Shown piece after piece: positions 1-64,000 of a DNA stretch of 64,000 bases. The position numbers were made by a program, and so were the translations under genes. The notes beneath the pieces are model-generated. The model was not told the origin of the DNA, searched no databases, and saw nothing but the letters and a program-made list of their open reading frames with translations. The DNA comes from an uncultured Candidatus Binatia bacterium (GTDB lineage: Bacteria; Desulfobacterota; Binatia; UBA9968; JAJDTQ01). Each line of letters begins with the position of its first letter. The stretch's first letter is position 1. The stretch lies in assembly GCA_964291295.2 (NCBI GenBank), contig OZ219754.1:1696001-1760000 (forward strand). The letters are read 5' to 3'.

Positions 1-211
1 CCATCTCCTTGATGTCGGCGCCTGCGGCGAAGACGCGCTCGCTTCCGGTAATGATGAAGGCCCGGACGGCGTCGTCGGCATCAAGCGCTTCAAGGGCCGT
101 GCACAGGTCCTTGCAGAGGCCGTAGGAAAGGGCATTGAGCTGTCCGGGACGGTTCAGGGTAGCCACGGCCACGGCCCCGTCCCGCTCGATGAGAATGTTC
201 TCGAACTGCAT
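1..211 (-). CDS. enoyl-CoA hydratase/isomerase, N-terminal part (runs off window start)
   Basis: Manual translation [29 protein letters not shown]...[20 protein letters not shown]: crotonase LNRP..LNAL and F.AGADI motifs; not in ORF track. Confidence 0.9.
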
Positions 212-301
212 ACAGGCTCGCAGCTATACACCATGCATCATGGGGTTTCAACGTGACGGTTTCGTTGACTTCGAAAAACCCATCTGACAAGATCCGGGCT
301 G

Positions 302-979
302 ATGCCGCGCGTTCCGGGGCCGCCCACCGCCCACCACGACGAAAAGCTGCAACAGATCCTCGAGCACTCCGCCAGGATCTTCGCGGAGAAGGGATTCGAC
401 GGCACATCCATCCGCGAGATCAGCCGCGCCACGGGCATGAGCCTCGCCGGCCTCTACTACTATTTCCGCACCAAGGAAGAGCTGCTCTGCCTGATCCAGG
501 AGCGCTGCCTTGTGACCCTGCTGGAGAACGGGCGCCGGATCCAGGAATCCGGGAAGAGCCCGCGGGAGAAGATCGCCCTGTTCGTCCACAACCATCTCGG
601 CTTTTTCCTGCACAACATGAACGAGATGAAGGTGATGTCCCGGGAGGACACCGCGCTCACCGCCGACTACGAGAAGCGGATCCGCGATCTCAAGCGGCGC
701 TATGTCAAGGCCCTCGTGGACATGGTGGAGGAGCTTCAGCGGCACGAGCCGGCCGGGAGGCTCGACGTGCGGGTGGCGGCATTGGCGCTCTTCGGCATGA
801 TGAACTGGATCTACACCTGGTACAATCCCGCGCGCGATCCCGCCCTGCGGCCCCTCATCGAGCAGATGCTGCACATCTTCTTCTTTGGCGTCCTGAATCG
901 ACAGGCGGGCGTCGAGGACGGACTGTTCCGGTCCTTCCCGCCCGACGGCGAGAGCTTCGGCTTGTGGCCGGGCTCGTGA
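302..979 (+). CDS. TetR/AcrR family transcriptional regulator (KstR2/PaaR-like)
   Basis: N-terminal HTH IFAEKGFDGTSIREISRATGMSLAGLYYYFRTKEELL; C-terminal GMMNWIYTWY; divergent from the crotonase. Confidence 0.92.
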   Translation: MPRVPGPPTAHHDEKLQQILEHSARIFAEKGFDGTSIREISRATGMSLAGLYYYFRTKEELLCLIQERCLVTLLENGRRIQESGKSPREKIALFVHNHLGFFLHNMNEMKVMSREDTALTADYEKRIRDLKRRYVKALVDMVEELQRHEPAGRLDVRVAALALFGMMNWIYTWYNPARDPALRPLIEQMLHIFFFGVLNRQAGVEDGLFRSFPPDGESFGLWPGS

Positions 980-1208
980 GCGGACCGTCCTTCCCGCTTC
1001 CGGCGCGCCGTCGAGTTGGAGCGGCGGGTGTCCTGAACCCGTGGAGACTCATTGAGGCCAAGGACACGGCGATCCTGGGGTGATCCTGGCCCCGGAGCGG
1101 GGATCCGGTCACGGCGTGGAGAGGTGCGTAGCCGGGGGCGCCGGGACGCCGCCCTCGTTCAGGGCGTCGGCCCGCGATACTTGAGATGGCGTCCGCTCGC
1201 GATACTTG

Positions 1209-1351
1209 AATCTCACGACCGGAAGTCACGCCGGAATCTCACCCCGCAATCTCACCCCGGAATCTCACCCCGGAATCTCACCCCGGAATCTCACCCCGCA
1301 ATCTCACGACCGGAGTCTTACGACCGGAAGTCACCCCTGAGTCTCACGCGG
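1209..1351. repeat. degenerate 12-14 bp tandem repeat (consensus AATCTCACCCCGG, about 11 units)
   Basis: Directly visible contiguous units with no spacers; last unit overlaps the GST stop codon. Confidence 0.9.
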
Positions 1352-1973
1352 CCGCGCTGGGACGCCGGCTGACCCGACGGTACCACGCGGCCGCGTGGGT
1401 GCATTCGGCCGGGAGGCTCATCTTGATCCAGCCCGCGAAGTCCACGGCCACCTGGGCCGTGATGTCGGCAATGGTGTAACGTTCGCCCGCGACAAAGGGA
1501 TGGAGCGCGAGCCGGGTGTCCAGTTCGGCGAAGAAACGCTCCACCCGCCCGCGCCCGCGCCGCACCAGTTCCGGGATCTGTCCGACGCTTGCCGGTCCGG
1601 TCAGCGCCCGCCCCGACAGCCCTCTGGCGCCGTTGCGGAACGCCTCGGTAACGGCCAGGAAGCCGTCCATCTCGAAGCGGTGCTCCCACATGGCCACCAC
1701 CGCCCGGTCCCGTGCGTCCATGCCCATGAGCGGCGGGTCGGGGTGTGCCTCCTCCAGGTATCGGCACACCGCCACCGCTTCGCTGATGGCGGTGCCGTCA
1801 TCGAGTTCCAGCACCGGCACGGTGCACCAGGGGTTGAGTTGGCGGAACGTCTCGGTCAGGTGCTCGCCGTTGCGCAGATCCACCTGCACCACGGGGATGT
1901 CCAGCCCCTTTTCGGCCATGAAGATGCGTACCCGTCGCGGACTCGGCGCGGTGCTGCAGTCGTAGAACCTCAC
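1344..1973 (-). CDS. glutathione S-transferase family protein
   Basis: APSPRRVRIF, LNPWCTVPVLELDDG, ISEAVAVCRYLE, YTIADI motifs. Confidence 0.93.
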   Translation of the reverse strand: MRFYDCSTAPSPRRVRIFMAEKGLDIPVVQVDLRNGEHLTETFRQLNPWCTVPVLELDDGTAISEAVAVCRYLEEAHPDPPLMGMDARDRAVVAMWEHRFEMDGFLAVTEAFRNGARGLSGRALTGPASVGQIPELVRRGRGRVERFFAELDTRLALHPFVAGERYTIADITAQVAVDFAGWIKMSLPAECTHAAAWYRRVSRRPSAAA

Positions 1974-1980
1974 GGTCCGC

Positions 1981-3282
1981 TCACCCTGCGCTTCGCACCG
2001 GTATCCCGTACTGCCGGAGGGTGGTCTCCAGCGTCGGGCGGCCCAGCCGAAGGCGCCCGTCGTTCAGCAGGTACGAGAACAGGTACCCCGCACAGAGCAT
2101 CAATATTCCGATCAGGAAACAGTACAGGACCGCCCGGTCGGGGTAGGAGTCCTTCAGATATCCCACGTAGAGCGGGCCGAAGATACCCGCCGCGGCCCAC
2201 GCGGTGAGGATCACGCCATACATCCGGGACATCTTCTCGGTGCCGAAGACGTCCAGGATGTACGGCGGCATGGTGGCGAATCCGCCGCCGAAACAGAGCA
2301 GCACGTAGCAGACCAGCACGGAGAAGACCCACGGGTTGCTCTCTGTCATGAGCACGCCGAACACCACCATCTGGCTGGCCAGCAGGATGCGGAAGACCTT
2401 GACCCGGCCGATGCGGTCCGACAGGAGGCCCCAGAACAATCGTCCCACGCCGTTGCACACGGAACTGGCGGCGATGAGGGTGGCGCCGTACTCCGCCAGC
2501 ACCGCCGGCTCGATGGTGGCGTCGGCGAGCCCCCAGACCTCCTGCAGCAGTTCCGACTGGAAGCTGATGACGGAGATGCCGGCGGCGATGTTGAAGAAGA
2601 AAACGGTCCACATGATGATGAACTGACCGGACTTGAGGTAGGGCAGCGTGGAGTCCGGCTCGTTGGTGTCCGTGATCGGGGAAGCGCCGCCCGAAGCCTT
2701 CGCCGGCGCCGTCGGATCGCTCAGCGCCAGACTGCAAGGGATCAGGATGGCGGCGAATATGATGCCCAGCCACAGGAAGACCATGGCCAGGTCGCCTTCC
2801 GTGCGCACCACCAGGAAGGGGGCAAGGCCCTTGCTCAGGAGCAGCGCTCCGACGCCGAAGCCCATCACCACGATTCCCGTGACCAGTCCCTTCATGTCCG
2901 GGAACCACTTGGCGACCGTCGCCACCGGGGTCACGTAACCCAGCCCGATACCGGCTCCCCCGATGACGCCATAGCCCACGTAGAAGAGGGGCAGGAAGTC
3001 CAGCCGCAGCGCCAGGCTGGCGATGGCGTAGCCGCCGGAGAACATGATGCTGCCCGCCAGCGCCAGGCGCCGGGGCCCCAGCCGTCCGAGCGCGGAGCCG
3101 GCCCAGGCGGCGGAAGTGCCGAGACAGAAGATGGCGATGCTGAAGGCCCAGGCGGTCTCGGTGTGGGTCCATCCGGACTGGCGCACCAGCATGGTCTGGA
3201 AGAAGCTCCAGGCATACACCGTCCCGAAGCAGATCTGCAGCATGGTGCAGAAGAACGCGATGGCGATCCTGTGAATGCGCAC
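1981..3282 (-). CDS. OFA family (oxalate/formate antiporter-like) MFS transporter
   Basis: GTVYAWS, GLGYVTPVATVAKWFPD.KGL, NGVGRLFWGLLSDRIGR; 12 hydrophobic segments. Confidence 0.88.
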   Translation of the reverse strand: MRIHRIAIAFFCTMLQICFGTVYAWSFFQTMLVRQSGWTHTETAWAFSIAIFCLGTSAAWAGSALGRLGPRRLALAGSIMFSGGYAIASLALRLDFLPLFYVGYGVIGGAGIGLGYVTPVATVAKWFPDMKGLVTGIVVMGFGVGALLLSKGLAPFLVVRTEGDLAMVFLWLGIIFAAILIPCSLALSDPTAPAKASGGASPITDTNEPDSTLPYLKSGQFIIMWTVFFFNIAAGISVISFQSELLQEVWGLADATIEPAVLAEYGATLIAASSVCNGVGRLFWGLLSDRIGRVKVFRILLASQMVVFGVLMTESNPWVFSVLVCYVLLCFGGGFATMPPYILDVFGTEKMSRMYGVILTAWAAAGIFGPLYVGYLKDSYPDRAVLYCFLIGILMLCAGYLFSYLLNDGRLRLGRPTLETTLRQYGIPVRSAG

Positions 3283-3315
3283 CCGCAGGCCCTCCGTGCC
3301 GCTTCTGTCCGGCGC

Positions 3316-4065
3316 CTATCCGGCGCCTTCCGCCGCCGGGGGCGGCTTGTCCGACGGGTTCCCGCGTTGCGAGACGTGAAGGAACAGCCGCGCAAGCTCT
3401 CCGGCCTCGTCGTCCCGCTCCAGGATCTTCGCGTCCCCCGGGCCTGCGGCCGCATCCTCCCGGGCCAGCGTCACGGCGTATGCCAGAAGCTCTCCCAACG
3501 GCTTTGCCGCCAGGTTGACGAACCAGATGGACCCCAGGACTCCCACCAGCAGGAGGATGGAGATCAGGTAGACCTGCTGGCCGATGGCCCGCTGGATCTT
3601 GACGCCGATGACGTCCAGGTCCATCCCCACGTGAACGGTGCCGGCGAAGCCCGCCAGGATCGGGCTGCCGACCTCCACGAACTCTCCCATTCCCGGCAGC
3701 CTCCGGTTCACCGCCTCGGTCTGCTTCGGGTCGCTCCGGCGAATGACCTCGGGAATGCCGGGGACGAAGGTATGGGCCAGGAACTCGCCCTCGTCGCTGG
3801 TGATGTAGACGTAGCGGATGCCCTGGATCTCCACGAACTGGTCGATGAGCGACTGGAGCGTGGCCAGGTTCCGGTTCAGCAGGATGTCGACGCTGGCATC
3901 GGCGATGGTCTTGGCGATGTTCCGGCTGTTGCTCTCGTACTCCGCCGACAGGTGGGTCTGGACCGTGTAGATGGTGAGCGCCGAGGTGGACAGCACGATC
4001 AGGCCGAAGAGCCCGAAGATGCCGAACTGGGTTCTCTGAAAGAGTTTCCTGATCTTCATGGTCAC
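3316..4065 (-). CDS. two-TM sensor-like membrane protein with HAMP-like tail and no kinase domain
   Basis: Two TM helices flanking an extracytoplasmic domain; KPLGELLAYA...DDEAGELARLF HAMP-like pattern; GTGA overlap with upstream gene. Confidence 0.6.
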   Translation of the reverse strand: MTMKIRKLFQRTQFGIFGLFGLIVLSTSALTIYTVQTHLSAEYESNSRNIAKTIADASVDILLNRNLATLQSLIDQFVEIQGIRYVYITSDEGEFLAHTFVPGIPEVIRRSDPKQTEAVNRRLPGMGEFVEVGSPILAGFAGTVHVGMDLDVIGVKIQRAIGQQVYLISILLLVGVLGSIWFVNLAAKPLGELLAYAVTLAREDAAAGPGDAKILERDDEAGELARLFLHVSQRGNPSDKPPPAAEGAG

Positions 4066-5459
4066 CCGAGCTTTGCCTTCCAGTCGTTCAGGGTAACGAA
4101 CCGGCCGCCCTCGACGACTGTGTAGTAGACCTTCTGCAAACCCTGCCGGCGTTCCGGCCCGAAGGAGACCGCTTCACCGATTCCCAGGTCGAAGTCGCGC
4201 ACGGAGAACACGGCTGCTTCCAGCCCGCGCCGGCTCGGTCTCCCCTTGAGCCGCCGGAGGATCTCCACCATCAGCTTCGCGTCCAGAAACCCCTCCAGGC
4301 TCACGAAGCTCTGGGGAAACGGGGTGTAGGCCTCCTTTATCAGCCGTGCGGGCACTTGGGGGTCGTACCGCGCCATCAGCTGGCGATACTCCCTCACCGC
4401 CGGGAAGGAGGTGTCCTCGTAGCTGGGCACCACCTGCGAGTTGACCAGATAGCGGGTGTAGACGTCGGCGTCGTCACGACCTTCGGACAGCAGCTTGAGC
4501 AGGTTCTCGCTGCCGACGAACGAAAGGTTGGCGATGGGAACCCGAAGGCCCAGGTCCACGGCGTCACGGACAAAGCCGGCGCACGCGGCATAGGCGCCGA
4601 CGCAGATCACGGCATCGGGTGAGGCCTGTTTCAGGATCTCCACCTGGGCCCGGAAGCTGCCGGTGAAGCGCGTTCCCCGGCGGTACGTGGCCTCGCCGGC
4701 GACCCTTGCGCCGTGTTCTTTCAGGGCCGCCCGGACGCCGGCCCAACCGCTCCGGCCGTAGGCGTCGGCCTGGTAGAACATGGCAATGCGCTTGCGGCCG
4801 ATGCGGACGAAGTTGTTCACCAGGCCGGCGGTTTCCTGCCGGTAGGAGGCCCGCAGATTGAAGGCGAAGTCGCCGTATGGGGGTTCCCGCTGCGGTTGAG
4901 CTCCGGTGAAGGGGAAGAAGAGGTAGACCTGCTGGTCCTGGAACTTCTTCAGCATGGGCAGGACCCGGGTGACGGTGGGCGTGCCCACATACCCGAAGAG
5001 CAGGAAGACCCGGTCCTCCAGCATGAGCTTGACGGTGTTCTCGACACAGGGGTCCGGCTGATAGCCGTCGTCGTAGAGCCTGAGCGCAATCCTGCGGCCG
5101 TTGACGCCGCCGTTCTCGTTGATGTGATTGAAGTAGGAACTGGCGCCGCGGTAGAGTTCGGTGCCGAGTCCCCGGGAAGGGCCGGAAAAAGCGGCGGACA
5201 CCCCCAGGATGATCTCGTCGTCGTTGCTGCTGCTGTCGGCGGCGCCCGCGGAACCGAGCCACGGGGGCGCGAGCATCGCCAGCAGTCCGGCGCCCACCAC
5301 CTGCCTGCGCGTCCAGTGCGCCCGGGTGGACAGGCGCACCCCGCGGTCACCTCCGCTGCGACCTTCCGTCCTCACATGCGACCTCGCTTTCTTCAAGCCC
5401 GGCGAGCCGGGAACCGGCGTGCTGGAGACCTGAATGCCGGTCTCCGACGTGTCGGACAA
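4062..5459 (-). CDS. branched-chain amino acid-type (type 1) periplasmic binding protein, Tat-like signal
   Basis: TRRQVVG twin-Arg; INENGGVNGRRIAL..YDDGYQPD, GYVGTPT, YQADAYG; start uncertain. Confidence 0.88.
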   Translation of the reverse strand: MSDTSETGIQVSSTPVPGSPGLKKARSHVRTEGRSGGDRGVRLSTRAHWTRRQVVGAGLLAMLAPPWLGSAGAADSSSNDDEIILGVSAAFSGPSRGLGTELYRGASSYFNHINENGGVNGRRIALRLYDDGYQPDPCVENTVKLMLEDRVFLLFGYVGTPTVTRVLPMLKKFQDQQVYLFFPFTGAQPQREPPYGDFAFNLRASYRQETAGLVNNFVRIGRKRIAMFYQADAYGRSGWAGVRAALKEHGARVAGEATYRRGTRFTGSFRAQVEILKQASPDAVICVGAYAACAGFVRDAVDLGLRVPIANLSFVGSENLLKLLSEGRDDADVYTRYLVNSQVVPSYEDTSFPAVREYRQLMARYDPQVPARLIKEAYTPFPQSFVSLEGFLDAKLMVEILRRLKGRPSRRGLEAAVFSVRDFDLGIGEAVSFGPERRQGLQKVYYTVVEGGRFVTLNDWKAKLG

Positions 5460-5573
5460 TCAGGGTCGGCGTGAAAACCCACCGCGCAGACTAACCCGCT
5501 TCCCTTCCTGAATCAACGATGCGCCGCGGGGTCTCCGGCGGCGGCCCGGCGTCCGCCGTGCTCATCGCCATGC

Positions 5574-6464
5574 TCATGCACCGCCCTGGAAGGATCGCAA
5601 CACCTCCAAAGTTTCCCGGTCTTCCTTCAGGTCTTTTCCCTTGGGCGTTTCGAGGCACATGGGCAGGCCGAAGAAACGCCTGTCGTTCATCAGCAGCCGG
5701 AACGGCTCCATGTCGATGTGCCCCTTGCCGATGTTCTCGTGGCGGTCCACGCGGCAGTCGAGTTCCTTCTTCGAGTCGTTCAGATGGAAGGCGGCCAGGA
5801 GCCTGAGCCCGATGGTACGGTCGAACTCCGCAAAGGTCCGTTCGTAGCCTTCCCGGGTGCGGATGTCGTAGCCGGCCGCAAACGCGTGTTGCGTGTCGAA
5901 ACACACCCGCAGCCGGTCGCTTTCCCCGACGCTGTCGATGATGTGGTGAATGTGCTCGAAGCGATAGCCCAGGTTGGTGCCCTGGCCGGCGGTGATCTCC
6001 AGCGCCACCCGCACCCCGAAGCCTGCGCAGCGCCGGTGAATGGCGTCCAGGGAACGCGCGATGGTGCGCAGGCCCGCCTGTTCGCCGGCTCCAGTGTGGG
6101 CCCCGGGGTGGGCGATGAGCAAGGGGATGCCCAAGGCCTCGCACCGCTCCATCTCGTCCACGAAGGCGGCCACGGACTTCTGCCGCAGTTGCCGGTCCGG
6201 GGAGCCGAGGTTGAGCAGGTACGAATCGTGAGCCACCACCGTGTGGATGCCGCCGGCCTTCTGCGTCTCCTTGAACGTGCGGATGTCATCCTCGCTCAAG
6301 GGGGAGGCCGTCCACTGCCGTGACGACTTGGTGAATATCTGGATGGCTTCGCAGCCCAAGCCGTCGCCGGCAAGCAGGGCATTGTGAACCCCGCCGGCAA
6401 TGGACATGTGGGCCCCCAGCAAGGGGCGATCCCCGGGCTTCTTCTTTCGCGGGGACGAGGCCAT
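5574..6464 (-). CDS. nfo: deoxyribonuclease IV (AP endonuclease)
   Basis: LGAHMSIAGG, HDSYLLNL, HPG, LEITAGQG, DTQHAF, HLNDSK, DRHENIG, LETP. Confidence 0.95.
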   Translation of the reverse strand: MASSPRKKKPGDRPLLGAHMSIAGGVHNALLAGDGLGCEAIQIFTKSSRQWTASPLSEDDIRTFKETQKAGGIHTVVAHDSYLLNLGSPDRQLRQKSVAAFVDEMERCEALGIPLLIAHPGAHTGAGEQAGLRTIARSLDAIHRRCAGFGVRVALEITAGQGTNLGYRFEHIHHIIDSVGESDRLRVCFDTQHAFAAGYDIRTREGYERTFAEFDRTIGLRLLAAFHLNDSKKELDCRVDRHENIGKGHIDMEPFRLLMNDRRFFGLPMCLETPKGKDLKEDRETLEVLRSFQGGA

Positions 6465-6603
6465 GGGCACGAATCTATAGCACAACGCAGTTGCGTGCCA
6501 AACCCGGCCGGCCCGCTCCGGACCGGCGGACGAATGTTGCCATGCGCGCCCGATTGCAGTAATCCAGGACAACGTTTCAGGACAACACCGCACAAGGAGA
6601 TCC

Positions 6604-7014
6604 ATGATGGCGAACTGGCTGCTCAAGACCGAACCGGGCGTTTACTCCTTCGCCGACCTGCAGCGGGACAAGTCCACGGTCTGGGACGGCATCAGGAACA
6701 ATCTGGCGCTCCTGCACCTGAAGACCGTCAGGAAGGGCGACCGTTGCATCATCTACCACACCGGCGGCGAGAGGGTCTGCGTCGGCCTCGGCACCGCCAC
6801 CACCGGCGCCTACCCCGACCCGGAGAAGGACGACCCCAAGCTGCTGGTGTTCGACATCAAGGTGGGCAAGGCGCTGAAGCGCGCGGTGTCGCTGGCCGAA
6901 ATGAAACTCAACCCCGAACTGGAGGGCTTCGACCTGTTTCGCCTGGGCCGGCTTTCCTTCGTTCCGGTGAGCGACGCCCACTACGACGTCATCATGGCCA
7001 TGGCCAAGGGCTGA
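6604..7014 (+). CDS. EVE domain-containing protein
   Basis: WLLKTEPGVYSFADL, WDGIRN, GD..IIYHTG, RLGRLSFVPV; AAGGAG RBS. Confidence 0.93.
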   Translation: MMANWLLKTEPGVYSFADLQRDKSTVWDGIRNNLALLHLKTVRKGDRCIIYHTGGERVCVGLGTATTGAYPDPEKDDPKLLVFDIKVGKALKRAVSLAEMKLNPELEGFDLFRLGRLSFVPVSDAHYDVIMAMAKG

Positions 7015-7082
7015 CGGCCCGCCACCGCCGTATCCCCGAAACGCCGGACGCCAACAGGAGGCGGTCCAACAGGAGACGATCC

Positions 7083-7349
7083 ATGAAGAAGGCAGATTTC
7101 CGCCAGTTCTATCGCGACGCCCACGCCGTCGATTGCCTCAGCGAACGGGAGAAGATATTCCTCGGCCTTGCCGTGGCCATGACGCGAAACTGCGACCCCT
7201 GAGTGGACCGGCGCCTTGCGGACGCAAGGAAAGCAGGTATCGTCGAGGAGGACCTCGACGCCGCGGTGGACGTCATCGCCGCCGTCGACGCCGGCATTCT
7301 GCAGTCGCTGAACCAGCGCATCAGGCAGCGGCAGAAAGAGCGGGAGTGA
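7083..7349 (+). CDS. AhpD/CMD-like protein with in-frame UGA in a CxxU motif (probable selenoprotein, 88 aa)
   Basis: MKKADF...LSEREKIFLGLAVAMTRNCDP-TGA(7200-7202)-VDRRLADARKAGIVEEDL...; CMD-like pattern on both sides of the TGA; AGGAG RBS; SECIS-like hairpin downstream. Confidence 0.82.
7203..7229 (+). promoter_or_regulatory. candidate bacterial SECIS element
   Basis: Stem CCTTGC(7214-7219)/GCAAGG(7224-7229) with GGAC loop starting 17 nt after the UGA; G-first apical loop. Confidence 0.7.
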
Positions 7350-7522
7350 GATCGGGGGTGAGCCTGTCGCGGGATTGTCGCGATATTGTTGAAACCCGCC
7401 TTCCGAGGTGGTAGATGTCAAGGTGCAGAGTGGGTCAGTGAGTCAGGGTTCGTCAGTTTTCTCAGTGAGTGAGTCATGGTTCCTCAATGTTCCAGCCATG
7501 AATTCAGCCATGGTTCCACAGG

Positions 7523-7599
7523 GGTCGCATAGCTCAGCCGGTTAGAGCGCTTGCCTCACATGCAAGAGGCCGCAGGTTCGAGTCCTGCTGCGACCACCA
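7523..7599 (+). tRNA. tRNA-Val(CAC)
   Basis: Acceptor GGTCGCA/TGCGACC, D-arm TAGCTCAG, anticodon stem CTTGC-CTCACAT-GCAAG, GGTTCGAGTCC T-arm, encoded CCA. Confidence 0.97.
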
Positions 7600-7953
7600 C
7601 CCTTTCCCCTTCTTCTTTCTCTTCTTCCGATTGCCCGCATGCCTGTCGCGGTCAACGTTCTTTCCGGACGACGCGACCAGCCTTGGCTTCATTGCATTGA
7701 CATCGGGAATGGGCGGCGGGCGGAAGGCGTGCCCTCGCCGCCGCCCCGAAGGGTGCCAGGACGGTCCCGCCCTGGTTCATGGACAGTCTCATCCTGGTTC
7801 ATCTGTAATTCCTCAGCGTGGGGTTGTCCGGAAGCGGTGCGGAACCGCCTTGCAGCGACAGGGTTCCCGGGGGTACCTTGTCGTTGCCTGTCGTATCGGG
7901 ACGGGATCGTTTGAAGATGGATCACCTGAGGACGGATCATTGGAGGACGGAAT

Positions 7954-9114
7954 ATGAACGCGGATCTGAAGATGTTCTTGTTGACCGCCGACGACCTGGT
8001 CCGGTGTCATTGGGACGGACGGTCCCGGCGCGTGGCGGTTCTGGACCGGGCGCTCGAGGGCGAGGTGCTGCGGGAGGTGGCCCGTGACGCGGGGGACTCC
8101 CATCGGCTGTACGCCGCCACCGGCACGGAGATGCACGTGAGCGAGGACGGTGGGGAGAGTTGGAAGTGGATTCCGTCGGGGGGCCTTGACTACCGCGACA
8201 TCTGGACCATGCAGCCGCATCCCACGCGGCCCGGCGAGGTCTACGTCGGTACCCTGCCCGCGGCCGTGTACGTGAGCGAGGACGGCGGGTGCTCGTTCCG
8301 CGAACTCGCAGCGTTCCGGAAGCTTGAGGACTACGCGCGCTGGACGTTTCCGCCGCCGCCGCATACGCCGCACATTCGCTGCATCGTCCTGGACAGCCGG
8401 GTGCCGGACGAGATCGTGGTGGGCGTGGAGGAAGGCGGTGTCGTCCGAAGCCGGGACCGGGGCGAGACCTGGGAAGACATCAGCGGTCCCTCAAGCGAAG
8501 CGTCCTATCCGGAATACAACGACCCGTCGGGTCGGCTGCCCTACCAGATGGGCATTCATGAGGATGGCCGGGTCTATCGCGACGTGCACTGGGTTCGACG
8601 GGACCCCGCCAGCCTCGACACGCTGTATGCCACCACCGGCATCGGCACCTACCGCACCGACAACGGCGGCGTCTCCTGGCGGAAGCTGGAATACGACATG
8701 GGACGCTCCTACGCCATTCCCTTCGACATCCATCCCACCGTCCCGGAGCGTATCTTTCTGGGCGCCGCGGAGAACGGCCCCACTTCCTGGAAGGGCCATC
8801 GCACGGTCCGCCCGGGTCCCTACAACACCATTCGCTTCAGCCGCGACACCTCGGAGGAGGTGGGGGGTGCCAAGTCCGCCATCCTGCGCAGCGACGACCG
8901 CGGCGCGACATGGCGCCGGCTGGAAGGCGGTCTGCCCCAGGGACACGCTCACATGACGAGCTGCGTGGCGGTGCATCCCGGCGATCCCGACACCGTGGTC
9001 ATCGGCTATACCGACGGAACCGTGTACGCGAGCCATGACGCCGGCGAAGCCTGGGAGCAGCTGGATCTGCCCGAGTCCAGACTCTACGGAGTGCGGTTGC
9101 TTTCCGATTCGTGA
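7954..9114 (+). CDS. BNR/Asp-box repeat beta-propeller protein (WD40/YVTN/sialidase-like)
   Basis: Repeated SEDGGESW, SRDRGETW, TDNGGVSW, SDDRGATW, SHDAGEAW Asp-boxes. Confidence 0.88.
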   Translation: MNADLKMFLLTADDLVRCHWDGRSRRVAVLDRALEGEVLREVARDAGDSHRLYAATGTEMHVSEDGGESWKWIPSGGLDYRDIWTMQPHPTRPGEVYVGTLPAAVYVSEDGGCSFRELAAFRKLEDYARWTFPPPPHTPHIRCIVLDSRVPDEIVVGVEEGGVVRSRDRGETWEDISGPSSEASYPEYNDPSGRLPYQMGIHEDGRVYRDVHWVRRDPASLDTLYATTGIGTYRTDNGGVSWRKLEYDMGRSYAIPFDIHPTVPERIFLGAAENGPTSWKGHRTVRPGPYNTIRFSRDTSEEVGGAKSAILRSDDRGATWRRLEGGLPQGHAHMTSCVAVHPGDPDTVVIGYTDGTVYASHDAGEAWEQLDLPESRLYGVRLLSDS

Positions 9115-9201
9115 TCCCGGGCCGCCAGCACCACAGGCCCGCAAGGCTCCGGGCGGTCGAACGCCGAACGCGGAACGCCGAAGAAACTCCTCGGCGCACC
9201 G

Positions 9202-9241
9202 TTGACCACGGCGGTTGCGATGCTTAACTTCTCCTTGCAAC
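9202..9241 (+). promoter_or_regulatory. candidate sigma70 promoter of hsp20 with overlapping imperfect inverted repeat
   Basis: TTGACC(9202-9207)-17 bp-TAACTT(9225-9230); GTTGCGA...TTGCAAC straddles the -10. Confidence 0.35.
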
Positions 9242-9309
9242 GAAGAGGTCCAAGGCGCCAAGGAACTCGGGAAAGCATGACAAGAAATCTCGGAAAAGGA
9301 GGCAGGATC

Positions 9310-9768
9310 ATGTTGAACCACGAAGTGACGAGATGGCAGCCGTATCTGTTCGGCGGGTACCGCGACCTGGACGCCGTACTGGACAGATTCCTGGGACCCC
9401 GCAAGCCGGACATCGACTGGACGCCGCGGATGGACGTCGGCACCCGAGATGGCCACTACGTCCTCCGTCTCGACCTGCCGGGAGTGGATCCGAAGGACCT
9501 CGACATCGAGGTGGAAGGACGAGTCCTGACCATCAAGGGCGAGCGCAAGACCGAGGAGCAGGGCCACCACTACAAGGAGACCTTTCACGGCAGGTTCGAG
9601 CGCCAGGTCAGATTGCCCGACGGCATCGACACCGACAGGATCAAGGCCGGTTACAAGAACGGCGTGGCCGAGATTCGGATACCGCTGGCCACCGGCACGG
9701 CGGGCCGCAAGGTTCCCATCCAGACCGAAGGGGGCGAAAAGCCGGCCATCGAGCAGAACGCCGGATAA
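9310..9768 (+). CDS. Hsp20/alpha-crystallin small heat shock protein
   Basis: WTPRMDV, LDLPGVDPKDLDIEV, LTIKGER, GRFERQVRLP, AGYKNGV; AAGGAGG RBS before ATG 9310. Confidence 0.93.
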   Translation: MLNHEVTRWQPYLFGGYRDLDAVLDRFLGPRKPDIDWTPRMDVGTRDGHYVLRLDLPGVDPKDLDIEVEGRVLTIKGERKTEEQGHHYKETFHGRFERQVRLPDGIDTDRIKAGYKNGVAEIRIPLATGTAGRKVPIQTEGGEKPAIEQNAG

Positions 9769-9800
9769 GCTGCCGGCTCGACCCGGCAGGCACGTCAAGG

Positions 9801-9841
9801 AGAAGGGGGTCTCCCGTAAAGGGAGGCCCCCTTCTTGTTTT
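9801..9841 (+). terminator. rho-independent terminator after hsp20
   Basis: 15-bp stem AGAAGGGGGTCTCCC / GGGAGGCCCCCTTCT, GTAAA loop, T-rich tail. Confidence 0.85.
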
Positions 9842-10286
9842 GCACACCGTTGTTTCGCACACCGCCGCCGGTGATGTCGCGCCACGACAGTGCCCGAGGC
9901 GTGGCGCGAGGCCCTCAGCCTGATCGCCAGCGACACAACCGGTGCCGAAAGACAACACACCCAAAGTCGAAGGATGGCGGGCGACGGTTTCAGGTGACCT
10001 CGCCGCCGGTTGAAAGCGCTTGCACGCTCCTTGATCGGGATATGCGGCTGGCGGCTGGAAGGTCGAACCCGAGAGGGCTATATTCGGTTACGTTGGCGTG
10101 GCGCTTTCGTTGCTTCGGCGGAAATGCGCGGGGGAGCGAATTTCCACCCGATGACAACGACTTGCGGCCATGCTCGCAACCAGATCCGCTCGCCGTTCCG
10201 AATCAACCAGGGTGGGGGGGCGGTTCGTCTCGGAGTTCCGTGGAGCGGGGCGGAAGGGGAGGCGCCGCACAGACGCGGCACAGAAT

Positions 10287-11591
10287 ATGCTGACGCGAGT
10301 TCACATCAAGGGGTACAAGTCGCTCTCCGATGTCGAAGTGCGGCTGGAGCCTCTGACCCTGCTGTTCGGCCCGAACGCGTCGGGGAAAAGCAATTTTCTC
10401 GATGCGCTCCAGCTTCTGTCGAAGCTGGCAACGAGCCGGACGCTGAAGGCGGCATTCGATCCGCCCTATCGCGGCCTTCCTCTTGAATCCTTCAGTTTGG
10501 GGGACAAAGGGATCAAGGGTCTGGTCGCACAAGAAAGACTGGTTTTCTCGCTCGAGGCCGATTTGTACCTGTCGGACAAGATTGTCGACGCGGTCAATCA
10601 ACAGATTCGGGAAATGCGCCGGCCCAGCGGAGAGGGCCGGTCGGCGGAAGCCGGCACGAAAGCCGTCCGGGAACGGCACCTGCGTTACCGGGTCGAGATC
10701 GAAATGCTGCCCCGATCGGGCATTCTCCGAGTCACCGACGAATATCTTGCCGCGCTGAATTCCCGAGGGGAGCCGACCGGTAAACGGCGGGCGTTCATCG
10801 AACGGCGGGGCGAGAAGATCCATTTGCGGTTGGAGGGTCAGGCACATCCGACTTACTTTGATCGTTACCTCGATCAGACGATTCTTTCCATGCCCCACTA
10901 TCCTCCACACTACCCGCACTTGATCGCGGCGCGGCACGAACTGGAAAGCTGGCTGTTCTTTTACTTCGAGCCCCGGGAGCGTATGAGAGCGGCCAACCCC
11001 GTCAAGGAAGTGCGCCACATCGGCTTGATGGGAGAAGAGCTGGCTTCGTTTCTCAATACGCTGCAAGCGCTCAGACCTGAACAGTTCAAGGCGATCGAAA
11101 AAGCCTTGCGCACCGTGCTTCCCGATGTCGATGGGATCGAGGTAGAGGTAAGCGACCTGGGGGAGGTGGAAATTCGCCTCAAGGAAGGTGGAGTGGCTAT
11201 ACCGGCCCGGGTGTTGTCCGAAGGAACCTTGCGGATGTTGGGGCTTCTGGCCCTGAGTGGGGCGGATGCGCCTCCATCGCTCGTGGGATTCGAGGAACCG
11301 GAGAACGGTGTGCATCCCCGCCGGATTCAAATGATCGCGGAGTTGCTGAGGACACGTTCAAGTTTCGGGCAAGCTCAGTATATCGTCACCACTCATTCTC
11401 CGATTCTACCCGATCGTCTGCCGGATCAGTCCTTGTTCGCGGTGCGACGGATCAATCGCGGTACCCGGATCGACCCCTTTTCCGCGTGGGGTCCGCTGGC
11501 GCGAAGGCGATGGATAGGCGGTGTGCTTGACCAGCAGGTTGAAACACTCTCCGTCTCGGAACGCATCATGAGGGGGGATTTCGATGGGTGA
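10287..11591 (+). CDS. ABC/SMC-like AAA ATPase (AAA_21/RecF-like)
   Basis: IKGYKSL, Walker A GPNASGKSN, signature LSEGTLR, Walker B FEEPENGVHP, TTHSP. Confidence 0.92.
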   Translation: MLTRVHIKGYKSLSDVEVRLEPLTLLFGPNASGKSNFLDALQLLSKLATSRTLKAAFDPPYRGLPLESFSLGDKGIKGLVAQERLVFSLEADLYLSDKIVDAVNQQIREMRRPSGEGRSAEAGTKAVRERHLRYRVEIEMLPRSGILRVTDEYLAALNSRGEPTGKRRAFIERRGEKIHLRLEGQAHPTYFDRYLDQTILSMPHYPPHYPHLIAARHELESWLFFYFEPRERMRAANPVKEVRHIGLMGEELASFLNTLQALRPEQFKAIEKALRTVLPDVDGIEVEVSDLGEVEIRLKEGGVAIPARVLSEGTLRMLGLLALSGADAPPSLVGFEEPENGVHPRRIQMIAELLRTRSSFGQAQYIVTTHSPILPDRLPDQSLFAVRRINRGTRIDPFSAWGPLARRRWIGGVLDQQVETLSVSERIMRGDFDG

Positions 11592-12174
11592 TATCGCGTT
11601 GTTCGTCGAAGACTTTGCACACCAGCAGGTCATCGAGGCACTGGTTCGGCGGATTGCCAGAGAATGCGGGATTCACGTGTGACTGGATTGGCGAAGCGCG
11701 GTGCGCGGTCATGGACGAGTGGTTCAAGAATCGGCCGACTACCTGCGGAACCTGACCGATCAGGGCGGTCGCCCGCCGGACCTGATCGTTGTCGCCACGG
11801 ATGCCAATTGCGAAGGATGGACCAAACGTGCAAGGGAGGTCGGCAATCGGGAGGCACCGGCACCCTTGGTTCTGGCTATTCCGGACCCCCATATCGAACG
11901 GTGGCTGTTGCTCGACGGTGCAGCGTTCAAGAGAGTTTTTGGCAAGGGTTGTGCCGCGCCCGACCGGAAGTGCAGCCGCGACCGGTACAAGTACTGCCTC
12001 GCGGAAGCGATACACGCCGCGGGCATCACTCCGAGTTTTGGCGGTATCGAGTTCGCTCACGATATCGTTCAGCATATGGACTTGGGCCGTGCGGCGAGGG
12101 CTGATCGGTCTTTCCGCCGTTTTGTCGAAGATCTCCGTGCCGCGCTGCGCAGAATCGTGAGACACGACAAGTAG
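11584..12174 (+). pseudogene. DUF4276/RloB-like TOPRIM-fold partner of the ATPase, interrupted by in-frame TGA at 11680-11682
   Basis: ATG overlaps ATPase end; MGDIALFVEDFAHQQVIEALVRRIARECGIHV*LDWRSAVRGHG...VATDAN...PDPHIERWLL all in one frame. Confidence 0.72.
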
Positions 12175-12424
12175 CCTGAGGGGGGCTCTCAATCGTCGGC
12201 TTGCTTGGCGGTGAGAGAAGCGCTGTCCGGATACGTGTATTCGACGATTTGAATGACATGGGATGAAGCGGCACCGCTCTACAGCCACAGGCAACAACCC
12301 CATCCCGCCACTCCCGGATAACCCGTCGTCAAATCTCGGCCCCTCGGATGAACCGTCCGGACTACCTTCCGAATATCTCCGTGTTCCCGTTTCGAGAGCC
12401 ACAGGCCCTACAGGCCCGGGGGTG

Positions 12425-15400
12425 TCATTCCTCATCGTCAACGTCGATGACGTTCTTGAGGTCCTGGGCGTGTGTGTCGGTAAAATACAAAAACACCGGT
12501 TCACCGGCGAGCGTGATCGTCAGTTCGTTGCCGTCCAGCGCGTTGAACCCGTCTTTTATCTCGCTCCTGGAATCATTGGCATGCATGAACATCGCTGCGT
12601 GATTCGGGCATAATGCGAGGTAGTTCTGGTAGTGATGTTTCTTCAACTCCGGAAGAAACTCCACGGCCTCGAAGTAATAGTTTCCATTCCCGAGCCTGAA
12701 TGGAAGGCCGTCCCGACACGCCTGACAGAAGGTTATGCCGTTGACGTTAGTATAGAGCTCCCTCAGATAGGGATCGGTTTTTTCCTTCTTGGTCACGTCT
12801 CGGTTGCCTGAAATGGAACGCCGACTAATCTTGGTTGTCCGCTCCGGAGCACTACGTGCTTTCTTTCGGATATTCTCTGCTCTTCGATCTGGATTCCGGG
12901 GTTTGCTTGTGGGGAGTTCGCCGTTCTTCGTGTACTCCTCAAGCATCTTTCGGCGAACTTCCGGCGGAACGCGCTTCACAAACTTCAGCCCGTCTTCAAG
13001 TTCATCATCACTCTCAAAACCGAGTTCGGCGGCAACCTTTTGTTTCCGACGATATCGTTCCGCGAGCTCCTCTGTTTCCGCTCCAAAGCAGATGGCATCG
13101 AGCCAGGCCCAACCGGAATCGAACGGGAACCCGTCGGGCAGCAAGTCTCTGGACGCATCAACGGGGCGAACGAACCGACCATCCCCCTGGGGTACCCACG
13201 CCGCATTACGCAGTTGGTGTACGAGTTGTGAAGCGGCGGTATGTGGATCGTTGGACTGATTCTTTTGATAGGTTGCCTTCATCTTGTCGTTCGATGAGTC
13301 GCAGAGGGTTTTCCAGATGAGACAGGAAAGGTCAAGGTTCGGTTTCTTGAGCAATGTGGCCAGTTGGAGAATGACGAAATCGAGGTCGACGTTGGTGTCA
13401 TACCGGTGGATTCCCGGTGCGCTACTCAGGTACGCCCATTCAGGGTTATGATAACAATTGGATGGTGAAATTTCGAGTCGGTAGGCTACGCCGCACAATT
13501 TGGCAAATTCGATAAGCCGTGGTCTCATGTCGAAATCCATGTAGGCGTCGGTCAACGCGGATCGGTCGGACTCGGACCCAAGGGGAAAGTAGTAGGCCTG
13601 CAACATGGTTTCGAGATGGGGTGTGTCGAGATACACACCGCCTGGGCGGGACCAGCCACCACCGGATTTCTGGAAGATATAATAGTCCTTGAAGAGTTTT
13701 GTTTCCTGCCTGTTCTTTTCGACTAGCGCAATGAACCGCCTCAAGTCGGTTTCGTGGGTTTCCCAGGACGTCGAGTGGTTGGGGTTGGCGTATCGCCGTT
13801 TGAGAACAGTTTCGATCTGCTCAGACTCTCCGATTTCGCGGACGCCAATGTTCTCCAGAAAGGCTCGGGCACCACGCTGTACTTTTCTCCTGGCACCGTC
13901 GGTGTAGATATAGGTATCTTCTGCAACCCGGGGATGAATAGGGTCTGGCTGTGTCTCCTGAGTAGGGAAGTAGCACTCGGATCCTATTCTGAATTGACCA
14001 TCAGATAGCCTGACGATACAAATATCATCGAATCGTTCCAACTTGTTTTCGAATTCCCGATAAAAAAAGGCGTACAGCGAGCGGTGCCAGTCTACCGGTT
14101 TTCGGCGCATCCAATCAAGAAATATCGGGTCTGGGTCGTCTTTCCATGTTGCGTCCGACTGACACCATCGGCCGGCATTTGAGCAGCGGTCATCCAGGGT
14201 TTCCAGGAATTCCGTGGTGCCCCATCGTTTGATATCGAGATCATGATTCAAGATTCGGTCAACACGGTTGTTCCTTTGCGTAGCGGCAGCCGCCCAGTTG
14301 CGCCGATCCTTGTCATCGACAAGGAACCGGATGTCGCCGCGATTCAGGAGACGCTTCAACCCAGCTTCCGCTTGAAGAAGCTGGCAAGCCGGAGCATGGC
14401 CGTCGGTATTTGTTGGAGTCAGCGGTTGCTTGTTCATCGTGTCGACGATGGCCTCTCGTATGATCTGGTACGGTTTCGGGATGCCATCTTCGCTGTTCGG
14501 AAGCACGGCGAGGAAGTCCCGGTTGAGCAGACGGAGGTCGCGGATCTGGCAGAGGGATCGCGCCGCTAGTTCGGCGAGCTGCCGATACAGTGGCTCGTTG
14601 GCTGGCGTGTCCTTGATGCTGGAACGGCTGAGTTCCGGAACGAAGGGAGCATGGAGGTGAAAGTGGAGGTTCGAGGTTTCTTTCTCGGCCGTAAAATAAA
14701 CTGCGACGCGGCCCCTGTCGGCCGGCACAATTCGGAACTGCTCGGCGAAGCGCGGGGGTGCATCTGCCTTTTCCTTGTTCGACTGCGGCTCAAGTTCGAA
14801 GGCAATCGCAACGAATTGGCGATCCAGGTCTTTGACCGGTTCGGTGAAGCGGAGGAAGTGGGAGCTTGTGGTCGGCCTGCCAGCAGTTTCCCGAAGAATC
14901 TCCACGTGGTGATCTGAATGCGTATTTCGGAGCAGGCGGCCTTCCTCGCGACCGGTCATACTCCACTGGATCTCTTCGATGTTCGACAGGAACAATAGGG
15001 TATTGTCCGCAATATCCCGCAAACCGGCCTGAACTTCCAAGAACGCCTGGCTCGGCGGTTTCTTGCTGGAGTTGAACGGAAACTCGAACCGCGTGCGATC
15101 TACCAAGTCGGGGTTTGATGGTATCTCCCACGGAAGCACCATTTCTCGGATCTCGAAAGCATAGCTCGGCGACCAGACGCGTGGCGTTTCCGTATAGGCA
15201 AAAACAGCCTTGAAGCCGATTCCGAAACGACCGATTCGCTCTTCGTCGTCTGCCTTTGTTCCTTCCCCGATATCGGTGATGCTCTGAATATCGAATTCGT
15301 TGAATGTTCTTCCATTGTGTTCGAAGACAAGCACGTCATTGGAAAGAACAAAGGCAGCTTCGGTCGCGTCTGCGTCCTCAGCATTTTGAAGCAGTTCATA

Positions 15401-15517
15401 GATAAAATGCGCGCTATCGGGATAGAGATCCTCGGCAAACTTGCGAATTAAGGCGTATTTCTTGAGAACACGAGCAAGGTCTTCGTGATCCCGGCGAATC
15501 TGTTCAATGGCGTTCAT
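12425..15517 (-). CDS. sacsin/Nov-like GHKL ATPase with C-terminal HNH-like nuclease
   Basis: FIYELLQNAEDA, FEHNG, IGRFGIGFKAVF, FHLHAPF; C-terminal CQAC...EAVEFL...NYLALCPNHAAMF. Confidence 0.82.
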   Translation of the reverse strand: MNAIEQIRRDHEDLARVLKKYALIRKFAEDLYPDSAHFIYELLQNAEDADATEAAFVLSNDVLVFEHNGRTFNEFDIQSITDIGEGTKADDEERIGRFGIGFKAVFAYTETPRVWSPSYAFEIREMVLPWEIPSNPDLVDRTRFEFPFNSSKKPPSQAFLEVQAGLRDIADNTLLFLSNIEEIQWSMTGREEGRLLRNTHSDHHVEILRETAGRPTTSSHFLRFTEPVKDLDRQFVAIAFELEPQSNKEKADAPPRFAEQFRIVPADRGRVAVYFTAEKETSNLHFHLHAPFVPELSRSSIKDTPANEPLYRQLAELAARSLCQIRDLRLLNRDFLAVLPNSEDGIPKPYQIIREAIVDTMNKQPLTPTNTDGHAPACQLLQAEAGLKRLLNRGDIRFLVDDKDRRNWAAAATQRNNRVDRILNHDLDIKRWGTTEFLETLDDRCSNAGRWCQSDATWKDDPDPIFLDWMRRKPVDWHRSLYAFFYREFENKLERFDDICIVRLSDGQFRIGSECYFPTQETQPDPIHPRVAEDTYIYTDGARRKVQRGARAFLENIGVREIGESEQIETVLKRRYANPNHSTSWETHETDLRRFIALVEKNRQETKLFKDYYIFQKSGGGWSRPGGVYLDTPHLETMLQAYYFPLGSESDRSALTDAYMDFDMRPRLIEFAKLCGVAYRLEISPSNCYHNPEWAYLSSAPGIHRYDTNVDLDFVILQLATLLKKPNLDLSCLIWKTLCDSSNDKMKATYQKNQSNDPHTAASQLVHQLRNAAWVPQGDGRFVRPVDASRDLLPDGFPFDSGWAWLDAICFGAETEELAERYRRKQKVAAELGFESDDELEDGLKFVKRVPPEVRRKMLEEYTKNGELPTSKPRNPDRRAENIRKKARSAPERTTKISRRSISGNRDVTKKEKTDPYLRELYTNVNGITFCQACRDGLPFRLGNGNYYFEAVEFLPELKKHHYQNYLALCPNHAAMFMHANDSRSEIKDGFNALDGNELTITLAGEPVFLYFTDTHAQDLKNVIDVDDEE

Positions 15518-18500
15518 GCCACGTCCTCCCGCGTTGTCCGAAGCAAACCCGCGACGATCAGGGTTGCGTGAATGTCCGCGTTTTCCGCCAGCCTCTCCAG
15601 GTCGGCAATCCGACGATCATAATCGTGTCTGGCGCGCGCCAGTTCGCCCTCCTTCATCCGGCGGATTCTGTCGTTCGTTGCGTTCTCGATCTGGTCCTCC
15701 AACAGTCTGCATCGAGCCCGATGGCTCGTGTCCAGGCTCTGGCTGCGGTGTTGAACGAGTTCCCGGTTCTCCGCCATATGGTTCGCGCGCGCCCACCGCC
15801 ATGCGTCGTGATGGCGTTTGTCGAGTCGGTCGATCTCGCCCTCCTCGGGCGGAAGGCCGGCGGGTGCGTCTGCCGCGGTCTCCAACAGGGACAACACGAC
15901 ATCATCCAGTTCCGGGTCGGAAGCGACGGCCACGAGCGTGTCATCGGATCGTATGCCGGCCTTGTGCCACTGATAGACGGCGAACGGGTATTCGCCGGGT
16001 GGGACGACTGCGGTCGCGGCGACCAGACGGACCCGCACGGTCTCGGGACACTCCAGGTGTCGCGCCGCCTGGCGGACCAGGGGGTGCAGGACGTGCAGAT
16101 AGATGGCTTTGGGTTCGGCCGTGGCGATCCTCTGGTCGAACGTGACCGGCAGCAGCGGGTCCGCCCCCTTGAGCCACTTCTCCCACTGCCGGGCGACCGG
16201 ATCGGTGGATCGGGGTTGCCTTCGGAAGTCTTCAAGCAGCCGCGCCCGGACCTTCTGGCCGAGCCGCAGCGTCTTGAGAGGCTTGTCACCCAATAGAAAA
16301 CCGCCGTCGGTCTCGGCCACGCTGGACAGGTAGGCGGTCACGCATCGTTGCAATGCCTCCGGGGACAACCAGAAGCTCTCGGCTTCCGCGATGTCCTTGC
16401 GCCAGGACGAGTTGGGGACCGTCAGACCGAACAGCTCGGCCTGTCGATTCTCCAGTGCGGTCTCTTCCTGAACTTGGCGGATCGTGTTGTCGCCGAGTTG
16501 CTGGAGGCGTTCGGCACGCTGTTCCGGGGTCAGGGTGAAGCTGTCTGCGATGTTGTGAATTTCCTGCGCAATCTCGCCGAGGATTTCCTCGCTGCCACCG
16601 ACGGCGTGATGGAACACGCCGATGCGCAGAAGGCAGCGTTCGTAGATATCCGCATCGACTGTACCGGGGGTCACCAGGTTGAGGATGGCAACACTTTCGC
16701 TCTGCTGGCCGTAGCGGTCGATGCGCCCGATGCGCTGTTCGATGCGCATCGGGTTCCACGGCAGATCGTAGTTGATCAGCAGGTCGCAGAACTGGAAATC
16801 CAGACCTTCGCCGCCGACCTCCGAGGACAGCAGAACGTCCAGCGCGTCCGGATCGTCCTTCGGCAGTGCGAAGCGGCGGCGCAATTCCGAGCGGTCCTCG
16901 TCCCCAACGCCGCCGTGCACGAGACCGTAACGCAATCCCGCGCTGGCAACGTGTTTCTCGACATAGGCGAGGGTGTGGCGAAAGGTGCTGAAGACCAAGG
17001 CTTTGTTGTTGTCCATCCGCTCCTTGTCCCGCAGAACCCCGAGGAAGGCCTGTCCCTTGGGATCGACAGAGTCGAGGTCGTCGGCTTTCTCCAGGAGTGC
17101 CTGGATGTCGTCCCGGATCTCGGCAAGGAAGGCGGCATCGACGTGCGGCTCGCCGTCGATGCCGTCCATCGCCTCAAGGCTGTCGAGTTGACCGGCGAGC
17201 GTGTCGCGCAACAGCGGGGCCAGACCGTAGAGGCAACTGGCCGCCTGGCGGCGGATTGTCGTCATCATGAACTTGACGTTCTGCTCGCCGTGGGCGCGCG
17301 CCAGGATGCGGGCTACGACATCAAGCAGGTCGTCATGCAGGCGACGCTGGGCGGGCGTGAACTCAATGGTCAGGGTCTTCGGCTGGCGGGTCGCGAACTC
17401 CCCGATATCCCGGCGGCGCGTCCGGTTGATTATCGGGCTGAAGGTGTAGAGTTCTTCGAGCGAGCGGATGATGCGGATGCGGCTCGTGTCGTCGATACGC
17501 TGCTCGGCCAGGCGATCATGAAGATCCTGGAATGCCGGCGATTCGCGAAGAAACAGACGGCCCCACTCGGTTTGTGCGGCAACCTTCAGACATTCCCTGG
17601 CCTTTTCCTGCCAGCGGTCCCCTCCGGTGCGGCAATGGCCGATAGCCGCGTTGATGGACCCGTTGGGCGCGGCCATCTGTTCGAAGCTCGGGCGGTCGAT
17701 GATGAGGTCGGGCCGCAAAACATTCAGCAGGGTAAAGAGGTCCGGGCTGCCCAGCTGCAGCGGCGTGGCGGTCAGGAAGACCGCCGCCTCGGCGTTGTCG
17801 CAGAAGTAGCGCACGGCCTGGTGAAGATAGGTCTCCGCATTGCGGATGTGGTGTGCCTCGTCAACGATCACGAGATCGAACCGGGGCGGCGGGTCAAGGG
17901 CGAGCAGTCCCGTGCCAGCCCGGGCCCGTTTCCCTTCCTTGCCGAAGAGCAGTTCCGAATCGAACAGGGAGAACGGGACAATCGCCTTGGCGTAGCGATC
18001 GGGCCATTCGCCTTCCAGTCCTGTTTCCCGCAGGCAGTGACGAAGCGTTCTACCGTCGAGCGCCTCGAAGTGCTCGTCGAAACGTTTCATTTCCAGGAAC
18101 CACTTGCGTTCGGTCACCAGCGCCTTGGGACACATCACCAGCACCGATGAAACATCCGTCCGAGCCTGCAACTCCTTGACGATCAGTCCCGCTTCGATCG
18201 TCTTGCCCACGCCCACCTCGTCGGCAATCAGCAGGCGCGGCCGGTCGGCACGGATCAGTCTCAGCACGGGACGATACTGATAAGGCACGAAGTGAACGCG
18301 CCCGGACCGCAGCGAGTACAGGTTGGCGGTAGACGGCGAGCGTAGATGCAGGCCGGTCAAGTAGGCGCGCAGGTTCTCGGCACTGACCGGGGAGCGTTCA
18401 TCAGCAGGCTCGACCGGCCGCAACTGGCTCTCGTAGTAGGTGGTCTGACGCCCATCTTGAAACACCTGGTAGCGGGTCTCGGCGTCGCCGGGCATGACGG

Positions 18501-19170
18501 CGGTGACCGGCAGGACAGTGCCTGAATCGGATTGCAGTCCTACAAGATCTCCAACCTTGAACCGTGCCGTCGCGGCTTTCGGTGTGGTGGCGGTTATCTC
18601 GGGGCCGTCGGGTTTCACGGCCTGCTCGGCGGTATGGGTCGGGTCGCCTGAAGGATTCGGGTCGCCTGTGGATTTCGGAGCGGAGTCGGACGGAGTCGCG
18701 AGGTCGGTGAGGGCCTCTCTTTTGGCCGTTTCCACCACGGCGACAGATTCAGGCGATGCACCAAGCATGTCGAGAACCCGGGCCAAGGTGTCGGCATCGC
18801 GGTAGATGTCCTCCGCCGGAACCGGCGAGGCCGACAAGTGCGCCCACCGGTTGCGAACGGACTGCAATTCGCGAACCCAGCTGCGCCCCTCGCGCGGCCA
18901 GGCGAGCGCCGAGGAAAGCTCGTACCAATTCTGGTCGAGGATGCGCAGCAGCGCGGCAAGATCCAGTTGTTCCAGCTTGGTGAGTCCGCGTTCCTCCACG
19001 GCGCGCTGCTGCTGGAAGCTCAGGCGGTCCACGACCTTTTTTTGCCACCACTCCGCGCCAAGGGTGGGCAGATGTCTTGCAAGGGCGGATGCAAGCTCGA
19101 TCGTTGCGGTGTGAATCATATCATGCATGAAGGAGGGGGGTGGCTTCGCCGAATCGTGGTCCGGAATCAT
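15514..19170 (-). CDS. SNF2/RapA-like helicase with N-terminal Swt1-type HEPN domain
   Basis: LDLAALLRILDQNW...RNRWAH (Rx4H); ADEVGVGKT, DEAH, TATP, GGEGLDFQ, DLPWNPMRIEQRIGRIDRYGQ. Confidence 0.9.
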   Translation of the reverse strand: MIPDHDSAKPPPSFMHDMIHTATIELASALARHLPTLGAEWWQKKVVDRLSFQQQRAVEERGLTKLEQLDLAALLRILDQNWYELSSALAWPREGRSWVRELQSVRNRWAHLSASPVPAEDIYRDADTLARVLDMLGASPESVAVVETAKREALTDLATPSDSAPKSTGDPNPSGDPTHTAEQAVKPDGPEITATTPKAATARFKVGDLVGLQSDSGTVLPVTAVMPGDAETRYQVFQDGRQTTYYESQLRPVEPADERSPVSAENLRAYLTGLHLRSPSTANLYSLRSGRVHFVPYQYRPVLRLIRADRPRLLIADEVGVGKTIEAGLIVKELQARTDVSSVLVMCPKALVTERKWFLEMKRFDEHFEALDGRTLRHCLRETGLEGEWPDRYAKAIVPFSLFDSELLFGKEGKRARAGTGLLALDPPPRFDLVIVDEAHHIRNAETYLHQAVRYFCDNAEAAVFLTATPLQLGSPDLFTLLNVLRPDLIIDRPSFEQMAAPNGSINAAIGHCRTGGDRWQEKARECLKVAAQTEWGRLFLRESPAFQDLHDRLAEQRIDDTSRIRIIRSLEELYTFSPIINRTRRRDIGEFATRQPKTLTIEFTPAQRRLHDDLLDVVARILARAHGEQNVKFMMTTIRRQAASCLYGLAPLLRDTLAGQLDSLEAMDGIDGEPHVDAAFLAEIRDDIQALLEKADDLDSVDPKGQAFLGVLRDKERMDNNKALVFSTFRHTLAYVEKHVASAGLRYGLVHGGVGDEDRSELRRRFALPKDDPDALDVLLSSEVGGEGLDFQFCDLLINYDLPWNPMRIEQRIGRIDRYGQQSESVAILNLVTPGTVDADIYERCLLRIGVFHHAVGGSEEILGEIAQEIHNIADSFTLTPEQRAERLQQLGDNTIRQVQEETALENRQAELFGLTVPNSSWRKDIAEAESFWLSPEALQRCVTAYLSSVAETDGGFLLGDKPLKTLRLGQKVRARLLEDFRRQPRSTDPVARQWEKWLKGADPLLPVTFDQRIATAEPKAIYLHVLHPLVRQAARHLECPETVRVRLVAATAVVPPGEYPFAVYQWHKAGIRSDDTLVAVASDPELDDVVLSLLETAADAPAGLPPEEGEIDRLDKRHHDAWRWARANHMAENRELVQHRSQSLDTSHRARCRLLEDQIENATNDRIRRMKEGELARARHDYDRRIADLERLAENADIHATLIVAGLLRTTREDVA

Positions 19171-19484
19171 GATCGTGATCCTGGATCATGGGTGGCCTGC
19201 ATGCGCGTCTGTTGGCGTTGCGCCTGTGCAAGCTCGTAGCTTGTCTGCATGCGCATCCAGTGCTCGACGGTGCCCCAGCCGATGTCCTCCAACGCCAGTG
19301 CCATCTTCGCCGACACCCCCGCTTTGCCGTTCGGCAGGCGCGAGAGGGTCACGCGCTCGCAGCCGAGCCGGGTGGCGGTTACGGTCACGTTCCAGCCCGC
19401 TTTGTCAATGCTCTCGCGGATCAATTCGCCCAAGTGCGGCGGATGCGGCATCGGTGCGACGCGCTCGTTCGCCTTGTCGTGCAT
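19167..19484 (-). CDS. higA: HigA-family antitoxin/XRE HTH protein (orphan)
   Basis: PPHLGELIRE, ATRLGCERVTLSRL.NGKAGVSAKMALALE, WMRMQTSYEL. Confidence 0.82.
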   Translation of the reverse strand: MHDKANERVAPMPHPPHLGELIRESIDKAGWNVTVTATRLGCERVTLSRLPNGKAGVSAKMALALEDIGWGTVEHWMRMQTSYELAQAQRQQTRMQATHDPGSRS

Positions 19485-19747
19485 GATCGGAGCTTCCCTT
19501 CGCTCAATGGCGGTCGATCAAGTTTCACTGTAGCGGATAAGGTTATACGGCGAACGTGAAACGACGCAAACCGCGGCCATACCCCCGTCATGTCTGGCGG
19601 CAACTCCGCGAAGAGCGATACCGTGCGCACTGTCCAACCCGGCGCTGCGGAACCCTGCGCGGTCAGATGCCGTCCTGCGGGAACATGCGCAGTCAGATGC
19701 CATCCTGCGTGGACCGTGTCGGTGCATGTACGGTGCCCGGATGCGGT

Positions 19748-21199
19748 TCACACTTCCACGATGGGTTGGCCGATGATCCACAGGCTGAAGACCGTGTAGC
19801 CGACCATCAGAAGCAGCATGGGGAGTTGTGACGCGACGGCCGCGCTCCCGGGGTGTGCACGGTTGGCCGCCCGATGGGTGAGCCACACGGCGAGGACATG
19901 GCCGGCCACGATGACGAAGAGCGAGAACAGCCACAGAAACCGGGCGTCCACCACCGTCGGGTCCGGTGTGGTGCCGGCGGTGCCGAAGAGATCCCAGCCC
20001 ATCCCGAACGGGTCGGAGAGGTGCCCGTAGAGGCGCTGGCCTTCGATCACCAGCAACACCAGATAGTGAGCCAGGTGATAGGCGACGGCAATGGGTACGA
20101 GGGAGAGCACCTGCGTGGAGGCGATCTCCCTCGCGCTGCGTGGAAGGCCCTGCCGGCGTTTCTCCAGGCATGCCGTCAGCTTGCAGGTTCCCGCGAACAG
20201 GGCCATGAAACAGACGGGGGCCATGACGAGCCCGGTGGTGAAGATCAGGGTGCGTGCGCCGGTGTTGCCCAGGGAATGGGTCCAGCCGAGGTCGTACAGG
20301 CCGTGGGACGCCGTGGCGTAAAGCCGCGCCCACCCGGGTGTGTGGAGAAAGCCGTCGAAGCTCACGGTGGCCAGCAGCGTAACCACCAGCACCATCATGG
20401 AGACCGATACCTTTTCGCCGTCCGCCAACCCGGAGCCGTAGTGCCGCAGCACGAGGCTTCCCTCGGAGGTGCGGGCCAGGGGAGCGAAGCGGCCGAACAG
20501 TGCGAAGATGATGGAGAACGTCTCGCCGCACTTCAGCCACGGCTTGACGCCGTACCGGGCCATGCCGGCCCAGGTGATGGAGCTGTAGACCAGGATGGCG
20601 GTCGCCAGGCCCGCCGGCGCCGTGTTGTCCGGCCACACCAGTTCGGCCCAGGCAAAGCACACGTAGAGGAACACCGCCGGCCACACGCCTGTCCACGGCG
20701 GCAACGGGCGGACGGGCCGTCGTCGCCCGGGCAGGAGCGCAGGTGCGGCGGCCCACGGGTTCACCGCCAGCCAGACGTTGCCGGCGAGGGCGCATACGAA
20801 GCCCAGGCCCACCCACCAGGCCACCCAGACGAACGCCGGCAGGATATTCGCCAGCGGATCCTCCTGGGTGCCGAGCCATCCCGCAGCCATCAGGAAGACG
20901 AAAGCGAGCACGGAGAAGATGGCCAGCCCACTTCGGAACCTGTCGTTGCCCACCAGCCGCCCGGCCCACGTCCGGGAGATGTCGAGGCTTCAGGGCGGCT
21001 CGGACGCGGTCTCTCTGGATGCGGCCTTCCTGGAGAGGGCCACCAGCACGATGAAGGTCAAGGCAACCACGAGCCCGGCGCCGGTGAGATAGTACCAGAG
21101 GGGCACGGGCAGGTCGTAGCGCTGGACCATGGCGTGGCCCCAGGCGGTGTCCGGAAGGGCGAACTGGATGCCGAGCCCCGGGAGAGCGGTCCGGCTCAC
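19748..21199 (-). pseudogene. polytopic membrane protein (family often labelled fenitrothion hydrolase-like), interrupted by in-frame TGA at 20990-20992
   Basis: N-part HAMVQRYDLPVPLWYYLTGAG...SEPP then TGA then SLDISRTWAGRLVGNDRF continues in the same frame into ORF 19748..20953 (SLVPIAVAYHLAHY, SDPFG.GWDLFGT, SQLPM). Confidence 0.7.
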
Positions 21200-21345
21200 G
21201 GTCAGCCTGCCGGTCCGGGACGCCGGTCGGTTCAGCGGGACGTGTCGCGCATGCGTCTCCTGTGCGTTCGTGTCCGCGCACGTGTCCTGCGCCTCCACGT
21301 CATGCCTGCGGCATGTGTTGCCGGCACCAACCGGGCCGGTGCCTC

Positions 21346-22371
21346 TCACCGGCACACCATGTCCGTCCACACCACTTGGTGGTGCGTGGTTCCGCTGCTG
21401 CCGCCTTGCCGGACGCCGCCGCCGGGCAGGTGGATCCAGCCGTTCAGGTAGACCAGCCCGGTGACGCCGTGGACCGGGATCGGCATGTCGGCGAGTCGCG
21501 TCCAGGTGTCGGTCCCGGGGTTGTAGACCTCGTGGTGCGGGAACACGCCCGTGGCGCCCGCCGACGGATGCTCCCCGCCGAAAGTGTGGAAGCAGCCGTT
21601 CACGGCGATGCCGTTGAGACCGCCCCGGGCTTCGGACATGGGCCGCCGCGTGGCCCACTGGCGGGTGGCGGGGTCGTAGACCTCCAGGGCCGGGGTGATC
21701 TCGCTGCGGAAGCCGCCGCCGAACCGCCCGCCCGCCACGTAAAGCTTTCCGCCGATGGCCGCCGCCGCCATGTGGTTGCGCGCGGTGGGCAGATCGGGCA
21801 GCACGGTCCACTTGTCGGCCCCGGGATCGTACGCGGCAAAATCATGGCCCCGCGGCGGCCGTCCCCCGGCCACGTAGATCTTGCCGTCGATGACGTCATG
21901 GGCCATGGCGCTGCGCGCGGTGGGCATCGGCGTCCGCGGCGTCCATTTCCGGGTCTTGGGGTCATAGGCATGCACCGCGTCGGTGTAGCGGGACCGCTCC
22001 CTGCGTCCGCCGGCATTGGTCTGGCCGCCGATGACGTAGAGCCCACCGCCGAAGGCCACCGCGGAGGCGTGGTTGATGGTGGTGGGGTAGGGCGTGGTGA
22101 GTGTCCAGGTGTCCGTTGCCACATCGTAGACCTGTACGGTGTCGACACTCTGCCGCGTGGACGGGTAGCCGCCCACCACATAGATCCTGCCGTCAAGGTA
22201 GGCTACCGCCATTTCCGAGTTGGGCTCCGCCAACTCGGCGCGCTTGTCCCACCTGGTGACGGGCCGGGTCTCCGCGGCCGGAACGGCGAAACCCGCCGGC
22301 ACGGCGAAAACGCCCAGGATCGTCACGATACCGAATTTCCGGAGAAAACACCGTGCTGCCGTATGCGACAT
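21346..22371 (-). CDS. secreted Kelch-repeat beta-propeller protein
   Basis: Repeated IYVVGG/LYVIGG/IYVAGG...YDP...W motifs; N-terminal signal peptide. Confidence 0.9.
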   Translation of the reverse strand: MSHTAARCFLRKFGIVTILGVFAVPAGFAVPAAETRPVTRWDKRAELAEPNSEMAVAYLDGRIYVVGGYPSTRQSVDTVQVYDVATDTWTLTTPYPTTINHASAVAFGGGLYVIGGQTNAGGRRERSRYTDAVHAYDPKTRKWTPRTPMPTARSAMAHDVIDGKIYVAGGRPPRGHDFAAYDPGADKWTVLPDLPTARNHMAAAAIGGKLYVAGGRFGGGFRSEITPALEVYDPATRQWATRRPMSEARGGLNGIAVNGCFHTFGGEHPSAGATGVFPHHEVYNPGTDTWTRLADMPIPVHGVTGLVYLNGWIHLPGGGVRQGGSSGTTHHQVVWTDMVCR

Positions 22372-22444
22372 TGCGCACCTCCCTTCGGGCAAACCATGCA
22401 CCACGGCGTTCCCGATTGACAAACCGTCCCGGAGACAATAGAGC

Positions 22445-22630
22445 GGAATCGAACCCAGAATCGGCACCGAGACCAACACCAGGATCGGCACCGAGACCGA
22501 AACCAGGATCGGCACCGAAACCAACACCGAAACCGGCACCAACACCAGAACCAACACCAACACCGACACGCGATGCACTCATACTCTCACTCTCTCTCGC
22601 ACCCACACTCACACCTACACTCACACCCGG
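22445..22630. repeat. hexamer-periodic low-complexity repeat (ACCGAG/ACCAAC/ACCAGG units) followed by a CA/CT-rich tract
   Basis: Directly visible between the divergent Kelch and amidohydrolase genes. Confidence 0.8.
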
Positions 22631-22648
22631 AACCAGGAGGCGGACATC

Positions 22649-23695
22649 ATGGGTAACATGACCTGTGTCGACACGGATGGCCACGTCCTCGAACGGCAGG
22701 GGGACATTCGCAAGTATCTGGAGGCGCCCTGGAACCAGCGCCCCACGCCGCTCTGGCCGGGAGACCAGCCTTGGGATCCGAATCTGTTCAACGGTTTCAA
22801 GATGGCCGTGAACTGGGAAGGGCTGGCGCCCGAGGAGCAGGTGCGGCGCTGGCATACGCTCATGGACAAGCAGGACATGGAAGTGGCCATCTGCTTTCCC
22901 ACGGGTTCGGGCAACATCGCCAAGAACCAGGAGGTGCCCTACCAGGTGGCCGTGGCCAAGGCCGCGAACACGCATTTCGCCAGGGAGTACAATGCGCTGT
23001 CGAACCGCCTGAGCTGCGTCGGCGTGCTGCCCATGAGGGCGCCGGCGGAGGCCGCCCGGGAGCTTCGGCGCGCGGTCAACGAACTGGGACTCAAGGGTTT
23101 CGAGATTCTGCCCACCGGCCTGCCCGTTGCTCTCGGCGACAGCTTTTACGATCCCATCTACAAGGCGGCCGAGGAGGAGGGCGTGGTGCTGGGCATCCAC
23201 GGCACCCGCAACACCTCCCGGGAACTCGGCGCCTCGACCCTCAGCACATTCGCCGAGGTCCACTCCTACGCCTTCACCGCCGGCATCCTGCTGCAGTTCA
23301 CCAGCATGGTCTGCCAGGGTGTCACGGAGCGGTTCCCGAAGCTCAAGCTGGCCTTCCTGGAGATCGGCGCCACCTGGCTGCCCTACTACATGGACCGGCT
23401 CGACGAACATTGGGAGAAGCGCGGTGCCCACGAGATGCCGCTCTTGAAGCGGAAGCCCAGCGACGCCGTACGGGAGTCCAATCTGTACTTCAGCCTTGAG
23501 TCCGGCGAGTCCCAGTTGGCCGCCACGGTGGACTACATGGGCAGCGGCCACTTCGTCTACGCCTCCGACATCCCGCACTGGGACAACGAGTTCCCCGAGA
23601 ATCTGCACCATCTCAGGAACCACCCGGACCTGTCGGACGAGACAAGGGAGAAGATCCTCCGGACCAACGCCAGGCAGCTGTTCGATCTGGATTAG
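22649..23695 (+). CDS. amidohydrolase family protein (Amidohydro_2)
   Basis: DTDGHVLE, YDPIY, GIHG, ERFPKLKLAFLEIG, ASDIPHWD. Confidence 0.92.
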   Translation: MGNMTCVDTDGHVLERQGDIRKYLEAPWNQRPTPLWPGDQPWDPNLFNGFKMAVNWEGLAPEEQVRRWHTLMDKQDMEVAICFPTGSGNIAKNQEVPYQVAVAKAANTHFAREYNALSNRLSCVGVLPMRAPAEAARELRRAVNELGLKGFEILPTGLPVALGDSFYDPIYKAAEEEGVVLGIHGTRNTSRELGASTLSTFAEVHSYAFTAGILLQFTSMVCQGVTERFPKLKLAFLEIGATWLPYYMDRLDEHWEKRGAHEMPLLKRKPSDAVRESNLYFSLESGESQLAATVDYMGSGHFVYASDIPHWDNEFPENLHHLRNHPDLSDETREKILRTNARQLFDLD

Positions 23696-23894
23696 CGAAG
23701 AATGGTTCGCGAAGCATGGTGATGGGGAAGCGACGCGGCCTGCGGGGGCCACCGGCCGGTCGCCCCCGCAGGCCGCGGACGACCCGCTCGGCAGTTGAAG
23801 CTCCTCTTCAGCGCCGCCGGTTCGGCAGCTTGGCGGAGCGGGGCGAGTCTGGCGAGTCAAGTCGGGGTGCGGTCCGGTGGAGGACAGGAGACCC

Positions 23895-25097
23895 ATGGCA
23901 ACCCTGAAGATGCAATACGGCGTCATCTCCGCGGATGACCACATCCAGGAAGCTCCCGATGTCTGGACCAACAGGATGTCGAAGGCCAGATTCGGCGACG
24001 ACATCCCCCATATCGTGGAGTTGCCGGACGGCACCCAGACCTGGTCCCTGGGCGGCGAAACCAGGGGATTCGGCGGCCTCGCCCGGGTGTCCGGCGTGAA
24101 CCCGAACGTGAGGAGGTGGGAGGATGTGCCCCGCTCGACCTACGTGCTTTCGGAGCGCCTGAAGGTGCTGGACCAGGAGCAGCTGGATGCCTCGGTGCTC
24201 TTCCCCAACATCATCGGCATCACCAACCAGAACTTCCAGAAGGAGGGCAGCGAGGCATTCCGGCTGGCCTGCATCCGGGCCTACAACGACTGGCTCATCG
24301 AAGAGTGGCAGGACTGCACACCCCGGTTCATCGCCCAATGCGTGGCCCCCATGTGGGACGTGGACCTGTGCGTGGCGGAGATACACCGCGCCGCAAGGCG
24401 CGGCCACAAGGCGCTGGTGTGGCACGGCGCCCCTCACATCCTCGGACTCCGGCACTTCAACGACCCCTACTGGTACCCGGTCTATCAGGCATGCTGCGAC
24501 CTGGACGTGCCCATCTGCCTGCACTCCACCGCGCTGCCCGCCCTGCCGCCCTGGGACTCCCTGGAGAAGAGTGCGCGCTTCGCCCTGGGTGTGTCCATGA
24601 CCTTCGTGAGCCACATGGAAATCGTCTCCAACATTCTCTATTCGGGCGTGTTCGAGAAGTTCCCCGGGCTCAAGACCATCAGCGTCGAGAGCGGTGTGGG
24701 CTGGCTGCCCTACCTGCTGGAGGAGTTGGACCACGAGTTCGAGGAGCGCCGTGTAGCCGAGCACACCACCCTGACCCGTAAACCGGGCGATGTCTTCCGG
24801 AGCAACATGTGGGCTACCTTCTGGCACGAGCGCCACGGCATCCGCAGCCGCGATGCCATCGGCGTGGACAGGATCATGTATTCGGTGGACTATCCTCACG
24901 GCACCACCACTTGGCCCGCGTCGGTGTGGTGCCGGACCCACTCGCTGCAGGATGTGGAGTCCGTGGAGGAGCGCAAGAAGATCCTGATGGACAATGCCGT
25001 CGGCCTCTACGGGCTCGACGTGGACGAATCCGGCATCAGCCAACCCCTTTACGAGCCGGGCCCCATCACCGTCGGACCTCGCCCCGAAGTGGCATAG
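23895..25097 (+). CDS. amidohydrolase family protein (Amidohydro_2)
   Basis: ISADDHIQE, RAYNDW, PICLH, VESGVGW, SVDYPH. Confidence 0.92.
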   Translation: MATLKMQYGVISADDHIQEAPDVWTNRMSKARFGDDIPHIVELPDGTQTWSLGGETRGFGGLARVSGVNPNVRRWEDVPRSTYVLSERLKVLDQEQLDASVLFPNIIGITNQNFQKEGSEAFRLACIRAYNDWLIEEWQDCTPRFIAQCVAPMWDVDLCVAEIHRAARRGHKALVWHGAPHILGLRHFNDPYWYPVYQACCDLDVPICLHSTALPALPPWDSLEKSARFALGVSMTFVSHMEIVSNILYSGVFEKFPGLKTISVESGVGWLPYLLEELDHEFEERRVAEHTTLTRKPGDVFRSNMWATFWHERHGIRSRDAIGVDRIMYSVDYPHGTTTWPASVWCRTHSLQDVESVEERKKILMDNAVGLYGLDVDESGISQPLYEPGPITVGPRPEVA

Positions 25098-25173
25098 GCG
25101 TGTGCGGCGCCGCCGGGCAGCGGAAACCCGGCAGAGTCGTCTGCCGGCCCCCGCGCACCCCGGCCGGTCACGG

Positions 25174-25605
25174 TCACGAGCCGCCGGCGTCGGCGTCGGC
25201 GTCGCCGTAGGTCATCAGCTCGATGAGATTGTCGTCGGGGTCGCGGAAGTACAGGCTGATGCCCGTGCCCTGCGAGCCGGTGCGGGCCACGGGTCCGGAG
25301 ATCACGGCAACGCCGGCCTGCCGCAGGAAATCCCGGGCCTCTCGCACCGTTCCCTCCCAGCGCAGGCAGAAGTCGGCGCCACCGGTGGCGTAGTTGGGCG
25401 CGTGCGTCGGGCTTTCGGTCGCGTAGCGATCCACCCCATACAGGTTCAGTTTTTGCGTCTCGCTGATGCGGATGATGGGACGCGGGCCACGTCCGCCGGG
25501 ACGCTCCTGCCAGCCCGCGTCGAGGCCGAGCCTGCGGTAGAAGGCGAAGGTCTCTTCCAGGTCCTTGACCACCAGAACCCAATGATCGATGGCTGCGATG
25601 CCCAT
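25174..25605 (-). CDS. VOC/glyoxalase family protein
   Basis: IDHWVLVVKDLEETFAFY, QKLNL, GPVARTG, SLYFRDPDDNLIEL. Confidence 0.9.
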   Translation of the reverse strand: MGIAAIDHWVLVVKDLEETFAFYRRLGLDAGWQERPGGRGPRPIIRISETQKLNLYGVDRYATESPTHAPNYATGGADFCLRWEGTVREARDFLRQAGVAVISGPVARTGSQGTGISLYFRDPDDNLIELMTYGDADADAGGS

Positions 25606-26260
25606 GGTTCGTCCTCGTTGAATCGGTGCCGATACGTTCCGATACGCTGATGGTCCCGGATCCCTCGTTGCAGGCCCCGGGTGGCGGATTGACGGGACAC
25701 GACAGTAGGCGAACCGCACCCGGATGGCAAGGGAGGGAGCAAGGAACGGAGGGCGCAAGGAACGAATCAAGGGACGGAGACCCGTGCGGGAAGCGGCTCC
25801 CAGCGCAGTGCCACACATGCCCGCGGGTCGTGGACCTGATGCCGCGAAACCTGTCCTTCCTGTTGCCGGGCGTGCATGGGCCTCTCGCCGGACGCCATCC
25901 CCGGCCCCGCGGGCCTCGCCGTCCTCCTGCCTCACGCTCTGCCGTTCATGTTTATGCCATTCACGTTTGTGCCGTTCGCGCTTGATCCGGACACCCTGGA
26001 TGCTTTGCGGTCGTGCTCCGGCTCATCCCGGCAACGAGCCCGAAGGTGTGGTGGCCGGTCCGCGTGCCGCGCTGGCCGGGGGGCCAGGAGTCTGCGCCGC
26101 AGGACGCTTCGGCAGGTAACTGGTGGGAGTGCATATCCAAATTTTCGTCCAAAATGCCAGAAACGTGTAGCCTTGTCCCATTATTGGACACGAATCGGGC
26201 ACCAAGTGGGACTCTGGTGGATCTCTGTCCCACGAAAACTCTCTGCGGCGCACGCTCCAG

Positions 26261-26357
26261 GGAAGGTCTGAACAACCCCGAATTGCTGGGGCTGAATCAA
26301 TACCATCAGCAGGTTGCGAGGGGCACAGTGTCGCACCACGCCCTGTTCAGACCTTCC
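26261..26357. mobile_element. MITE with IS5-family-like terminal inverted repeats (copy 1)
   Basis: Perfect 14-bp TIR GGAAGGTCTGAACA...TGTTCAGACCTTCC around a non-coding core; similar copy at 39234. Confidence 0.8.
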
Positions 26358-26373
26358 CCGGGGCGCGCCGGGC

Positions 26374-27258
26374 TCACCGCCTCTGACTGGCGATGAACCC
26401 CCTCAGCACCTCGTTGAATTCCCTCGGGTGTTCGCGGAAGGAGAAGTGGCCGGCCTCGTTGAGGATGTGCATGCGCGTGCGCCGCGCACGCATGCACAAC
26501 AGCTCGAACAGGCGCATTCCCTGCGCCAGCGTGGCGGTCGGGTCGTTGTAGCCCCACACCAGCAGCGTGGGCTTCTGCAGGCCGCGCTCCCGGATCCAGC
26601 CCAGGGTCTCCTCCTTCTCGATGGCGTGGCGGGTCAGGAACAGGCTCTTCCGCAGGCCCCGGGTGATCATCTTCTCGACACTCTCCCGGTATTTCGGCAG
26701 TTGCGCCACCCCGGTCAACGCGTCGAGCCAGTCGCCGGTGATGTGGGCGCCGCCGCGGGAGTAACGCTCCAGCACCCACCGCTGGCTTTCCCGGGAGAGG
26801 CGTGGTTCGGGGGTGTCGGCAAAGACGATGTGGTTCCGGCCAAAGCCCGGGGCCAGGGTGTTGGTGTCGATGGGGATGCACGACTTCACGAGGTCCGGCC
26901 GTTCCAGGGTCATGCGGGCCGCCGCGTAGGCGCCGCGGGAGTGGCCCACCACGTGCACGTCGCCGAGCCCCAGGGCTTCGAGAAAGCCGATGGCGTGGCG
27001 TACGCTGGCGGCCATGGTGTAGTCGTCATCGCTCGCCGGGTTGTCGGTGAGACCCTGCCCCAGCCTGTCGAAGGCATGGACATGGAACCACCGGGCAAGG
27101 GCGTCGAAATTGAGAGCCCAGTCCGGGCTGCAGTCGGCGGCGTCATTGGATCCGAAGACGCCGCCGTGGATCAGCAGGAGATTCTCGCCGCTGCCCTTCT
27201 CGAAGTAGCGCGTTCGGATGCCGTCCACATCCACGAACTTCTCATCTGCGGTTTGCAT
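26374..27258 (-). CDS. alpha/beta hydrolase (MhpC/BphD-like)
   Basis: LLIHGG, FDRLGQG, VGHSRGA, VWGYNDP, AGHF. Confidence 0.88.
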   Translation of the reverse strand: MQTADEKFVDVDGIRTRYFEKGSGENLLLIHGGVFGSNDAADCSPDWALNFDALARWFHVHAFDRLGQGLTDNPASDDDYTMAASVRHAIGFLEALGLGDVHVVGHSRGAYAAARMTLERPDLVKSCIPIDTNTLAPGFGRNHIVFADTPEPRLSRESQRWVLERYSRGGAHITGDWLDALTGVAQLPKYRESVEKMITRGLRKSLFLTRHAIEKEETLGWIRERGLQKPTLLVWGYNDPTATLAQGMRLFELLCMRARRTRMHILNEAGHFSFREHPREFNEVLRGFIASQRR

Positions 27259-27371
27259 CGGACGTCCTCCGGGCTCCCGGCCCCGCGGGTGCGGCACCGC
27301 ATGCGGTGCACGGTGCAACTTGCCAAGCGTGGATTTGCAAAACAGTACCGGAGAACGATATCATATATGGT

Positions 27372-28343
27372 ATGAGTGGCGCCAGATTCAATATTCCCTC
27401 CATGAGTTCGTTGATCGCGTTCGAGGCAACGGCCCGGCTCGGCGGCGTGATACGGGCTTCCGAAGAGTTGAACACGTCGCAATCGGCGGTCAGCCGTCAC
27501 ATCCGCAATCTGGAAACAGCATTGGGCGACGAGCTTTTCCAGCGTCAGGGCCGGGGAGTGGTGCTGACCAGAAGCGGCGAAGACTACTATGTCGCCGTCA
27601 AGTCGTCCCTGGAGAACCTGCATGCGGCCGGCGACGGATTGCGCACTCACACGGCCAGCGTCATCATCGCCTGCACGCATGACATCTTCCACTTCCTGCT
27701 GTTGCCGGTCTTTGGCGATCTCAAGCGGTCCATGGGGGCCGGCGCCAGCTTGCGCATCCTGAACGGGGACTATGACATGTTGCCCCTGCTGGTGTCCGCG
27801 GGGGTGGACATGGTTTTCGAGCACTGCGTGCTCCCGACGGATCCCGGCGCGGTGAAGCTGCTGGATGAGGAGGTGGTTCCGGTCGGTTCGCCAAGCTTCG
27901 TGAAGCGGTTCGAGCGGCTGCTTGGCAGGCACCCCAGGTACTGGTCCGATGTTCCCCGTCTGGACTTTGCCCAACGCGACCCATCCTGGGCCACCTGGAC
28001 GACCTGGTTCCTCTCCAACGACTGCAAGCCTCCGAAAGCGCCGGTGGAATCGTACGACAGTTACAGGCATCTGCTGGATGCGGCCGCAAACGGCGCCGGC
28101 ATGGCCCTGGGTTGGAACGGCCTTGTGAATCCTCACCTGGAGTCCGGGCGGCTCGTTCGACTCCGGGACCGGTGGTTGCGGTCGCAGATCAGCCTTTATG
28201 CGGTGTTGACCCAGAACGGACACAACAACCACAACGCCGCGCGCCTCCTGAAGACGCTGGCCACTCTGGGCGAGCGGCTGGCGGGCGCAAGGCCGGTGTC
28301 GCCGCAGCGACAGCCGACTCGCGAACACGTTTCATTCCTGTGA
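27372..28343 (+). CDS. LysR family transcriptional regulator (GcvA-like)
   Basis: LIAFEATARLGGVIRASEELNTSQSAVSRHIRNLE..LG..LFQRQGRGVVLT. Confidence 0.92.
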   Translation: MSGARFNIPSMSSLIAFEATARLGGVIRASEELNTSQSAVSRHIRNLETALGDELFQRQGRGVVLTRSGEDYYVAVKSSLENLHAAGDGLRTHTASVIIACTHDIFHFLLLPVFGDLKRSMGAGASLRILNGDYDMLPLLVSAGVDMVFEHCVLPTDPGAVKLLDEEVVPVGSPSFVKRFERLLGRHPRYWSDVPRLDFAQRDPSWATWTTWFLSNDCKPPKAPVESYDSYRHLLDAAANGAGMALGWNGLVNPHLESGRLVRLRDRWLRSQISLYAVLTQNGHNNHNAARLLKTLATLGERLAGARPVSPQRQPTREHVSFL

Positions 28344-28376
28344 CGGCGCGCCGGCCGACGGCGCGGGGTCGCCGCA

Positions 28377-29672
28377 TCACGCATCGAGGCTCGCCGTGTC
28401 GAAGAAACGCCGCAGCACGCGGCTCAGGTCGAAGGCGTCCGCCGTGCCCGCCAGTTCCCGGATGGAGTGCATGGCCCACTGGGCCACGCCCACGTCCACG
28501 GTGCGTACGCCCGTCCTGGCCGCCGCCAGCGGGCCGATGGTGCTGCCGCACGCCATGTCGCTGCGCACCACGAAGGTCTGGACCGCCACGCCCTCGTCCG
28601 CGGCCAGCCGCCGAAACGCGGCCGCGGTCTCGCTGTTGCTGGCATAGCGCTGGTTGGCGTTCATCTTGATGACCGGTCCGCGGTTGAGCAACGGCCCGTG
28701 GTTGCTGTCGTGCCGGTCGGCGAAGTTGGGGTGGATGCCGTGGGCGTTGTCGGTGGAGATCAGCATGGAGCGGGAGAGGGAACGGTTGCGGTCCTCCGGA
28801 ACGGGCAGCAGGCGCTCCAGCATCTGGGTCAGCATGGCTCCCCGGGCGCCGGCGGCCGTGGTACTCCCCACTTCTTCGTGATCATTGCAGACCAGCAACG
28901 CGCCGGCGCGGCCGTCCGCCTCCCGCAAGGCCCGCATCCCGGCGAAACAGCTCAGCAGGTTGTCGAGCCGGGCCGACGCGATGAACTCCTGCGCCACGCC
29001 GACGAGGGCGGGGGGCTGGGTGTCGTAGAGCACCAGCTCGTGGTCCAGCACCTCACCCACCTCCGCGCCGCTGTCCGCCTCGAGCCGCTGGCGCAACAGG
29101 GTCCTGAGATCGAAGTCGTCGCCCTGCTGGCCCAGCACCGCCGGAAGGCAGGTCTGCGCGTTCACCGATCGGTTCTCGTTGGCGTCCCGGTCCAGGTGAA
29201 TGGCCAGGCTGGGGATCACCGCCACCGGCTGCCTGAAATCGACAAGGCCATGGGCCAGGGCGCCCTTGCGGTCGAGATAGCTGACCCGTCCCGCCATGGA
29301 CAGGTCCCGGTCGAACCAGGGATTCAGCAGCGCCCCGCCGTAGACCTCGACGCCCAACCGGCAGTAGCCGTGCTTGTGGATTTCGGGCTGCGGCTTGACC
29401 TTCAGGCACGGTGAATCCGTGTGCGCGCCCACCATCCGAAGCCCGGTCTCCGGCAGCACCGCCCGCGCGGGCACCGTCCAGGCGATGAGGGAGGAGCCGT
29501 TGCGGGTGGTGAAGTAGCGGCCGCCCGGCTCCAGGCGCCATGCATCGGCCTCGGGCCGGTGCCGGAAACCGGCGTCCGCCAGCCGCCGCGCCATCTGGTG
29601 GACGGCGTGAAACGGTGTGGGCGACGCGGCCAGAAAGTCCGTCAGTTCACGATTGAATTGTTGCCGGTCCAT
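28377..29672 (-). CDS. apeB: M18 family aminopeptidase
   Basis: SPTPFHAV, GAHTDSP, RLDNL, DHEEVGS, DNAHGIHPN, CGSTIGP, AMHSIRE. Confidence 0.93.
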   Translation of the reverse strand: MDRQQFNRELTDFLAASPTPFHAVHQMARRLADAGFRHRPEADAWRLEPGGRYFTTRNGSSLIAWTVPARAVLPETGLRMVGAHTDSPCLKVKPQPEIHKHGYCRLGVEVYGGALLNPWFDRDLSMAGRVSYLDRKGALAHGLVDFRQPVAVIPSLAIHLDRDANENRSVNAQTCLPAVLGQQGDDFDLRTLLRQRLEADSGAEVGEVLDHELVLYDTQPPALVGVAQEFIASARLDNLLSCFAGMRALREADGRAGALLVCNDHEEVGSTTAAGARGAMLTQMLERLLPVPEDRNRSLSRSMLISTDNAHGIHPNFADRHDSNHGPLLNRGPVIKMNANQRYASNSETAAAFRRLAADEGVAVQTFVVRSDMACGSTIGPLAAARTGVRTVDVGVAQWAMHSIRELAGTADAFDLSRVLRRFFDTASLDA

Positions 29673-30684
29673 GGGGAGGGGACTCCCGGCCCAGGCGGTA
29701 TTCTCGGCGCGGGTTCGTGACGGCGATGAGGTCGATGACGTCCGGACCGAGGCCGGCCCTTTCGAGGCTTGCCAGCGGGTCGGGATCGCCGGGCGGAAAC
29801 GGCGCGTCGCCGCCCAGCAGGATGCGTTCGGACCCCACCAGGTCCCGGAGAAACCGCAGCGCGTCCCGGCTGTGCAGGATGCTGTCGTAAAGGAACCGGC
29901 GCATATAGGCGCTGGGCGGCCGGGCTGCACGCTCTCCGGCGGCGCGCCCACCGGCGGCGTCGTGCATGCGGTCGAAACGGCCGATGAGGTAGGGCAGATT
30001 GCCGCCGCCGTGGGACAGCAGCAGCCGGAGCTTCGGAAAACGGTCCAGGGTGCCGCTCATGATCATGGAGCCCACCGCCAGGGTAGTGTCCATGGTGTAG
30101 GCGCAGATCTGGTTGAGGCTGAAGTTCTCGGCGCGCGGCAACGGCCGCGGCAGCGAAGGGTGCACGAAGGCCGGTACGTCCAGCGCCTCGCATGCGCTCC
30201 AGAACGCGTCCAGGGGAACCTCCCCGAGGTTGCGGCCGTCGATGTTGGCGGTGACGATGACGCCCACGGCGCCGTGGTCCACACAGCGCTCCAGCTCCCG
30301 CGCCGCCTTCGCGTCGTCGGTCAGTGGCGCCGATGCCATCCACGAGAACCGCTCCGGACGGGCCGCGCTCAACTCCGCGAGGCTGTCGTTCAGGATGCGG
30401 TGCCAGCGGTGGCACCGGGCGGCATCCAGGCCGTAGCCGAAGATGTCGGTCCACACCGACAGGATCTGCCGTTGGACCCGCTGGCGGTCCATCTCCGCAA
30501 GGCGCGCTTCGATGTCCAGCAGGCCGGGAAGGAACGGGCGCACCTCCAGGCCGTCGTCGAAGCGGCAACAGCGCCCGCGGCGACCCTTGTCCACCAGCGC
30601 AATGCCGAGTTCGGCGCCCCGGTCGGCCAGCGCGTCCAGGACGCCCGGCGGCACGAAATGCGCATGTACGTCAATCGCGGTCAC
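29647..30684 (-). CDS. amidohydrolase/ACMSD-like decarboxylase
   Basis: IDVHAH, FVHP, LDRFPKL, HGGG.LP, GGDAPF. Confidence 0.9.
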   Translation of the reverse strand: MTAIDVHAHFVPPGVLDALADRGAELGIALVDKGRRGRCCRFDDGLEVRPFLPGLLDIEARLAEMDRQRVQRQILSVWTDIFGYGLDAARCHRWHRILNDSLAELSAARPERFSWMASAPLTDDAKAARELERCVDHGAVGVIVTANIDGRNLGEVPLDAFWSACEALDVPAFVHPSLPRPLPRAENFSLNQICAYTMDTTLAVGSMIMSGTLDRFPKLRLLLSHGGGNLPYLIGRFDRMHDAAGGRAAGERAARPPSAYMRRFLYDSILHSRDALRFLRDLVGSERILLGGDAPFPPGDPDPLASLERAGLGPDVIDLIAVTNPRREYRLGRESPPHGPATIQS

Positions 30685-31483
30685 GGGAACGATCCATCAA
30701 CGCCTTTTCCTGGCCGCCGTCGATCTCGATCATGGTGCCGTTGGCAAAGTGCATGAGGGGCGACGCCAGCATCGCGACGAGGTTCGCCACCTCATCGGTC
30801 TCGGCAATGCGCCCCAGCGGGATCGACCGGGGCGCCAACTGGTCGGCTTCGTCGTAGCTGAGGTTCATGTCCCGGGACATGGCCTTCACCAGCCCGGTCC
30901 ACCGTTCGGTGCGAACCGGCCCCGGATTCACCGCCACGAAGCTGATGCCGTACTTGCCGTACTGGCCCGCCAGCGACCGGGTCAGGTTCTGCCCCGCGGC
31001 GTTGGCCGCACCCGGGGCGATCTCCCAGTAGGACGGCTTGACGCCGTCGTTGCCGATGAGGTTCACGACGCGGCCGCCGCCCTGCGCGCGCATGATCGGA
31101 AGCGCATGGCGCATGCAGCGCACGTATCCCATGAACTTGAGTTGCAGCGACAGCGCCCAGTCCTCTTCCGTCAGCGTTTCGATGACCCCGCCCGGCGCCG
31201 ACCCGGCGTTGTTCACCAGGATGTCGATGCGCCCCAGCGCCGCGGCCGCGGCCTGGATGAACCGGCGGGCGTCCCCGTCCCGGGTCAGGTCCGCGGCAAT
31301 GGGAACGATCTTCCGGCCGGTGGCGCCGGCCACGGCCGCGGCGGTCTCCTCCAGCGGCCCGGCCCGCCGCGCGCACAGGGCCACGTCCGCGCCCTCCCGC
31401 GCCAACGCTTCCACGATGGCCTTGCCGATGCCCTCGCTGCCGCCGGTCACGACAGCCTTCCTGCCCTGAAGCTCCAGATCCAT
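30671..31483 (-). CDS. SDR family oxidoreductase
   Basis: MDLELQGRKAVVTGGSEGIG, ILVNNAG, VNPGPVRT, IPLGR, IDGG. Confidence 0.92.
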   Translation of the reverse strand: MDLELQGRKAVVTGGSEGIGKAIVEALAREGADVALCARRAGPLEETAAAVAGATGRKIVPIAADLTRDGDARRFIQAAAAALGRIDILVNNAGSAPGGVIETLTEEDWALSLQLKFMGYVRCMRHALPIMRAQGGGRVVNLIGNDGVKPSYWEIAPGAANAAGQNLTRSLAGQYGKYGISFVAVNPGPVRTERWTGLVKAMSRDMNLSYDEADQLAPRSIPLGRIAETDEVANLVAMLASPLMHFANGTMIEIDGGQEKALMDRSRDRD

Positions 31484-31509
31484 GTGGTCCTCTCCCTGGT
31501 TCTCTCCCG

Positions 31510-33042
31510 TCAATCCGTCCGGCCCGCGGCAGGCCGGGCGTTCTGCCCCGCCGCGAACAGGTCGCCGTACTCTTTCCGCAACGCCGCCCGGGTCACCTTG
31601 CCGAGTTCGTTGCGGGGAATGGACTCCACGGCGATGATCCGCTTCGGTACCTTGTACGAAGCCAGTTCCGTCTTGAGATAGCCGATGCACGCGCGTTCGT
31701 CGAACGATGCCCGGTCCGGCGACAGCACCACCGCCACCACGGCTTCTCCGAAATCGGGATGCGGCACGCCGAAGACGGCGGCGTCGGCGATGCCGTCCGC
31801 CCGGTCCAGGGCGTCCTCCACCTCCCTGGGGTAGACGTTCAGCCCGCCGGAGATGATCATGTCGCTGTCCCGTCCCAGGATGCGGACACACCCCTGGTGG
31901 TCGATTTCCGCCACGTCGCCGGTCACCAGCCAGCCGTCGTCGGTGAACGGCCGCGCATCCGGCCGGTTCCAGTAGCCCGCGAACACGTTGTGTCCGCGGG
32001 TTTCCAGCACGCCGGTGGCGGCGGACTCGAAACGCCCGTGCTCGTTGGCCACACGCACGCGCACCCCCGGAAGCGGCCAGCCCACCCAGCCGCGCCGGTC
32101 TGCGGTGCCCGGCGGCAGGGCGGTGATGATGGCGGCCTCGGTGGAGCCGTAGCGCTCGATGATCTCCATCCCGGCAACCTGCCGGAACCGGTCGGCGATG
32201 TCCGGGGCCAAGGGCGCCGAGCCGGAGATGGCCAGACGAAACGAGCCGGTCGCGGCGCGGGCCAGGCCCGGCTCCTGCAGCAGCCGCGCGTAGTGCGTCG
32301 GCACGCCCATCATGACGCTGCAGCGCGGCAACTCCCGCAACACCGTTTCCGCTTCGAAGCCGGGCAGAAAGCAGATGGCCCCGCCCGCTCTCAGCAGGAC
32401 GTTGATGGCGGTCAGGAGCCCGTGGGCATGATAGGCCGGCAATGCGTGCAGCAGCACATCCCCGCGACCCAGGCGCCATGCTTGCGCCAACGCGCCGGCG
32501 CTGGCGGCCAGGTTGCCGTGCGTGATCAGCGCTCCCTTGGGACGGCCGGTGGTGCCCGAGGTGTAGAGCAGCGCCGCCGGCGCTCGGTCCCGCAGCAGCG
32601 CCGCCGGTGCCGGCTCGGCGGCGCACGCCAGCTCGGCAAAGGAGCCCTGGTCGCCGCGAAGGCTCTCCAGGCGGAAACCCTGTCGTGCGGCCGCGGCGTC
32701 GAAGGTGGCCGCCTCGCCGGGGTCGCAGACGAACAGGCCGGGGCGCGCGTCCGCCAGCAGTGCCTCCACTTCACGCCGCGTGTAGGCCGTGTTCATGGGG
32801 TGCAGGATAGCCCCGACCTTGAAGCAGGCGTGGGCCAGGAAGACGGCCTCGACGCATTTGCCGACCCTCACGGAGACCCGGTCGCCGACCCCGACGCCAC
32901 AGGCCTTCAGAGCGCCCGCGGCCCGGTCGATGGCGGACAGCGTTTCGCCGGTGGAGACAACCCGGCCGCCGGGAATGACGAACGCCGGATCGGCGGCGGC
33001 GCGCCCTCCATACAGTGCGTGAACCAGATTGCCGCCAGTCAT
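31510..33042 (-). CDS. acyl-CoA synthetase (malonyl-CoA synthetase MatB-like)
   Basis: YTSGTTGRPKG, HALPAYHAHGL, ERYGSTE, TGD, IISGGLNVYPREVE, PHPDFGE, YKVPK; start may be slightly upstream. Confidence 0.9.
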   Translation of the reverse strand: MTGGNLVHALYGGRAAADPAFVIPGGRVVSTGETLSAIDRAAGALKACGVGVGDRVSVRVGKCVEAVFLAHACFKVGAILHPMNTAYTRREVEALLADARPGLFVCDPGEAATFDAAAARQGFRLESLRGDQGSFAELACAAEPAPAALLRDRAPAALLYTSGTTGRPKGALITHGNLAASAGALAQAWRLGRGDVLLHALPAYHAHGLLTAINVLLRAGGAICFLPGFEAETVLRELPRCSVMMGVPTHYARLLQEPGLARAATGSFRLAISGSAPLAPDIADRFRQVAGMEIIERYGSTEAAIITALPPGTADRRGWVGWPLPGVRVRVANEHGRFESAATGVLETRGHNVFAGYWNRPDARPFTDDGWLVTGDVAEIDHQGCVRILGRDSDMIISGGLNVYPREVEDALDRADGIADAAVFGVPHPDFGEAVVAVVLSPDRASFDERACIGYLKTELASYKVPKRIIAVESIPRNELGKVTRAALRKEYGDLFAAGQNARPAAGRTD

Positions 33043-33186
33043 GTCATCAGGAGAAGAATCCACCGGATGCGTCCCCGCCTTGTTCCGCCTCGACAGGTCC
33101 GTCCTCGACCCGTCCCGCCTTCGATTTCTCAACCCGTTCCGCCTCCGATTTGTCCCGCCCTCGGCGATGACACCGCGGCGTTCCGG

Positions 33187-33978
33187 TCAGCGGCCCCGAA
33201 ACGCGGGCTTGCGCCGCTCCTGGAACGCGGAAAGGCCTTCGGCGTAGTCCGTGCTCGCGTCCGCTTCGAGAGCGAGCCGGCGCGACGCCTCGCCGGCGCC
33301 ATCCCCCCGCGCCAGGGCGGCCAGCGCGGCCTTGGCCGCGGACAGGGTCAAGGGGGCGTTGGCGGCGATGTCCCGGGCCAGGCGCCGGCCTTCCGCCAGC
33401 ACCGTCCCGGGCTGGACCAGACGGTGCACCGCACCCCGGGAATGGGCCGTGCGCGCTTCGCAGCGCTGGCCGCCCAGGAGCAGGCCGCGCACCGCCGAGT
33501 CCCCGAACACGCGCACGAAGCGGGCGAGGCCGCGGGGGTCGTAGCCCAGTCCCAGGCGGGCGGCCGGGACCATGAGGTAGGCATCGTCCGCGGCGATCCG
33601 GAGGTCGCAGGCACAGGCCAGCGATGCGCCGGCGCCCACGCACGGGCCGGCGATGCCGGCCAGGGTCGGTTGCGGCACCGCCTCGAAGGCGCGCAGGGCG
33701 CTCTCCACCAGATCGTCATAGGCGCGGGTGGCCCCGGGCGCGCGCAGGGCCGCGAACTCCCGGATGTCGGCACCGGACGAGAACACCGTTTCGTCGCCGG
33801 CCAGCAGGATCACCCGCACCGAGCGGTCCCGGGCCACGTCCCTGGCGAAGCGCCGCAGTTCGCGCCACATGGCGGACGAGAGCGCGTTGCGGCTGTCGCG
33901 GCGGCACAGCCGCAACTCGGCCACGCCGCCGGCCGTGGAGAGCCGCATGGCGCCCGCGGCCAGTGCGACGCTGCTCAC
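33187..33978 (-). CDS. enoyl-CoA hydratase/isomerase
   Basis: RNALS, FSSGADI, GPCVGAG, CDLRIA, PAARLGL, DYAEG..AF.ERRKP.F. Confidence 0.9.
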   Translation of the reverse strand: MSSVALAAGAMRLSTAGGVAELRLCRRDSRNALSSAMWRELRRFARDVARDRSVRVILLAGDETVFSSGADIREFAALRAPGATRAYDDLVESALRAFEAVPQPTLAGIAGPCVGAGASLACACDLRIAADDAYLMVPAARLGLGYDPRGLARFVRVFGDSAVRGLLLGGQRCEARTAHSRGAVHRLVQPGTVLAEGRRLARDIAANAPLTLSAAKAALAALARGDGAGEASRRLALEADASTDYAEGLSAFQERRKPAFRGR

Positions 33979-34829
33979 CCCTTGCTCCCGTGCGCCATCC
34001 AGTTGCCGGCGGCCACCGCGTGGAACAACTCCGCGAGCGCCGCGCTGACGGCCGCCGGCTCCTCCAGGGTCAGCGTGTGTCCCGAACGCGGGACCACCAC
34101 CAGCGCGGCTGCGGGAGCGGTGCGCTTGAGGAAAACGCTGCCGTCCAGGCAGGGATCGTCCTCGTCGCCGACCATGACCAGCAACGGAACCTCAAGCCGC
34201 GACAAGGGCTCTTCCAGATCCCACAAGGTCGGGCGCAGGCCTTGAACCCGGGCCATGGTATGGGCCAGGCCTGTGGCCGAATGGTCGGCGAGGCTCTGCT
34301 CGAACTCGGCGAAGCCGCGCGGGTCCTTGGCCTCGAACGGTTTGCGCATGGGGTAGCGGGCGTAGGTGGCGGCCGCCTCCGGCATGGGCTCGTCCCGGAA
34401 CATGCGGGCGATGTCCGCGCACAGGGCGGCCCGTTCCCCGCGTTCGCCGGGATTCGAGCCCCAGCCACAGCCGATGGCGGCCACGGACAGGCATCGCTCG
34501 GGATGCCGGATGGCCACATGGAGCGCGGTGTAGGCGCCCATGGAATGGCCGACGATGTGGGCCTGCTTCAGCCCGAGACCATCCAGCACCGCCACCACGT
34601 CGCTTCGGGCGATGTCCTGACCGTAGGCGTCGGGCGATTCGGGGACATCCGACGGCAGGTAGCCGCGGGCGTCGAAGGCGATGCAGCGGTTGGAGCGCGA
34701 GAAGAACCGCACCTGCGGCTCGAAGCTCCGGTGGTCGCCGGCGAACTCGTGCACGAACAGTATGGGGACACCCCGTCCGGACTCTTCGTAGTACAGCCGG
34801 GTACCGTCGGATGCGGTGATGGTCGGCAA
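33975..34829 (-). CDS. alpha/beta hydrolase
   Basis: HEFAGD, DARGY.PS, GHSMGA, GDED, SGH. Confidence 0.9.
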   Translation of the reverse strand: MPTITASDGTRLYYEESGRGVPILFVHEFAGDHRSFEPQVRFFSRSNRCIAFDARGYLPSDVPESPDAYGQDIARSDVVAVLDGLGLKQAHIVGHSMGAYTALHVAIRHPERCLSVAAIGCGWGSNPGERGERAALCADIARMFRDEPMPEAAATYARYPMRKPFEAKDPRGFAEFEQSLADHSATGLAHTMARVQGLRPTLWDLEEPLSRLEVPLLVMVGDEDDPCLDGSVFLKRTAPAAALVVVPRSGHTLTLEEPAAVSAALAELFHAVAAGNWMAHGSKG

Positions 34830-34874
34830 CGATGCCCTCCTCGGAGAAAGGATAGTGCAATCGCGGGCGTCTTC

Positions 34875-35276
34875 CTATCCCAGCTCGTTTCGACGCAGGC
34901 TCAGCAATACGGCCGAGCCCGAGGACACCCCCACCGCGATGAGGGAGTACATCAGCGCCAACAGGACGTCGGCGCCCGCCGGCGGCGGGTTGTGGCTCCA
35001 GTACAGGAACAGATTGACCACGACGTAGAGGGCGTAGGCGTGCGCCATGCCCATGACAAGGCGTTTCATGCGCCACAGGCCCAGGCCGTAGAGCACCAGA
35101 AAGGCGCCGAACAGGAGGCTCCACACCACGCTGTCGCTGCCCGTCAGGCGAGTCCCGAACAGGACGAAACCGCTGTGCTCGGTGAGTTGGAGCGGCTTGA
35201 TGAAGTTCGAGACCGCCAGCAGCCAGAAGCAGACGGCGAGTCCGCGAAACGTTCGCACCCATCGTGTCTCGATCAT
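34875..35276 (-). CDS. hypothetical four-TM membrane protein
   Basis: Hydrophobic 133 aa ORF with AAGGAGG RBS, co-oriented in the operon. Confidence 0.75.
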   Translation of the reverse strand: MIETRWVRTFRGLAVCFWLLAVSNFIKPLQLTEHSGFVLFGTRLTGSDSVVWSLLFGAFLVLYGLGLWRMKRLVMGMAHAYALYVVVNLFLYWSHNPPPAGADVLLALMYSLIAVGVSSGSAVLLSLRRNELG

Positions 35277-35366
35277 GGTCGTCCTCCTTCGGTCTTTGCG
35301 GTCGCATGCACAAGTCCCGGCAACCGGAGCCGGCGGCCACTCCAGCGTCGAGGCGGCCGCAGCCCG

Positions 35367-37877
35367 TCAGGCTTCGCGCAGCACCGCCACCGGCGGCGAT
35401 TGGACGAGCTTGCGGGTGCCGAGGTGGCCGACGGTGGCCACCACCAGCATGCCGAACACCGGGCCCGCGATCCAGAGCTCCGGATGCCAGCGGGTGGAGA
35501 GCTCGAAGACGTAGTGGTTGAGGGCGAATGTCGTGAGTTCCGCACCGGCCACGGCGACGATGCCCGCACACGCGCCGAGGGCCGCAAACTCGGTCGCCAG
35601 CGCGCCGGTGATGAGCCGGCGGGTTCCCCCCAGGGCACGCAACAGTGCCAGCTCCTTGAGGCGCCGGTCGCGGCTGGACTGGATGCAGGCGATCAGAACC
35701 AGAATGCCGGCGCACAGCACCAGGGACAGCACCAGTTCGACGGCCTGGGCGACGCGGGTGACGATGAGGCGGAGACGCGCAAGGATATGGTCCACGTCGA
35801 TGACCGAGATGGTCGGGTACCGGGACAGCAGCTCGTTCAGAAACGGCTTCTGTTCAGGGGGGAGATAGAAGCTTGTCATGTACGTGGCCGGGTGTCCCTC
35901 GAGCGCACCGGGCGAAAGGATGATGAAGAAGTTGGGCTGAAGGCTGTCCCAGCGCACGCGTCGGGTATTGGTGACCGCCGCGGTGAACCGCAGGCTGCCG
36001 ACGTCGAAGGTGAGGCGATCGCCCACCGACAGACCGAGGGATGCGGCGTAGTCCTCTTCCAGCGACACCGACGGCGCGGCCCCGGCCGACCACCAGCGGC
36101 CCTCCACCACGACATTGTTGTCGGGCAGCTCCGACAGGAACGTCAGATTGCGTTCGCGCCGGATTCCGGGACGGCGCCGGCCGCCGGGTTCGGGGTCTCC
36201 GTCGCCGCGTTCCCGGCGCTGCCATTCGCGGGCGTCGATCCCGTTCACCGCACCGATCCGCCCGCGGATCATGGGAAACAGCTTGCCGTCGAAGGCGATG
36301 CGATCCGCCAGCAGCGCCCGCACCGCCGCCGTGTCGTCCGGCGCCACATTCACCAGGAACTGGTTGGGTGCGCGCTCCGGAATCCGCGCCCGCCATTCGT
36401 CCACCAGCGCCGTGCGGACCAGCAACAGGATGAGCAGCAGCATGATGGCCACGCCGAAGATCACGATCTGCGCCACGTTCTCGCGATGGCGGCGATGCAA
36501 CCCGGCCAGGGCAAGCCGCCAGACGCTCCCGGCCTGCATGCCCAACGCCCTTCCGCCCCGCAGCAGGAGCAGGGCGAGACCGGCGAAGACCCCGACCGTG
36601 GCCGCGGTGCATCCCAGCACCCAGAGCGTCAGCGGGAGGTTGCCGCTGTACCAGAGCAGCAGGCCCAGTCCGCCGATGGCGGCCAGACCGTAGGTCAGGG
36701 TCGCCCCCGCGCCCGGCACGGGATCCCGGCGGATGACCCGCATGGGCGAAACGTCGCGCAGTTCCCGCAGCGGCGGCCAGCCGAAGGCGAGAACGCAGAT
36801 GAAGCCGGTGGCCAGCCCCACCAGCACCGGACGCGGTCCCGGCACCGGCAATGCGACCGGCAGCAGGTCGGCCAGGGCCGCAAGGATGCCGAAATGAACC
36901 AGGCCGCCCAAGGCCAGCCCGCACGACGCTCCGGTGATGCCGATGACCAGGAGCACCACGGCATAGCCCCACTGGATCTCCGCTGGTCCGACACCCAGGG
37001 TCTTCAGGACGGCGACATGGTCGTAGTGCCGGCGGGCGTAGCGGCGGGCGCTCAGCGCCACGGCGACGCCGGCCAGCAGCACCGTCAGCAGGCCGCCGAG
37101 CAGCAGGAAGCTCTCGGCCCGCTCCAGGGTGCGGCCGATGCGGGCGTTGGCGCGGCGGACGTCACGCCAGCGGTAGCCGGGCTGGAGTTGGTTCTCGAGG
37201 GCTTCGCGGAGCGAGCGCAGGCCGGCGGCGTCGCCGGCCAACTGGAGACGATAGCGGATCCGGCTGCCGGGCTGAATCACCCGCGTGGCCGGCACGTCTT
37301 CCGCGCGCATCAGCAGGCGCGGTGCGAACTCCAGGAAACCGCCGCCCCGGTCCGGTTCCGACGCCAGCACCGCGGCCACCGTGAGCGACGCATAACCGAC
37401 GGAAACCGTATCCCCCACCTTCACGCCCAGTGCCGGGAACAGGCGGGATTCAAGCCACACTTCGCCCCGGCCGGGAACGTCGCCGGTGGCCCGGCCGCCG
37501 CCGAAAGGCTCCCGGGCCACCCGCAGCGTCCCGCGCAGCGGATAGCCCGGGGTCACCGCCTTGACGCTGGCCAGCTGACTGCGTTCCGTGCCGGCCGTGG
37601 ACACCATGGAGGGGAAGCGGATGACATCCGCGGCGGAGAGGCCGCGCGCCGCGGCGAGATCGCGGAACCGTTGCGGGATCGCTCGGGTGGCGTCGATGAC
37701 GCGGTCGGCACCGAGCAGCGTCGCCGATTCCGCCACCAGCGCCCGTTGCAGCCGGTCCACGAACAGGCTGATGGCCGTCACCGCGCCCACCGCCAGCAGC
37801 AGCGCCCCCAGCAGCAGACGCAACTCCCCGGCCCGCCAGTCACGGGCGGCCAACCGCAAGGCCAGGGACAGGGTCAT
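35367..37877 (-). CDS. ybbP: FtsX-like ABC transporter permease (YbbP-like)
   Basis: RDWRAGEL, VKAVTPGYPLRG, AVLKTLG, APNQFLVNV, PMIRGR, WDSLQPNF; adjacent to ybbA and tesA. Confidence 0.9.
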   Translation of the reverse strand: MTLSLALRLAARDWRAGELRLLLGALLLAVGAVTAISLFVDRLQRALVAESATLLGADRVIDATRAIPQRFRDLAAARGLSAADVIRFPSMVSTAGTERSQLASVKAVTPGYPLRGTLRVAREPFGGGRATGDVPGRGEVWLESRLFPALGVKVGDTVSVGYASLTVAAVLASEPDRGGGFLEFAPRLLMRAEDVPATRVIQPGSRIRYRLQLAGDAAGLRSLREALENQLQPGYRWRDVRRANARIGRTLERAESFLLLGGLLTVLLAGVAVALSARRYARRHYDHVAVLKTLGVGPAEIQWGYAVVLLVIGITGASCGLALGGLVHFGILAALADLLPVALPVPGPRPVLVGLATGFICVLAFGWPPLRELRDVSPMRVIRRDPVPGAGATLTYGLAAIGGLGLLLWYSGNLPLTLWVLGCTAATVGVFAGLALLLLRGGRALGMQAGSVWRLALAGLHRRHRENVAQIVIFGVAIMLLLILLLVRTALVDEWRARIPERAPNQFLVNVAPDDTAAVRALLADRIAFDGKLFPMIRGRIGAVNGIDAREWQRRERGDGDPEPGGRRRPGIRRERNLTFLSELPDNNVVVEGRWWSAGAAPSVSLEEDYAASLGLSVGDRLTFDVGSLRFTAAVTNTRRVRWDSLQPNFFIILSPGALEGHPATYMTSFYLPPEQKPFLNELLSRYPTISVIDVDHILARLRLIVTRVAQAVELVLSLVLCAGILVLIACIQSSRDRRLKELALLRALGGTRRLITGALATEFAALGACAGIVAVAGAELTTFALNHYVFELSTRWHPELWIAGPVFGMLVVATVGHLGTRKLVQSPPVAVLREA

Positions 37878-38563
37878 GGTGCCAGCCCCCGGGCTTCTTG
37901 AACCCGGCCGGCATCCAGATGGAGGACGGCACCGCAACGGCCGGCCAGAGCGACATCGTGCGTGACCAGCACCAGCGTCGTTCCCGCCTCCCGGTTCAGC
38001 TCGAACAGCAGGTCGGCAATGCGGGCGCCGGTGGCGGTGTCGAGGTTGCCGGTCGGCTCGTCCACGAACAACACCTTGGGCCCGGACGCGAACGCCCGCG
38101 CCATGGCCACCCGCTGCTGCTCGCCGCCCGACAGTTGCCGCGGATAGTGGCGGGTTCTCGCGGCCAGTCCCACGCGGTCCAGGAAACCCCGGGCGCCGTC
38201 TTCCGCCCGGCGGTGGCCGCGCAGTTCCAGGGGCAGCATCACGTTCTCCAGTGCGGTCAGGCTGTCGATGAGTTGAAAGGACTGGAAGACGAAGCCGACG
38301 CAGCGCCCACGCACGCGGGCGCGCCGCTCCTCGTCCAGGGCGGTGATCTCGTCGCCGTCCAGCCAGACGCGGCCGCTGGTAGGAAGATCGAGTCCCGCAA
38401 GGATGCCCAGCAGGGTGGTCTTTCCGGAACCGGATTCGCCCACCACGGCTACCTGTGCGCCGGCGTCGACCGCGAGGTCGACACCGGCCAGGATCGTCAG
38501 TTCACCCTCGGCCGTGGGAACGCGCTTGACCACGGCGCGAGCCCGCAATATGCATGCTGACAT
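37874..38563 (-). CDS. ybbA: ABC transporter ATP-binding protein (YbbA-like)
   Basis: GESGSGKT, LSGGEQQRVA, DEPTGNLD, VTHD. Confidence 0.92.
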   Translation of the reverse strand: MSACILRARAVVKRVPTAEGELTILAGVDLAVDAGAQVAVVGESGSGKTTLLGILAGLDLPTSGRVWLDGDEITALDEERRARVRGRCVGFVFQSFQLIDSLTALENVMLPLELRGHRRAEDGARGFLDRVGLAARTRHYPRQLSGGEQQRVAMARAFASGPKVLFVDEPTGNLDTATGARIADLLFELNREAGTTLVLVTHDVALAGRCGAVLHLDAGRVQEARGLAP

Positions 38564-39233
38564 GAAGCGTCTCTCGATTGGACGGCGGATCGGACGGCGT
38601 CCCGTTCCCCTGAAGGCGCTGCTGCGGAGTTTCTTGCTGGTGGCCGCGCTCGCCGTGGCCGCCTACGCGCCGGCGGCGGGCAAGAGCGTGCTGGTGCTGG
38701 GAGACAGTATCAGCGCCGCGTACGGACTTCAAACGGCGGACGGCGAGCGCGGCTGGGTCCAGCTGCTGCGGCAGCGCCTGGGGCCGCGTCATCGTGTGGT
38801 CAACGCCAGCATCAGCGGCGACACCACCGCCGGTGGGCTGGCGCGCCTGCCCCGGACGCTGGCGGTGCACCAGCCCGATATCGTCATCATCGAGCTGGGC
38901 GGCAACGATGGTCTGCGCGGTTACCCGGTGGCGGCCATCCGCGCCAACCTCCTGGCGATCACCGAGGCCGTTCTGGGCACCGGCGCCAGGCCGGTGCTGG
39001 CGGGCATGCGGATGCCTCCCAATCTGGGGCCGCGCTATACCGGGGCCTTCCGTGATCTCTTTGCCGACGTCGCGGCCGCCACCGGCGCCGCGCTGGTGCC
39101 GTTCCTGCTCGAAGGGGTGGCCACCGACCCGGCGCTGATGCAGCCGGATGGCATCCATCCCAACGCCGGAGCGCAGCCCGTGCTGCTGGACAATGTCTGG
39201 TCGGTGCTGGCACCGCTGCTGGCCGCGGACTGA
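38562..39233 (+). CDS. tesA: arylesterase/acyl-CoA thioesterase I (SGNH)
   Basis: LGDSISA, NASISGDTT, ELGGNDGLRG, DGIHP; head-to-head with ybbA. Confidence 0.92.
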   Translation: MKRLSIGRRIGRRPVPLKALLRSFLLVAALAVAAYAPAAGKSVLVLGDSISAAYGLQTADGERGWVQLLRQRLGPRHRVVNASISGDTTAGGLARLPRTLAVHQPDIVIIELGGNDGLRGYPVAAIRANLLAITEAVLGTGARPVLAGMRMPPNLGPRYTGAFRDLFADVAAATGAALVPFLLEGVATDPALMQPDGIHPNAGAQPVLLDNVWSVLAPLLAAD

Positions 39234-39332
39234 GGAAGGTCTGAACAACCCCGAGGCCGCTGGGGCTGAATCAAGAGAATCAGCAGGTTGCGAGCCGCTC
39301 CCGGCCGCGCCATCGCCTTGTTCATGTTTTCC
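39234..39332. mobile_element. MITE with IS5-family-like ends (copy 2, right end degenerate)
   Basis: GGAAGGTCTGAACAACCCCGA...GCTGGGGCTGAATCAA...ATCAGCAGGTTGCGAG shared with 26261-26357; right end TGTTCATGTTTTCC. Confidence 0.75.
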
Positions 39333-39511
39333 CCAAGGGGCGGGCCGGGTTCAGGAAACCCGGCGGCGAGGGTCGCACGCGCTCCAACGGCGTGGTTCCA
39401 TGCGGCACCGGAACTCGTCGAGGCCCAACTCCGGGCCAGGCGCGGCGTGATCCGGCGTGGTCCCATGCGCCGCCGGGGGCGCATGCCAGCGCAGGCCGAT
39501 CCTTTCCAGCG

Positions 39512-40747
39512 TCAGGATGCGGCCGCGGCCAGCGGTTCGTTGGTTCTGGGATCGACGTCGCAGGGGCCGGGAAGGCCCAGTTCGTCGGCGACCTCCCGGA
39601 GCCGGGGCATGACCTCCTCGCCCATGAGCTTCAACGTTCGCATCTGCGACTCGTGGTCCATGGCGCCGTCGCCGGTGCGGAAAATGATCGTCCCCGGGCG
39701 CAACTCCTCGAGGATGTAGCGTACCTTGGGAATGACCGAATCGGGGGTGCCGACGATCATGCCGTGGGTGGCCACCTGGTCCTCGAAGGTCGCCCGCGCG
39801 CCCGCGCGGGTGCGGCCCGCCGAGTCCGCCGCCACCATCTTGCGCCGGAGTGCCCGGGCGCTCCGGGTGGCGATTCCCGGCGGGCCGGCGATCCACGGCT
39901 TGGGCCGCTGCGCCCCCGGGTCGTAGGGGCTGCGGACCCCTTCGGTCAGGGTCCGGCCCACCTCCATGGCCCGCGCTTCCGTCTCCTCCACGTGGAAGAA
40001 GAACATGAAGCCCAAGTGTTGCGGTCCCGCTTCATAGCCCGTTTCCCGGGCGGTGTCGTAGTAGACCTGGTACATCTGCCGGGTCAGGTCGATCTGGCTG
40101 GCCAGCATGATGTAGGGGTAGCGATTCCGGGCCGCCCACTCCACGGTTTCCCGGCTGGAGGTGCCGGGTACCCAGATGGGAGGATAGGGTTTCTGGTACG
40201 GCACCGCCCAGGGGTTCACGTACCGGTAGTGGTAATGTCTGCCCTCCCAGCGAAAGGGGCCGGGGGTGGTCCAGGTCTTGACGAGGAAGTCGTGGGCTTC
40301 CTCGAAGCGTTCGCGATTGAAGTGCGGCGGGGCGTTGTGCGTCAGGCTCTCGCTGCCGCCGCCACGGACCACGCCGGGGATCAGCCGGCCCCGGGAGATC
40401 ACGTCGATCATCGCAAGCTGCTCGGCCAGCCAGAGGGGGTCGTCGTGGATGGGCAGGATGTTGCCGAGGATCAGAATCCTGGCCCGGGTGGTGACGCGGG
40501 CGAGGATGGCGGCCTTGACGTTGGCCACCCCGTTCATGCAGAACGGGGCGCTGTGGTGCTCGTTGACCATGATCCCGTCGAAGCCCATCTCCTCGGCGTA
40601 GAGCTTCTCGTCGATGTAGCGGTGGTAGAGGTTGGCGGCGCGAACCGGGTCGTATTCGCTGTTGCTCACCGCCATGACGCCCGAGCCCCATTCCACGGGC
40701 CAGTCCTCTTTCTGCCAGGGTTCCTCCGTAAAGTGGCCTATGAACAT
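39512..40747 (-). CDS. LLM-class flavin-dependent oxidoreductase
   Basis: AEEMGFDGIMVNEHH, AEQLAMIDVISRGRL, PYQKPYPPIW, IVGTPDSV. Confidence 0.92.
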   Translation of the reverse strand: MFIGHFTEEPWQKEDWPVEWGSGVMAVSNSEYDPVRAANLYHRYIDEKLYAEEMGFDGIMVNEHHSAPFCMNGVANVKAAILARVTTRARILILGNILPIHDDPLWLAEQLAMIDVISRGRLIPGVVRGGGSESLTHNAPPHFNRERFEEAHDFLVKTWTTPGPFRWEGRHYHYRYVNPWAVPYQKPYPPIWVPGTSSRETVEWAARNRYPYIMLASQIDLTRQMYQVYYDTARETGYEAGPQHLGFMFFFHVEETEARAMEVGRTLTEGVRSPYDPGAQRPKPWIAGPPGIATRSARALRRKMVAADSAGRTRAGARATFEDQVATHGMIVGTPDSVIPKVRYILEELRPGTIIFRTGDGAMDHESQMRTLKLMGEEVMPRLREVADELGLPGPCDVDPRTNEPLAAAAS

Positions 40748-40848
40748 CGTTCTTCACTCCCTGTTCCCCCGGCTCGACCGAGGAGGGGAATCGTCTCGAC
40801 GCCGGTGGACGGGCTGCCGGCAATCCACCCGGGCGTTCCCGGGCACCG

Positions 40849-41637
40849 TCAACCTTTCAGAAACCGGAGGACGGCCTTGACGAACTCTTCCGGTTTCTCC
40901 ATCTCGGGCATGTGCCCGCAGTCCTCGATAACGGCCACCTGCGCGTCGGCGATCCCCTGCCGGTAGCGTTTGCAACTGCTGACCGGCACGATCCCGTCCT
41001 GCCTTCCCCACAGGAGCAGGGTGGGGGTGGTGATGGCCGGGAGCAGATCGGGCAACGTGAGGCTGTGCATGTAGGGACGCCAGAGGTAGCGGATGGCCGC
41101 CTCCCGGTTGGTCTCCGCCTGTTCGGCTTCGTCCGGGGACCAGTCCCGGCCGTAGTACTTCAGGTACTGGGCCGAATCGTGGTCGTGGAACGACTGCCGG
41201 AAGGCGTCTTTGGCGGAGTTCAGGAAGTAGTCCCAGATCTCTCCCTCCCGAGGCTTGACGCCGGCCGCTCCCACCAGGACCATCTTCGAGAACAGGACGT
41301 TGTTGGTGGTGGCGAGTTCGGCGGCGATCCAGCCGCCCATGGAGAAGCCGATGACATCGAGCGGAGCCGCCAACCCGCTTTCCCGCACGAACCAGTTGAC
41401 CCAGGCGGACAGATCCCGGACCGACATCAACCAGTCCGGAAACGACGATGCGCCGAAGCCGGGCAGGGAAGGGACGTACACGGTGTAGTGCCGGGCCAGC
41501 AGTTCGTGGGCCTCGAGCCAGTCGGGCACGCCCAGTTCGCCGTGCAGGATCAGCAACGGGGCTCCGGAGCCGCCGCGCCGCAGTTGCAGTGAGGTGCCGG
41601 CGATGTCGAGAGTCTCCTCGGTGAAAGCGGTGGTCAC
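40849..41637 (-). CDS. alpha/beta hydrolase
   Basis: LILHGE, PGFG.S, GFSMGG, WGRQDG, CGHMP; GTG start with GGAGG RBS. Confidence 0.88.
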   Translation of the reverse strand: MTTAFTEETLDIAGTSLQLRRGGSGAPLLILHGELGVPDWLEAHELLARHYTVYVPSLPGFGASSFPDWLMSVRDLSAWVNWFVRESGLAAPLDVIGFSMGGWIAAELATTNNVLFSKMVLVGAAGVKPREGEIWDYFLNSAKDAFRQSFHDHDSAQYLKYYGRDWSPDEAEQAETNREAAIRYLWRPYMHSLTLPDLLPAITTPTLLLWGRQDGIVPVSSCKRYRQGIADAQVAVIEDCGHMPEMEKPEEFVKAVLRFLKG

Positions 41638-41951
41638 GGTTTCCTCCGGTCCGGGCGCTCGGGACAGCCTTGAGGCTGTGGGCAGCATAGTCGGGAGCGC
41701 CGGGCAGGTCAACGCGGGTGCCGGGTCGGTGCGCCGCCGTTCGGTGGCCGTCCCCGTCCGGCGTCCTTCCCGCCGGTGCCGAGCGGTACGTGGTCGGCAT
41801 CGGCCTCCGTGACGCGGCGGTGCGCCGCAGTCCGGCAGCTTTCCCGAAAGAGAGGCCGCACATCTCTTCGACGCCGTCGTGCAGCCAGATTCGTCCCGCG
41901 GCTTCGCCCCGCGGAACGTCGCCGCGATGTCTTCCCGGTGATTCTCCGGGG

Positions 41952-43478
41952 TCATGACGCCCGCTTGCCTTCCAGAAAACAGCTCAGGACGAACCCGGCG
42001 ACCGCGGCGGCGATGCCCATCAGGAAGGCCCACCATAGCGCATTCATGAGGGCGCCGGTGACGGTCGGCATGAGGTCGGCGGGTATCAGTGAGCGGGTGG
42101 CGGGATCGAGGAGGTTCTGCGGATTCAGGAGCTTCCGCAGCACCGGCTCCGGCAGCGACGCCCTGAGGTCCGCCGCAATGACCGTGAAGGCGGTGTTCAT
42201 GCGTTGCAGCAGGATGCTGCCCATGACGCTCAGGATCAGCGCGCCGCCGATGGTACGGAACAGCATGACCGTCGAGGTGGCGACGCCGAGGTGCTGGAAC
42301 GGCACCGCGGCCTGGGCGGCCACCAGCGCGGTGACATTGGTCATGCCCATGCCGGTGCCGGCGGCGCTGACCGCCATGAGCATGAGGATCATGCCGCCGG
42401 CCTGGTCCAGCAGCATGAAGGGGATGTAACCGGCGACCATGAGGGCCATCCCGGTGGCGCAGACGTTGCGGTATCCCCATGCCGGAGCAACCCGGCCGGC
42501 GGCAAGGCTTCCGGCCGTCCACCCCACGCTCAGGGGCAGGAGGGTGAGTCCGGCCAGCGCGGCGCTGCCGCCCAGGGTGCCCTGGACGTACAGCGGCAGA
42601 AACCCGACCACGCCGAAGATGCCCATGGCCGCAAGCAGGCTGAGGCAGGTGGGACGGCTGTAGTCCGGCATGTGGAAGAGCGCCATGGGCAGCAACGGAT
42701 CCCTGGCCCTGCGTTCGATGGCGATGAAGAGCGCCAGCAGCAGGACGACGCCCGTCACCACCGAGACGGACTCGGCGGTGACCAGGTCGATCTGGTTGGC
42801 GGCGACGAGCAGCCCGTAGAACAGCAGCATCAGCGCGCTCAGGAGAATCGCTGCGCCTGCCAAGTCCAGCGGCCGGCGCGTGCTTTCGGCGCGCCGCTCC
42901 CGGAAACCGGCGATGATGAGCCCGGCCGCCACGGCCCCCAGCGGCAGATTGATCCAGAAGATCCAGCGCCAGTCCCAGTACTCGGCGATGATCCCGCCGC
43001 CGGCCGGGCCGAGCACCGAGGCGACGCCCCAGACGCTGGCGATCAGTCCCTGCATCCGCGCGCGCTGTTCGACGGGAAAGACCACCCCGACGATGATGAA
43101 CGCCAGCGCATACACCGCGCCGCCACCCGCACCCTGCACGGCGCGGAAGACGATGAGCTGCGTCATGGTCTGGGCGGCGCCGCAGGCCCCGGAGCCCAGC
43201 ACGAAGGCCCCGATGGCGAGGAGCATCAGGGTGCGCCGGCTGTAGAGGTCCGAAAGCTTGCCAAAGACCGGCGTGGCCAGCGCCGAGGTGAGCATGTAGA
43301 CGGAGAAGACCCAACTGTAGAGGTCGAGGGCGCCGAGTTGGGCGACCACCGTGGGCATGGCGCTGCTCACGATGGTGGCGTCGATGGCAAAGAGAAAGAC
43401 CGCCACCATCACCCCGGCGACGGCCACCGGAGCTCTGCGGAACGCGCTGGCGGTGTATCGTGACATGTGTCGTGCCAT
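41952..43478 (-). CDS. DHA2 family MFS efflux transporter
   Basis: DATIVSSAMPT, FGKLSDLYSRR, RAVQGAGGG, WRWIFWINLPLG; 14-TM pattern. Confidence 0.92.
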   Translation of the reverse strand: MARHMSRYTASAFRRAPVAVAGVMVAVFLFAIDATIVSSAMPTVVAQLGALDLYSWVFSVYMLTSALATPVFGKLSDLYSRRTLMLLAIGAFVLGSGACGAAQTMTQLIVFRAVQGAGGGAVYALAFIIVGVVFPVEQRARMQGLIASVWGVASVLGPAGGGIIAEYWDWRWIFWINLPLGAVAAGLIIAGFRERRAESTRRPLDLAGAAILLSALMLLFYGLLVAANQIDLVTAESVSVVTGVVLLLALFIAIERRARDPLLPMALFHMPDYSRPTCLSLLAAMGIFGVVGFLPLYVQGTLGGSAALAGLTLLPLSVGWTAGSLAAGRVAPAWGYRNVCATGMALMVAGYIPFMLLDQAGGMILMLMAVSAAGTGMGMTNVTALVAAQAAVPFQHLGVATSTVMLFRTIGGALILSVMGSILLQRMNTAFTVIAADLRASLPEPVLRKLLNPQNLLDPATRSLIPADLMPTVTGALMNALWWAFLMGIAAAVAGFVLSCFLEGKRAS

Positions 43479-43804
43479 GATGCTTGTGAGTGCGCGTGCG
43501 CTATGCGCCCCGGGCGTCGGCCGCGGTCGGCGGCGACGATGACGGCGGTGCCGCGACGACCCCCATGTGCGCGTTACGGCACTGACTCACTGACTGACGG
43601 CTGCTGCAATTGACCGGTCACCGGCGACCCCTGCGCGCGCCTTGGGGCACCGCTGGAGTCCCTCTGCGGAGGTTCTCATGATCCGCCCTCGGGTTCGGTT
43701 ACGTAGCATCGCGCCTTCGACTCCGGCTCACCATTTATCGAATCCGTTACACCGGCTCCAGTCTGGTCCGAACGGGCGGCCCGGACAGGGCATCGCGCAG
43801 AGCG

Positions 43805-45307
43805 TCAGGCGATCACTGCCGCAATCGCTCGTCCGATCTTCATTCGGGTCCACCGGTATTGATGCTTCATGCGGGACACCTTATCTTCTCGTGGCGTCTC
43901 GGCGAACGGGTACTGGGGCCTGCCGCCTTCACCAAGCCCCTGGCGATCACCATGCGAGAATTCGCAACTGGCCACGCACCGGCTCGGATGTTCGAAGGGT
44001 TCGGTTCGTGCCTCCACGAAACGGTGCTCGAACGACCATTGGCCGGCGGTCGGTACGTCGTCGTGCCACCAGTCCTCGCCGATCAGGTAGCGGACAAGCA
44101 TTCGTGTCTGCTCGGCCGCCACGGCGCCACAGAACCCGATCGTGTTCTGGCCTGGTTCCGGCCCGTCCGCAATACCGTCGTTGATGTAGCGCCCGTGACG
44201 CCTGATGCCCATGCGCTCGTCTCGGGCATCGCTGCTGGTGTACTGACCGCGACAACGTAGGCATTTCATGTCGGGGCCAATCAGGTGGACCTGCCACTTC
44301 GCAGACAACAGGCGCTCCCGCGACTCCACGAGAACGCCGCCGTCGATCAACGGAAGGCAGTTTGCATAGGCGAGGTGATTGAGAACCTCGCGCGCCTCAG
44401 CGTTGTCGACACAGCACACGATGACGGCGGCGTCGGCGGCCAAACGGTACGCGCGCTCGGTGCGGATGGACAAGGGCACCGGGCGCATGACCGGACGCCG
44501 TGCAGCGGCGATTCTGCGAAGGTGAGCCACGGCCACCTCCGCTTTGGGCAATCCCAGGCAGTGCCGATCGGCGTAGATCAGGCGATCGAGGTTCTTTTGC
44601 TCGACTAGGTCCGGGTCAATAACGGTGATCTCCTCGAACCCGGTGCGTGCTAGATATTCGAGCACCAGCGAACCCACACTCCCCGCACCGACGACGCAGA
44701 CATGCGTGCGCGCCAGCCGTGACTGTGCCGCGATACCCCAGCTGTCGATGGTCCTCACCAAGTTCGAGCGCCGAGCGTAAGGTGGATACGCATCCGGATG
44801 CCAATCCACTCCCGTATGACGCGGCCCGATCCGCCGAACTTCCGTGCAAGGCACAGGGACGATCCGGCCATGCGCGGACTGCCGCCAGAAGCGCGCGCTC
44901 CAGACACCGTTCGAACCTATCGTCAGCCCGAGCAGGGGCAGGCCGGTCTCTCGAATGAAGGGCGCAATGGTGTTGCGCTCTGTATCGTCGTCCATGCCGG
45001 TCAGACCCTGCCAACCGGGAGCAGGGTGGCTGTGAAGGACCGCGATGCCCGCTTGGGCTTTGACCGCATGATCCAGCACCCGGTTCAGGTATTGGCCGTG
45101 CACCGTGACGTTGCTGTTTAGATCGCGATCGCCGTTTTCCGGGAAGAATGCCTTGCCGAGGATTCCTGTGTAGCTGTCAAGTCCGTCGGCCCGGCGCCAC
45201 AGTGCGAGGCATGCCTCCTCCTGTATCCCACCGTGCTGCAGGCCCCTGAGCAGGTGATCCGCGAACTGCCGGTGCAGCACTTCGCGCAGGACGACGCGGT
45301 GCCTCAA
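43805..45307 (-). CDS. JAB/JAMM peptidase - ThiF/E1 fusion protein
   Basis: N-terminal QEEACL...HSHP-x7-TGMD (JAMM-like); C-terminal VVGAGSVGS, IDPD.VE.KNLDRL, K, CCVDN..AR, CLRC, C..SC; TTG start overlapping the upstream TGA. Confidence 0.88.
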   Translation of the reverse strand: MRHRVVLREVLHRQFADHLLRGLQHGGIQEEACLALWRRADGLDSYTGILGKAFFPENGDRDLNSNVTVHGQYLNRVLDHAVKAQAGIAVLHSHPAPGWQGLTGMDDDTERNTIAPFIRETGLPLLGLTIGSNGVWSARFWRQSAHGRIVPVPCTEVRRIGPRHTGVDWHPDAYPPYARRSNLVRTIDSWGIAAQSRLARTHVCVVGAGSVGSLVLEYLARTGFEEITVIDPDLVEQKNLDRLIYADRHCLGLPKAEVAVAHLRRIAAARRPVMRPVPLSIRTERAYRLAADAAVIVCCVDNAEAREVLNHLAYANCLPLIDGGVLVESRERLLSAKWQVHLIGPDMKCLRCRGQYTSSDARDERMGIRRHGRYINDGIADGPEPGQNTIGFCGAVAAEQTRMLVRYLIGEDWWHDDVPTAGQWSFEHRFVEARTEPFEHPSRCVASCEFSHGDRQGLGEGGRPQYPFAETPREDKVSRMKHQYRWTRMKIGRAIAAVIA

Positions 45308-45729
45308 CGAGCGCTCCAGATTCTGCGGATGTGCCTGTCCAGGTAGACGCTCATGTTCTTTCCGTTTGGTGTGTCGATCCGATCCCAGAAATCGTTCGGC
45401 GGAGCGCTGATCACCATCCAGTGGCGCCCCTCCGCACATGGATAGGTCTCTACAACTCCCGGCGGCCGGGCTCCCCGCACCTGCTCGGCCAGAACAGCAT
45501 CCGGCGGCGAGATGTACACCCAGTGCGGTGCCACTTCGGGCCACTTCCCCTCGTTCTCGTGGACGGCGACCGCCAAGGTTACGGTTTCCCCGGCGCGGCT
45601 GCCGTCCTTGATCCGGTATTCGAAACGGACGCCGTCCGCGCCGCCCTGTTGCTCTGGCGCGGTGAAGGGTCCCGGTCGGTAGCGCAGACCGAAGAGTTCG
45701 GCTGCCATGCGTTCAGAGTTCTGGCTCAT
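45304..45729 (-). CDS. prokaryotic E2/UBC-like protein
   Basis: WPEVAPHW (xPxxPP-type E2 loop), GRHWMVISAPP..W, MSVYLDRHIRRIW; lies between Ubl and E1 with ATGA/TTGA overlaps. Confidence 0.68.
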   Translation of the reverse strand: MSQNSERMAAELFGLRYRPGPFTAPEQQGGADGVRFEYRIKDGSRAGETVTLAVAVHENEGKWPEVAPHWVYISPPDAVLAEQVRGARPPGVVETYPCAEGRHWMVISAPPNDFWDRIDTPNGKNMSVYLDRHIRRIWSAR

Positions 45730-45968
45730 GCGAACGGCGCCCCCTTCTCCGGGGCCGCCCGAAACACGTTGTGCTCGTCGAGGTTCGCTTGTTGACCCGA
45801 AACGAAAGTCACCTCCGAGTCCGGCACCCGCAGTACGTAGCCGGTCTTGTCGGGATCCCCACCGATTGCTTTCCCCTTGAACGCGATCCGCAACAACACG
45901 GCCGCGTCGACCGACCGCCGGTCCGTGAAGAACGTTTCGCCGTTCACCTTGAACTCGTACTGTTCCAT
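45726..45968 (-). CDS. ubiquitin-like beta-grasp protein (multi-ubiquitin-like single domain)
   Basis: YEFKVNGETF...VDAAVLLRIA...YVL...ANLD..NVF pattern, 80 aa, AGGAGG RBS, first gene of the E2/E1 operon. Confidence 0.72.
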   Translation of the reverse strand: MEQYEFKVNGETFFTDRRSVDAAVLLRIAFKGKAIGGDPDKTGYVLRVPDSEVTFVSGQQANLDEHNVFRAAPEKGAPFA

Positions 45969-46033
45969 GGCAGCCTCCTGTCAGTCATTTTGGGTGTGCG
46001 ATTTCTGGCACGCTCAGGCATTCTGTATCCATG

Positions 46034-46105
46034 AAGATAGCAGTCGCTGGAGGTGTCGTCAACTTATGGTTGACATTTCGATATATTATACATAGAATGT
46101 CAACC
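46034..46105. promoter_or_regulatory. back-to-back sigma70 promoters with palindromic operators
   Basis: + strand TTGACA(46070-75)-17-TAGAAT(46093-98); - strand TTGACG(46062-57)-17-TATCTT(46039-34); IRs GGTTGACATT-18-AATGTCAACC and GTCAAC-5-GTTGAC. Confidence 0.75.
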
Positions 46106-46128
46106 CTTAGGGAAAGGAGGGTCTGGGG

Positions 46129-47208
46129 GTGTTCGGACAACGACTTCGGCTGGCCCGCAAACGGGCAGGTCTTTCAATGCGCGAACTCGCGGACGTGATG
46201 ACCCCGAGGGTGACCGCTCAGGCGATCAGCAAGTACGAGGCGGACAGGATGCTGCCCTCTTCCGCTGTACTAGTCGGGCTAGGCAAGACTCTTGATGTCT
46301 CGCTGGATTTCCTCATGAGCGGACAGTTCGAGGCGCTTGACGGTGTGGAGTTCCGAAAGCATTCCAGTGCGTCGGCTCGTGACCGCGCCAAGGCCGAAGC
46401 GATCCTGATCGACAGCCTGGAGCGTTATCTGGCCATCGAGCACATCCTCGACATACCCTCCGACGCGGGCTGGATCGAGGGGTGCCGTTACGACAGTGTC
46501 GCAAGCGAAACCCAGATCGACGAGAGGGCCGATGAGCTTCGCAACGCCTGGGGTCTTGGCATGGATCCAATTCCCAGCTTGTGCGAATTGCTCGAAGACA
46601 AGAACATCAAGGTGGTCGCAGCCGACCTGCCCGAAAGCATCAACGGTCTTTCATGCCACGTTCGGCGGGGTGGCAAGACCGTTGCCGAGGCCGTCATGGT
46701 GTCCAGCCGGATCAATGTCGAGCGGAAACGTTTTACGCTCGCCCACGAACTGGCCCACAGGATCATTCGTTCTACGGGAAACCCGGCGATCAATGTGGAG
46801 GCGGCCATAAACCGGTTCGCTGGCGCATTCCTCGTTCCCGGCCAACGTCTGCGGGACGAGGTGGGCCACGACCGCCATCGGATTACGTACTACGAGATCA
46901 TTCGCCTGAAACACATGTACGGCGTCTCCGCGGCGGCCGTCCTGGTTCGTCTGGGGCAGGTTGGTGCATTGCCCTCCGCTGCCATCGAACGTGCCTTCGC
47001 AACCTTCGCCCACTCCTGGCGCAAGTCGGAACCGGATCCCATCGGCGAGGATCACGGGTTCGCAGCCTTCGAAAAGCCACACCGTTTCAAATGTCTAGTG
47101 TCTCATGCGGTGGGCGAGGAGTTGATTTCGCCGGTGCGTGCAGCGGCACTTCTCAACCAGTCGCTTGACTCCGTCGAGCAACAGATCAGCGGTCCGATGA
47201 TCCAGTGA
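46129..47208 (+). CDS. XRE HTH - ImmA/IrrE zinc metallopeptidase fusion
   Basis: GQRLRLARKRAGLSMRELA...AISKYE; RKRFTLAHELAH, E..INRFAGAFLVP; AAGGAGG RBS. Confidence 0.92.
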   Translation: MFGQRLRLARKRAGLSMRELADVMTPRVTAQAISKYEADRMLPSSAVLVGLGKTLDVSLDFLMSGQFEALDGVEFRKHSSASARDRAKAEAILIDSLERYLAIEHILDIPSDAGWIEGCRYDSVASETQIDERADELRNAWGLGMDPIPSLCELLEDKNIKVVAADLPESINGLSCHVRRGGKTVAEAVMVSSRINVERKRFTLAHELAHRIIRSTGNPAINVEAAINRFAGAFLVPGQRLRDEVGHDRHRITYYEIIRLKHMYGVSAAAVLVRLGQVGALPSAAIERAFATFAHSWRKSEPDPIGEDHGFAAFEKPHRFKCLVSHAVGEELISPVRAAALLNQSLDSVEQQISGPMIQ

Positions 47209-47714
47209 CGTGCGTCATCGTCAACGATGCTTCCTGCCTGATCGATCTCCGCGAGGGTGATCTGCCTGCCGCCCTTGGTGATCTCCCTTATCGAATCGTG
47301 GTTCCGCTGCCGGTGCGCGCAACCGAAGTGCTCGATCTGTCCGAGCACCAGTGGCGAGCGCTCGATGACGCAGGGATGATCACGCACGATCTCACACCGG
47401 AGGATGTCGGTCAGGCCCTCCGGCTCAAGGGTGGCCACCCCGGCCTCTCTGCGAACGACTGCTTCTGTCTTGTCACCGCGCGGGCTTGCTCCGGCATTCT
47501 GCTGACGGGCGATGCCCTGCTACGCACGGTCGCCCTCGCTGACGGCTTGCAGGTACACGGCGTGCTTTGGGTCGTGGACGAACTCGACTCTGCAGGAATC
47601 TGTTCCAGATCGTTACTTGCTCGAGCCCTCAAGGTCTGGCAAGAGGACGTCAGCGTCTTCTTGCCGGAACAGGAGATCTCTCTACGCCTGAAACGCCTCT
47701 CGGAAGCCCGGTAG
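47205..47714 (+). CDS. PIN domain protein (putative ribonuclease toxin)
   Basis: IVNDASCLIDL, GLSANDC, LLTGDALLR, VHGVLWV; GTGA overlap with the peptidase. Confidence 0.85.
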   Translation: MTCVIVNDASCLIDLREGDLPAALGDLPYRIVVPLPVRATEVLDLSEHQWRALDDAGMITHDLTPEDVGQALRLKGGHPGLSANDCFCLVTARACSGILLTGDALLRTVALADGLQVHGVLWVVDELDSAGICSRSLLARALKVWQEDVSVFLPEQEISLRLKRLSEAR

Positions 47715-48236
47715 CGGAGGCAACGATGATGACAAGGCACCCGTGCCGAATGGATCAACCCGGACTGACGGCCGCACAGACCACCTGCCTCGCAATCTCG
47801 CCTGCCGGAGCAACGCCGCCACCGCCATCGTCCGCTGCAACCGTCGCTTCCGCTGCTTGCCCGAAGCCAACCGCCAACTATGCCGCCCGGGCCCAGGACG
47901 CCCTCGACGCCATCCTCATCGCTCCCACCGCCTGAAACACACCCCACGCCGCCCCACCCTCGCTGCCCGGTGCCGGGCTCCCCTCTGCCCGTCAACTGGC
48001 CTTGACCTTCACTTTCGCTTGGTGAAACCGCCCTCCATACCCGCCCATACTTCCTCTCCCTCTGCCCCCTGTATGCGCCATCGCCCTCTTCCCTCTCCTG
48101 AACCCGGAGCTATGAATCATCCCTGCGCACAGCCCTTGCCATCCGATCCTCTTCTGCGCCATATTGTCCGTCAGGCGAAAGGGGCGCCCTCGTCACGGGG
48201 GTGCTCGATACGGGACCAACGACCGGACAGGCTGCC

Positions 48237-49676
48237 ATGCTGACCCGTCTTGAAGTGGACGGCTTCAAGAATCTGGTCGATTTTTCCATCGATTTCGGCC
48301 CATACACCTGCATTGTCGGACCGAATGGAATCGGGAAATCGAACATATTCGATGCCATCGTTTTTTTGTCGCGTCTGGCCGATAAACCCATCATTGAGGC
48401 AGCTGCCGCTGTCCGCACCGGCTCCGGTGATTTGGATCGGATCGACGATTTGTTTTTCCGCAGCGGCCCTGTGCGCAAGAACTCGTTCAAGATAGCAGCA
48501 GAGATGTTGGTGGAGCGCCGCATTTCCGACGATTTCGGACGTCCCGGGACAGCCACGTCCACCTTTCTTCGTTATGAGATAGAAATCGGGAAAAAAGCAA
48601 AGAGTCGAAGCGACATCGCCCACCCTCTCGACATCGAACTGCGGTCGGAGTCCCTTTATCCTATCCGCAAGGGAGACGCCGCGAAAAAGCTGCGGTTCCC
48701 GCATTCGAAGTTTAAATTCAGGGATCGAGCGGTGCAAAACCACAGATTCACCAGAGCCGGCTATATTTCCACCGAAAACGGCATTGGCAAAGAGGCAGAG
48801 ATCGTTGTTCACCAAGATGGTGGTTCCAGGGGACCTGGGCAAAAAGCCCCTGCCCGCGGTGCGCCTCGGACGATTGTCGGAACGACCAACACCATCGCAA
48901 CCCCGACAATTCTCGCTGCACGGCGGGAAATGCAACGTTGGCGTTTGCTGTCCTTGGAGCCAAGTGCTATGCGCCGCCCGGATCGCCTGGGCCGCGATCC
49001 CGATATGGTCTCAGACAATGGAGCCCATCTCGCCGCTGCTCTTTACCGGCTCAAGAACGCTGAAGCAAGCGGCATCGATGCTATCGCAAATATTTCATCG
49101 AGGTTATCGGAACTTGTTCCTGTTACCCGCATTGATGCGATTCGCGATGAGACTCGCCAACTCCTGACATTGGAAGTCACCGAACGCGATGGCCAGCAAT
49201 TTTCGGCAAGTGCCATATCAGACGGGACTTTGCGGTTTCTCGCTCTTGCGATATTGGCGGAGGATCCAAAGGCTCAGGGCCTGCTTTGCATGGAAGAGCC
49301 CGAGAACGGCGTTCATCCAGAACGTTTGGAATCCATGGCCAACCTGATACGAGACATGGCAGTGGATGCCGGCGATGAACTGGACGACGACAATGTCATG
49401 CGTCAGGCAATTGCAGCGACACATTCTCCTTATTTTCTCCAGCTTCAGAACGAGGACGATATATTGCTGGCAAAGGAAATTGTTCGACGACATGAGAGTC
49501 AACCGATACCGGTTCTGCGGTGCTATCCGCTGACAAGGACTTGGCGCGCCAAGTTGGGCGAACCAAATTTGGCCCTTGGCCTGTCCACGATATTACCCTA
49601 TCTCAGTCCGCCGGCTGGCGCTCAATTGAAGCTACCACTGCCACTTCAGCCACATCCGCCGGTTGCAATACCATGA
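48237..49676 (+). CDS. ABC/SMC-like AAA ATPase (AAA_21/RecF-like)
   Basis: VDGFKNL, GPNGIGKSN, ISDGTLR, MEEPENGVHP, ATHSP. Confidence 0.92.
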   Translation: MLTRLEVDGFKNLVDFSIDFGPYTCIVGPNGIGKSNIFDAIVFLSRLADKPIIEAAAAVRTGSGDLDRIDDLFFRSGPVRKNSFKIAAEMLVERRISDDFGRPGTATSTFLRYEIEIGKKAKSRSDIAHPLDIELRSESLYPIRKGDAAKKLRFPHSKFKFRDRAVQNHRFTRAGYISTENGIGKEAEIVVHQDGGSRGPGQKAPARGAPRTIVGTTNTIATPTILAARREMQRWRLLSLEPSAMRRPDRLGRDPDMVSDNGAHLAAALYRLKNAEASGIDAIANISSRLSELVPVTRIDAIRDETRQLLTLEVTERDGQQFSASAISDGTLRFLALAILAEDPKAQGLLCMEEPENGVHPERLESMANLIRDMAVDAGDELDDDNVMRQAIAATHSPYFLQLQNEDDILLAKEIVRRHESQPIPVLRCYPLTRTWRAKLGEPNLALGLSTILPYLSPPAGAQLKLPLPLQPHPPVAIP

Positions 49677-50326
49677 ACGGGAGAATTGTCCGATTTGCCT
49701 TGATTTGCGAAGGAAATTCGGACAAGGCTCTCGTCGAACACCTTCAAGGCCTATTGATTTATTGTGGGGCAGCAGAAGCTGTCGGCGTAGCGGTTTCCCA
49801 GTCGTCGATAAGGCCATTGAAGACCGGGGCGACGAGGGCGATCGGCGATAAGATTCGAGCGTTTCTGTCGTTCGATTCGGAATATGATCTTCTGTTCATC
49901 CACAGGGACACAGACAATATGAATTATGAAAGCAGATTTGCGGAAATCGAGAGCGGAATGGCCGGAGTCCAAGTAACTTTCTTCTGGATTCCAGCGATTC
50001 CGGTGAGGGAGACGGAGGCTTGGCTTCTGCTGGATGAGGCGGCAATCCGAAGGGCCGCCGGCAACCCGAGAGGAAAGGTGCCTCTCGGGTTGCCAGAACC
50101 CGTCCGGATAGAGGATGTTGCAAACCCAAAGGAGGTTCTCAGGACAGCGCTTTCGACCGCCAGCGGCCAGCAAGGGGGACGTTTGCGGAGATTCAAGAAG
50201 AAGTTCTCGCAGCAAAGACGTAGTCTTTTGGAACAACTACCCGTCGGTGGCCCTTTGGAACATGTCCCGGCATGGTGCCGACTGAAGCGGGCCGTGGAGG
50301 ATTTCGTGAGTGCTCCCGCCGAATAG
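49673..50326 (+). CDS. DUF4276/RloB-like TOPRIM-fold protein
   Basis: LICEGNSD, IHRDTD, PVRETEAWLL, NPKEVL; ATGA overlap with the ATPase. Confidence 0.8.
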   Translation: MNGRIVRFALICEGNSDKALVEHLQGLLIYCGAAEAVGVAVSQSSIRPLKTGATRAIGDKIRAFLSFDSEYDLLFIHRDTDNMNYESRFAEIESGMAGVQVTFFWIPAIPVRETEAWLLLDEAAIRRAAGNPRGKVPLGLPEPVRIEDVANPKEVLRTALSTASGQQGGRLRRFKKKFSQQRRSLLEQLPVGGPLEHVPAWCRLKRAVEDFVSAPAE

Positions 50327-50507
50327 CGGAAGGGACACCGTCTTGATAGCCTCGGTGGCTCTTTCCCGTTGGTCGTCCATGTTTGTTGCGGCCTCGCTGT
50401 CGACGCTTGCTATAGGGACGCTCTCGTCACGGCCGGGCGGATCCGAAAGACTCGGCCATTCGGCCAACTCCCCCGGTGCATCACCTTCCGGCGGTCCCGG
50501 CACCCCC

Positions 50508-53381
50508 TCACTCCCTTGGCGGGAACTCGAATCCGACCTTGCCGCGGTTGCCGAGGGTGAGCCAGGCGGCGAAGGGCCGGCCGGACCTGGACGAGATGAA
50601 GTTCGGCAGGAGTTCGGTCTTTCCTTCGGCCAGCAGCCGGGTCATCTCGGCCCGTTCCAGGGGCTGATCGAGGATGACGGTGGCGGTCTTGAAGCGGCAG
50701 GGTCGCGTCTCCGCCTGAAAGTTCTCGCATACGTACTCGCGGTTCCACTCGAAGACCCGGCCGTCGCACCGGGGGCACTGGCCCAAGGATTCCTGACCCG
50801 AGAAGTCGGCCTTGACCGCCGGTTTGCCCCCGGCGCTATCGGCCTTCTTCCTGTCGGGGCGCGGTTCGAACTCGAAGCTCACCTTGCCTTCCTTCATCAC
50901 CAGGAAGGCCTTGAATGAACGGCCGGTGCGCGACGACACGAATCCCGTCAGGAGATCGGTCTTTCCTTCCGCCAGCAGTTTCGCCATCTGTTCCCGCGCC
51001 ACTTCCTGGCGCAGGATGACCCTGCCGGAACCGAACTCGCAGGTGCGTGCGTCGCCGGTGGCGTGCTCGCATACGTAGCGCATGGCCAGCTCGAACACGC
51101 GGCCGCCGCACCGGGGGCATGATCCGAGGGGTTCCTGGCCGGTGAAGTCCGGGGCGCCCTCGACTTCGCCGTCGCCGTTTCGCGATTCGCCGCCGAAGTC
51201 GAACGCGATGCGGAACTCGGGGGACAGTTTCAGCACGGCGGCGAACGGTCGCCCCTGGCGGCTGCGGAATCCCTGCAACGGATCGGTCTGGCCGTTCTCG
51301 ATCAACGTTTCGATTTCCTTGGCCCCGAGCAGCCGCCCGGCCAGGATCTTGGGCAGGTTCACCTCGCAGTTCGTGCACTGGTAGTTCCGGTAGCGCTCGT
51401 GCACCTCGCCCCCGCACCTGGGGCATGGCACCGAGAGGGAGCCGAAGTCGCCCGGAATGGTGTCGTGCTCGTACTGCCGCGCCCGGTCCACGATCTGCCG
51501 GGTCATCTGGGCGATTTCGGCCATGAACTCGTCGCGGCTCTTCTTGCCGCCCTGCATCTGGAACAGCTGGTATTCCCAGTTGCCGGTGAGTTCGGGCCGG
51601 GTGAGTTCCCGGACGCCGAGACCGTTGAGCAGTTCCATGAGCATGAAGGCCTTGGAGGTGGCATGGAGTTCCTTGCCCTCCCGAACGAGGTAGTCCTCGT
51701 CCAGGAGCCCTTCGATGATCGACGCCCGGGTGGCGGAAGTGCCGAGGCCCTTGCCGGCCATGGCCGCGCGCAGATCGTCATCCGTGACCAGTCGGCCCGC
51801 CCCTTCCATGGCGCCGAGCAGTGTGGCTTCGGTGAGCCGCGCCGGCGGCCGGGTCTCGCTCTGCTTGACGTCGACGCCGAGAGTTTCGACCTGCACGGGA
51901 GGGTCGTCGGCCTTCCGGCCCGGCACCATCGTCGCTCCGGACGCACCGGCCCTCGTGGGCGCCGAGGTCGTTCCGTTTGCCTTCAGGGGTGCCAGCGTCT
52001 CGTCCCCCCGCTTCTCGGCGCTCTTGCCATGGACCTCCAGCCAGCCCGCCTTGACCAGGACCTTGCCGGTGGTCTTGAAGGGCTCGCCTTCCACCCGCGT
52101 GATCCGGGTGGTCTCCAGGAATTCGGCGGCGGGGTGGAAGATCGCCAGGAAGCGCCGGGTCACCACGTCGTAGATTCGCTGCTCGATCTCGTTCAGGCGC
52201 CTGGGCGCCTCGGTGGTGGGGATGATCGCGAAGTGGTCCGATACCTTGGCGTTGTTGAAGATGCGCTTGTTGGGCCTGACCCAGCCGTTTTCCAGGATGG
52301 CGCCGGCGAATGGTGCGTACTCCGTGCCCTTGAGCATCTCGAGCGACTCCTTGACCGTGTTCACGTAGTCCTCGGGCAGCGCCCGGGAGTCGGTACGCGG
52401 GTACGTCAACACCTTGTGCCGTTCGTACAGGGTCTGGGCGACCTGCACGGTGCGCCTGGCGCTCAGGCCGAAACGGGCGTTGGCCTCGCGCTGGAGGCTG
52501 GTGAGGTCGAACAGGGGCGGCGGCGCCTGGCGGGTGGGCTTGCTCTCCTCCGTCGCGCTGCCGGCCTGGTCCAGACACTTCTCCCGGATGGCCTCGGCCG
52601 CGGCCTGCTCCCAGATCCGTTCGGCGCGGGCATTGGGTTCGCTGTCCTTTTTCCGGAATCCTTCGTTGAACCACCGTCCCTCATACACGCCGCCCTCGGA
52701 CCTGAAGGTGGCCGTGACCTCCCAGTAGGGCTCGGGTTGGAAATCCCGGATGGCGGCCTCGCGCTCCACCACGATGGCAAGGGTGGGCGTCTGCACCCGG
52801 CCCACGGTGGTCTTGTAGAAGCCGCCGGGCTTGGAGTTGAACGCGGTCATGGCGCGGGTGCCGTTGATGCCCACCAGCCAGTCGGCCTCGGAACGGCTCA
52901 GGGCGGCGTCGGCGAGGGGCTGCATCTCCTCGTCCTCCCGAAGCGTCCCGAACCCGTTGCGGATGGCGTCGGGGGTCATGGACTGGAGCCACAACCGCTT
53001 GATGGGCTTCTTTGCCTTGGCATGGCGGACGATGTTCCGGAAGATGAGTTCACCCTCCCGTCCGGCGTCGCAGGCGTTGACCAGGGCGTCCACGTCCTTG
53101 CGCTTCATCAGCTTCACCAGCAGCTTGAGCCGGGAAGCGTTCTTCTCGATGGGCTTGAGATCGAAGTGGGGCGGTATCACCGGCAGGTTCGCGAAGCTCC
53201 ACTTGCCGCGCTTCGCCTCCACCCCCTCCGGCGGAGTCTGCTCCAGAAGGTGGCCCACCGCCGAGGACAGCACGTACGCGTCGCTCTCGTAGTAGTCCTT
53301 GTGCCGCTTGAAGCCGCCCAGGGCCTTGGCCACATCCGCGGCCACCGAAGGCTTCTCCGCGATGATCAGTGCCTTGCTCAT
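50508..53381 (-). CDS. topB: DNA topoisomerase III with C-terminal repeats
   Basis: IAEKPSVA, CDAGREGE, GRVQTPT, LTYPRTDS, DHFAIIPT, GLGTSATR; C-terminal CPRC and F.S.R.GRPF repeats. Confidence 0.93.
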   Translation of the reverse strand: MSKALIIAEKPSVAADVAKALGGFKRHKDYYESDAYVLSSAVGHLLEQTPPEGVEAKRGKWSFANLPVIPPHFDLKPIEKNASRLKLLVKLMKRKDVDALVNACDAGREGELIFRNIVRHAKAKKPIKRLWLQSMTPDAIRNGFGTLREDEEMQPLADAALSRSEADWLVGINGTRAMTAFNSKPGGFYKTTVGRVQTPTLAIVVEREAAIRDFQPEPYWEVTATFRSEGGVYEGRWFNEGFRKKDSEPNARAERIWEQAAAEAIREKCLDQAGSATEESKPTRQAPPPLFDLTSLQREANARFGLSARRTVQVAQTLYERHKVLTYPRTDSRALPEDYVNTVKESLEMLKGTEYAPFAGAILENGWVRPNKRIFNNAKVSDHFAIIPTTEAPRRLNEIEQRIYDVVTRRFLAIFHPAAEFLETTRITRVEGEPFKTTGKVLVKAGWLEVHGKSAEKRGDETLAPLKANGTTSAPTRAGASGATMVPGRKADDPPVQVETLGVDVKQSETRPPARLTEATLLGAMEGAGRLVTDDDLRAAMAGKGLGTSATRASIIEGLLDEDYLVREGKELHATSKAFMLMELLNGLGVRELTRPELTGNWEYQLFQMQGGKKSRDEFMAEIAQMTRQIVDRARQYEHDTIPGDFGSLSVPCPRCGGEVHERYRNYQCTNCEVNLPKILAGRLLGAKEIETLIENGQTDPLQGFRSRQGRPFAAVLKLSPEFRIAFDFGGESRNGDGEVEGAPDFTGQEPLGSCPRCGGRVFELAMRYVCEHATGDARTCEFGSGRVILRQEVAREQMAKLLAEGKTDLLTGFVSSRTGRSFKAFLVMKEGKVSFEFEPRPDRKKADSAGGKPAVKADFSGQESLGQCPRCDGRVFEWNREYVCENFQAETRPCRFKTATVILDQPLERAEMTRLLAEGKTELLPNFISSRSGRPFAAWLTLGNRGKVGFEFPPRE

Positions 53382-53636
53382 GTGGATGTCTCGATTCGGT
53401 GTCTTGATGGGGGTCTCAACAGGGTCTCGATTCGGCGGAAACCCGCACGGGGTCCGCTCCCTCCGCGCCTCCGGCGCGAGCGTGTGAACAGTGCATATGT
53501 CCAAATAGAACATACCTGTCAAGGCGGCGCGGGCAAGCCGTTCGCGGTGCGGGGTGAATCGTTGTAGAAATGGATCGTCGGCCCCCACGGTCCGGGGCAA
53601 GACCGCTTTCGTGGCTCCTGAAGGAGGAACGGACCC

Positions 53637-54464
53637 ATGCCCAATGTGAAGTGCGCCACCGGCGTCGACCTCCATTATGAGACCTTCGGCGAGGGCGAAC
53701 CGCTGATCTTCGTGCCCTCCACCGCCTATTCCGGCGAGGTCTGGAAGCCTTCGCAGATGCCGCTGGCGGATTCCCTGAACCTCATCTTTCACGACCCCCG
53801 GGGGTGCGGGCGCTCGGTGGCGCAGCAGAGCGTCTACACCATCGAACTCATGGCCATGGACGTCGTGGCGCTGATGGACCATATCGGCTGTGCTTCGGCC
53901 CACCTCATCGGCCACTCCATGGGAGGGCGCATCGCGTTGTCCCTGGCCCAGAACTTTCCCGGCCGGATCAAGAGCCTGATCATGGCGGCCGCGGGCTCGG
54001 GCACCGCGGGCCGGGCCGGGCCGGACTGCGTTCCGGGTCTGCCCCATGAACTGGTCCACGAGTTGGTGAGCAAGGGCTTCGAGAAGTTCGTTCGCGACGA
54101 GATCGTGGACTCGGACACCTTTTTCACCGCGGACTACCGGGACAGCCATGGCGACCGGGTGGAGGCCTTCTACCAACTCGCCTGGGAGACCCATGCCAGG
54201 CTGCCGGAGTTCATTCATCTGATCATGGCACGCCACAGCTTCGAGGGCACCCATCGTCTCCAGGACGTGAAGTGCCCGACCCTGGTGCTGATCGGCGACG
54301 GCGACACCGTGGGCAGCAACCACGTGGCCCAGGCCCGGGTGCTGGCGGACCGGATCCCCGGTGCCGAGCTCCAGGTTCTGGCGGGACAAACCCACGGGTT
54401 CTTCTGGCAGGACCCGGCGCTTGCCAACGACGCGATCCTGTCCTGGGTGAAGCGTCAGAGTTGA
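53637..54464 (+). CDS. alpha/beta hydrolase
   Basis: HDPRGCG.S, GHSMGG, LIGDGD, HGFF. Confidence 0.9.
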   Translation: MPNVKCATGVDLHYETFGEGEPLIFVPSTAYSGEVWKPSQMPLADSLNLIFHDPRGCGRSVAQQSVYTIELMAMDVVALMDHIGCASAHLIGHSMGGRIALSLAQNFPGRIKSLIMAAAGSGTAGRAGPDCVPGLPHELVHELVSKGFEKFVRDEIVDSDTFFTADYRDSHGDRVEAFYQLAWETHARLPEFIHLIMARHSFEGTHRLQDVKCPTLVLIGDGDTVGSNHVAQARVLADRIPGAELQVLAGQTHGFFWQDPALANDAILSWVKRQS

Positions 54465-54510
54465 CGCGCCGCCCTGCCGGAACGCCGAGCCGACCCTTCT
54501 TCCGGTCTTC

Positions 54511-55728
54511 ATGCCGCATCAGGCTGCCCGGCCGAGTTTCTGGACGCGCACGTTCATCCTGTTGAGCGCGTCGCAGTTCCTTGCCTACGGGCACCATGCC
54601 GCGCTGACGCCCACGCTGCCCCTGTATCTGGACCACTTGGGCAGTTCGCCTTTCATGGTGGGCCTGCTGCTGGCCTGCTTCAGCGCCACCAGCGTGGTGA
54701 TCCGGCCGCTGGTGGGTACATGGGTGGACTCCGGGGGCGAGCTTCGGGTCCTCGGTCTGAGTTGCCTCGGCCTGTGCGTGACCGTGCTGATCTTCATCGT
54801 CCCCAATGTCGAAGGCGCCTTTGCAGCCAACCTCCTGCGGGGTTTTTCCTGGGCCGGCATCAATACCAGCGGCTATGCGTTCCTGGCCGCGGTGGTGCCC
54901 CCCGACCGCAGGGGTGAGGCCAGCGGTTATTACTCCGGCATCCAGAGCAGCGCCTCCCTGTTCTTTCCCCCGGCGGCGTTGTGGATCATCGGCCTCCCGG
55001 CGGGCGGCCATGCCGCGGTTTTCGTCGTATCCAGCGCCGCCGCGCTGCTGGCGGCCGTGCTGGCACGGGCATGCGGCCGGAGTGTGCGCCGCGGTCCCGC
55101 GCCGCCCGCCCCGGCCGTCGTCGCCCGTCCCGCCGCCCGTCCTGTCCGCCGGTGGCGGAACTGTTTCGACCGGGGAATCCTGTTCACGGCCCTGCTGCTC
55201 TTCTGCATGAACCTGCCCTGGTCGGGCCTCAATTCCTTCATCGTCCTGTATGCCCGGGAGGTGGGCATCGAGAACCTGGGCTGGTACTTCGCGGCCATCG
55301 GACTGGCCAGCGTCGTGGGCCGGCCGCTGCTCGGCCGGGTGTCGGACAAGGTCGGCCGCGGGCCTGCGGTGGCGGCGGCCTATGTGCTGGAGATCGCCGG
55401 CGTCGCTCTGGTGCTGCTGGCGTCCGACGTCACCGTGATGGCGCTTGCGGGAGCGTTGTACTTCTTCGGCTATGCCCTGGGTGTTTCGACTACGCTGGCC
55501 CTGGCCATGGAGCGGGGCGACCCCAAGCGCCGCGGTGTCACCATGGCCACCTTCTCCATGGCGTTCCCGCTGGGCTCCGGGCTGGGATCGGCCCTCTCCG
55601 GCGGCGTGATCGCGGTGGCGGGGTACCGCGGCATGTACATGAGCATGGTCGGGGTGCTGGCGTCGGGGTTGGTGCTGTCTCTGTGCAATCGGGCGGCGTT
55701 GACCGCGCCGGCGCGCCCGGCCGCGTGA
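54511..55728 (+). CDS. MFS transporter
   Basis: RPLVGTWVD, PPDRRGEASG, GRVSDKVGR; 12 hydrophobic segments. Confidence 0.9.
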   Translation: MPHQAARPSFWTRTFILLSASQFLAYGHHAALTPTLPLYLDHLGSSPFMVGLLLACFSATSVVIRPLVGTWVDSGGELRVLGLSCLGLCVTVLIFIVPNVEGAFAANLLRGFSWAGINTSGYAFLAAVVPPDRRGEASGYYSGIQSSASLFFPPAALWIIGLPAGGHAAVFVVSSAAALLAAVLARACGRSVRRGPAPPAPAVVARPAARPVRRWRNCFDRGILFTALLLFCMNLPWSGLNSFIVLYAREVGIENLGWYFAAIGLASVVGRPLLGRVSDKVGRGPAVAAAYVLEIAGVALVLLASDVTVMALAGALYFFGYALGVSTTLALAMERGDPKRRGVTMATFSMAFPLGSGLGSALSGGVIAVAGYRGMYMSMVGVLASGLVLSLCNRAALTAPARPAA

Positions 55729-55829
55729 ACGGAAAGGTTTTCCCATCGGGCCGGGCTTGTGTTAGCTTGGCGGCTGGTTCAAGAGGGCACAGTCTGTTCC
55801 GGATCATCAAAAAGGCGAAGGAGGTTCTC

Positions 55830-56930
55830 ATGGTTCTCGACGTGTTCAGGAAGAAGAGCCGGTCGCGGCGGTCCCTTGGCGGTGTCTCTGCCGCGGTGTG
55901 CGCGGTGTCGTTGCTGGTCCCCGCCGGCGCATGGGCGCAACGCTCGGAGGCGGAGCTGGCCAAGCTCTTCGAATCCAAGCCGGTGAACATCATCGTCGGC
56001 TCGGCCCCCGGCGGCGGCTACGACACTTTCTCCCGGCTGGTGGCCCGTTTCGTGGCCCGGTACCTGCCGGGCAACCCGTCCTTCATCGTCCGCAACGTGC
56101 CGGGAGCGGGTCAGTTGCGCGGTCTGCGCCGGGCCATGAAGGCCAAGCCGGACGGCATGACCCTGGGACTGCTTCATCCCCGGTTCGTCCAGCGTGAACT
56201 GGCGGGCAAGGACGTACCGGACTTCGACCTCAAGACCGTGCGCGTGCTGGGAAGCCCCAGCGCCGGCGAGGTGCCCCGCATCTGGTGCGTGCGCCGCAGC
56301 ATCGGCACGACCTACGCGGATCTGGTCAAGCGCGGCCAGCCCGTGACCACCGGCGGCAACGCCCCGGGCGCGGCTTTCGGCATCGGCCCCCAGTTCGCCA
56401 TGGAGATGGGCGGCCCGGTGAAGATGGTCTACGGCTACGGCGGCACCTCCGAGATCATGGCCGCCTTCGACCGGGACGAAATGGAAGGCGTCGACCGTTG
56501 CGTGGAGGAGAACGTCCCGCGTCTTTTCCCGAAGTGGGTCACGGACAGGAAGGCGGCTCCCATCTTCTGGTGGGAGAAGGAGCCGTCCAGCGACTGGCTG
56601 GGCAAGCTGGGTGCCACCGACGTGCCGCACATCTTCGATGTCGTGAAGTCCACCGAGGAACAGCAGAACGCCTTCCTGGTGGCCCAGAGGTTCAACACCT
56701 TCAGCCGGATCTACGTGCTTCAGCCCAAGGTGCCGAATGATGTCTACAACGTCTGGAAAAAGGCCTTCGAGGAGACCACCAAGGACGCGGATTTCCTGAA
56801 GGCGGCCGGGGTCGCGGGCTACGAGGTCGCACTGGGCACCGCGGAAGACTTCAACGACGGGCTCAAGCGCTACCAGTCGCTGACACCGGACGGCGAGAAG
56901 CTGCTCAAGAAGCTCATGGGCATCAACTAG
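55830..56930 (+). CDS. Bug/TctC tripartite tricarboxylate transporter binding protein
   Basis: IIVGSAPGGGYD, NVPGAG, KPDG.TL, GYGGTSE; AAGGAGG RBS. Confidence 0.88.
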   Translation: MVLDVFRKKSRSRRSLGGVSAAVCAVSLLVPAGAWAQRSEAELAKLFESKPVNIIVGSAPGGGYDTFSRLVARFVARYLPGNPSFIVRNVPGAGQLRGLRRAMKAKPDGMTLGLLHPRFVQRELAGKDVPDFDLKTVRVLGSPSAGEVPRIWCVRRSIGTTYADLVKRGQPVTTGGNAPGAAFGIGPQFAMEMGGPVKMVYGYGGTSEIMAAFDRDEMEGVDRCVEENVPRLFPKWVTDRKAAPIFWWEKEPSSDWLGKLGATDVPHIFDVVKSTEEQQNAFLVAQRFNTFSRIYVLQPKVPNDVYNVWKKAFEETTKDADFLKAAGVAGYEVALGTAEDFNDGLKRYQSLTPDGEKLLKKLMGIN

Positions 56931-57011
56931 AAACAAGTGGAAGTTGGGGGGAAGGGCGCGGGCGGGTTTCGGACCGCTCCGGCACCGCCGGCAGCCGTCC
57001 CCCGGCAAGCA

Positions 57012-57046
57012 GAAAGGCCATCCGTCATCCGGCGGATGGCCTTTTC
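57012..57046. terminator. bidirectional hairpin terminator between convergent tctC and tctB
   Basis: AAAGGCCATCCG-8-CGGATGGCCTTT inverted repeat. Confidence 0.8.
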
Positions 57047-57056
57047 GCGTCGGGTG

Positions 57057-57575
57057 TCAGCCCCAGAACAGCCTCAGAAGCGGCGGGTCGTGCCAAGTGG
57101 CGTTCAGGAACCGGTCGTAGACCCCCACGATCAGGGCCAGGAACAGCAGCCCCAGGACCGTGGACCAGAACCATCCGGCGCGACCGTAGACCCACACGTA
57201 GAAGAAGACGCCCAACGGCACGGCGATGTGGAATCCCACCAGCCAGATGGCGGCGTAGAGGCCCACGATGTAGAGACAGATGCGGGCGAAGCGGATGCGT
57301 TCCCCGCGAGGGTCGGCGCCGGTGCGGAAGCCCAGGTCCATGATCTGCTCGGGCCGGGTCTCCCGGGTGGTTCGGATCAGGGTGATCAGGCGCGCGATCC
57401 AGAACGGCGTGCCCAGCCCGACCGCGATACGCGGCATCAGGGCCGAGCCCGCGGGCCAGGAGAAGGACTCGATGAACATGTAGAGGAAGAGTGCGCCGAC
57501 GATGGCCAGCAGGATGATCTCCCCCACCACTTCGACGGTGAAGCCGCGCCGCCTCGTCTCCGCGCCCGGGTCCAT
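57057..57575 (-). CDS. TctB-like small permease
   Basis: Hydrophobic 172 aa ORF directly downstream of tctA; GGAGG RBS. Confidence 0.8.
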   Translation of the reverse strand: MDPGAETRRRGFTVEVVGEIILLAIVGALFLYMFIESFSWPAGSALMPRIAVGLGTPFWIARLITLIRTTRETRPEQIMDLGFRTGADPRGERIRFARICLYIVGLYAAIWLVGFHIAVPLGVFFYVWVYGRAGWFWSTVLGLLFLALIVGVYDRFLNATWHDPPLLRLFWG

Positions 57576-57592
57576 GTTCTCGCCTCCGTCCC

Positions 57593-59119
57593 TCACGGAC
57601 CTGGTTCCTGCCCTGTGCCCGTGGACTCTTCCGCCGCCCTTCGGGCCCCCTGTTGCATGCGCAGGCTGACCACCATCACCAGGACCATGACGGCGATGAT
57701 GGTGAGGAACTGCGGGCGCGCGAACATGGACCAGCCGTAACTGTTGGCGGAGAGCCAGAGGTACTTCTCCACGATGTCCGCGAGCACCACGGCGATGAGG
57801 ATCGGCGGGCGCGGCCAGCCGTAGCGCTTCATGAAAAGGCCCAGCACGCCGAAGGCCAGCACCAGCCCCAGATCCTCCATGGACCAGGTGGCCTGGAAGG
57901 CGGCCAGGGTCACCAGCGCGATGATGATGGGTGCAAGAATGTTGGGGGAGATGGCGGCGACACGGGTCAGGTAGGGTGCGAACCAGAGCATGATGGGCAC
58001 GACGATGACGTTGCCCAGCACGATGGTGTAGACCAGGCTGACGGTCAGGTCGAGGTTTTCCGCCAGCATCGCCGGCCCCGGCTGGACCCCCGACAGCACC
58101 AGGATCGCCAGCAGGATGGCCATGCCGCCGCTGCCCGGTATCCCGAACACCACCGTGGGTATCAGCACGCCTCCGTCCACCGAGTTGTTGGCCGAGTCCG
58201 CGGCGATGACGCCGCGCACGTCGCCCGTGCCGAAGCTCTCCATCGCGCCCTTCTCGGTATGACGGGCCTGGGCGTAGGCGATCCAGTGCGCCCCGGAGGA
58301 GCCGATGCCCGGCATCATCCCCACGAAGGTGCCGATGAGCGAGGAGCGTACCAGCAGCCACTTGTTGTTGAGGGCCTCCTTCATGCCCTTGTAGACGTCC
58401 CGGTCCGCCTCCTTCAGCATGGTCTCCAGCCGCTCGCGGGCAATGGGCGTGTTGGACACCACCAGGTCCACCACCTCGGGCAGGGCGAACAGGCCGATGA
58501 CCACCGGGGCCAGGGGGATGCCGTCCCAGAGGTAGTCGATCCCGAAGGTGGTGCGGACGTTGCCGCCGATGACGGAGAAGCCGATCATGGAGATGGCGAG
58601 CCCGAAGCAGGCCGTGAGCATGCCCTTGACGAAGGCGCCCGAGCTGACGATGGCCACGCACATGAGCCCCAGCATCGACAGCAGGAAGAACTCGGCCGCC
58701 CCGAAGAGTCTCAGCAGTTCGCGGGATATGGGCAGTGCCAGCAGGAGCGCCAGTGCGCCGATGATGCCGCCCACCAGCGTGCACATGTAGCTGGCGCCCA
58801 AGGCCACGCCCGCCAGGCCCTTGCGCGCCAGCGGGTAGCCGTCGAGGATCGTTGCCTGGGCCGAGCGGGCGCCGGGAATGCCCATGAGGATGGAGGGGAC
58901 CGGCTCGGTGATGTCGCTGGCGGCGAGGAAGAACACCACGGCCGTCACCGTGATCCACGGATCCACGTAGCCCGCGAACCCCAGCAGCACCACCGCCACC
59001 GGCAGATTGCCCCCGGGCATCAGGCCGGAGACAAGGGCGATGGGCAGCATCAGCAGTATCGCCAGCAGCGGCCCGAGGGAAAAAAGCTTGTCCGCCGCGG
59101 CTATGGCAGCTTCCCACAT
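57593..59119 (-). CDS. tctA: TctA tripartite tricarboxylate transporter permease
   Basis: ILMGIPG, ATILDGYPLA, GLFALPE, G.MPGIG, DSANNS, FGIPGS, GVQPGP. Confidence 0.92.
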   Translation of the reverse strand: MWEAAIAAADKLFSLGPLLAILLMLPIALVSGLMPGGNLPVAVVLLGFAGYVDPWITVTAVVFFLAASDITEPVPSILMGIPGARSAQATILDGYPLARKGLAGVALGASYMCTLVGGIIGALALLLALPISRELLRLFGAAEFFLLSMLGLMCVAIVSSGAFVKGMLTACFGLAISMIGFSVIGGNVRTTFGIDYLWDGIPLAPVVIGLFALPEVVDLVVSNTPIARERLETMLKEADRDVYKGMKEALNNKWLLVRSSLIGTFVGMMPGIGSSGAHWIAYAQARHTEKGAMESFGTGDVRGVIAADSANNSVDGGVLIPTVVFGIPGSGGMAILLAILVLSGVQPGPAMLAENLDLTVSLVYTIVLGNVIVVPIMLWFAPYLTRVAAISPNILAPIIIALVTLAAFQATWSMEDLGLVLAFGVLGLFMKRYGWPRPPILIAVVLADIVEKYLWLSANSYGWSMFARPQFLTIIAVMVLVMVVSLRMQQGARRAAEESTGTGQEPGP

Positions 59120-59615
59120 TTGGTTCTCATCAAGTCCCGTTCCGGCAAGCTGGAAGTGTCTGGAACGCGAAGTGCTGACTTGCCATGACCGGCCTGCGGT
59201 GTCAACTTCCGGCCCCGGCCGCAAGTGCCCTTTCCGGTCGCGGCCCGCGGCCGCTTCGGAGTTGCCGTCCGGCGGCGTCTGTGTGAGGCCGAAACCGGCG
59301 CATCCACAATGCGGCGGGATCACCCCGGGGACGAACCGCCGGACCTGCCCGCGCCGCCCCTCGCCGGGTCCGCGTCCTGCCCTGGCCGACGTTGCGTCAT
59401 CCCGGGCTTGCCGCTCCTTCATGACCTGGTCCTGGCCGACGTTGCACGCCGGCGCCGGTCCCGGCGTTGGCATTTTCCCGTGATCCGGGATAGGCCCTGG
59501 AGCGTCGGAGCGATTCCGTCGATTATTTCGTCGATTATTCCGATTCCGTCGATGATTCCGGCGCCGCCGGACGGATACCGCTTTTCCATGCGCGCCCGCT
59601 GTCCCCGGGAGAGAG

Positions 59616-60485
59616 ATGTCCTTCGAGCTGCTCGCCCTTCTTGCCGCATTCTCCTATGCCACGTCGAACATCGCCGCCCGTTGGGGGCTCCGGTACTCGA
59701 CCGCCAACACCGCCGTGCTCTTCTCGCTGGCCATGCACGCCGCGGGGCTGTCGGCGGTTGTCCTTTTCACCGGAGGCGTTCCCGAGGTCCCACGGGCGGC
59801 GCTCTACCTGGTGATGGTCACGGGGGTGCTGCAGACCGTGCTGCGCACCTGTCACTACCTGGCCATCTCCAGGGTGGGCGTGTCCCGGGCCGTCACCCTG
59901 CGCAATACGCATCCGATGCTCACCGTGCTGATCGGCGTCACCGTGCTGGGCGAGCAGGCCAACACCTCCAATCTCGCAGGGGTGGTCCTCATCGTCGGCG
60001 GCACCGCGCTCACTTCGTGGAAGATGGACGAGCAGATACCCGGCTTCCGCCCCTGGTACCTGTTGCTGCCGGTGGCCACCTCGGTCATGACCTCCACGGT
60101 GCATCCCATCCGGCGGTATGCGATGCTGCTGGCCGGCGAGCCGGTTTTCTTTGCGGCGCTGGTGGGGCTCGTCTCCCTGGGCTGCTTCACCACCTATCTG
60201 GCGCTGCCGCTTCCTCGGGACCCCCTTGTCTGGCACCGGAAGGCGTTGCTCCCCTTCGCCGTCTCCGGGGCTGGCGAGACCATGGCGATCCTGCTGCTCT
60301 TCTTTGCCCTGGCATCCGGCCCCACCGTGGTCGTCTCCCCCATCGCCGCCACCTCCCCGGTGTGGACGGCGCTCCTGGCCAGCATCGTGCTGCGCCGCAT
60401 CGAGAACACCACCCCGGCGGTGATCTTCGGCACGCTGCTGGTGGTTTCCGGCGCCGTCTGCGTCACCCTCGGCCGGCACTGGTGA
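59616..60485 (+). CDS. EamA/DMT family transporter
   Basis: Two 5-TM repeats; LAISRVGVSRA, HPMLTV..LGE, VSPIAATSP. Confidence 0.88.
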   Translation: MSFELLALLAAFSYATSNIAARWGLRYSTANTAVLFSLAMHAAGLSAVVLFTGGVPEVPRAALYLVMVTGVLQTVLRTCHYLAISRVGVSRAVTLRNTHPMLTVLIGVTVLGEQANTSNLAGVVLIVGGTALTSWKMDEQIPGFRPWYLLLPVATSVMTSTVHPIRRYAMLLAGEPVFFAALVGLVSLGCFTTYLALPLPRDPLVWHRKALLPFAVSGAGETMAILLLFFALASGPTVVVSPIAATSPVWTALLASIVLRRIENTTPAVIFGTLLVVSGAVCVTLGRHW

Positions 60486-60609
60486 GGCGGGACCGGCGTT
60501 CGTCCGCCGGCGGTTGCCTCCGGGTCTCGCGCTTCGTGGCGGCTGGCGGGTCAGCGTGGATGGGGGGCCCGGTGCCCGGTCTTGTTGCAGCAGAGGCAGC
60601 CCCCACGGC

Positions 60610-60779
60610 TGCATGTGAACTGTCGGGGTGCTTGGCGGACGATGCTCGTGGCCCGCGCCACCTCGTCGCCGCCGCGCTCCGGCATGCGCCGCCGGACCCC
60701 CGGGCCGCGGCGAGTCGAGCCAAGGCATCCCCGGCGTTTCGAGGACCACCCGCCGCGTGATGTCCGTGTTCAGGAGCAT
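60610..60779 (-). pseudogene. ChrR-like cupin fragment, frameshifted and truncated
   Basis: MLLNTDITRRVVLETPGMPWLDSPRPG then a frame change at the C5 run (60697-60701) to VRRRMPERGGDEVARATSIVR, then similarity is lost. Confidence 0.7.
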
Positions 60780-61002
60780 GGCGGTCGAGTGCGGTGGACA
60801 GGAACTCGCCGATGTTTCGCCGATTCGCGGCGGTCCCGCCCGGTTGACCTGTCCGGCCCGCTCATATTAACTTCCAAGGCCGATTCAAGCCTGGAGCGGG
60901 GGTCGGGCCGGCGCGGCAGGGTCACGACAAGCGCACGATACGCGCACTACAAGCACTACAAGCGCATGATACGCGCTCGATACCGGGAACGAGGGAAGAC
61001 CG

Positions 61003-62064
61003 ATGGCCAAAGTGTTCATATTCGCCCCCAACGACGAGAAGGGCGACTCCCACAGGAAGCTTGAGGAGAACGGTTGCGAACTGGTGCTGGGCAAGGCGGG
61101 CTGGCACACGCCGCAGGGGGACAACGAGGGCGAGATGGTCGCCATGGCCCGGGGAGCCCATGCGCTGGTGGGGACCTCCATCCGCAGCTCTCCCATCAGC
61201 CAGGCGGTCATGCAGAGTTCGAAGGATCTCCGGGTGGTGGCAAAGTACACCATCGGCGTGGATGACATTGATGTGGATGCCGCGACCGAGATGGGGATCA
61301 TGGTCTGCCACGCGCCGACGGAGTCCAACTGGGGCGGCGTGGCCGAGGGCACCATCGCCGGCATGCTTGCCATGCTCAAGCGCGTGCGCGAACGTGACCG
61401 TTCCCTCAAGTCCGGCACCGAGTGGCGCGACCTGAGCCTTCAGGGCACCTACGTGGGGTCGCGCGAGATGGACGGTTGGCCCGGCATCGTCCTGGGCATC
61501 ATCGGACTGGGGCGCATCGGCACCCGGGTCGCCAGGCTCATGAAGCCGTGGGGCATGAGGATGATCGCCTGCGATCCCTACGTGCCGGACGAGACGTTCG
61601 AGGAGGCCGGCGTCGAGAAGGTGGATCTGGCAACCCTCCTGCGGGAATCCGACGTGGTGACCCTCCACGTGGTTCTCACCGGGGAGACCCGCCACATGAT
61701 GGGCAGGGAGCAGTTTGCCCGGATGAAGAGAGACGCCATCTTCATCAATACCTCCCGCGGCGGTTGCGTGAACGAAACGGACCTGGCCGGCGCCCTGGAG
61801 AACGACGTCATCTCGGGCGCCGTCCTGGACGTGTTCGAGGACGAGCCGCTGCCCCTGGACAGCCGGCTGCGGAAGCTCGGCGACAAGGTGATCCTGTCGG
61901 CCCACATGGTTTCCTCCAACAAGGGCAGCGGCCTTCAGCCCGGCGTGGCCTGGGCCACCGAGTCGGTCCTGACCGCCCTCCGCGGCGAGGTTCCGGACAA
62001 CGTCTACAACAAGGGGGTCATCGAGCAGTGGAAGAGCCGCTTCGGAGGCAGGAGCCTCCTGTGA
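61003..62064 (+). CDS. D-isomer-specific 2-hydroxyacid dehydrogenase
   Basis: GVDDIDV, GIIGLGRIG, DPY, LHV.LT, INTSRG, LDVFEDEP, SAH. Confidence 0.92.
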   Translation: MAKVFIFAPNDEKGDSHRKLEENGCELVLGKAGWHTPQGDNEGEMVAMARGAHALVGTSIRSSPISQAVMQSSKDLRVVAKYTIGVDDIDVDAATEMGIMVCHAPTESNWGGVAEGTIAGMLAMLKRVRERDRSLKSGTEWRDLSLQGTYVGSREMDGWPGIVLGIIGLGRIGTRVARLMKPWGMRMIACDPYVPDETFEEAGVEKVDLATLLRESDVVTLHVVLTGETRHMMGREQFARMKRDAIFINTSRGGCVNETDLAGALENDVISGAVLDVFEDEPLPLDSRLRKLGDKVILSAHMVSSNKGSGLQPGVAWATESVLTALRGEVPDNVYNKGVIEQWKSRFGGRSLL

Positions 62065-62193
62065 GCACGCTGCTCCGGTGTCCCGGCCGGCACGTGACCC
62101 CAGGGAACGGCTGACCGGCCGCCAACGGTCGGGGGGCTCCCGGACGGCTCCGGGAGTCCCGCTCCCTCCGGGCCCCTTTCGCAGATACCAGCG

Positions 62194-64000
62194 GTGGGAT
62201 CTCAGGACGTACAACGCGACCAGGATGCGGCCGAACTGCGCTCGTTCATCGCGCACCTGCTGCGGGACGTGCAGGCGCTGGAGCGGATGCTGTCCGGGGG
62301 CATGATCGAGTCCGGGGTGCACCGCATCGGGGTGGAGCAGGAGCTCTTCCTGGTGGATGCCGCCCGGCGCCCGGCGATGCTGGCGATGGAGCTGCTGGAG
62401 CGGGTGGCGGACCCCCACTACACCACCGAACTGGGCCTGTTCAACCTGGAGATCAATCTGGACCCGTTGCCGTTCGAGGGCGGCTGCCTGAGCCGGCTCG
62501 AGGGTCAACTCGCAACCGCCCTGGAGCGTTTGAGAGCGGCGGCGCACGAGCGGGACGCCGAAGTGGTGCTGGCGGGGATCCTGCCGACGTTGCGCAAGTC
62601 CGACCTGGCGCTGGCCCACATGACGCCGCGTCCGCGTTATCGGGCGCTCAACCGGGTGCTCACGCAACTCCGGGGCGGCGACTACGAGTTCCGGCTCAAG
62701 GGCGCGGACGAATTGGCCATCCGTCACGACTCGGTGATGCTCGAGTCCGGCTGCACCAGTTTCCAGGTGCACTACCAAGTGGAACCGGCGGAGTTCGCAC
62801 AGTGCTACAACCTGGCGCAACTCGTGACCGCACCGCTGCTGGCCGCCGCGGCCAACTCGCCCCTGCTGTTCGGGCGGCGGCTGTGGCGGGAGACGCGCAT
62901 CCCGCTGTTCCAGCAGTCCATCGACACCCGCCGCTCGGGCCAGCACATGCGCCAGCGCGCCGCCCGGGTGAGCTTCGGCCAGCAGTGGGTGCGACACTCC
63001 ATCCTGGAGTTGATCGAGGAAGACCTGGCGCGCTTTCGCGTCTTGCTGGGCGCGTCCCTCGAAGAGGACTCTCTGGGGGTTCTGGCGCGGGGCGGGCTGC
63101 CGACGTTGCCGGCCCTGCGCACCCACACCGGGACGGTCTATCGCTGGAACCGGGCCTGCTTCGGCACCGGCGAGGGCAAGGCCCATATCCGCATCGAGAA
63201 CCGCGTGCTGCCCGCCGGGCCCACGGTCCTCGACGAAGTGGCCAACGCGGCCTTCTTCCTTGGCATGCTGCGGGGCGGACAGGACGCCTACGGCGACGTG
63301 GGCCGGACCATGCCCTTCCACGACGCCGAAGCCAGCTTCCTGGCCGCCGCCCACCGGGGTCTCGACGCCCGGTTCACGTGGGTGCACGGCAAGTCGGTGC
63401 CTGCCGACGATCTCATACGCCGGGAACTGCTGCCGCTGGCGCGGCAGGGCCTGCGGGGGGCCGGCCTTGATGCCGCGGACGTGGACCGTTACCTGGGGGT
63501 CATCGAGCAGCGGGTGGCGTCGGGCCGGAACGGGGCGTCCTGGCTGCTGAGTTCTCTGGCGAAGATGCAGGGGGCGGACACCCGGGATGCGCTGCTGAGC
63601 GCCCTTGTCGCGGCCACCGCAAGGCGGCAATGGGAGGGAACACCCGTGCATGAATGGTCATTGGCGGAGATCCACGAAGGCCGCGGCGGCAAGCCGCAGG
63701 CCTTGCGCATCGAGGAGTTCATGACCACCGATCTCTTTACGGTTCACCCGGAGGAACCGCTGGAGCTGGTGGTCAAGCTCATGGACTGGAAACGCATCCG
63801 CCACGTGCCCGTGGAAGATGAGCAGGGCAAGGTGGCGGGTCTGATCTCCTGCTTCGAGGTTCTGCGGCAATGCGGGCCGGCCACCCCGGAAGCCGACGCC
63901 GATCCGGTGCCGGCCAGGGCCGTCCTGCAGCCGGACCCGGTGACCATTGCTCCGGAAGCCACGGTTACCGAGGCGGTGGCGCGGATGCGGCAGCGGCAAA
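62194..64000 (+). CDS. glutamate-cysteine ligase family 2 (GCS2) protein with C-terminal CBS domains (runs off window end)
   Basis: Manual translation MGSQDV...RIGVEQELFLVD, TTELGLFNLEIN, CTSFQVH, ANSPLLFG, WRETRIPLF, YRWNR, RIENRVLP; CBS MTTDLFTV...IRHVPV. Confidence 0.88.
   Translation, partial: MGSQDVQRDQDAAELRSFIAHLLRDVQALERMLSGGMIESGVHRIGVEQELFLVDAARRPAMLAMELLERVADPHYTTELGLFNLEINLDPLPFEGGCLSRLEGQLATALERLRAAAHERDAEVVLAGILPTLRKSDLALAHMTPRPRYRALNRVLTQLRGGDYEFRLKGADELAIRHDSVMLESGCTSFQVHYQVEPAEFAQCYNLAQLVTAPLLAAAANSPLLFGRRLWRETRIPLFQQSIDTRRSGQHMRQRAARVSFGQQWVRHSILELIEEDLARFRVLLGASLEEDSLGVLARGGLPTLPALRTHTGTVYRWNRACFGTGEGKAHIRIENRVLPAGPTVLDEVANAAFFLGMLRGGQDAYGDVGRTMPFHDAEASFLAAAHRGLDARFTWVHGKSVPADDLIRRELLPLARQGLRGAGLDAADVDRYLGVIEQRVASGRNGASWLLSSLAKMQGADTRDALLSALVAATARRQWEGTPVHEWSLAEIHEGRGGKPQALRIEEFMTTDLFTVHPEEPLELVVKLMDWKRIRHVPVEDEQGKVAGLISCFEVLRQCGPATPEADADPVPARAVLQPDPVTIAPEATVTEAVARMRQRQ

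Follow-up and report, generated by a model that had tools for sequence, protein, structure and literature searches.

A putative Bub-type ubiquitin-like conjugation operon without BubE in an uncultured Candidatus Binatia bacterium

A three-gene operon in the 64,000-nucleotide stretch of DNA analysed here (the window), from an uncultured Candidatus Binatia bacterium, encodes a ubiquitin-like protein (Ubl), an E2-like protein and a fusion of a JAMM peptidase to a ThiF/E1 adenylation domain. It is probably a Ubl conjugation operon of the Bub type (Iyer/Aravind class 6e), from a branch without BubE, for which we infer a mechanism and a mode of regulation. The closest known relatives of the three proteins are BubA, BubB and BubCD, BubCD by sequence and BubB and BubA by fold. 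Structure models give the first two proteins a beta-grasp and a UBC fold, respectively, the third has a JAMM::ThiF-E1 architecture, and the JAMM and adenylation motifs are intact.

Among bacterial ubiquitin-like pathways the Bub systems are the least understood, with oxyester chemistry established in a single operon each from Citrobacter and E. coli. The present locus shows a BubE-less branch with a minimal 80-aa Ubl and an altered active-site arrangement around a conserved serine. The JAMM domain is the only peptidase of this branch, which raises the question of whether BubE is dispensable.

Three coupled genes and their products

The three genes lie on the minus strand (45968..45726, 80 aa; 45729..45304, 141 aa; 45307..43805, 500 aa), the first two joined by an ATGA overlap (45726-45729) and the last two by a TTGA overlap (45304-45307). 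An earlier note on this DNA had read them as a co-oriented trio encoding a beta-grasp protein, an E2-like protein and a JAMM-E1 fusion, and these readings hold: the ORFs and overlaps were located, the AF2 models and structure searches return a beta-grasp fold for the 80-aa and a UBC fold for the 141-aa protein, and the 500-aa protein, with its Pfam ThiF match and invariant JAMM residues, is related to BubCD.

[quoted passage not shown]
45304..45729, minus strand: E2-like (BubB-like) protein with a predicted UBC fold, 141 aa, with W63-P64-x3-P68-H69, an invariant Ser108 (S-A-P-P) and a variable Cys98 (translation, AF2, VIA-align)
44798..45307, minus strand: JAMM/JAB peptidase domain of the 500-aa protein, residues ~1-170, with E30, H92, H94, T103 and D106 (phmmer and profile alignment to BubCD)
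43805..44749, minus strand: ThiF/E1 adenylation domain of the same protein, residues ~187-500 (Pfam ThiF, BubCD profile match, invariant columns)

An AGGAGG stands 6 nt ahead of the ATG of the 80-aa gene, and the 500-aa gene starts with TTG, at the aligned column where its homologues also begin. Of 192 candidate homologues of the 141-aa protein, 126 pass E≤0.001; among the 120 matches listed, nearly all are 141 aa long and a few are 92-203 aa. The whole triad was found again at 45 other loci, and at every intact locus the E2-like gene sits between those of the Ubl and the E1, in tight translational coupling with them. An origin of the separate Ubl and E2 genes from a frameshifted BubAB fusion was considered and rejected, as the split and its ATGA overlap are conserved and split forms are also present in Type I Bub according to Table S1 of the Bub preprint (10.1101/2024.11.21.623953). 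All-against-all clustering of the ORFs of the 45 loci was clouded by antisense ORFs in the GC-rich DNA and was used only for the extra genes of a distant subfamily.

The Ubl model (AF2, pLDDT 84.3) has its best Foldseek matches in bacterial multi-ubiquitin (8u38, 9d5b and 9cd2) and Citrobacter BubA (9ea8_B), with probability 1.00, TM 0.59-0.69 and E 2-3e-3. PDB sequence searches with the Ubl alone or with an 18-sequence Ubl profile gave nothing meaningful, and Pfam gave no match at E≤10. The C-terminus reads ...EKGAPFA; its invariant Gly is followed by four further residues, and all 18 aligned sequences keep both this G76 and F79. The earlier description of a Gly-less C-terminus is right as far as the terminal residue goes, but the protein is not truly Gly-less, since G76 is invariant and the APFA that follows is probably a propeptide. 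BubC is described as cleaving straight after the conserved Gly (10.1101/2024.11.21.623953), and the Ubls of three loci (L031, L034 and L038) carry 6-7 extra residues beyond GAPF[AS], so that trimming would be needed there. The mature end may instead be Ala80, an invariant APFA being unusual for a discarded propeptide. In Ubl-E2 fused relatives G-x-T-P-V stands at the junction. Having a single domain does not set this Ubl apart, as had been suggested, since one-domain proteins are reported to make up 40% of Bub Ubls (10.1101/2024.11.21.623966).

For the E2-like model (AF2, pLDDT 88.6) Foldseek gave no match at E≤0.001, and the match to BubB was seen only with VIA-align, in which Citrobacter BubB was the top match (9eae_C; Z 8.6, rmsd 3.8, 118 of 128 residues aligned), followed by the Tsg101 UEV domain (Z 6.8). 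The protein has no match in Pfam (E≤10), PADLOC or NCBIfam, and PDB sequence searches with it alone or with a 30-sequence profile gave nothing meaningful. A scan of 30 remote relatives returned sub-threshold Prok-E2_E in seven and Multi_ubiq in two, a sub-threshold RWD match (0.0092) occurs in one remote relative, and Prok-E2_E is assigned to 18% of the proteins in one ESM-Atlas neighbour cluster.

Cys98, the only cysteine of the E2-like protein, varies across 31 aligned sequences and was for that reason rejected as the E2 catalytic residue. Ser108 is invariant in 30 aligned sequences, Ubl-E2 fusions included; the motif is mostly S-[A/R/V]-P and has a +2 His in none of them, so the S-x-H with Asp of Type I BubB is absent from the family although the serine is kept. 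Canonical BubB-like E2s from the carrier genomes match 9eae_C at 8e-22 and have D299 in LDMFY and S333/H335 in WSRH. When the E2-like profile was aligned with the canonical BubB profile by hhalign, S108 fell on S333, H69 on D299 and P110 on H335, at a probability of only 6% (E 0.006); the mapping of residues onto BubB is thus a predicted one that combines the fold match with a low-probability alignment. HMM profiles of the E2-like family did not find canonical BubB, nor did those of the Ubl and E2-like families detect the canonical Bub Ubl and E2 in the same genomes at E≤1.

The best phmmer match of the 500-aa protein in the PDB is Citrobacter BubCD (9ea4_A, E 2.7e-20, query residues 4-329), which the JAB-E1 family profile matches at E 6.5e-28. 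The HSHP...D motif of the JAMM domain lines up with BubCD in the profile alignment; all 22 aligned JAB-E1 homologues keep E30, H92, H94 and D106, and at position 103 at least 90% of them have Ser and the window protein has Thr. Pfam (E≤10) gave only a chance-level match for the JAB part (Phage_Orf51, E 0.29). The ThiF domain spans residues 187-407 (Pfam E 3.2e-35), with the E1 motifs G207xGSVG, N239LDR, K255 and D301. In the crossover region, between the CxxC and QN motifs, the tyrosines Y356 and Y374 do not vary; cysteines are conserved only in the zinc-type set C349xxC352 and C444x3C448, which leaves the stretch between C352 and C444 without an invariant Cys in the 22 aligned homologues. MAFFT places the Tyr of canonical BubCD about 7 residues from Y374/Y356, an alignment that does not fix the match to Y370. 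A PDB sequence search with the last 151 residues of the E1 gave no relative, and the JAB-E1 protein had no match in a phage collection. The predicted complex of the E1 domain (residues 175-500) with the Ubl and, as its partner, the E2-like protein scored 0.22 against a mark of 0.32, in a prediction run without controls that counts neither for nor against such a complex.

Kinship with Type I Bub and the absence of BubE

Type I Bub (6E.1/DUF6527) is exemplified by the BubAB-BubCD-BubE operon of Citrobacter sp. RHBSTW-00271 (Ye, Gong, Chambers & Corbett, 10.1101/2024.11.21.623953). The window locus has the same gene order (Ubl, E2, JAB::E1), an N-terminal JAB fusion to a single-domain, homodimer-type E1, and matching JAMM residues and adenylation motifs. 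As in Type I Bub, the UBC fold of the E2-like protein lacks C-terminal helices and a catalytic Cys and keeps an invariant Ser, a multi-ubiquitin-type Ubl has a conserved Gly ahead of the predicted cleavage point, and the operon is accompanied by HTH and M78-peptidase regulators. One of the invariant tyrosines of the E1 crossover region, where no catalytic Cys is conserved, may correspond to the Tyr of BubCD. Unlike Type I Bub, it has no BubE/DUF6527 gene in the locus or in the genome; its E2 motif is S-A-P-P with His69 at the predicted place of Asp299, instead of D...S-x-H; its proteins are too diverged for Pfam Prok-E2_E, Multi_ubiq and Prok-JAB; its Ubl ends in a four-residue APFA tail rather than in an E2 fusion; and its HTH and M78 domains are fused in a single regulator, whose gene is followed by that of a PIN toxin.

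The absence of BubE extends beyond the operon. PF20137 (BubE/DUF6527) has 0 matches in the organism's own genome, which is 99.1% complete, and none in 31 of the 37 other carrier genomes; in the other 6 of the 37 it lies on a different contig from the triad or over 340 kb away from it. The Bub preprint states that 'All Bub operons possess bubE' (10.1101/2024.11.21.623953), and the published catalogue was compiled from DUF6527 operons (10.1101/2024.11.21.623966; 10.1101/2024.11.21.623953), so that branches without BubE went uncounted. The suggestion of the earlier note that the operon may mark an uncharacterised variant is supported: it is an uncatalogued one, in a branch of the bacterial Ubl systems of Bub kind that has no BubE.

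The divergent pair of regulator and candidate toxin genes and its linkage to the triad

A regulator gene and a candidate toxin gene are transcribed away from the triad across a shared intergenic region.

46129..47208, plus strand: fusion of an HTH (XRE) domain and an M78/ImmA-IrrE peptidase, RmrA-like and CapH-CapP-like, 359 aa, HExxH present as HELAH (Pfam, PADLOC)
47205..47714, plus strand: candidate PIN-domain (VapC-like) toxin, 169 aa, sharing its first 4 nt with the 3' end of the regulator gene (weak Pfam PIN)
46034..46110, no strand assigned: shared divergent promoter region with an inverted repeat and two promoter-like sites

The HTH-M78 protein matches Peptidase_M78 (4.4e-15) and HTH_3 (1.3e-9) in Pfam and RmrA (PDLC03949, 4.5e-41), capP (3.4e-14) and capH (1.3e-4) in PADLOC, while its NCBIfam match to the spr1629 repressor/antitoxin is below the cut-off. 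The PIN candidate has a weak Pfam PIN match (E 0.0081) and conserves the acidic residues D8, E41, D85 and D103 in the alignment; its homologues carry precomputed PF11848/PF01850 annotations, and two are named VapC family toxin. In the intergenic region an inverted repeat (46063-46077 / 46096-46110; core GGTTGACA...TGTCAACC) overlaps or abuts both promoter-like sites, TTGACA-17-TAGAAT rightward (46070-46098) and TTGACG-17-TATCTT leftward (46062-46034), and the cores GGTTGACA and TGT(A/C)AACC are conserved across 13 aligned intergenic regions from different phyla.

The pair resembles RosmerTA, in which an HTH and ImmA-type protease protein is followed by a small toxin-like gene; the RmrA antitoxin node is reported to have PIN-like partners (Ernits et al., PNAS 2023, PMC10440598). 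It is unlike RosmerTA in being joined divergently to a Ubl conjugation operon, a combination of which our literature searches found no description, and its toxin and antitoxin roles are predicted. It also resembles CapH and CapP, the HTH repressor and M78 peptidase that regulate CBASS and Bub operons (10.1101/2024.11.21.623953; PMC13373217), in lying divergently upstream of an immune-type operon, although CapH and CapP are separate proteins that lack a toxin partner, and here a single polypeptide is followed by a PIN gene. We propose that the HTH-M78 peptidase binds the conserved palindrome of the shared promoter region and that, upon infection or DNA damage, it would release its own PIN-toxin operon together with the Ubl operon. 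The repeated pairing with an HTH-protease and a toxin offers a handle on when the pathway switches on and what it might modify.

About 38 close triad loci are present in MAGs of at least 8 phyla. With an ORF coverage of at least 0.95, the triad is intact in 31 of these 38 and the HTH-M78 gene is full-length in 30; in those 30 the PIN toxin gene is usual and the palindrome is conserved in the shared promoter region. The triad is hence not the self-contained module described earlier, the HTH-M78 peptidase gene being co-inherited with it, usually together with the PIN toxin. It is clear that a compact cassette has moved across phyla among uncultured marine bacteria.

It is possible, although we think it somewhat unlikely, that the triad is an autonomous Bub-like module and that the HTH-M78 and PIN genes are a separate Rosmer-type toxin-antitoxin system sharing the cassette and the intergenic region without any coupling. 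The pair is found alone at two housekeeping-gene sites (L084, L085) and the triad without the pair at L029, L030, L031 and L038; the PIN family is larger than the E2-like family (855 vs 126 matches); and the PIN ORF is partial in 8 loci, 5 of which have an intact triad (L007, L013, L017, L021 and L025), and absent next to the intact triad of L023, so the triad can be kept without the PIN. A single transferred cassette may account for all of the roughly 30 co-occurrences, and the high identity across phyla fits such a spread. The layout, however, recurs with other regulator and toxin lineages and orientations: L034 and L042 are independent associations with other RmrA/PIN lineages, the pair being co-directional in the former and 2.4 kb upstream in the latter. 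On Rhodococcus and Clavibacter plasmids an HTH+M78 protein is divergent to a distant triad, with a HigB-like toxin beside the Rhodococcus one, and the JAB-E1 of these actinobacterial plasmids is only 31-35% identical. The palindrome shared by both divergent promoters, and the presence of CapH and CapP in a reported 31% of catalogued Bub operons (10.1101/2024.11.21.623953), likewise speak against an absence of coupling.

A bolder proposal, which we hold unlikely, is that the five genes are one system in which Ubl conjugation and the toxin-antitoxin switch act on each other. Attachment of the Ubl to either the PIN toxin or the RmrA-like antitoxin/repressor would arm or disarm that protein; alternatively, the M78 peptidase would sense infection and license conjugation. 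We keep this proposal open because RmrA-like proteins and a variable toxin (PIN, HigB-like) recur beside Ubl-E2-JAB::E1 in far-diverged lineages. If true, it would provide the first toxin-antitoxin module under ubiquitin-like control and give the Bub class a concrete candidate target.

The next-door genes match HEC-01A (1.8e-99) and HEC-01B (2.2e-22) in PADLOC, GC is 0.52-0.62 over 46-50.5 kb against 0.65-0.70 in the flanks, and 16 of 23 related loci have a flanking PADLOC match at E≤1e-10, a raw count without background control. The HEC-01 candidate pair and these flank matches place the locus among defence genes, and the lower-GC island with its candidate defence pair makes an anti-phage or stress role likely. 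The defensive role proposed in the earlier note is thus one by association, and Bub itself is not known to protect against phage (PMC13373217). We infer both the coupling of the triad to the toxin module and the defence role.

Proposed conjugation chemistry and other known systems

With no conserved Cys in the E2-like protein or in the E1 crossover region, oxyester chemistry is probable, as in Bub. We propose that the Ubl is made as a precursor ending in G76-APFA, which the JAMM domain would trim to Gly76. The E1 domain would adenylate Gly76, and a crossover-loop tyrosine (Y374 or Y356) would take over the Ubl in oxyester linkage. From there the Ubl would pass to Ser108 of the E2-like protein, assisted by His69 rather than by the S-x-H histidine of Bub, and finally onto lysines of target proteins. 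The JAMM domain may also undo conjugation, replacing the missing BubE. In Citrobacter Bub, mutation of Y370 alone and double mutation of S333 and H335 each abolish conjugation (10.1101/2024.11.21.623953).

An improbable alternative has the 141-aa protein as a dead UEV/RWD-like adaptor, with the E1 itself delivering the Ubl, or doing no more than adenylating and binding it. The variable cysteine, the missing S-x-H motif, the second-best fold match to Tsg101 UEV domains and the sub-threshold RWD match would all suit such an adaptor, and Table 1 of Iyer et al. 2006 lists 6e as 'inactive E2-/RWD like'. The best fold match, on the other hand, is BubB itself, the Ser invariant in 30 diverse relatives aligns with the BubB S333 whose mutation with H335 kills conjugation, and the gene keeps its tight coupling between Ubl and E1 in every intact locus.

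Like Bil (BilABCD) and CBASS Cap2/Cap3, this operon combines E1/E2/JAB logic with a defence-island setting. The Cap2 of CBASS differs in that it fuses E2 to E1 and acts on a CD-NTase. The E1-E2 models of PADLOC cover only the ThiF core of the 500-aa protein (residues ~194-329), and no CD-NTase is found among the genes checked at 37.9-53.3 kb. By the Bil features given in the preprint (10.1101/2024.11.21.623953), a single ThiF (187-407), a fused JAB and the lack of a conserved E2 Cys place the window locus outside Bil.

A sulfur-carrier, cofactor or peptide-modification pathway (of the ThiS/MoaD-ThiF/MoeB, QbsE/QbsD or MccB kind) instead of protein conjugation is highly improbable: the E1 domain does score against ThiF/MoeB NCBIfam models (TIGR02356, 4.7e-23) and keeps the zinc-type CxxC...Cx3C, but its scores are far under the curated cut-offs (81.6 vs 275 bits), there is no rhodanese domain and the tail is GAPFA rather than a GG terminus, a UBC-fold gene is always present, and the locus lies among defence genes. 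Thiamine, molybdopterin and sulfur-carrier genes are missing nearby, as the earlier note had observed; within ~6 kb there are none of these and no other biosynthetic gene, and the neighbours of the triad are unrelated genes, encoding an ABC ATPase, a GDSL lipase, a luciferase-like monooxygenase, an alpha/beta hydrolase, an MFS transporter and topoisomerase I.

Gene organisation and folds of the triad

The triad consists of three overlapping genes on the minus strand.
45968..45726, minus strand: Ubl, 80 aa
45729..45304, minus strand: E2-like protein, 141 aa
45307..43805, minus strand: JAB-E1, 500 aa, TTG start

The overlap between the Ubl and E2-like genes is ATGA (45726-45729), that between the E2-like and JAB-E1 genes is TTGA (45304-45307), and an AGGAGG lies ahead of the Ubl gene. 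The JAB-E1 ORF comprises 579 aa from its earliest possible start; its homologues start at the TTG column of the JAB-E1 alignment (A2), therefore 500 aa is the correct length. A ThiF domain (residues 187-407, E 3.2e-35) is the sole Pfam domain across the three proteins. The Ubl and the E2-like protein yielded nothing in Pfam, PADLOC or NCBIfam, and a Pfam search at E<=10 was also empty for these two proteins and the JAB part, save one chance-level row. The JAMM residues E30, H92, H94 and D106 are invariant in 22/22 JAB-E1 homologues, position 103 being Ser or Thr. The top solved-structure relative of JAB-E1 is Citrobacter BubCD (E 2.7e-20, residues 4-329; E 6.5e-28 with the family profile), described as the JAB-E1 fusion that Type I Bub operons encode (10.1101/2024.11.21.623953). 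Both the overlapping, co-oriented arrangement and the fusion of a JAMM motif to a ThiF/E1 domain stand as the earlier note had them. The final ~30 residues of JAB-E1 (window 43805-43900) are basic and hydrophobic (...RWTRMKIGRAIAAVIA), a character shared by the relatives without conservation of the sequence itself; they may form an amphipathic tail that binds a membrane or a partner.

The structural model of the E2-like protein (31 sequences; pLDDT 88.6, pTM 0.84) gave weak rows only in Foldseek. With VIA-align, Citrobacter BubB came first (9eae_C; Z 8.6, rmsd 3.8, 118 residues), followed by the Tsg101 UEV (6.8), Ube2W (6.4), Atg3 and other E2s. Homologues numbered 126 at E<=0.001 among 192 candidates; almost all of the 120 listed are 141 aa long and none carries a Pfam domain. 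When the family profile was run exhaustively against 1.84 billion representatives, it returned 155 matches at E<=0.001, 42 at <=1e-10 and 6 at <=1e-30. Only three of them were full-length core-family representatives; a distant group of ~125-aa proteins and six Ubl-E2 fusions also came up, and many long repeat proteins that matched a short hairpin were discounted. Scanning 30 remote matches detected Prok-E2_E in seven (sub-threshold), Multi_ubiq in two and RWD in one; in one ESM-Atlas neighbour cluster Prok-E2_E is found in 18% of the members, which we take as a lead only.

The Ubl model is a beta-grasp (pLDDT 84.3), whose best structural matches are the bacterial multi-ubiquitin proteins 8u38, 9d5b and 9cd2 and residues 155-229 of BubA (9ea8_B) (probability 1.00, TM 0.59-0.69, E 2-3e-3), ubiquitin ranking lower. 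These models and their matches to BubA and BubB bear out the beta-grasp and UBC folds that the earlier note expected of the small ORFs. Its "Gly-less C-terminus" is correct insofar as the Ubl ends in G76-A-P-F-[A/S] and not in Gly, but an invariant glycine stands just before this tail: G76 and F79 are conserved in 18/18 aligned Ubls, the only different ending being G-G-F-A in locus L036. Three divergent Ubls (L031, L034, L038) have 6-7 extra residues past the motif, and the Ubl-E2 junction of fused relatives reads G-x-T-P-V. Because BubC is reported to cleave BubAB immediately after a conserved Gly (10.1101/2024.11.21.623953), we read APFA, with somewhat better than even confidence, as a short propeptide that the JAMM domain cuts off; that APF is so strictly conserved leaves room for another reading.

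Relation to Bub and the proposed relay

The triad is a real, well-conserved system and as a whole belongs to the 6e/Bub branch. According to the preprint describing Bub (10.1101/2024.11.21.623953), bubE is present in all Bub operons; the catalogue was drawn from DUF6527-containing operons, as stated in the companion preprint (10.1101/2024.11.21.623966) and Table S1. This defining feature of Bub membership was looked for and is missing from the window's triad: PF20137 has zero matches in the window's genome (99.1% complete). None was detected in 31/37 other genomes carrying the family; in the remaining 6/37 the matches lie on different contigs or >340 kb from the triad locus and are part of separate canonical Bub operons. 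Our literature search, which covered the Bub work in its preprint form, found no published description of a BubE-less Bub branch or of a Ubl triad combined with an RmrA-type toxin-antitoxin module. Separate Ubl and E2 genes are not new, being already listed for class 6e (Iyer et al. 2006, Table 1) and found in ~30 Type I Bub operons in part 1 of 7 of Table S1 (10.1101/2024.11.21.623953).

C98, the sole cysteine in the E2-like protein, varies among its homologues (alignment A1). P64, P68, S108 and W115 are invariant among 30 diverse relatives, fusions included (A3), and H69 and H133 are nearly so. For comparison we used the E2s of canonical DUF6527-bearing Bub operons from four genomes that also carry the family (A6); these match 9eae_C at 8e-22, and the alignment places BubB D299 in 'LDMFY' and S333/H335 in 'WSRH'. 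A weak profile-profile alignment of A3 with A6 (probability 6%, E 0.006) pairs W-P-x3-P-H69-W..S-P-P with Y-P-x3-L-D299-M..D-P-P, and W104..S108-A-P with W..S333-R-H335. On this reading of the sequences, the E2-like protein would have retained the serine, with proline replacing the histidine at +2 and histidine occupying the aspartate position.

In JAB-E1, the invariant cysteines beyond residue 330 are C349/C352 and C444/C448 only, a zinc-type set, and two invariant tyrosines, Y356 and Y374, lie between the pairs. In BubCD, Y370 corresponds to the Tyr within 'ERGYITG' (chain index minus 2). When the sequences are aligned jointly, the canonical Bub Tyr falls ~7 residues off Y374 in a gappy loop, which makes an equivalence of the two plausible at most. 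Since mutation of Y370 alone, or of S333 and H335 together, is reported to abolish conjugation in Citrobacter Bub (10.1101/2024.11.21.623953), we propose that the triad would pass on its Ubl by an oxyester relay, as in Citrobacter.

Distribution of the cassette

Related loci numbered 45 out of 67 pattern matches. All are MAG records, from at least 8 phyla by record names. E2 identity is 48-83% in 38 close loci and 29-34% in the other 7. The lineages named include Latescibacterota, Alpha- and Gammaproteobacteria, Thermodesulfobacteriota, Spirochaetia, Acidobacteriota, Gemmatimonadota, Opitutales and Dadabacteria. Despite the number of phyla, E2 identity among them is 55-83%, therefore the cassette moves across phyla. 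Going by names alone, several carrier lineages would be marine, and Poriferihabitaceae alludes to sponges.

Completeness of the cassette in the 38 close loci (window's proteins as queries, single-ORF coverage at least 0.95; MAG frameshift errors could mimic the apparent gene decay)
Triad intact: 31/38
HTH-M78 gene: full-length 30/38; partial or other lineage 4/38; absent 4/38
PIN gene: full-length 21/38; partial 8/38; not found 9/38, 3 of these 9 at contig ends

At six loci (L007, L013, L017, L021, L023 and L025) the PIN ORF is cut short, stop-split or missing at position about 5000-5550, with regulator and triad full-length; this could be true toxin decay or MAG sequencing error. In L035 (7001-12933) a ~4 kb insert, probably a mobile element, separates a broken E2-like gene from an intact JAB-E1 gene. 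The distant subfamily with 29-34% E2 identity (L039-L045; e.g. L042:6408-10028, L041:6989-10575) has the order longer Ubl (149-168 aa), E2, JAB-E1, a ~420-aa AAA_21/AAA_15 ATPase and a ~155-aa protein with only a faint PIN_9 match (E 0.027), the last two being present in 6/7 loci.

The divergent candidate toxin-antitoxin pair and the possible defence setting

Four further genes lie beside the triad.
46129..47208, plus strand: HTH-M78 regulator
47205..47714, plus strand: PIN toxin candidate
48201-49676: HEC-01A candidate, AAA_21/AAA_15 ATPase (PADLOC 1.8e-99)
49520-50326: HEC-01B candidate, DUF4276-like protein (PADLOC 2.2e-22)

The regulator is an HTH and Peptidase_M78 fusion matching RmrA (4.5e-41), capP (3.4e-14) and capH (1.3e-4) in PADLOC. 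RmrA-type proteins are described as RosmerTA antitoxins partnered with varied toxins, PIN-like ones included (PMC10440598). The 169-aa partner possesses the four acidic PIN-nuclease residues; its homologues are annotated PF11848/PF01850, some under the name VapC family. The window's genome encodes one more PIN homologue, a distant one (33% identity), at another site (G000:C1:3368098-3368574).

We consider that the triad and this pair probably share regulation, by a modest margin of belief; direct biochemical coupling is a minority possibility. Several arrangements argue for coupling. In L034, an HTH-M78 gene of another lineage and a PIN-like gene run in the triad's direction, and L042 has another such pair 2.4 kb upstream. 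Among plasmid-borne JAB-E1 relatives (31-35% identity; 42 records matched, every one <60%), the triads of Rhodococcus pRWAY01 and Clavibacter pCCa are divergent to an HTH_3+Peptidase_M78 protein of 358-375 aa followed by a small gene (HigB-like in pRWAY01), and in Nocardioides pCHL the triad has an ImmA/IrrE gene ahead of it. CapH+CapP is reported in 31% of catalogued Bub operons (10.1101/2024.11.21.623953). The shared intergenic region contains a palindrome (46063-46077 / 46096-46110) that overlaps a strong rightward promoter-like site (TTGACA-17-TAGAAT, 11/12) and adjoins a leftward one, and an alignment of 13 intergenic regions shows conserved GGTTGACA and TGT(A/C)AACC cores. Against coupling, two sites (L084, L085) have the pair by itself, surrounded by housekeeping genes, its family outnumbers the E2 family (855 vs 126 matches), the triad lacks the pair in four loci, the PIN gene decays beside an intact triad, and a single cassette may be the source of most co-occurrences.

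The block is bordered by an MFS transporter on one side and topoisomerase I on the other; GC is 0.52-0.62 at 46-50.5 kb vs 0.65-0.70 outside. We collected 153 flanking ORFs (>=200 aa, <=4.5 kb from the block, 34 loci) and scanned the first 100, from L001-L023: 16/23 loci have a PADLOC match at E<=1e-10, a raw rate without background control, including Type I/IIG/III restriction-modification, Gabija, Iet, HEC-01, PD-T4-7 and PDC candidates. According to PMC13373217, phage protection by Bub itself is not demonstrated; the triad is therefore defensive by association only.

Within the island, GC is lowest (0.52-0.57) at the HEC-01 candidate pair (48201-50326), which flanks the cassette in L001 too. 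On the plasmids, the gene behind the triad belongs to the aminoglycoside-phosphotransferase family (kinase fold) in pCHL (L086, 5849-6772), and in pRWAY01 (L093, 5102-6103) it is an Abi_2 abortive-infection gene.
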